NCBI GenBank assembly: GCA_038087875.1 | Contig: CM075977.1 | Coordinates: forward strand, 46,004,001-46,068,000 | Direction: 5' to 3' | DNA length: 64,000 nucleotides | From: Malacoraja senta | Lineage: Eukaryota | Part shown: piece after piece, positions 1 to 64,000 of the stretch | Layout of the letters: the number at the start of each line of letters is the position of its first letter | How positions within the stretch are numbered: the stretch's first letter is position 1 | Program-made: the position numbers and the translations under genes | Notes under the pieces: model-generated | Database searches by the model: none | What the model was told of the DNA's origin: nothing | Seen by the model: the letters and a program-made list of their open reading frames with translations, nothing else

Positions 1-25220: not shown

Positions 25221-27172
25221 AGTAGTGGTGGGTAGTTTCTCAGACTGGAGGCCTCTGATCAATGTGGTGCAGGGATTAATGCTCAATCCACCTTCCTTTT
25301 TCCTGTATATTATCGATTAGGATGAGAATGTAGATGGCAGTGTGGTGGACAATGAAGAAGGTTGTCTACAGTTACAACATCATCTGGATCAACTGAGAAA
25401 GAGGGCAAAAGAATAGCAGATGGATGTGAAGTGATGCATTATCGGAAGATAACCTGGGCAGGAATTACACAGTGAATGATAGAACACTGGGCAGTATTAT
25501 AAAACAGAGAGAATAGGGGATACAAGTTCATATTTCCCTGAAAGTAGTGACAGATGAAGAAAAGGCGATGAAGAAGCCATATGGCATGCTTCCTTACATT
25601 GGACAGGGCATTGAATACAAGAGTTGGGACATCATGTTACAGCCAGAATATAGTGTGCAGTTCCTGTCAGCATACTATACGAAAGATATAATTAAGCTAG
25701 AAAGGGTGGTGGAAAGATTCATAATGATGTTGCCAGACTGCAGACCTTGAGCTAAAGAAGAGATTGGATGGGCTGGGACTGTTTACCCTGGATTCAAGGA
25801 GGCTGAGGAGTGACTTTACAGAGGTTAGTAAAATCGTAAAGTGTACATGATTAAGTGGGACACGTTGGGTGCCAGGTTCACGTGGGAGGGCTGGTACTCC
25901 AACGCAATATTCCACCTATCCACCAATTCCAATATTGGTGGCCAGTGGGAGGGCTTTCTGGAGCGTTAGCATGGGTGTTGTGGGTCAAGGCAAGTCAAGC
26001 ACAGTGAGTGCAGGGCCAACAATTCATTACAATCGATTTCAAGTCAAGTCAAGTCAATTCACTTCAGGTCGTCAAGTCAATCCACTTCAAGTCAAGTCAA
26101 TCCACTTCAAGTTAAGTCAGGTCAATCCATTTCAAGTCAAATCTAGTCAAGTCAATCCATTTCAAGTCAAGTCAACCCATTTCAAGGGCAGGTCAGACAA
26201 CTCATTGCATTGTCATTTAATTTCCAATTTTGCATTGCAGTTCCATGCACGTGCAGGGCAGGCCAAACAACTCATTGCATTTTCACTTCATTTCCAAATT
26301 TGCATTGCAGTTTCAACCACATGCAGGGCAGGCCAAACAACTCATTGCATTGTCACTTAATTTCCAATTTTGCATTGCAGTTTGAAGCACAAGCAGGGTA
26401 GGCCAAACAACTCATTGCATTGTCTTTAAGGGCTAACAAATCATTTATTGCAAGTACATTGCAGACTCACAGTTCAGTTGATTCACAGCTTAGAATCACA
26501 GTTGTGGACTCTCCCTCTCGATCTTCCAGAGTGATTGACTCACATCCAGGCATCCGGGATTTTATAGTCCTGCCCCCCCACCCCAGAAAGGGCATTACCT
26601 TCATCATGGTGATTGACAGACGAGAGGACCAATCAGCTGATCTCAAGATTTTTTAAACATTCATAACTTTTTTTTTCATCGATCTGAAAAATCCTCGGAG
26701 CTGCCTCAGCGGAGGAGGACTGTGAGTAAGATGGCCAAAAATCATAGCGATATATGGTAGCGCTTATTCTAAAATCAATATGCAGTGAAGCCAGGAAGTG
26801 GTCAAGATGATACTTTTAGTTATATATAGGTAGATAAGAGAGATTGTGAAAGTATTTTTCCTAGGGTAGGAGAGTCTAAAACTAAAGGCCATACAATTAA
26901 GACAGGAGGGGAAAAATTTAAAGAAAACCTGTGGAGCAATTTGTCACACAGAGGGTGGAGGGTATATGGATGAACTGCCAGAGGAAGTGGTAGAGAACGG
27001 TTCATTGCAATGTATTCAAAACAAATATTTCGACATGTAGATGGATAGAAAAGGTTTAGAGGAATGAGGGCCAAATGCAAGCAAATTGGACCAACTCAGG
27101 AAAGCACCTTGGTCAGCATGGATGAGTTGGGCTGAAAGGCTTTTTTCCCTGCCGTACAACTCTATGACTCTA
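25221..27172 (+). mobile_element. Old CR1 RT/3' fragment split by a Helitron
   Basis: Degenerate GMLPYIGQGIEYKSW..EYSVQF..DIIKLERV. The frame context AAAGTGTA|TAGATAAG is rejoined across 25845/26831. Confidence 0.75.
25846..26830 (-). mobile_element. Non-autonomous Helitron with (AAGTC)n and about 59-bp tandem repeats
   Basis: Inserted between A and T with no TSD. 5' end (TCTA)CCTATATATAACTAAAAGT (26830 or 26834), 3' end degenerate hairpin plus CATG. Homologous to 10456-12376. Confidence 0.75.
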
Positions 27173-28017
27173 GGTTACAGGGATACTGAATCATAAGATC
27201 ATGTGATAGGAGCAGAATTAGGCCATTCGGCCCATCATCTATTCCACCATTCAATCATGGCTGATCTATCTCTCCCATCTAACCCCATTTTCCTGCCTTC
27301 TCCCCATAACCTCTGACACCTGCACAAATGAAGAATCTATCTATATCTGCGTTAAATATATCCACGGACTTGATCCAACCAACCAGTAATACATGATCAT
27401 CATAAACAAGGAACTGCAGATGCTGGTTTACAAAAAAGGATACAAAGGGCTGGAGTAATTCAACAAGACAGATAGGATCCCTGGAGACAAGAGTAGGTGA
27501 TGTTTCAGTTCAGGACTTTTCTTCACACTGAATGTAGGTGTGGAGGGAAAGTTGGAAGAAAGGAGGGGCAGGACAAAGCAACGCAGTTAATAGAGGAACA
27601 CAGGTGAGTGGGGGGTTTGTTAGGCAGATGGTTGTACAAAGGCATGAGATGAAAAAACAGAAGGTGTGAAGCAAAAGGATTGAAGAGTTGCGAATTGTGG
27701 TTGCAAAACAGGTCTGAGTCCAAGTGCAGGATTGGGTTGGTAGGGTTTGGTGTGGGCCTCCTCTTCACCTTCTTGCCTGATTCCCATAATCCTTGACTCC
27801 ATTTTCATTGATAATTCTATCTCATTCAGATTTTAATAATCTAGTCACAACTTGCAAATGAATGGAGAATTTCAAATACTCGTGAACATCAGAGAGATCA
27901 AATTCTTCCTCATTTTCTTCTTAAATTGGTGACCCCCCTCATGCTAAAATCATACCCTTTAGTCTTAAATTCCCCCTTGAGGCGAGACATCCTTGCAGAC
28001 TCCAAACTGTTAAGCTA

Positions 28018-29058
28018 GCAATGTTACAAAATTTTGGGATTTTAAAAATCAAGTCTGCAATTTATCCCATCAGATAAAGCATAAAAAGAAGTTTAATTTG
28101 ACACCTAATTCACTTTCATATCTTCAGTATTAAAAAGGTTATGGCCGTTTTCATACTCGGAAATTAGCATCTTGTTCCCTATTGCTTTTCCATTGACTTA
28201 ACTCAAAAGCTGTGATCGAGGACAGTCAAAAGCCCATAACCTTCTTAAAAATTAAGTGAACTGAATGAAATTTTCAGTTATTATAGATTGAAGCATTCTG
28301 AAACAAATATGAAACAATCTTACTTGGATGACCTGAAATTAAAGCATATAATTAGTTAGTTACCTAATTGCAAGCTAATTACAAAATTCAATTACTAGAT
28401 CTAAACATCTATCAATTTCTTAAGAAAAGATTAACATTGTTAAATAGCCTAAGTGTCCAAATAACATTCACACAAGAATTCACAATATAACATGATTTTT
28501 AAATCTCATTGTCATGAATTTATAGGCCAAATGGAAAGAATTCCGTGTTAAATTCCGGTAAATTAATGGCCATTTAAATCATCTTGCGAGTGGGATTTTG
28601 TGGAACGCGATCGTTTGGAACGTTGCATTTGTGGTGAATTTAAACCCCATATCGGCAGGAAAAATACTGCCGGTTCGTATATTTACATAATCACCTTTTC
28701 GCAACGTAAAATTTTGATTAAAGGCATCCTAAGAAGCAAGTTTATATGTAAAATAAACGGCTTTCTTTTACCTGTCCCGTACGTGAAATCCGTCCCCGCT
28801 GTCGGCGTTGATGGCTTTAGAAGATGCTTTTTAATTTACTCCTCCTATTAAATTATCCAGTGCAGTTTAAAATAAATTTAATAAAATCGATGTCGAAGCG
28901 ATTTTTCTTCAGCATCTAAACAGCCTGTTCAAAATCGATTTGAATAGGCTGGATAAATCGTGCATTTTAAACCCGCCCCCCTCTCAAAGGCACCAAAGTC
29001 GCGCACACGGGCAGTGACAGAACTGCAGCGCCGCTGAAGGTAAGTTTTGTAACATACC
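28018..29058. mobile_element. Non-autonomous DNA transposon with short TIRs (superfamily unassigned)
   Basis: Left GCAATGTTACAAAATT versus right reverse complement GGTATGTTACAAAACT. CpG-rich interior and no coding capacity. Confidence 0.6.
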
Positions 29059-30581
29059 AATCTGAATCTTATGTTTCACCAAGAAAACTTGTCATTTTTT
29101 AAAACTCCACAATTCTGCTTATTTGATCCTCATTAAAAAACTCCACCCCAGTGAACCTCATATTGTAACTTTTTTTTCCTGTGGAGAATAATTAATAAAT
29201 TCTTCCAAACTTTATGTGAAAATAACAATATCATAACCATGTCCAGCTAAGTTATATAAAAAGAACAGTTTGTAAATGCATTGAAATTGCTTCTGTTCTT
29301 ATGCTCTTCTGCTGAGAGCATCTGTAGGTAATAGGGTCATATATCTATTCTCAGACTTCAGCCGTAACCTATCCAATTTGAATAAAACTAATCAAGGCCC
29401 ATAGAGCAACATAAGCCGGACTCATTTAGAGGTTTATTAAGATTGAGCAAGCATCAAAAGAAAGCATACAAATATAAGGATAGCTAATAACATAGTGTGC
29501 TCTAATATGATCACTATATTCTAATAACTATACACAATTTTACCCCTTAATCTGAAGCAGGATCGTTATTCTTAAGAAACATAGAAACATAGAAAATAGG
29601 TGCAGGAGGAGGCCATTCGGCCCTACGAGCCAGCACCGCCAATCATTGTGATCATGGCTGATCGTCCCCTATCAATAACCCGTGCCTGCCTTCTCCCCAT
29701 ATCCCTTGACTCCTCTAGCCCCTAGAGCTCTATCTAGCTCTCTCTTAAATCCATCCAGTGACTTGGCCTCCACTACCCTCTGTGGCAGGGAATTCCATAA
29801 ATTCACAACTCTCTGGGTGAAAAAGTTTTTTCTCACCTCAGTCGTAAATGACCTCCCCTTTATTCTAAGACTGTGGCCCCTGGTTCTGGACTCGCCCAAC
29901 ATTGGGAACATTTTTCCTGCATCTAGCTTGTCCAGTCCTTTTATAATTGTATATGTTTCTATAAGATCCTCCCTCATCCTTCTAAACTCCAGTGAATACA
30001 AGCCTAGTCTTTTCAATCTTTCCTCATATGACAGTCCCACCATCCCAGGGATCAATCTTGTGAACCTATGCTACACTGCCTCAATCACAAGGATGTCCTT
30101 CCTCAAATTAGGAGACCACAACTGTGCACAACACTCCAGGTGTGGTCTCACCAGAGCCCTATACAACTACAGAAGAACCTCTTTACTCCTATACTGAAAT
30201 CCTCTTGTTATGAAGGCCAACATTCCATTAGCTTTCTTCACTGCCTGCTGTACCTGTAAGCCAACTTTTAGTGACCCATGTACAAGGACGCCCAGGTCTC
30301 GCTGCACCTCCCCCTTACCTATCCTAACCCCATTGAGATAAAAATCTGCCCCCCTGGTTTTTACCGCCAAAGTGGATAACCTCACATTTATCTATATTTT
30401 ACTTCGGAGTCACGTGAGTGATTACGTGCAGAACCCGTCCAGCCGCACGTGCATCATTACGTCAGACGCATTGGTGCAGGCGGCCGGTTGGAGCAGCAGA
30501 GCTCCTCCAGCGGGTAAGTTTAAAACACCTTGAGGTAAGTGCAAACGTAGTCTTGAGGTTGCTTTCTGAGTCGGGGGTTGT

Positions 30582-32565
30582 TTGTTGTCGACTATGCAGA
30601 AAGCAAGCAAGGTGAAGGCGAGGCGAGCTATGTCAAAAAGTGTAGAGGATCGTGGGATTGCAGCTACCGAGGGCCTGCCCAGTTCACCAACTTTATCACA
30701 AGCAGAGCTTGCTAATGCAGACTTATTGCAAGGGAGCAGCGCTGCCGCGCCTGTAGGGCATAAGGCCACATGTAAGTCTGTTAGGCCTATAGACCCAGAG
30801 TCGGGCCAGGAGGTTTTACCTCAAGAAGAATCCATTTCCTCACGGCTCTCACAGTTAGAGCACCTAATGGAGAGGTGGCTCCAGAAAGATTATGCAGTCC
30901 AGAAAGGAGGAGGAGTGGAGTTCTCACCAGGCTATTGGAGTGCCTGTGCCAGCAGTGCCAGAAACAGGACTGCATAATTGCCCCTTCATGGAAGAAGAGG
31001 GTGTGCCAAGTCAGAGTTATACTGATACTGAGGAAATGGCTGAACATAGCCCAATGGGTGAAGGGCAAAAGGTTTTGGTACCAAATTTGGCTGCTAAATT
31101 TGAAGTCCCCAAAGAATCAGGGGAGCCATTGAGGGAAGAATTGGCTATGAGAATTAATTATATGCTCTCCCATCAGCTCCTGGAGCTGATTATGGATGAT
31201 ACGGCCAAGAAATATGAAACTCCAGTTAACTGTGGTTTGTTCAAAGTGCCAATGGTCAATCAGGTTATATGGGGCCAAATGGGGGTTGCAGTGAGAGCAC
31301 AAGAGTTGAAGCTCCAGAGGGTGCTTAAATTACTGGCTACAGGCATTACAGCGTTTGCCAGAATAGTGGAAGAGGGGCAATTGACTGAGGTTCATCAGGA
31401 CGCTCTGGGGCTTTTGTGCAGTGCACATTTTGAAATGAACAGCCTGAGAAAGAGTGCCATATGCCCCGCCATTCACCCACAATTTGCAGGACTCTGCAAA
31501 CCAAATAATGTGCAGTTACCAAATCTGTTGTTTGGGGAGGACCTCGCAAAGCGAGTTAAGGAAATGAATGAAGAGGCAAAAACTGTGGGCCTCATTAAAG
31601 TGCCAACAACCAGCAGGATGGGCAAAAGGTTTTTCTCTTATCGACGGGGTGCTGTCACAGGGACTGGTGAAGGGACCAGTCGTCCATTTGCGAACACAAG
31701 AACATGGTATCCTGCCACAGGCACAAAGCCTAAGATGAATTTCCCTACGAGGGGCCGGGGGCAACAAGCTCATTCAGGAAATGTGCAGGTAAGAGATTTT
31801 GCTCCTGAAGGAAATAAATTAAGTGGGAAAGATGTTCAAATAGGTGGCAGGTTACACCTGTTTCTTAAAGAATGGCAGGAGATAACATCAGATCCATTTG
31901 TTTATTGGAGTATAGAGGGGTTTCAAATTGAATTTTACCCAACTGTGTGTCAGCCCACTCAGCATGTCCCAACTCGGATACTTGTGTTTTCACAAGAAGA
32001 GAATCTACAGATACAGGCAGAGCTTGAGATATTGCGCAAAAAAGGGGTTATTGAGAAGTCTGTTCGTCAATCCCATCAGTTTGTGTCAAGTATTTTTCCT
32101 AGGTCTAAAAAGGATGGGGGATGTAGAATCATTCTGTACCTGACGAGCCTAAACCCTTTTGTGCAGTATAGACATTTCAAGATGGAAACGTTTTCTACTG
32201 CTAAACAGCTGGTTTCCAAAGGGTGTTTTATGGCAAGCATAGATCTCAAGGATGCTTATTATTCAGTGTCTGTTCACTGTGAGGATAGGAGATATTTGAA
32301 ATTTAGCTGGATGAGGCAATTGTGGCAATTCAAAGCAATGCCGAATGGGTTAACTTCAGCTCCCAGATTGTTGACCAAATTGTTGAAACTAATTCTTGGC
32401 TTACTCCGAACTCAGGGTCATGTGATAATGGCTTATTTGGATGATATTTTTATTGTAGGGAACTCTCGGGAGGCAGCTGAATTATCTGTTTCAAGTGTTA
32501 AACTCACTTTTGTTAGCAGTTGGGGTTTATTATCCACCCAGATAATCCAAATTAACACCAGTTAA
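30582..32565 (+). pseudogene. DIRS Gag-like (frameshift near 30900-30960) running in frame into reverse transcriptase
   Basis: Gag motifs KYETPVNC..VPMVN..IW and LLFGEDL. RT motifs IGGRL..F..EW, HFKMET, SIDLKDAY, MPNGLTSAPR, AYLDD. Confidence 0.9.
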
Positions 32566-32578
32566 AGTTATTGATTAC

Positions 32579-33718
32579 TTGGGCTTCACTATTCACTCAG
32601 ACCACATGTTAGTGACTTTGCCGAGTGATAAGAGGCAGCAGTTAATTGAAGAATGTGTTAAGCTAGTTGAAGAACAATTACCTTCAATTAGACAGGTGGC
32701 AAAGTTGATTGGCAAGCTGGTGGCTGCTTTTCCAGCAGTGCAGTTTGGGCCTCTGCATTATCAAGAATTACAAAGAGCAAAACAACAAGCATTGAGAGTG
32801 CATGCAGGCCATTTTGACAGGCCTATGAAGTTGCCAACAGAAGCTATTTCTGAGATACAATGGTGGATTATGAATGTTGCAACTAGCTCCAGGAATGTTT
32901 TGGTTGACCCACCTTCTATAATTTTGCAGACTGATATCAGTGGCCTAGGTTGGGGTGCTACTGATATGGCTTCTAGCTGTGGAGGCAGATGGAATTGTAA
33001 AGAGGCATCCCTTCTACAATTAAGAGGGATCAATTATTTAGAGCTTCTGGGAACATTTTATGGGCTTAAAGCTTATTGTTTTAACAAAAGTCAAGTGCAT
33101 GAGCAGGTTCAAATTGATAACACTACAGCAGTAGCTTATCTGAATCATATGGGTGGAGTCAAGTCAAAACCTTGTGATAGGTTGGCTAATCAGATCTGGA
33201 GTTGGTGTATTGACAGAAATATTTGGATTTCAGCAATCCATTTACCTGGTAGATTCAACATAGTCGCAGACACAAGGTCACGACAATTCAATGACAATAT
33301 AGAATGGATGTTGAATCATGACATATTTGAAAATGTTGTTGCTCGTTTTGGGACACCAGATATCGATTTGTTTGCATCTAGGCTTAACCATCAGTTGCCT
33401 AAATATGTTTCATGGGAACCAGATCCTGGGGCAGCAGCGGTTGATGCGTTCTCGCTGCACTGGGGTGGAATGTTTCTATATATTTTTCCTCCATTCTGTC
33501 TCGTCAGTCGATGCCTGCAAAAGATCAAGCAGGACTCCGCTTCAGGAGTATTGGTGGTACCCGACTGGCCTACTCAGCCATGGTATGCTCATGTTTTGAA
33601 GATGGCTACTGAGCCTCACATGATTGTTCCCAAACACAAAAACTTACTGGTGAATCCTGTAACTGGAGATCAGCATCCTTTACATGATCGTATTGATCTG
33701 TTAATTTGCAGATTCTAA
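32579..33718 (+). pseudogene. DIRS RT thumb, RNase H and DNA N6-adenine methyltransferase-like domain
   Basis: QTDISGLGWG, INYLEL, QIDNTTAVAYLNHMGG, HLPGRFNIVAD. Methyltransferase-like motifs DIDLFASRLN, VDAF, YIFPPF, VVPDWPTQPWY. Confidence 0.9.
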
Positions 33719-34689
33719 GGAGACCATACCTGGGGAGAGGACTATCCGAGCGCACCATGGATGTTATCACTGCGGCCTGGAGGGATAGTACCTAAAAGCA
33801 GTACATCTCTGTGATAAGGAAGTGGGAGGTGTTCTGTTTACAGCAGAATATTTCATATCAAAATGCATGCATCCCAGATGTGCTAGACTTTTTGTCAACT
33901 CTCTATTTCGATCAAAAGTTAAGTTATAGTGCTATCAACACAGCCAGAAGTGCTCTGTCATCATATTTACCCATGGTATCAGAATTACATGCAGTGGGGA
34001 CACATCCGTTAGTCTCTAGATTCATGAAGGGAGTTTTTAATACCAATCCTCCTAAGCCCAGGTATTCGGTTATCTGGAAAGTGAGTGAAGTTCTTATGCT
34101 GCTTCGCCAGTGGGCTCCTGTTACAGTCCTATCTCTAGCCAAACTCACCATGAAGGTGGTCATGCTTATGGCGTTGGTATCAGCCCAACGTGTGCAGACA
34201 TTACAGATGCTGCGTCTAGACAGCATGGAGGTATCAAAAGATGCCATCAGTTTGTATGTTTATGATCTGCTCAAGCAGAGTAGAATAGGGACGACAGGAT
34301 GTAAGATTATATTTTCGGCATACCCCAAGGATTCCCACCTGTGTGTAGTGTCATGTTTGTCCCATTACATTGAGGTTACCAGAAATTTAAGGGGAACAGA
34401 GTCAGCATTGTTCATTAGTCACAAAAAACCACACAATAAGGTGTCGGTGCAAACTGTCTCAAGGTGGCTAAAGCAGGTTCTGGTAAGCACTGGGATGGAC
34501 ACTGATAATTTTAAATCTAATTCCACCAGGGCGGCAGCAACTTCAGCTGCCAGGGCGATGGACGTTCCTATAGACCATATCCTCGCGGCCGCAGGATGGT
34601 CCAGTGAACTTATGTTCCAAAGGTTTTACCATAAGCCAATTACAAGGCTGGGGGGTTTTGCTGATTCTGTTTTAAGTTCAGTTATATAG
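33712..34689 (+). pseudogene. DIRS tyrosine recombinase (in-frame TAA at 33793; catalytic His replaced by Asn)
   Basis: GLSERT..AAWRDST*KQY, SYSAINTARSALS, SAQRVQT (R), KSNSTR (normally HSTR), AAGW, FQRFYHK (Y). Confidence 0.92.
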
Positions 34690-34844
34690 TTTCCCCTGGT
34701 ATGAAGGGTTTACTATAGTTTTGTTTGTAAATAAACCGTTAATTCGTTAAAGCAATATTATGATTGATGCATTATTGATTGATGAATATAGTGAGAGGCC
34801 GGGATTTGAATCTGCGGCATGAAATCACAGAGCTTTGAAATCTT

Positions 34845-34941
34845 CACGTAATCACTCACGTGACTCCGAAGTAAAATAGTAAGATTAAATGAGAACTTAC
34901 CAGTTTGAAGTTTATGAGGAGTTATGATGAGGGACTACGTG
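34845..34941. repeat. DIRS internal complementary region (ICR)
   Basis: 34845-34878 is the reverse complement of the left end 30395-30428. 34875-34941 is the reverse complement of the right end (about 35082-35157), with a small deletion. Confidence 0.92.
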
Positions 34942-37714
34942 CCCTCCACTCCCAGCCCTCATGAATGTCATCTGGTAGTTCTAGTCTTCTTTTATCTTAC
35001 TATTATACTTCAGTCACTATTACCTGTGATTTCACACCGCTGCTTTGAAGATTGACGTACGTGCGGCTGAACGGGGTTCTTCACGTAGTCCCTCATCGTA
35101 TCTCATAAAATAAAGATCAAACTTCAAACTGGTAAGTTCTCGTTTAATCTTACTATTATACTGCATCTGCCACGCATCTGCCCACTCACCCAACCTGTCC
35201 AGGTCACCCTGCAACCTCCTAACATCCTCTTGTCAGCTCACACTGCCACCCAGCTTTGTATCATCTGCAAACATCCTAGTGTTGCTCTTAATTCCCTATT
35301 CCAAATCATTAATATATATGGTAAACATTTGCAGCCCCAACACCGAGCCTTGCGGCACTCCACTCGCCACTGCCTGCCATTCTGAGAAGGACCCGTTCAC
35401 TCCTACTCTTTGCTTCCGATCTGCAAACCAATTTTCTATCCATGTCAACACCCTACCCCCAATACCATGTGCTCTAATTTTAGTCACCAGTCTCCCGTGC
35501 GGGACCTTATCAAAGGCTTTCTGAATGTCTAGATACACTACATCCACTAGCACCCCTTCATCCATAGAGTGTGATCCATATCCCTCCATTTCCCTGTATA
35601 TCCCTTTATATACAAAGGTTTGTGGGGGTGGGTTGAAAAGTAGAGTAAATGTAGATCAGATCAGCCATTATTTTATGTTAACCAGCATCTGCAGTTCCTT
35701 GTATTTCATGATCTTATTGAGTATTGGAGCAGTCTTGAAAGGCCAAGTAGCATGCTTGTAATTCACAAGTTCTTAAGTTATTTCAGATAGCCTGTTTGAA
35801 AGATTCATTAAAATATCCTTTAGTTTCTCATAGCATGTTGGGTTAGAAATTGTAGTCAATTTCTGCTCCACATTGGATTACCAAGTGTTAAAAAGCCCAC
35901 ATGCTGAGGATATGACCACACATCCCATATGCCAGCTACACTCAGAGTAGTGGATTGTCCAGCATTAGAATAACACTTCTCAGGTGAATCAATGTATGTT
36001 GTCCTCCAGGGTCTACTTATGACCCGGTGCCTTTTCCAAAATGAGAGCTTCAATAATATCCTTAAAGCATTGGGGGATAGAAATCCATCTCACTGGGGAG
36101 ATGTATTGACTCTTGACTCTTGACTTTAATATTTCCCTTAGGCAGCATAACCCTACCTTAAAGATGATTAAATTCAGCTTTCTGTTTTCCTTAGAGCTTC
36201 AATTGTATAGTATATACTGGTAAGTAGATAAGAAAACAATCAGTTTTTTCTAAGAATTTCAGCTAGGTAATTTAAAGTTATCACTTCCAATAGACACAGG
36301 GAATTTTTTGTAAATTTCTAGTGTAAGGCATTAAGGTTTTAGGTGTATGTAATTATTTCTTCCATTATCTCTTGATAGCTGAGAAAACTCTCATTAATAA
36401 ACCAAGGGTAGGTTACTTTCTGGCTCCAGGAATTGAAATTACAGAGCAAAATTGGAAGTAAATGTCATGAATGTGTACAGAATTCTTCAATCTGTCCTCT
36501 GAACAAAGGTACTGAGCACTTTGAAGTAACAGGTTTAAAATAATTGCTTCCTTAAGAATACACCAGAAAATCAAGAGTACTATAGAAAGATGTTGTAGTG
36601 CCAGGGTTCATTTGGCCCATCATGTCTTTGCCAGCTAAATGAAGGTATCGCGTGTTACCTCACTGATGGCTGAATTCTCTTTTGTTGCAGATTCCAGAAT
36701 CTGCTGTTTTATTTGTTTCTCACTTTTCACTCATTGGTCCATAGCTTTGTTGCTACTTCAGGTGCATATCCAGACACTTTTCAAAAGCGCTGGAAATTTT
36801 TGGTTGTTTCATCTTTCACACAGCGATCTCTCTGTTCCCCATTTCATACCCACACTCTACCCTCATCAGCATGACCATCAGTCTCGAGATGAAAAAAATA
36901 AGTTTTCCTATGCACTCAACCTGGACCCCTTAAACTTTGAATAATTTTTCACTCTGCCTCTCTTCCAAATTATTCATCCCTATAGTTAGAATTTTCCAAT
37001 GCTATGATACTTCCCTTGTGCTATTCCTACAGTGTGGCGGACAGAAGAGTGTGAACTGCACTAACTCGAGCATCACTACTTACAAATAATTCCATCACCT
37101 TACTATATTTATCTCAGAAAAATTCACCAACAACCATAAATATGACATATGTATTTAACGTGAGACAGACAGTACAAATAGTGCATTGATAACGTTTCTT
37201 TGAGTGATAGAAGCACCTTGTCAGAAATTCTGCTGTGGAGGTATCTACAGCCAAAACATTCTATGTATTTAATAAGCTGCTCATGAGGTAGTTGAGGCAG
37301 GTACTATTGCACCGTTTAGAAAACATTTAGATAGGTAAATGGACAGGACAGGTTTAGAGGTAAATAGGCAAAACACAGTACGAGTCTAAATGGAACATGT
37401 TGGTCAGTGAGGACCTATTTCCATACTGCATGACTCTGATTCTCTATGACTATTTATTTGATGGACATATAATTATGCCAGTTTCAGACTTCTTATTGAC
37501 GATAACCATTAACTAGCTTTCATGCGGTGCAAATTTTTCTTGTGACTTAACCATCCATCCTTGATTGTTGTCCAGATATTGGTGCATATGGGCATAGATT
37601 ATCTAATTTTCTGTGTTGTAGTAAATGCAGCTGGATATATGTAATTATTTCATATGTGAAATTATTTCATATGGCTTCATCAGCAAGGAATCAGTCTAAG
37701 TAATCACTTCAGTA

Positions 37715-38225
37715 ATCAATGGTCCTGAAGTGGAGATGGTCAAGAGCTTCAAGGTCCTAGGTATTTTGACACAGTCTAACCATATTGACAATGTGGCCAA
37801 AAAAAGGTAAACATCGACACTTCTGCCCAATCCATCACAAAACTGGCCTCCTACATATCGACCATCTATGCTTCACACGGCCACAGACAGAAGCCAAAAT
37901 AATCGGGGATAACTCACACCCCAGTCATTCTCTCTTCTCCCTTCTCCCTTCAGGCAGAAGATACAATAGCTTGAAAATACGTGCTACTATGTTGAAGAGT
38001 AGCTTTTGCCTTGCTATTATCAGACACTTGAACAGACCTCTCATAAGCTAAGGATGAACTCTTGACATTGCACTTGTTTTTTCAGTACTTTTGCTGTAGC
38101 AGTAATGTGAGATTCTGCACTCCTTTCTTCTGTTTCCCTGTTGTACTCGTATGATATGATTTGCCTGGATAGCATGCAAAATAAAGTTTTTCACGTTATC
38201 TTGGTACATTTGACAATAAAAAACC
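37715..38225 (+). mobile_element. Degenerate Rex1/Babar 3' fragment
   Basis: KIIGDNSHPSHSLFSLLPSGRRYNSL...SF..AIIRHLN, with tail TTGGTACATTTGACAATAAA. Confidence 0.75.
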
Positions 38226-38948
38226 CAATATGAAAAGCAGTAATCTCAGATAGTGTTCTGCACTATTTTACCTGATCAAGCTGAAGTTGAATAAAGGTAG
38301 AGAACCCTAAACTTTAAAACTTTTTAAATACTCTACATCGCCAGAACTCAGATTGTGATCTTCATAATGAGCAAACTCAACTCTATTGGGCCAACATTAT
38401 GTGCCACCATGTGACAGAAGAGAGCTAATGGCAATTTGAAAATAGCCTTGGGCTACCTATCAATAGAAACAACTCCCATTGCGTTGGTGGAGCGAAGGAA
38501 GTTGACTGCACTGGAAATATTTTAAAAACAGAATCCAACAACATGAGTATCTGCAAATCTCTATCGTATTTTGGGGGGGCATGTGTGTTGACAGTAGGTG
38601 TGCATTGTCAATGGCCTATTCATTACCAAACTAAAATTAGTCATGCATGTGGGCGCGCTGATTATTCTCCATCAAGTAAATGAGTATTTGTGCACCTCTT
38701 GGATAGGACTTGAAACTAAAGAATGTGCACCAATATTCTCAAGCTGTTTCTGAACAAACAAGGGGATTGGGGGGCTCAAGGCTCATGGGAACCCAACGTC
38801 TGTGTAAAGATTCAGTACCTTCTGTACAAAGCCCGAGGACTCCATGAAATCCAGTGCCAGAAGCAGTTGAAGAACAAAAGAACAACCAAGAAATTTAGAA
38901 CTTCTCAATCTGAGGAGGAATTCTGGATTTGGTAGATATGGTAGGACC

Positions 38949-39195
38949 TTAGTTTCATTTTAGTTTTAGTGAGACAGCATGGAAACAGGCCCTTTGTCTC
39001 ATGGAATCCGCGCCGACTAGTGAGATCCATATGCTAGTGCTGTCCTACACAGTAGGGACAATTTACAAAATCGAATTAACCTACAAATCTGCACGTCTTT
39101 GGAATGTGGGAAGCGCAGTTTTATGATTAGACAGCAGGATCGAACCTGTATCTCTGGCGCTGTAAGGCAGCAACTCTACCGCTGCGCTACTATGC
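38949..39195 (-). mobile_element. HE1-like V-SINE (internally deleted)
   Basis: Shares head and tail with 13014-13328. Confidence 0.8.
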
Positions 39196-39404
39196 AGCTC
39201 TGCATGGGGAAATGTCAATAGTTTGACAGGGAATGCCAGGATTTCCCAGCAGGAACTGGTCCCATGATCCATTACTCTCTGGCACTGATGTTATTGAAAT
39301 TCAAAGCTGTATTTTAATTTAATGAGGGACGAATGTACTCTTTTAAAAACTAATCATATATAGTTAATTGAAAAGAATTAAGTAGAATTTCTATAGTGCC
39401 GTCA

Positions 39405-39650
39405 CAAAGCACTTCACAGCCAATGACATATTTTATCAACTGCAGTCACTGCAATAATACATTAAAATTGCCACAGCGAGGCCCCAGAAACAGCGATGTG
39501 AAAATGACATGGTAACTCGTTTTTTAAAAGTGAAGGGGTAAAATTGGTAAGGAGATCATGGATAACTCCCTTTCTCTTCTGTGAAATATTGACAAGATGC
39601 CTTTTTATGATTAATGTGAAGGTGGATGGAAAAATTAACTTGTCATGTAC
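39405..39650 (-). mobile_element. Ancient Deu-domain SINE relic (related relics at 40105-40292 and 59228-59400)
   Basis: AAAGCACTTCACAGCCAATGA..AAACAGCGATGTGAAAATGAC..GGATAACTCCC resembles the recalled reverse complement of the SacSINE1/AmnSINE1 Deu domain. Highly diverged. Confidence 0.6.
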
Positions 39651-42600
39651 GTTAAAATCCCCTTCTTTAGAATTTAGTCTGTTAACTCATTGACAAGAGC
39701 ATAAATGTCTCTTAAGTTTATGTGCTTAAAAAAATACACATCTCTTTTATCCTGCAGCATATTTCCAATACCTTTTGTTTCTTTATTTGCTGTTGCTTGT
39801 TATATTTTCTCTCAAGGGCATCATAGATTCCTGTAATCATATCAGCCCACAGTATTCCATTCAAGGGTTTCCATAGACAGATACATTTGGGAAACCTTAA
39901 GGCATTTTTGTCCACCATTTGAACTTCAGAATTGGATTACTCTTAAAATTCACTTAACCATATCTTTTGGAATGTATAATATCCACTAGATAATGCATTT
40001 TCATTTAAAATTGCCTCTCTTGCCTTTGGGGCCCAATATTTCATCTTCATGGCTGGACATAAAATCCAATTTCTACCCAATGGTGACATGATGAATGAAA
40101 AAGAAACATGTATTTATGGAGCAACTACAACCTTAGGACAGCCCGTGGTATTTTACAGCTAGCTTTGTAATATACTTTAAATGTTGCAGTGTAAGGAATG
40201 TAGCAGCCAAATACCCCAAACTTTCCAATATGAAGTATGGACATTTACCAGGATATCGGAAAAACTCCACAAAGTATTTTCATAATAGCACCGGAGGAGT
40301 ATAAAAAAAGACACAAAGTGCTGGAGTAACTCAGCGGGTCAGGCAACATCTGTCAAGAACATGGATATGCAATGTTCCATGTTCTTCAGAACCACTGCCC
40401 GAACCAGTTACTCCAGCACTTTGTGTCTTTCTTTGGCAAACCAGCATTTGGAGTTCCTTTTGTCTGCTGGTGGTGTATTCACTGAAAAAGATGGATGTTA
40501 CATTCAGAAGTTAAACATTTTAACAATTTTTAACAATCCTTTGAACTGTGTTGGATTGTCAGTCTAGATTTTGTGCTTGTGGTGTATTTCCATGTTTGAA
40601 CATATTGCACTCCAATTGCAATAGGGTGTCATGTTATATTTATATATATCATTGCCACACTGATAGTCACTGGGCCATTCAATTTAAGATAGAATCTTGT
40701 AGGAATAATATGTGATATAGATTAAACATTGTGTTCTGTATGTGAATAAAAAGAATAACAATCAAGCCGTCCACAGTGTACAGATACACTGTGACATGAT
40801 GTTAATGTTACATGACAAGTTAATTTGTCCAACTACATTCACACTAATCATAAAAGGTCACTGGGTCCACCATTGGGTACCATTGTGTCCACCAGGAATG
40901 GGTGACTTTGGTGGATGAACATGAGTAAAAAAACAATTGCTACTTCTTGGTATAATTCCACATCATCGTTACTTTTTTAAACCTTGGAGGATAGGCCTTT
41001 GATCTCTCAGTGAGGTTGCTTGTGGAGTAAAATCCACATGTGACAAGGGAACTAGTTATAACATTAACATATTTATATTTTACACAGAATTTATCTTCCC
41101 TCCGAGTACTTTCAGATATCTTTCACAAAAAAAGATTTTCAATTATGTCTTTGAAATCTATGTCAAAATGCGTACCCTAGCTATGTTATTTATTTAAAAT
41201 AAAATGTTTTTTTGTACATTGATAGCTGTTAGCACAAAAGAAAAACACTGTACTTGTATGAAATGAAAATTAAGGGCCCACAGTTTCTCATTCCATTACT
41301 TTTAATAAAGCCATTTTGTGACCTGTGCTAACTTTAGGTCTCACTAATGGTAGCCCAGAATAATAAAGCAGAACAAAAATGGAGTTGTACAGCATTTATA
41401 GTATTTGAACTGTTCATGAATAAACTACTTGATCAAGCTGTAAAACAATTGGCATGGGATTTTACAAAAAATACATTAGCTCTGAGTAGTCTCAGATCAT
41501 TTCTAAGTGTTTGATGCCTTGCAACAATTGAGCCACTGTGAATTGATGGTAAATTGACTCCACATGGTGACTGGATATTTATAATTTTAATTTCACCAAA
41601 GGCCTCATTGAGGAGTTCATTATACTACTGGCAGGTAGACGCAATCTAATTTATGTTCAATTGTGCTCAGGTTTCTAGACATTGAGCTGAGACTAACAGT
41701 CAGCTCTAGATTAATTATGATTGATTAAACTTGGTCATTTCTGCTAAAGATCAACTGACCTGATAATCTTCCAAAACATCAGCTTAAGTTATTAACAATG
41801 ACCACTACAGTTTTGTAAAATAGTTATGCAATTAGGTTGTTTCTGAGTGATGAAGGGACTTAAATGTTTATATTTTGATGTTACTTTTAGTTCGTTAAAT
41901 ATGGGTTGCATGCACAAATGCTCAACAAGATGTTGCAAATGTTCATGCAATTGGCCAAAGATTTATTTTAAAAACACCACTGTGGTACTTTACTCTGAGA
42001 ACCATGTGTTAAAGTGAAGCTTGTGCTGATACTGATGAGAATGCACCCAGCTGAAAGCAGGTATTAGGAATTTGCTGATAACCTATCTGAGAAGGACATC
42101 ATTCCTTTAAGACACACATTCCCATGGCAGCCAAACACTTGCAACATTCTGTGGTTGCCATGGAAGAGAACGATTTAGATGCCTAGAAATTAGATTCAGC
42201 AGAAAGGAGAGGGTCCCCGCATTCAGTAAATTTAAACGTAACACAGTAGGAGCAATATTTTCAGGCTGTTTTTAAAGGAACATACCACTATTTAAGGATC
42301 GTTCTTCCAGCTACAAGAAGTGTTGCCATTTTATGATTTAATATTGCATTGATAGGAGGAGGGAGAGTGAGGGCTTCAAAGAGGATAGAGGAACCAGAAC
42401 AGGCTGATAAAGTTCAATGGCTGCAAGCGGATCGACGGTGGTGTTACAAAAACACAACCATTTATAAAAAATATTCAATATAACTCGGGAGCTCACTTGT
42501 AGTCTCCAAGAAAAACAGAGGCAATTTTGAAGAAGGATTCAGGTTGATGTTATTCTTCTTTAATAAAATGCCCTGGAATAAAATCTCCTTCAATAAAATA

Positions 42601-45600
42601 CAGCCCTTTCAAGAAATGTATGCTATAATAATAATTTCCAGAATCAATGCCTATAAATTATGACTTTCTTACAGGTACATTTCTAATTTCACCAGAGATT
42701 ACACAATCGTACATTTTCCCATAAGGTCAGTGAGCTATTTTCAAAAGGCACCAACTATCACTCAGCCAGTTCCATACAAATGCAATTGATAATCCCATTT
42801 TATTTACAAATTAGATCTTCAACGAAAGCACAATACACGTAGAAATGAATCTACAGAGAAGCAGACAATGTTTCAAATTAATGACTCTTCATCAGAGGTG
42901 GAACAGTGTATTTCAAGTTGCAGTAAAGGAAAGGAGTTGAGAGAACAGAGAAATGTGATAAAGGTGTCGGGTAATATTATGTTCTGTGGGAAAATAAACA
43001 AAAGGACGTTGAAACTATGAGATGTAACTATGGAAAAAAGAAAAACAGTTGATATTATCTGAACATACCTAACCAGAAATGACCAGTTCTGACACAAATA
43101 GGAAAAACTGGCAAAAAAAAGCACAAAAAATGTGCTGAAAGAACTAAGCAGGCTAAGCCCCTAGCATCTGTGGAGGAAAGGTTCCAACCCAAAATGCTGC
43201 CCTTCCATATCTCTTCACAGATGCTGCCTGGACTGCTAAGTTCCTCCATCACTTTATCTTTGCTCAAGATTCTGCAGTCTCCTGTGTCTCCAGAGTTGAA
43301 CTAAATGTTGAGTTTCAAGGGCTACAATGTGCCTTTATGAATAATTCTGCACTGGTGGTTGAGCTGATGAAAACCTGTAGGCCTGAAATGTTTTCTGCCT
43401 TAAGGGTGGTAGAGAAATGTCATGGCGTTGCAGGCTCTGGGCTAAATGCTGGAAAATTGGATTAGTCTAGATAGTTTATTGAAGGTCTGTAAGTTTATGG
43501 TGGACTGAAGGGCCTGTTCTGTCCTGTATGATTCCATGACTCATCTGATTACACAAACTTGAATAGTTCTAGTAGAAAATGGCCTGTCACCAAAGGAGGC
43601 AACAAGAAATGGCATCAAAATCTTCCCTGGTGAAATATATCTATATTCCAAGAAAGAGTTTAACAAATATTCACCTTTAAATTTCTGATGGAAATATAGT
43701 CATAGATATTTTCATTAGAAAAGTATGATAAAGGAATTTATACTTAAATGGTAACTTTTATATCTTTGACCCAGTATCATACCAGGAATAATAGAGCAAG
43801 GTCAATTTATCAGAGACCAACACAGAAGAGGAAAACATAAGTCTGGGAATAATTAAGCAGTGGGAAACCCATTAAAGAGTGAGACAGCAAGGGGTGATTA
43901 ATCAGCAGGAGGGGCAATATACCTCTGAGAATAATAGAACAGGGAACAATTCGACATAAAACAACATTGTAGAGAGCAATATCCTAAAGGAATTGACAAC
44001 AGAATTAGTTTTGATGTGCAGAATGTATCCATGAAATGCCAACAGCAGCACCCTTTGAATTCGTACTGGCAAAATGATGGGTTCACAAATCACTGAATCT
44101 TGAGTTAGTTGATTTCAAATATAAATGCAAATACACAAACATTGTTTTGATGTGTCAAATATTTACTTCATCTTTCACAATAACTTTATGCAAACATTTA
44201 TTTTAAAGTCTGAAATCCCTTTTCAGATGTAATCAATTTGCAATTGAATGCTGAACGAGCGAACAGCTAATGGGAAGAGGTGGCTCCAAGGACATTTACA
44301 TTCACAATAAAAGCAAGGGCCAGCGTGTGTATGCAAAAGAAAAAAGTTGAAACATTCAGAACTGTGTTTAGGCAGAACCTACAAATAAATATTTCTCTTC
44401 AGCTTTCTTCTGAGATTCCCACTATTACAAAAGCCATTTTCCAGCAAATTTCAAAAACAAAATCCAAAGCTTAATCACCTAGCTTAATTAAATTTCATAT
44501 TTAATGAATTTTCAAAACCTATTTTTCAACAGTTATCATAAATTGCATGAATGTTTATTTAGAGATAAAGGCTACCAAATCCCTAATGTCCAAAACGACA
44601 CAAAGTGCTGGAGTAACTCAACAGGTCAGGCAGCATCTCTGGTCAACATGGATAGGTGATGTTTCAGGTCGAGACCATTCTTCAGACTCTTCAGACTCAT
44701 CATCAATACATGCTCTCCAGAGATGCTGCCTGACTAGCTGAGGTACTCCAGTATTCTGTGCCAGTAACTGAGACCTACTAAGTTACTCCAGCACATTGTG
44801 TCCTTTTGTGAATTAACCCACATCTGCAGTTCTTTGTCTCTATCGTAAAGCCCAATAATTCCTCTCCAAGAGTGTTCAAGGAAGTGGTCCATGGAAGTGG
44901 AGATTGACATGTTATTAATTAGTTGGAGCATCAAAGGTTATGGGGAGAAGGTGGGTAAAATGGGGTTGAGGGGGTAAACTAGATCAGCCGCGATGTAATA
45001 GGAGTAGAATTAGGCCATTCGGCCCATCAAGTCTGCATCATTCAATCATGGCTGTTCTATCTTTCCCTCAACCCCATTCTCCTAGCTTCCCCCTGTAACA
45101 TTTGCCACCCATACTAATCAAGAACCTGTCAATCTCCGGTTTAAAAATACACCAAGAAGGCTTCCACAGCCATCTGTGGCAATAAATTCTGCAGATTCAC
45201 CACCCCCTGGCTAAAGAATGATCAAATGGCAGAGAGGACTCAATGGGATGAATGGTCTACTTCTGCTCTAACATCTTATGGTCTTTTCTATCTGGGCTCA
45301 GTTGCAAAGCACAAATTGTTTAAACATATTAAGCATTTTTGCAAATTGCCTTCAACTTTGAGATGTTATCGGAGATTATTCTGGCTGTGTGAGAAAACGG
45401 CAACTACTCTGTGGGATCGCTGGGGATCCTGGTAATTAGTATAGCTATTTACATCATTAGCATGTGTAATGAGGTGATTTTAAATTGATTTAAACTGACA
45501 TTCAAATTTTACACCTCCCGCATGGGTTTCTCAGGGCTCAGGCATCTTGCCAGTGAAAAGGAGGTGAGTTTGTGAAGCACCTCATGGCAGGGTGGTAAAT

Positions 45601-46109
45601 TCAGGTTGTCCAACATCAATAAACCCTCAACACCAGCATCTGCTTTGTCCATTGAATATTTTGCCATGAATTCTTATGAGCGGAGACATTTCTGTGACTT
45701 TCAGCAACTTTCAAATGGATACCGGCAGGATGAATACATCAAACGTGGAAATCAGTCATCAACAGTGTCACACTGTGGTGGAGATGCAGGCACAGAGAGA
45801 GAGTTGTGCTACAGAGATAAGGAGGAAAGACTGAAATTGAGAGGAAAAAAAAGTGCTGAAGAAGGGTCTCAACCCTAAGTGTCACCTATCCATGTTCTCC
45901 AGAGATGCTGCCTGACTTGTTAAGTTACTCCAGCACTTTGTATCCTAAAGTGCAAGAGGAACTCAGTGGGTCAGGCAACATCTGTGGAGGGATGTCTTCA
46001 GTCAGGACCTATTTGGAGATTAGATAGTTATAGCATGGAGTTTAAGAGGGAACTGCAGATGCTGGAAAATCAAAGGTAGACAAAAGTGCTGGAAAAACTC
46101 AGCAGGTGT

Positions 46110-46137
46110 CTGAAGAAGGGTTTCGGCCCGAAACGTT
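46110..46137 (+). ncRNA. Minimal hammerhead-ribozyme-like core within a palindromic repeat
   Basis: CTGAAGA-A-GGGT-TTCG-GCCC-GAAA-CGTT gives the CUGANGA box, stem II, GAAA box and palindromic ACGT. Stem I is weak. Confidence 0.5.
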
Positions 46138-46202
46138 GCCTATTTCCTTCGCTCCATAGATGCTGCTGCACTCGCTGAGTTTTTCCAGCACTTTTGTCTA
46201 CC

Positions 46203-46440
46203 TTAGTTATAGCATGGAAACAGGCTCTTCTGCCCATCGCGGACCATTGAGCACTCTTCACACTAGTTCTATATTATTCCACCTTCTCACCCACTCCTTA
46301 CACATGAGTGGTAATTTACAGAGACAAATTTGCCTGCAAATCTAGACATCTTTGGGATGTGGGAGGAAATTAAAGAACCCAGAGAACCCACAAGGTCACA
46401 AGGCAAAACTCCACATTGACAGCACCCGAGGTCACGATCC
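46203..46440 (-). mobile_element. Degenerate HE1-like V-SINE
   Basis: AGCATGGAAACAGGC..TCTTTGGGATGTGGGAGGAAA..GACAGCACCCGAGGTC. Confidence 0.7.
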
Positions 46441-47780
46441 CTAAATCTGTGATGTTCGCTTAGTTCATTCTTCGCTTTGTTTATTGCTCAAGATTTCACC
46501 ATCTGCATCACTTGTGTCTCCATGAAAAGGAGAGAAGCTGAGGGGTTGGGGTACAAGAAGAATTATTCACATGATGCTGTTCACAGAATACCTGATGGAA
46601 GGTTATAGACCTGAAACTAACTTCACTTCCCTCTCTAACTGTATATGAAGCTCAATGCTTAGAACTCGCCATGTGAACCTGCATGAAAGAGGTTGCAGGC
46701 TCTTTGAAAAAAAAAAAACAGCTCACTCCTGAAGACGTTTTCCTTTGTTTTTTAATCCATTTCATCAAACTCACCAGGGGTCTCGCAGATGGAGTTTGTA
46801 CATGCAGGTAAATGTATACAGAATTCATATTGCCAAAACTGTCCTCCAATGAATTGGAGGTGGGACAGGGCATACATGTAAACCAATTTATAATGCAGCA
46901 AACAGAATGAAAACAGCCTGTTCTAAGAAGCGAGGGAACAAACCATCGCATCCACTCTAAATATATGGATATTTTACCAGCAAAATGCAATATGATTAAA
47001 ATTACTATAGAAGCAACCAGATGTAGAAGCCTTGGGTGGGTTGTTACTGAAGGAGTCAAGTTATCCTCTTTACACCACAGCCTGAATGTGCAGGTCTCTG
47101 TATTTAGTATCTGAAGAAGGGTCTCGAACCAAAACGTCACCCATTACTTCTCTCTAGAGATGCTGCCTGCCTGAGTTACTCTAGCATTTTGTGTCTATCT
47201 TCGGTCTAAACTAGCATCTGCAGTTCCTTCCAACACACTCTGTATTTATTTGTTTGGTTGACTTCCAACAGGTACAGATACCAAGAATAAAACAATTTAG
47301 AATATATATTAATGATTTAGATGAAGGGATTACAAGTAAAGGGGCTGTCCCACTGCGGTGACATAATTGCCGAGTTTAGGAGAGTTTGCCTTGACTCATA
47401 CTCGCAGCATGGTCGACACGAGGTCCCAGGAGGACTTTGTAACTCTCCTTCATGCTCGAGAGTAGTCCCCGCATACTCAAGGCCTCAGCTGGGTCGCGGC
47501 GTATTTTTCAACATGCTAAAAAATGCCCGCAAGTAAAAAAAGTTTGCCATGGAAAAAAATACTCTAAGGTATAGTCGAAATAGGTCATAGTAGGTCGGCA
47601 TGTTATTTCGTAGGCAATCGAGGGTAATCGAAGGAAGTCGTAGAGAGTCTTCAACATAGTCTTCAACAAGGGAGGTCGAAGGAGGTCGTCTTCACTCTCC
47701 ACTATTCATAGAAACATAGAAAATAGGTGCAGGAGGAGGCCATTCAGCCATTCATTGTGATCATGGCTGATCATCCCCTA

Positions 47781-50700
47781 TCAATAACCCGTGCCTGCCT
47801 TCTCCCCATATCCCTTGACTCCACCAGTCCCTAGAGCTCTATCTAACTCTCTCTTAAATCCATCCAGTGATTTGGCTTCCACTGCCCTCTGTGGCAGGGA
47901 ATTCCATAAATTCATAACTCTCTGGGTGAAAATGTTTTTTCTCACCTCAGTCTTAAATGACCTCCCCTTTATTCTAAAACTGTGGCCCCTGGTTCTAGAC
48001 TCGCCCAACATTGGGAACATTTTTCCTGCATCTAGCTTGTCCAGTCCTTTTATAATTTTATATGTTTCCATAAGATGCCCCCTCATCCTTCTAAACTCCA
48101 GTGAATACAAGCCTAGTCTTTTCAATCTTTCCTCATATGACAGTCCCGCCATCCCAGGGATCAATCTCGTGAACCTACGATGTCCTTCCTCAAATTAGGA
48201 GACCAAAACTGTACACAATACTCCAGATGTGGTCTCACCAGAGCCCTATACAATTGCAGAAGAACCTCTTTACTCCTATACTGAAATCCTCTTGTTATGA
48301 AGGCCAACATTCCATTAGCTTTCTTCACTGCCTGCTGTACCTGCATGCCAGCTTTCAGTGACCGGTGTACAAGGACACCCAGGTGTCGCTGCACCTCCCC
48401 CTTACCTAACCTAACCCCATTGAGATAATAATCTGCCCCCTTGTTTTTGCCGCCAAAGTGGATAACCTCACATTTATCTATATTATACTGCATCTGCCAC
48501 GCATCTGCCCACTCACTTAACCGGTCCAGGTCACCCTGCAACCTCCTAACATCCTCTTCACAGTTCACACTGCCACCCAGCTTTGTGTCATCCGCAAACA
48601 TGCTAGTGTTGCTCCTAATTCCCTCTTCCAAATCATTAATATATATGGTAAACAGTTGTGGCCCCAACACCGAGCCTTGCGGCACTCCACTCGCCACTGC
48701 CTGCCATTCTGAAAAGCACCCGTTCACACCTACTCTTTGCTTCCGGTCAGCCAACCAATTTTCTATCCATGTCAACACCCTACCCCCAATACCATGTGCT
48801 CTAATTTTAGTCACCAGTCTCCCGTGCAGGACCTTATAAAAGGCTTTCTGAAAGTCTAGATACACTGCATTCACTGGCACCCCTTCATCCATTTCACTTG
48901 TCACATCCTGAAAAAATTCCAGAAGATTAGTCAAGCATGATTTCCCTTTCATAAATCCATGTTGACTTGGACTAATCCTTTTGCTACTAACCAAATGCCC
49001 CATTATTACCTCTTTAATAATTGACTCCAGCATCTTTCCCACCACCGAAGTTAGGCTAACTGGTCTATAATTCCCCGTTTTCTCTCTCGCTCCTTTCTTG
49101 AAAAGTGGGATAACATTAGCTATCCTCCAATCCACAGGAACTGATCCTGAATCTATTGAACATTGGAAAATGATCACCAATGCGTCCACTATTTCTAGAG
49201 CCACCTCCCTGAGGACCCCGGGATGCAGACCATCAGGCCCAGGGGATTTATCAGCCTTCAGTCCCATTAGCCTACCCAATACTATTTCTCGCCTAATGAA
49301 AATTTCTTTCAGTTCCTCTACCCCCTTAGATCCTCTGTCCTCCAGTACATCTGGGATATTGTTTGTGTCTTCCTTATTGAAGACAGATCCGAAGTACCGA
49401 TTCAACTCTTCTGCCATTTCCTTGTTGCCCATAATAATTTCACCCGTGTCTGCCTTCAAGGGACCCACATTTGACTTTGCTACTCTTTTTCCTTTAACAT
49501 ATCTAAAGAAGCTTTTACTGTCCTTTTTTTATATTCCTGGCCAGCTTCTCCTCGTACTTCATCTTTTCAGCCCGTATTGCCCGTTTTGTTTCCTTCTGTT
49601 GTCCTATGAAAGTTTCCCAATCCTCTGGCTTCCGGCTACTCTTTGCTGTGTTATACATCTTTTCTTTTAGTTTTATTCTATCCCTAACTTCTCTTGTCAG
49701 CCACGGTTGCCTCCTACTCCCCTTAGAATCTTTCTTCCTTTTTGGAATAAAATGATCCTGCGTCTCCCGGATTATGCCCAGAAATTCCTGCCATTGCTGT
49801 TCCAACGTCATTCCTGCTAGGATCCCTTTCCAGTCTACTTTGGCCAGCTCCCGTCTCATGCCTTCAAAGTCCCCTTTGTTCAACTGCATCACTTCCACTT
49901 CCGATTTAACGTTCTCCTTCTCAAATTGCAGATTAAAACTAATCATGTTATGATCACTACCTCCAAGCGGTTCCTTTACCTCAAGTTCTCTTATCATATC
50001 TGGTTCATTGGACAACACTAAATCCAGAATTGCCTTTTCTCTGGTCGGCTCCATTACAAGCTGCTCTAAGAATCCATCTCGGAGGCATTCTACAAACTCT
50101 CTTTCTTGGGGTCCTGAAGCAACCTGATTTTCCCAATCTACCTGCATATTGAAATCCCCCATCACCACAGTGGCATTACCTTTGTTACAAGCCAGTTTTA
50201 ACTCCTGCTGCAACTTACACCCTACATCCGGGCTACTATTTGGGGGTCTGTAAATAACACCAATTAGTGTCTTCTTGCCTTTACAATTCCTCAACTCAAT
50301 CCACAGTGACTCTACCTCGTCAGTCCCTATGTCTTCCCTCGCAAGGGACTGAATTCCATCCCTCACAAGAAGAGCGACACCCCCTCCTCTGCCCACCTGC
50401 CTGTCCTTTCTATAGGATGTATAACCCTGAATATTAAGTTCCCAGGCCCGATCCTCCTGCAGCCACGTCTCAGTAATCCCCACAATGTCAAATCTACCAA
50501 CCTCTAACTGAACCTCAAGCTCATCTACTTTACTTCTTATACTTCGCGCATTCATATACAATACTTTTAATTCCTTAAGCATTTCACCTTTCACATCGAT
50601 CCCTATTACACTTGGCCATACTCTCCTATCTCTTTGTGAGCTTCCTTTCCCATTAATTCTGGGGTCATTAACCATCCCTTTACTCTCTTTCCCTTTAACT

Positions 50701-50801
50701 CCATCCTCGACTATCCCATTTGACACCCCTCCCCCCTTATTCAATTTAAAACCATCCGTGTAGCAGTGGCAAATCTGCCTGCCAGAATGCTGGTCCCCCA
50801 C
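47781..50801 (-). pseudogene. CR1 ORF2 (endonuclease plus RT), frameshift near 49515 and small deletion near 48180
   Basis: YMNARSI, GITETW, MGDFN, GSDH, NYRPVSLTS, QHGF, YLDFQKAF, GVPQGSVLGP, FADDTK. Confidence 0.93.
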
Positions 50802-51666
50802 CTGTTAAGATGCAATCCGTCCCTTTTGTACAGTTCCCCCTTACTCCAAAACAGATCCCAGTGATCTAAGAATCTAAATCCCTGCCCCCTGCACCAGTTC
50901 CTCAGCCACACATTCAGGTCCCGTATCTCCCTGTTCCTGCTCTCGCCAGCACGAGGAACTGGAAGCAAACCGGAGATAACAACCCTGGAGGTCCTGCTTG
51001 TCAGCATTTTTCCGAGCTCTCTAAAGTCACGCTGCAGAATATTCATCCCCTTCTTTCCGACATCGTTTGTGCCGACATGCACTACCACTTCTGACTGTTC
51101 ACCTTCGCCCTTAAGGATTTTCTGCACTCTGTCCGTGACATCCTGGATCCTGGCACCAGGAAGGCAGCACACCATCCTCGAATCCCGTCGTTACCGCAGA
51201 TACCCCTGTCCGTACCTCTCACAATGGAGTCCCCAACTACAATGGCATTGCCTGATGTTGGCCTCTTTGGTCTTGGCTCAACAGCCCTTTTTGCTTCGCA
51301 AGCCAGTCCGCCGCTCAGTGCCTTAACGTCTTCTGTCCACACAGTTTCTAAGTTGGTGAACCTGTTCACAAGAGGTACAACACCCGGGGACGTTTGCATT
51401 CCATGTTTCCCTCCCTTTCTCACCGTCACCCACCTTCTCTCTTCCAGTACCTTAGGTGTAACAATCTTACTGTAGGACTTGTCGAGGAACGACTCAGTTT
51501 CTCGGACGAACCTGAGGTCATCCACTTGCTTCTCCAGTTCCCCAACACGGTCCTTCAGGAGCTGTACCTGGATGCACTTCTCACATTTGTAGTAGCCGGA
51601 TGCACCAGCAGTGTCCTTGACCTCCCACATACTGCAAGCATCACACTGAATCAGCTTGCCTGACAT
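50741..51666 (-). pseudogene. CR1 ORF1: zinc finger/leucine zipper plus SGNH esterase, frameshift near 51190
   Basis: CDAC...CEKC followed by a heptad repeat. SGNH blocks IVVGDS, LPGA, HVGTND, DGLHL. Confidence 0.9.
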
Positions 51667-52900
51667 CTCCTTCTTTCATCTCTCCCTCTCCAGGGTTTTA
51701 CGTAGCCTCCTCTCCTCAGCCTCCTCGCCGAAGACTCTCGAGCCAAAGACTCGCACTTTTCTCACAGGGCACTTCCCTCGCAAGGCCGCTCCCTAAGAGC
51801 CGTCTTGCTTATATTGATTGATAAATTGCCTAATTTACCAATTTACAAAGCAAATTCCTCAGTTTTAAACTGTTTTCCCTTCTGACACTTCTTACTCTCC
51901 TCCCACTCGGGCTAGAGCCAATCAGTGTTTTCTCCTGCTTCTCTTTGTTGCTGTTGCTTCCAAATCCACGGGAGCTCTGAGTAAAGTCTGCCTGTGCTTT
52001 GCCTCTCCTTTTCAACTATTCTCCCCCTCTGACTCACTTCTAACTCTCCTCCCACTCGGGCTAGAGCCAATTCGGTGTCCAATTTTCCCGAAGCTAGACA
52101 AAGCTAGTCTTCAACATAGTCGAAGGAGGTTGCAGGAGGTCTTCTACATAGTCCAAGGAGGTCTTCAACATGACACTTTTTCAAACTCCGCTAAACTTTT
52201 CTAAACTCGCCAATTGGGTTGCCGCAGTGGAACTGCCCCTTAACATTAGCAAATTTGCAGATGACACAAAGCTGGGTGGCAGTGTGAACTGTGAGGAGGA
52301 TGCTGTGAGAATGCAGGGTGGCTTGGACAGGTTGGGTGAGTGGGCAGATGCATGGCAGATGCAGTTTAATATGGACTGTTTAATGTTAGACTGTGTTAGT
52401 GTGCACAGTGCAACTTTAATGGTCCTCCTGACCTAACAACTTCACATCACATCAATTTCAACATGGAATAGTGATGTGAATTTCCATCATGAAAATTGAA
52501 GTCAAACTAAATGGTGCATTTATATTACCATGATTGCTTTCAAACTAACCTATTTTACTGTCATACTATTATAACAAATTCTAGTTCCATGATGACTCAT
52601 AAACAAGATCAGAAATCACATTTTGAATTCTCAAACACAATGTGATTGTGAATAATTGCACAGCTGCCAAGATTCACCGAGCATTTCCGTATTTTGATGG
52701 ATGAAAATCAGTATTCAGTATTTCTCACATAAATGCAATAGAACTTACTATGCAGAAACTGGATTTTTGAAAATCAGTATTTTGCATGCAACCTCATGTA
52801 TTCTCAAATATCAGTATTGAATACTAAAAATCAGTAATACTGAATTCTGAAACCATTTTTGAAATGAGAATTTATAATTCTTGATTTTGATACAATCATA

Positions 52901-53216
52901 TCTCTATACTTATAAAACTCTGATCTTAGATGTGGATGAGTGTGTGTGTGTTTATTTGTTTGTTTGTTGACACATCTTTGCGAAAAGACGACGCGGTAAC
53001 AGTAAAAACAGTACATATTCCGGTAGAGTGAATACCGGAATAAGTAATAATATTAATATGAATAAAATTAACATAATATCAAGGGGGGTGATTAGTGTGT
53101 GTGTGGGTGGGTGGTTAGTGTATGTGTGACATTGCAGGCCACCCCCCTCCCCCCCCCCCCGTAGCTGCGTTTGAGGGGACAGTTGGTCTCCTCAACTATT
53201 AACCCACTTGGTCTCG
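52901..53216 (+). mobile_element. Short non-autonomous Helitron-like unit
   Basis: A|TCTCTATACTTATAAAA start, (GT)n near the 5' end, hairpin TTGAGGGGAC-agttg-GTCTCCTCAA (53171-53195), and end CCCACTTGGTCTCG|T resembling CCCACTTAGTCTAG|T at 12376. Confidence 0.65.
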
Positions 53217-53772
53217 TAACTATTAAAAGTCTGATCTTAGATGTGTGTTTGTTCATGTGTGGGTTTGTTCGTGTGTGTGTTTATTTGTAGAAAATCACAT
53301 ATTCTCGAAAAAATGACGCGCTGACAGTAAAATGTTTACATATTCCGGTAGAGATTTTTTCTCTGGAGTCCAAAATCGCCTTATCTGAAAATGTCATGAT
53401 ATATTTCTCGAGTTATTAATGAAAATCATCAAAAATCTGACAAACTGAAGTCTGCGCCCTCTTGCTCACGTCCCTTCTCCTTTGGTTGACACCTGCTCCC
53501 TGCTCCCTGCTGCACCCCCCTCCCTTCTCTCCCCCCTCCTCTTCCCCCTCCTCTCCCCACTCCTCCCCCCCATCCTGCCCCCCTCCTCTGCTCCCCCTTC
53601 TCTCCCCCATCCTCTCCCCTCCCCTCCACTCCCCCTTTTCTCTCCCATCCCCTCCACCCCCTCATCTCCCCCCATTCCTCTCCCCTCCCCTCTCCCCTCC
53701 CTTGGCCTCTCCTCTCTCCACCTTCCTCTCCCCCTCTCCACCCCCCCCTCCTCTCCCCCCCTACCCCCCCCC
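53217..53772 (+). mobile_element. Second, head-to-tail Helitron-like 5' region followed by a C/T-rich low-complexity tract
   Basis: 53221-53355 repeats 52910-53028 (TCTGATCTTAGATGTG..ACATATTCCGGTAGAG). Polypyrimidine tract at 53460-53772. Confidence 0.6.
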
Positions 53773-54248
53773 AGTCGCCACGCTAGCAGCATCCCAGGAT
53801 GCACAAGTAACCACACCAGCAGCACCTGAGAAGCAGCAGGAGGTCGCCCCAAGGAGCCACTCAAGCAGCAAGTTGGTGAACGCAGATTGCACCGTTCGCA
53901 TACCGACCTCAGCTGCCATTTCTCCCAAGCCTACTCGGGCTTGGACAGTTTCTTCGAACACTGCGGACTCGAGCCCCAGGTGATTGAGAATCTGGCCAGG
54001 GAGAAGTTTGCTGCCTTTGAAAGCCTTGCCCTCAAGTTTCGCAGCGTGAGCTGCCCAGACTCGGAGAGAGAGCCGTCCCGGCACAGCAGCAGCAATAGCG
54101 GCAATGAGCCACTTTAGGGGAAGAACAAGCCCCTGCCCTCTGCCCTCTCAGTCATCAAGCACAACCCAGGGTCATCCAGTGGCTGTACGGCTGCAAGGGG
54201 GCCAAGGAGCCCAAAAGCAAGGCTCCCTCTTTCCTGGTGTCGAATTAA
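53773..54248 (+). pseudogene. FAM110C: FAM110 family (FAM110C-like) C-terminal gene fragment with stop and frameshift
   Basis: RRLHRSHTDLSCHFSQAYSGLDSFFEHCGLEPQVIENLAREKF..LKFRSVS..SRHS, then TAG (54115-17), then LSVIKHN / -1 shift / RVIQWLYGCKGAKE. This matches the recalled FAM110 signatures LxRSxSDLS, FFxxCGLxP and SVIERNARIIKWLYxC. Confidence 0.85.
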
Positions 54249-54342
54249 AAAATATTGTGCCCCAATTTTCTTTTTCACTCTGGAAAAAAAGGGGGGTGAG
54301 ACTGCACCCATCGCACCCCCACCCACCCTTCAGACGACCATG

Positions 54343-56030
54343 CATAAGGTCATAAGGAATAGGAGTAGAATTAAGCCATTTTGGCCCACCAAGTCCACTC
54401 CGCAATTCAATCATGTCTGATCTATCCCCCCTAACCCCATTCTCCTGCCTTTTTCCCATAACCTCTGACACTCGCACTAATCAAGAATCTATCTCTGGCT
54501 TAAAAATATCCACTGATATGGCCTCTACAACCTTCTGTGGCAATGAATTCCACAGATTCACCACTGTCTGACGAAATAAATGTCACCTCATCTCCTTCCC
54601 AAAAGAACATCCTTTAATTCTGAGACTATGAGCTCTAGTTCTAGACTCTCCCACTGATGGAAACATCCTCTCCACATGCACTCTATCCAAGCCTTTCACT
54701 ATTCTGTATGTTTCAATGAGGTCCTCCCTCATTCTTTTAAACTCTATCGAGTACAGGCTCAGTGCCGACAAATGCTCATCATAGGTTAAGCTACCCATTC
54801 CTGTGATCAATCTTGTAAATCTCCTCAGGACCCTCTCCAGAGTCAGCACAATTGACAATAGACAATAGACAATAGGTGCAGGAGTAGGCCATTCGGCCCT
54901 TCGAGCCAGCACCACCATTCAATGTGATCATGGCTGATCATCCCCAATCAGTACCCCGTTCCTGCCTTCTCCCCATATCCCCTGACACCGCTATTTTTAA
55001 GAGCCCTATCTAGCTCTCTCTTGAAAGCATCCAGAGAACCTGCCTCCACCGCCCTCTGAGGCAGAGAATTCCACAGACTCACCACTCTCTATGAGAAAAA
55101 GTGTTTCCTCGTCTCCGTTCTAAATGGCTTACTCCTTATTCTTAAACTGTGGCCCCTGGTTCTGGACTCCCCCAACATCGGGAACATGTTCCTGCCTCTA
55201 GCATGTCCAAACCCTTAACAATCTTATATGTTTCAATGAGATACCCTCTCATCCTTCTAAACTCCAGAGTGTACAAGCCCAGCTGCTCCATTCTCTCAGC
55301 ATATGTCAGTCCCGCCATCCCGGGAATTAACCTTGTAAACCTACGCTGCACTCCCTCAATAGCAAGAATGTCCTTCCTCAAATTAGGGGACCAAAACTGC
55401 ACACAATACCAGGTGTGGTCTCACTAGGGCTCTGTACAACTGCAGAAGGACCTCTTTGCTCCTATATTCGATTCCTCTTGTTATAATGGCCAACATGCCA
55501 TTCGCTTTCTTCACTGCCTGCTGTACCTGCATGCTTACTTTCATAGACTGATGTACAAGGACCCCCAGATCCCATTGTACTTCCCCTTTTCCCAACTTGA
55601 CGTCATTTAGATAGTAATCTGCCTTCCTATTTTTGCTACCAAAGTGAATAACCTCACATTTATGCGCATTAAACTTCATCTGCCATGCATCTGCCCACTC
55701 CCCCAACCTGTCCAAGTCACCCTGCATTCTCAAAGCATCCTCCTCCCAGTTCACACTGCCACCCAGCTTTGTGTCATCTGCAAATTTGCTAATGTTACTT
55801 AGAATCCCTTCATCCAAATCATTGATGTATATTGTAAATAGCTGCAGTCCCAGCTCCGAGCCTTGCGGTATCCCATTAGTCATTGCCTGCCATTCTGAAA
55901 GGGACCCGTTAATCCCTACTCTTTGTTTCCTGTCTGTCAACCTTCCTTCCTCAGATATGGTGCCCAAAATTGCTCATAATATTCCAATAGTGACCTGACC
56001 AGTGCCTTATAGAGCCAAAACATTACATCA
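54343..56030 (-). mobile_element. Older CR1 3' fragment (54343-54850 and 55943-56030) interrupted by a younger CR1
   Basis: LERVLRRFTRLITGM..LSLYSIEFKRMREDL with a CATAAG tail. The sequence resumes at CCTTCCTCAGATATGG. Confidence 0.8.
54851..55942 (-). mobile_element. 5'-truncated CR1
   Basis: GIPQGSELG, KFADDTKLGG, LVRPHL, with a (CAATAGA)n tail. Confidence 0.92.
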
Positions 56031-56388
56031 TTACATTAGGTAACTTGGACTATTTAAAAAATCTGTTTTAGGTAACTTGTTGGCACATGAGGTGGTTTTC
56101 ATATTGCTGTTTCTGGGACATACACTAAATCATTTTCAAGATTGTCTGCTGCATAATTTCCATTATAATTGCACCTACAATTCAACAATTAGCTCTGGAG
56201 TGCCATGAAATTGTGAAGAGTGGATTTTTAAAAACCATTCTTTCTTTGGTAAACAAAGCAATTATCATTTTTCAGTCATAGTTTGTAAAAAAAATGTAGA
56301 CGCAGAAGCAATGAATAGGTCCTCTACATTATCAAACCAATAAATCTACACTTTGTAAAACAAACAAATCTTAAACAGGATTACTGTA

Positions 56389-57798
56389 ATCTCAATTCGC
56401 CATGGAGAGTAGCGAGAATACTTGTGCCGTAGGTGGGTCGCCAGGAGGTCCTAGTGTGTTGTCAGGAGGTCCTAGTGGGTTGCCACGAGGTGAACGATTC
56501 TCTTATGCCCCTGTCCCACTTAGGAAACCTGAACAGAAACCTCTGGTGACCTTGCGCCCCACCCATGAGGTTCCCGGAGGTTTTGGTCACTCTCTCTAAT
56601 GGTCGAAAGTGGTTTCCACATGGTCGAGGCTTCTTCTATGTTCCTTCGATTATTTCAACAAAATCAAAACCGGCCTCGACTAAAAATAAGTTGCCGTTTG
56701 GTCGAAGCCAGTGGAGTGGGGTCGCTATTTACTTACAGGCAGTCAAAGGCCATTTCCTTCGCTGACCGGCCATTTTGATTGGCTCATTGGAGTTTCACAA
56801 CCTAAAAGGACCCACTGGAAGGTAAAATGCCCGCTAACTTTATTAAACTTCTTAAAACTGTCTCCACTCCTACTCCCCCCTTCTCTCCCCTTCTCCCCAC
56901 TTCTCTCCCCCTTCTCCCCCCTTCTCCACCCTTCTCTCTCCCCTTCTCTCCCCTTCTCTTCCCCTCCTCTCTCTCCCCCTTCTCTGCCCTTCTCTCCCCC
57001 CCATCCGCGCTCTCTAAAGGACTTACCGTGCTCTGTGGCAGCCGTTTACCTTCCTCTTCATCAAGCAAACAGCGCTCCTCCGCTGTCCCTGGCCCCCACC
57101 TTCACGGTGTGTTTGTTTGTGTGTGTGTGTGTGTGCGGTCGGTAGCAAAGATCCTATAGGAGTTTTGGTTAGTAAATGCAGCACACGCTTCGGTCGAGAC
57201 TTTCCAGGCAAGAGACCAAAACCTCTGGCGACTCATGGAAACCTTGGGTGGGGCGGAAGGTCACCAGAGGTTTCGGTTCAGGTTTCCTAAGTGAGACAGG
57301 GGCATTAGTTTCTCGTAGGTTGAAGCCGGGTCTGACCGGTGAATTTCATTGGCTCATTGGGAAATAAAAACGTAAACACTCGTTTTCAGAACCAAGGATA
57401 ATCGACTGGTAATGTTACTGTTTGCCGAGCTTCACAGCCATGTATCTCTGGCTTCTTAAAAGTTGTCTCCACTCCTTCTCCCCTCTTCTCCCCCGTCTCT
57501 CCCGATTCTCCCCCCTCTCTTTTAAAGGACTTACCGTACACTGTGCATTTTGGCTTCTTAGCTACAGCGCCAACCTTCCTGTTCATCGCGGTGTGGGTTT
57601 GTATCACATTGGCTTTGCACTATATGAATTTCACTCAGACAGCGCTCCCACCACTTGACTTGCCTGCATAATGGGCTGGTGCAGGACGCGATGCGTTTGT
57701 GTGTTCCAGTCGCTGTTCCAGTTCCTGGTTTTTCAGGCGACTGCTACTTGACAGTCACCAGCAGTCGCCTGAAAAATTGCCTAAGTGGGACGGGCCCA
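56389..57798. mobile_element. Outer Harbinger-type MITE, left TIR missing
   Basis: Right TIR CCTAAGTGGGACGGGCCCA followed by TTA. Its interior is homologous to the inner MITE. Confidence 0.65.
56506..57304. mobile_element. Inner PIF/Harbinger-type MITE
   Basis: Long TIRs TGCCCCTGTCCCACTTAGGAAACCTGAAC / GTTCAGGTTTCCTAAGTGAGACAGGGGCA, with TSD TTA. Confidence 0.9.
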
Positions 57799-58654
57799 TT
57801 ACTGTATCAAAGAATTGATGAACTGTTAATAAAAATTAGATTTAGCACAGATAGTTTACTTATTATTAATGCTATCAAATTATTGTAATTTAACAAATGA
57901 CGAGAGATTTATTAGATTATGATTTTGTTGCTTAACTATTAGATTGATCCTCTACCATAGTCAATTTTGAATCGTTAATAGTATCGATCCTTTCCCATAA
58001 AATTTGAGAGAATTCTGTGAAAATTGTCTATGTCTGCATTCATAAAGGCAATGGTCTAACATGCAGGATTAAAATATATTATCCAACGGTTAAATAATTA
58101 TTGTAGATCCTATATATTGAATCCTTTTCATTTGCATCAGGTGTCTACACTGTTGAAGTGCACTGTCTGTATGTCTTAACTGAAGTAGCATACTGCATGT
58201 GAATGCTGCTGCAAATGGTTTGGTACAAAAATGTGGACAATCACCTGTTTCTTCACATGACATTCAGTCACCTTGGGAAGACCAGAAAACGTGCTTCCAC
58301 TCCCTTGCAACTGGTATGATCTTTTATCACCATTTATATGGAAACCATTACAACATCAATATTTATATATTTATAAACCTTTATGTTACAACTTTGCTTT
58401 CTAAAATGGTAAGTTGGTCGATTTTGAATGTAATGTATGTTTTACATCATTGATCACTGTATCCCTGCAGACCTGTGCAGAGAGTTATTCAGAAGCTGTC
58501 ATTGTAATAGGCTCCTTCACTTCCCAGTCAGTGGGGGGCAGATATTCTTTTTATGGTTTAATGCAGAATCATTATTTATCCTATCTTGAAATTTGGACAG
58601 GCTGTGATTTTTGCCCATATATTTTGTCAAGATTGTTTTATAACCTACACCTAC

Positions 58655-59028
58655 ATAAAAAGTCTTCTCACCCACCACTCCACATCCAGGCCCCTCAGAT
58701 CGGCCGACTTGGAGTTGCTGAATATCCCACAGTCTAGGCATAAGCTCAGGGGCGACCGCGCCTTTGCGGTTGCAGCCCCTAGACTGTGGAACAGCATCCT
58801 CTTTCCCATCAGAACTGCCCCCTCCATCGACTCTTTTAAGTCAAGACTAAAAACTTATCTATACTCCCAAGCCTTCCCTGACGTCCTCTGAGTGAGGGCT
58901 ACATGTATATATGTATGTAGTTTGTTTTGTTTATGCTATTCTTATAACAAATGTAAAGCACTTTGGCCAACGAGAGTTGTTTTTTAAATGTGCTATATAA
59001 ATAAATGTGACTTGACTTGACTTGACTT
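58655..59028 (+). mobile_element. L2-clade LINE 3' fragment
   Basis: SRPLRSAD..L.IP....GDRAFAVAAPRLWNS....R....IDSFKSRLKTYL..QAF, with a (GACTT)n tail. Confidence 0.9.
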
Positions 59029-59576
59029 ATAAAGTGTAGATTTGCTGTAGTGATTTGATAATGCAGAGGACCTGTTCATTGCTTTTCATTTTACATTTTA
59101 TTTATACAAAATGTGACTGGAAATGGAAATTGATTTGCCCTCAACAGAAAGAAAGATGTTAAAAACTCCACTCTTTAAAATGTCGGCATTCCACAGCTAA
59201 TTTCTGAACTGTGGGTGCATTTATAATAGAACAAATGCAGCAGATAATTTATGAAAGTGATTTGTGTCAAAGAAACAGCAATATAAAAATGACCACATAA
59301 TCCTTTTGCTCGTCAATACATATGAAATATAAATATTGGCCAGCACGTTGGGAGGAACTCTCCTGTTCTGCTTTGAAACAATATCATGGGATTATTTAGT
59401 ATCAGAAATCCGTAAATATGAGACATCTACAGGCAGTATCGATTTTGATCTCTTTACAGCAGAAAGGGAGTGGACGGCTTATTCTGTTGTTTAATTGGCG
59501 TCTCATACCCTACGTTTAAGCATCACTGTGTCCAGTTGGTCTTTTTAATCTTTTATTTCCCTGGAGTAGGGAAACT

Positions 59577-61045
59577 GGGGACGCTGTCCTGTGGGCGGCT
59601 GCCCAGCCAGCAGCTGTCTGTCCTTTCATCTTTTATTTTTTATTTTAGTTAGTTAAGTGTTTTGTTTGGAGGTCTAGACTTTTTTGTGTGGGGGAGGGGG
59701 GGGAGGAAGGGGGAAACTACAGGCTCTGTCTTACCTGTTTGCAGTCATCGGCGGTGAAGCGCGGCGTCGCCGGTAGCGGGGACCGCGCGGCAACGGCGAG
59801 AGCGTCGAGCCTATCCACCGGAGTGCCGCACGGATGCTGCGCGGGGGCCGAGTTAATTCAAACACGGCGGGTCCCACGTGCTTGCGGTAAGTAAAAAAAG
59901 GGCGGGCCGACTGCGATGACGTCGGCCCGCCGCACGTGACTCACGAGCGGCGGCTATGGCGGCGGCCATCCTGATCGCGGCGCTGTAGCGGTGGCTGTGC
60001 CTGCGGCCGTGCAGCACACGTGCCTCACTGGCGGCGGCACGTGCCTCACTGGCGGAGGCTGTGGCAGTGGAGGTTTGACGCACGGCGCTTGAGCCACACT
60101 GGCGGCTGCCCGTGCGGGCGGCCGTGCCGCACTCGTGCATCACTGGTGGAGGTTGTGCGGTGAGTATATAGTTTTCGACATTGTCGATTTTATTTTAGCA
60201 CCGTGCGGTGTTGGGAACACCGACGCACGGCCCCGGTATTGTACGTTCTCACGAGTGCGCGGTCTATGGCGGCAGATTCTTCCCGTTTCGCCGCCAATGA
60301 CCGCAGACTCGTGAGACAGGCCTTTACCTTTCAGGGTCCCTACCTGGCCGGAGAGGCAGCTTTTCTCCGGGCTGCAGCTTCGACCCGTCCTCGCGGCCTA
60401 CCAGCGGGCCTGGAGCGGCGTTTCCTGTCGGGGACCGCCCAGAACCTCGGCTTTGGCGGCGGCACAGCGCTGGAGCGCTATCGCGGAGTGGGCGATGCCT
60501 TGCCCGGGTCGCCGCGCTGGAGCTCCGGTGAGCTGAGGATCGCTGCGGAAAACATCGCGGAGCTGCGGGACTGTGGAGTGACCAGCTGCGGGCGGCGGCG
60601 CTGAACTTTACACCGGGAGCCTGGGATCTCTAGATGAGATCGCCAGTTGTGGAGCTCCAACCGGCGCGGCCTTGTTGGCTTCGGAAGCCGCGGCCCCCAG
60701 TGCGGAAGCGGCCGTTCCAGGGTTCCCAGGCCGCTGGGAGGACTCTCCCGATGCCGGAACAACATCACCCGGCGAGAACGGCCTGGAACATCGGGCCTCC
60801 GTAGAGGCAACTGTGGAGGCCTCAATGGGCCCGACTATGGGTGAACTGGGGTTGGGGACTGGACTTTGTGCCTTCCCTCATGGTGGGAGCCATTGTGGGG
60901 GGATGTTCAGTGTTAAGACTCTCTTGGTGTTATGTCTGTATTCTCTTCCTTTGTGTGGTGCATAATGGCAAAAAGCATTTCACTTCACTACACCTGGGTG
61001 TATGTGAATGTGACTAATAAAAATACTTTACTTTACTTTACTTTA
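59577..61045 (+). mobile_element. GC-rich non-autonomous retroposon with Rex1/Babar-like tail (left boundary uncertain)
   Basis: CpG-rich non-coding body with 3' end AAAGCATTTCAC..GTGACTAATAAA and (CTTTA)n. Confidence 0.55.
59721..60324. mobile_element. CpG-rich Harbinger-type MITE
   Basis: Imperfect ~40-bp TIRs AGGCTCTGTCTTAC..GCAGTCATCGGCGGTGAA / TTCGCCGCCAATGACCGC..GTGAGACAGGCCTT, with 3-bp TSD TAC (59718-20, 60325-27). Confidence 0.8.
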
Positions 61046-61479
61046 GTCTGCATATTAAACCATATTTCGCTCTTCAATGTCATCTTGTTTCTTCTGTTGA
61101 GCTATTGTATCCTTATACAGTCTGTCTAATTCTCAATAAGGAGTAAATTAGAGATTGAAGGTGGAGCTCAGTTGCTCTGTTTCAAGCCATTGATCTGTCA
61201 GCCACTGCAGTTTATTTTAAACTCTGCCTTCAGCATGTTTTCAACATTGTACCAATTAGTTGGGGTATTGATTTCAAGAAAGCAGTTGCTTGTTTTTAAA
61301 CGATCAACTCTCCTGGCTTTCTGAGGATTTATTCTGCTCCTTTTCCTTCTCTGAATCCATTGATTCTGTGCTACTGGATACTTCCACAGGGGCCTGTTGC
61401 CTTTTGGAAAATGATCAGGATAGTGACTCTTAGCCAAGCTTTACCCCTTATTATCTCAGGAGATATTAAGGAGGAAACT

Positions 61480-61915
61480 GCAGCACCAATTATTTTGTGT
61501 TGGACGAGACCGGTTTCAACTTTGCTCGAGTCCTGTATGGTAGTCCCATGACCTATGGTGACTTCTTGTTTCACCAACATCTCAGATTTAAAATTCTCAT
61601 CGTTGTTTGGAACCCTCAATGGTCTTACCTCTCCCTATCTTTGTGACCTATTAAAGCATCAAACACTCTGTGTTTTCCCTGTTATTGGTTCTAGTGTACA
61701 ACCAATTTATTTTGTTTCATTTTCTGCATGTGTCTTTCTATCCTTCCTCTTCCTTTGCCCCTTTTAAACCGAGCTCTTTGACCAATGTTTTGGTCATGTG
61801 CCGTAATACTCCCTTCTGTGATTTGGCATCCAATTCTATCAGGAAATCTATCTGTGAAGTTATTTGGATGTTTTATTATTTTAAAAACATTAATTATATG
61901 GAAGTAATTACTTGT
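61480..61915 (+). mobile_element. Ancient L2-like 3' relic
   Basis: Degenerate FKIL...L.GL..PYLCDL and tail CTCTTTGACCAA..TTTTGGTCA..CTGTGAAG..TTGGATGTTTT. Confidence 0.5.
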
Positions 61916-63100
61916 TTCCTAACTACTCTTGTTCCCGAACTGAACTTCACCAATAAACTGGATCAGTGTTTTGTCTATGTAATTGTTATATATTGGATCT
62001 TGCTGTTCATGAAACTTGCTTCTATATTTTGGTTGCATGATTACAGAGAAGATCGTTTCCCATTTTTCGATACAACAAATCTGTAAACCATTCTGTCTCA
62101 ATTCCTCAATATAAATACCAAGCATTGGCAAGATTTGATATCTAGGGAAATACATTTTATTCTGTAACTCTCTATTAGTCTGGCAGGTTTGGCTTCTTGG
62201 TGATGCCAGACTAGCAGATTTCGCAGACAATGGATGTTATTTCTACTAATACTCTACCACATCTATAGCACATTTTGTTTTGATGTTACGCAGTAGAATA
62301 ATATCATTTCCAGTGAACCCAGTACGTTTAGCTGGAGCCCAACTTCAAAGCCCTGTAAGATTCAAAGGAACATGGGAAAGAGAAAGATGAGTTTTACTGG
62401 AAACAAAAGGGCACAAAGTGTTGGAGTAACTCAGCAGGTCAGGCAACATCTTTGGAGAGGTGACGTTTCGAGTCAGAACCGTTCTTCAGAGTCAGAAGAA
62501 GGGTCGAGACCCGAAATGTCAATTATATGTTCTCCAGAGATGCTGTCTGACATGCTGAGTTGCTCCAGCACTTTGTATCCTTTTGTGTATAATCCAACAT
62601 CTGCAGTTTTTTGTTTCTATAGTCTGAGTTTTAAGGGAGGATGAGAATTATTCCCCAGTTAATGTAAATTAAGCTTGGGATGTAAGACTTCAATGTGACA
62701 AACTGAGTCCATAAAACAGCACTCTGCGAGCCAGATGCAAACCATTTTTTCTATTTCTAAATAGTTGAAGAGAAGATGAGTGTACAAGAAAGTAACAATA
62801 CAGGCAGTGCCCAGGTTATGACAGGGTTCCAATCCTGAGAACCTGTTTGTAACCTGAATGGTTAGTGAGTTGACCATGAAGAAAACCACTGTGGGAGAGG
62901 ATCACAGAAACAGCTGTGAGAGGAGAATGAGCAGAATCAGGAAGAGCAGGTCTCTGGCTAGTCGGCCTCACTGACTCAGTGAGTGAGCGAGTGGGTCTGC
63001 TCGGCACTACCGTCTCTACCCGGCTCAACGCATCCCCTGCTTGTTGTGACATGGGGAGGGGTTGTGGGGACAGAAGATACGTCAAAATGCCTCGTTTCCA

Positions 63101-63119
63101 GCCAGCAGGAGGTGCCTAG
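63101..63119 (+). promoter_or_regulatory. CTCF-like motif
   Basis: GCCAGCAGGAGGTGCCTAG versus the core consensus CCASYAGRKGGCRS. Motif match only. Confidence 0.4.
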
Positions 63120-63219
63120 AGACTCCCAACAGCTGGCAAATCTTCTCTCGTCCATCTTGCGCTCCCAAATACTTGTTCCTATGTATAAATTGTCCATAAG
63201 TCAGGCATTTGTAACTGTC

Positions 63220-63292
63220 GCTGCAAATATTTTAGAGCATATCTCTACTGACTAATTTTGTTCATAGAGATATGCTCTAAAATGGTTGCAGC
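63220..63292. repeat. 28-bp-arm hairpin
   Basis: GCTGCAAATATTTTAGAGCATATCTCTA / TAGAGATATGCTCTAAAATGGTTGCAGC, 26 of 28 paired, with a 17-nt loop. Confidence 0.85.
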
Positions 63293-63309
63293 ACATGTTT
63301 TTGGAAGTT

Positions 63310-63540
63310 AGAAGGTGATGAATCTGTAGAATTCATTGCACCTGTGAAGCCCAAGTTAATTGATATTTTTGAAGGTGGAGATTAAAAAATTATTGATTAG
63401 TACAGGTGTCAGGGATTATGGGGAGAAGGCAGGATAGTGTGGTTGAGAGGGAAAGATAGATCAGCCATGATTGAATGGGGAGAAGACCTGTCAGGTCAAA
63501 TGGCCTTATTCTGTTCCTATAACTTATGATTTTATGAACT
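63310..63540 (+). mobile_element. CR1 3' tail fragment
   Basis: GGTGATGAATCTG..ATGGGGAGAAGGCAGGA..GATCAGCCATGATTGAATGG..AATGGCC..TTCTGTTCCTAT. Confidence 0.75.
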
Positions 63541-64000
63541 CATCACTTTTAATTCCCTGGACAACTGTCTATAACAAACTAATGATCTGAGCCACCCACA
63601 AACCAGTGCCATGATGATTAAGCAACACTGTGATCCTTTCAATCAAATTACCACGTAAGGTGAGAATGGTCATCTTGCACAATTTATTATTGTTGTCTAA
63701 TCCACAAATAATTATCGTTGTCTAATCCATAAAGTATCATAGGAAATACATACAACCTTATAGGTTCTCTGTTAGCCATACATAAGACACTAACAACAGG
63801 AGTAGCAGGCCGATGGGTCCTTGGAACCTGCTTCACTATTCACTAAGATTATGTCTGATCTTATCTTGGTCTCAACAATATGTTATTTGATGGATGTGTT
63901 ATATTATTACATTATTGAAAAAAAAAAATCATGCATTTCCCTTTTAAAGAAACTGCGTCACTGTTGGAATAACTTGGATGAAACAATAAAAGATCAGTAT

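Follow-up and report, generated by a model that had tools for sequence, protein, structure and literature searches.

A fragment of the gene FAM110C lies in the window, which is the whole 64,000-nucleotide stretch of Malacoraja senta DNA that was analysed. The fragment is embedded in non-FAM110C modules that recur at other skate loci, and LINE sequence adjoins these modules on both sides. For comparison, L002, L047, L048 and L049 denote copies on four Leucoraja erinacea chromosomes. L003, in Amblyraja radiata, holds two copies that a 51-kb segmental duplication produced; L004 is a copy on a different chromosome of that species, and L001 is a transcript-like skate contig that contains FAM110C. 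The features of the region, in which the parts assigned to the element are putative, are as follows.

52241–52375, forward strand: LINE reverse-transcriptase fragment adjoining the 5'-truncated element; it matches LINE copies in the window and at other loci.
52380–52472, forward strand: internal piece of the 5' arm of the family, 89–90% identical to L002 9546–9638 and to L003 9149–9239 and 60401–60491.
52472–52918, forward strand: AT-rich internal module carried by some members only, 82–89% identical to L004 7195–7680, L048 5311–5873 and L047 5284–5442.
52919–53353, forward strand: variable internal module with two diverged unit copies (52919–53028 and 53230–53353) that start TCTGATCTTAGATGTG, and with GT-rich runs.
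53497–53773, forward strand: C/T-rich, minisatellite-like low-complexity tract adjoining the cargo; similar tracts stand in L002, L004 and the L003 units.
53774–54245, forward strand: decayed FAM110C-derived cargo, corresponding to L001 nt 948–1427 (codons ~245–402 plus 3 nt).
54246–54342, forward strand: 3' terminal region, consisting of an A/T-rich stretch, a hairpin at 54292–54320 and the terminal 15 nt at 54328–54342 (CTTCAGACGACCATG), the putative 3' inverted repeat.
54343–~54830 and 54858–~56027, reverse strand: two LINE fragments outside the element, multi-copy in the window, with a reverse-transcriptase domain.

Taken as a whole, 52380–54342 is in our judgement a 5'-truncated, decayed copy of a non-autonomous skate DNA transposon family that carries a piece of FAM110C (probability roughly 0.8). 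The L002 and L003 segments that match 52380–52472 stand upstream of the FAM110C cargo of those loci, and the window copy lacks the first ~465 nt of the 5' arm, including the 5' inverted repeat. At the other side, the 3' tail of the first LINE fragment (54343–~54830) adjoins the transposon end. The sequence-only reading had described a Helitron-like 5' region and a C-rich tract ahead of the cargo; the repeated module and the tract at 53497–53773 are real, but the module at 52919–53353 is internal and variable and does not form an end of the element. Its two unit copies are 73–81% alike, the GT-rich/C-run segment between them (53055–53159) matches L004 9247–9342, and the entire module is missing from L047 and L048 at the same point. 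Position 52907 (A|TCTCTATAC) was considered as a Helitron 5' end and rejected, because the homology of L004, L047 and L048 crosses it and diverges only from ~52919. An Rfam scan of window 50000–58000 gave no match, and Pfam searches of the other ORFs of the unit identified no second captured gene.

The window is packed with LINEs and also holds a DIRS-like retroelement (30892–34689), whose ORFs contain reverse transcriptase and tyrosine recombinase (Phage_integrase) domains. A long LINE ORF2 of 1114 codons with endonuclease and reverse transcriptase lies on the reverse strand at 4391–7735 and crosses an N run at 4402–4601. Two inverted LINE fragments (52241–52370 and 55668–55797), 96% complementary to each other, bracket the whole element. 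Since the L. erinacea copy of this segment is equally similar (95.6%), the pair is probably due to a LINE segment that is young or conserved, rather than to a local inversion. A further repeat family, which has a C/T-rich tract and a GT run of its own, occurs at 56848–57130 and 57452–57545, adjoined by inverted 74-nt repeats at 56502–56575 and 57237–57308.

The identity of the cargo as a FAM110C-like C-terminal fragment, proposed from the letters of the window, was confirmed. All FAM110 peptide motifs quoted in that proposal occur in the three forward frames of 53773–54342. The piece 53830–54114 matches the Pfam domain FAM110_C (PF14160) at E 5.5e-14 (53.6 bits, cut-off 27), and the final piece of the cargo matches the end of the domain weakly (E 0.06). 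In an exhaustive protein search, the intact skate FAM110C P0001 (402 aa) was 85% identical over 95 residues of the fragment. The top named relatives in protein searches were all FAM110C, which encodes a centrosome/microtubule-associated protein, and the first FAM110D relative appeared only at E 1e-34, versus 1e-242 for skate FAM110C. When the 95-aa piece was compared with protein fragments, a single match was returned, which was transcript-derived. At the DNA level, 53777–54245 is 86.7% identical to L001, and the cargo is 87.3% identical to the FAM110C gene of A. radiata (L005). A tblastn comparison of P0001 with the window aligned residues 245–402 only, in segments of 81–88% protein identity spread over three frames, so that the N-terminus is absent. 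Since the FAM110C homology ends at 54245, 3 nt beyond the stop codon, whereas the parental mRNA runs on for at least 750 nt, the cargo also lacks a 3' UTR and poly(A); the absence of the N-terminus and of poly(A) agrees with the sequence-only reading. The fragment is like the skate FAM110C gene in spanning the C-terminal FAM110_C domain at ~87% DNA identity, and differs from it in comprising codons ~245–402 only, in a frame that is broken three times, in the loss of the stop codon, and in the lack of promoter, N-terminal domain and UTR.

Compared with the parent, the cargo contains two frameshifts, caused by 1-nt deletions after 53826 and at 54164/5, a 9-nt in-frame deletion after ~54009 and a premature stop at 54115–54117, which agrees with the one stop and at least one frameshift noted earlier. 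The parental stop TAG has become TCG at 54240–54242. Differences from the parent are spread over the three codon positions as 15/14/24, and parental CpG sites hold 21 of the 41 transitions, a pattern that has the appearance of neutral decay. No promoter was identifiable in the window copy. Because its 5' tip is missing, its cargo is broken and it has no identifiable promoter, we infer that the window copy is inert, neutrally decaying DNA, probably without function.

Logan contigs of four sequencing runs (X1–X4) were placed on window 52200–57400 at 80% likeness, and their summed depth serves as an order-of-magnitude proxy and gives no true copy number. The sole single-copy stretch in this interval is 56028–56375, where each run had one contig, at depths of 21.5, 44, 24 and 54 for X1, X2, X3 and X4, respectively. 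Over 478 nt the X1 contig matches the window without a difference, so that X1 comes from the same species; the contigs of X2–X4 differ by 3.6–7.6% and come from relatives. Summed depth over the cargo was ~10.7–12.8k in X1, 3.2–3.8k in X2, 1.8–2.6k in X3 and 33–40k in X4, and over the last cargo part (54114–54287) it was 8.1k, 2.2k, 1.1k and 4.3k in the same order. The cargo is thus present at ~50–700 times the depth of the single-copy flank in all four skate species, which suggests roughly 10^2–10^3 copies per genome. In X1 the AT-rich module 52472–52918 reached ~800–1700 times single-copy depth, and the module 52919–53353 had the highest contig depth of the element. Over the LINE fragments (54343–56027) contig depth was in the millions, with single-copy DNA from ~56028 onward, and at the 5' side X1 contigs run on as LINE sequence past 52372.

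The contigs also carry information on how the copies are related. At 53977 and 54231 the parental base is present in 21–33 distinct contigs per run, and the base of the window is private to it. About half of the contig depth in each of the four species shares the 1-nt deletion at 54164/5, and most of it the 9-nt deletion. Furthermore, contigs bridge both cargo junctions (record 10 of X2 spans the junction of tract and cargo, and record 27 is also bridging), and the depth indicates that many copies, like the window copy, retain the cargo between nt 1230 and the stop codon. The parental bases in other contigs, the shared deletions and the bridged junctions support a family of independently decaying copies, the master of which may already have been frame-broken.

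Assembled genomes of two other species contain seven further partial FAM110C copies, in A. radiata and L. erinacea, that share non-FAM110C flanks with the window copy. Window 52380–52472 is common to L002 and L003, 52380–52967 to L004 and L048, 52763–52918 to L047, and 53055–53159 to L004. The last 97 nt of the window copy are common to L002, L003 and L047, its 3' terminal region being homologous to L002 12771–12860, L003 64776–64810 and L047 8030–8100. Outside the element, the flanks of copies on different chromosomes are unrelated. The shared flanks and the high copy number support carriage of the FAM110C fragment by a transposon, and the depth in four species together with the dispersed loci in two supports genome-wide amplification, both of which the sequence-only reading had put forward. 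The fragment is neither a single copy at the native locus nor flanked by sequence that differs from copy to copy.

In most copies the cargo starts at nt 159–161 of L001; several end at nt 1230–1236, and others are internally deleted. The cargo of the window is nearest to that of L004 (88.6%), and both have the 9-nt deletion. In trees built on a 240–270-nt overlap, the window groups weakly with the dispersed copies, with bootstrap values of 89/75 for nine sequences and 48/37 for eleven, and the flanks appear to be stronger evidence than the trees for its membership. Phylogeny on this short overlap was rejected for dating or counting captures, as the signal is too weak. The simplest reading of the cargo limits would be one capture of ~nt 161–1427 followed by differing deletions. 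Cargo beyond nt 1230 is retained in the window copy but absent from every assembled copy of the other species, so there may instead have been two separate captures by the same transposon family.

In A. radiata, the segmental duplication in L003 comprises ~3843–16200 and 54814–67331, segments ~51 kb apart and 92–97% identical, each with one copy of the element. The same locus contains a tandem array at ~78800–86700 with a period of ~2.2 kb and adjacent units 93% alike, consisting mostly of C/T-rich minisatellite that resembles the tract at 53497–53773 of the window. As a head-to-tail array that might show termini, this array (~78.8–86.7 kb) was uninformative.

Two origins without a transposon were weighed against these data. 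In the first, the fragment would be the native FAM110C gene in a decayed state, or a segmental duplicate that arose from it locally, and the 51-kb duplication in A. radiata, which doubled one copy (L003a/b), gives an example of such a process. It is nevertheless very unlikely. In A. radiata (L005, with the intact protein P0046) and Rhinoraja longicauda (L007), FAM110C itself stands at its own locus as an intact, single-exon gene, and of the fragment and its surroundings only the exon piece has a match at these loci. The copy number is high in four species, and the copies are dispersed over several chromosomes, their outer flanks unrelated. Two transcript-like Logan contigs, L001 (SRR11241622) and L006 (SRR13269370), encode intact 402-aa FAM110C proteins that share 94–97% identity with the gene of A. 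radiata. For L. erinacea, no intact FAM110C model came up in protein searches, and its true gene may be unannotated.

The second origin is a processed retrocopy of FAM110C mRNA, truncated at its 5' end, which LINE machinery would have produced and which would have landed among repeats by chance. The missing 5' part of the gene and the adjoining LINEs are what such an event would leave, and, as in a processed pseudogene, the gene copy has no introns, is truncated at the 5' side and stands in repeat-rich DNA. In contrast to a processed pseudogene, it lies inside a DNA element with termini of its own, the same junctions occur in other contigs, its flanks are those of many copies, and the homology ends just past the stop codon of a much longer mRNA, without 3' UTR or poly(A). 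We consider a retrocopy the least credible of the explanations, with almost no chance of being correct.

The type of transposon was judged from the ends of the family. Five independent 5' ends start CAGGCC (CAGGCCCGTACGAAG), and the base preceding them is T in four of the five. At the 3' side, the sequences of the window and L047 agree as far as ...CCATG; beyond it the window enters the LINE tail and L047 unrelated DNA, which places the 3' end of the family exactly at 54342. Two independent copies thus terminate in CCATG and a third (L002) in CCAT, and the 3' flanking base is T in one of the three. The 15-nt tips (5' CAGGCCCGTACGAAG, 3' ...CTTCGGACGGCCATG) match as inverted repeats at 10–12 of 15 positions when anchored at both extremes; a binomial estimate puts the chance of such an anchored match at ~1e-3 to 1e-4, and in unanchored local alignment against shuffles the tips were mostly not significant, so that the inverted repeats rest on the anchoring. 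Long terminal inverted repeats were sought in the L002 and L003 units, where only C-run/G-run pairs appeared, and fuzzy motif scans for further termini in the compared loci gave the known ones only. A metagenome scan for a conserved 18-mer returned 38 matches, all by chance and without homology.

The insertion site of L002 was particularly informative. The L002 element sits within a SINE, and three uninterrupted copies of this SINE have GCACAGAC once. In L002 the left flank reads TCGCAGAT and the right flank TTGGAGAT, a match of 6/8 with the same derived T in both, and comparison with the empty SINE site makes this a clear candidate for an 8-bp target-site duplication. The corresponding flanks of L047 match at 5/8, a weak candidate duplication, and those of L003 at 2–3/8, which is no duplication; the window copy has no 5' end. 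The motif CTAG followed by T in L002 was examined as a Helitron 3' end and rejected, since it belongs to the SINE that hosts the element.

The GC hairpin described in the sequence-only reading is real: its stem GGGGGTG...CACCCCC is kept in four copies, the window and three others. In the window it occupies 54292–54320, 22 nt from the 3' end and just inside the 3' repeat, and folds at -9.1 kcal/mol with a z-score of -1.4, which is ordinary for its base composition (-0.5 to -2.5 among the four copies). The end on this side had been suggested to be a Helitron 3' end or a MITE terminus; with CTRR absent, a Helitron end was not borne out, and a MITE terminus fits better.

A rolling-circle Helitron that captured the FAM110C piece, with the hairpin near 54300 as its 3' terminator, is accordingly improbable. 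It would account for the conserved GC hairpin ~22 nt from the 3' end, for the lack of long terminal inverted repeats, and for the TC with which four of the five 5' ends read when the preceding T is counted. Canonical Helitrons insert as TC...CTRR between A and T, have no inverted repeats and make no duplication. In the skate family, however, the terminus is CCATG and not CTRR, the only CTAG lies in the flanking SINE of L002, one copy in five has A ahead of TC, the inverted repeats at the tips are imperfect and 15 bp long, and L002 shows the putative 8-bp duplication. Helentrons (Helitron2) have short asymmetric inverted repeats and a hairpin downstream of the 3' repeat, and insert between two T. 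The comparison with them is mixed: the skate family has inverted repeats, and T at the 5' flank in four of five copies, but its hairpin precedes the 3' repeat, the 3' flank is T in one copy of three, and L002 shows the putative duplication. No Rep/helicase ORF was found in the loci compared. The inverted-repeat tips, the CCATG end and the duplication in L002 favor a cut-and-paste element over the Helitron of the sequence-only reading, and we regard the cut-and-paste assignment as likely. Short inverted repeats with 8-bp duplications are typical of hAT and a few other superfamilies. The assignment to hAT in particular has about even odds and amounts to a guess, since no autonomous partner or transposase was seen in the compared loci.

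From these results we propose that a part of the single-exon FAM110C was copied into the ancestor of a cut-and-paste family; this part most likely began 55 nt ahead of the start codon and reached 3 nt beyond the stop codon. Transposition would then have spread this cargo to ~10^2–10^3 sites, and sublineages would have kept different parts of it. In the window copy and many others, the last ~160 codons would have come to be joined directly to the last 97 nt of the element. Movement was most likely cut-and-paste, possibly by a hAT-like transposase supplied in trans, and not rolling-circle.

It is well documented that DNA transposons capture and amplify gene fragments, both in plants (Pack-MULEs, Helitrons) and in bats. 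Like Pack-type TIR transposons (Pack-MULEs, Pack-CACTA and hAT/Ds-like elements), the skate family appears to be non-autonomous, with inverted-repeat tips and a putative target-site duplication, and to hold a transduplicated host-gene piece between its ends that was amplified as cargo alongside variable internal modules. It differs from them in its host, a cartilaginous fish, whereas Pack-type elements are mostly described in plants; in repeats of only ~15 bp that are imperfect, with the superfamily putative; and in a cargo that was originally almost the whole coding sequence. It resembles Helitron gene capture in maize and in the Helibat elements of bats in the DNA-level copying of a gene fragment to hundreds of sites, in the hairpin near the 3' end and in its modular cargo, but the defining Helitron ends were looked for in the skate family and other ends were found. 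Literature searches returned no description of such capture for skates or for FAM110C. The capture of FAM110C is, on this comparison, a real event of an already known kind.

The finding bears on annotation: in the two skate genomes, six or more NCBI gene models derive from dead transposon-borne copies, and such models are named 'FAM110B-like', 'FAM110C-like' or 'uncharacterized LOC...' with Ig domains. They lie at the following positions.

L002 10001–10858, L. erinacea: gene model on a dead copy.
L047 7001–7558, L. erinacea: gene model on a dead copy.
L048 7001–7654, L. erinacea: gene model on a dead copy.
L049 7001–7531, L. erinacea: gene model on a dead copy.
L004 10001–12517, A. radiata: gene model on a dead copy.
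L003 10001–103510, A. radiata: gene model on a dead copy.

In one model (P0157), ~96 FAM110C-derived residues are fused to Ig domains 90 kb downstream. Since the ends, once checked, did not bear out the Helitron label for this family, other Helitron calls in this genome may deserve a check of ends, inverted repeats and duplications. As a speculation to which we attach little weight, the family would be a vertebrate Pack-type cut-and-paste family that takes up host coding sequence and seeds it through the genome, and some of its copies may enter host transcripts, for example that of the A. radiata model LOC116986580, in which the first ~96 residues derive from a FAM110C copy and are joined to Ig domains, or feed small RNAs directed against FAM110C.
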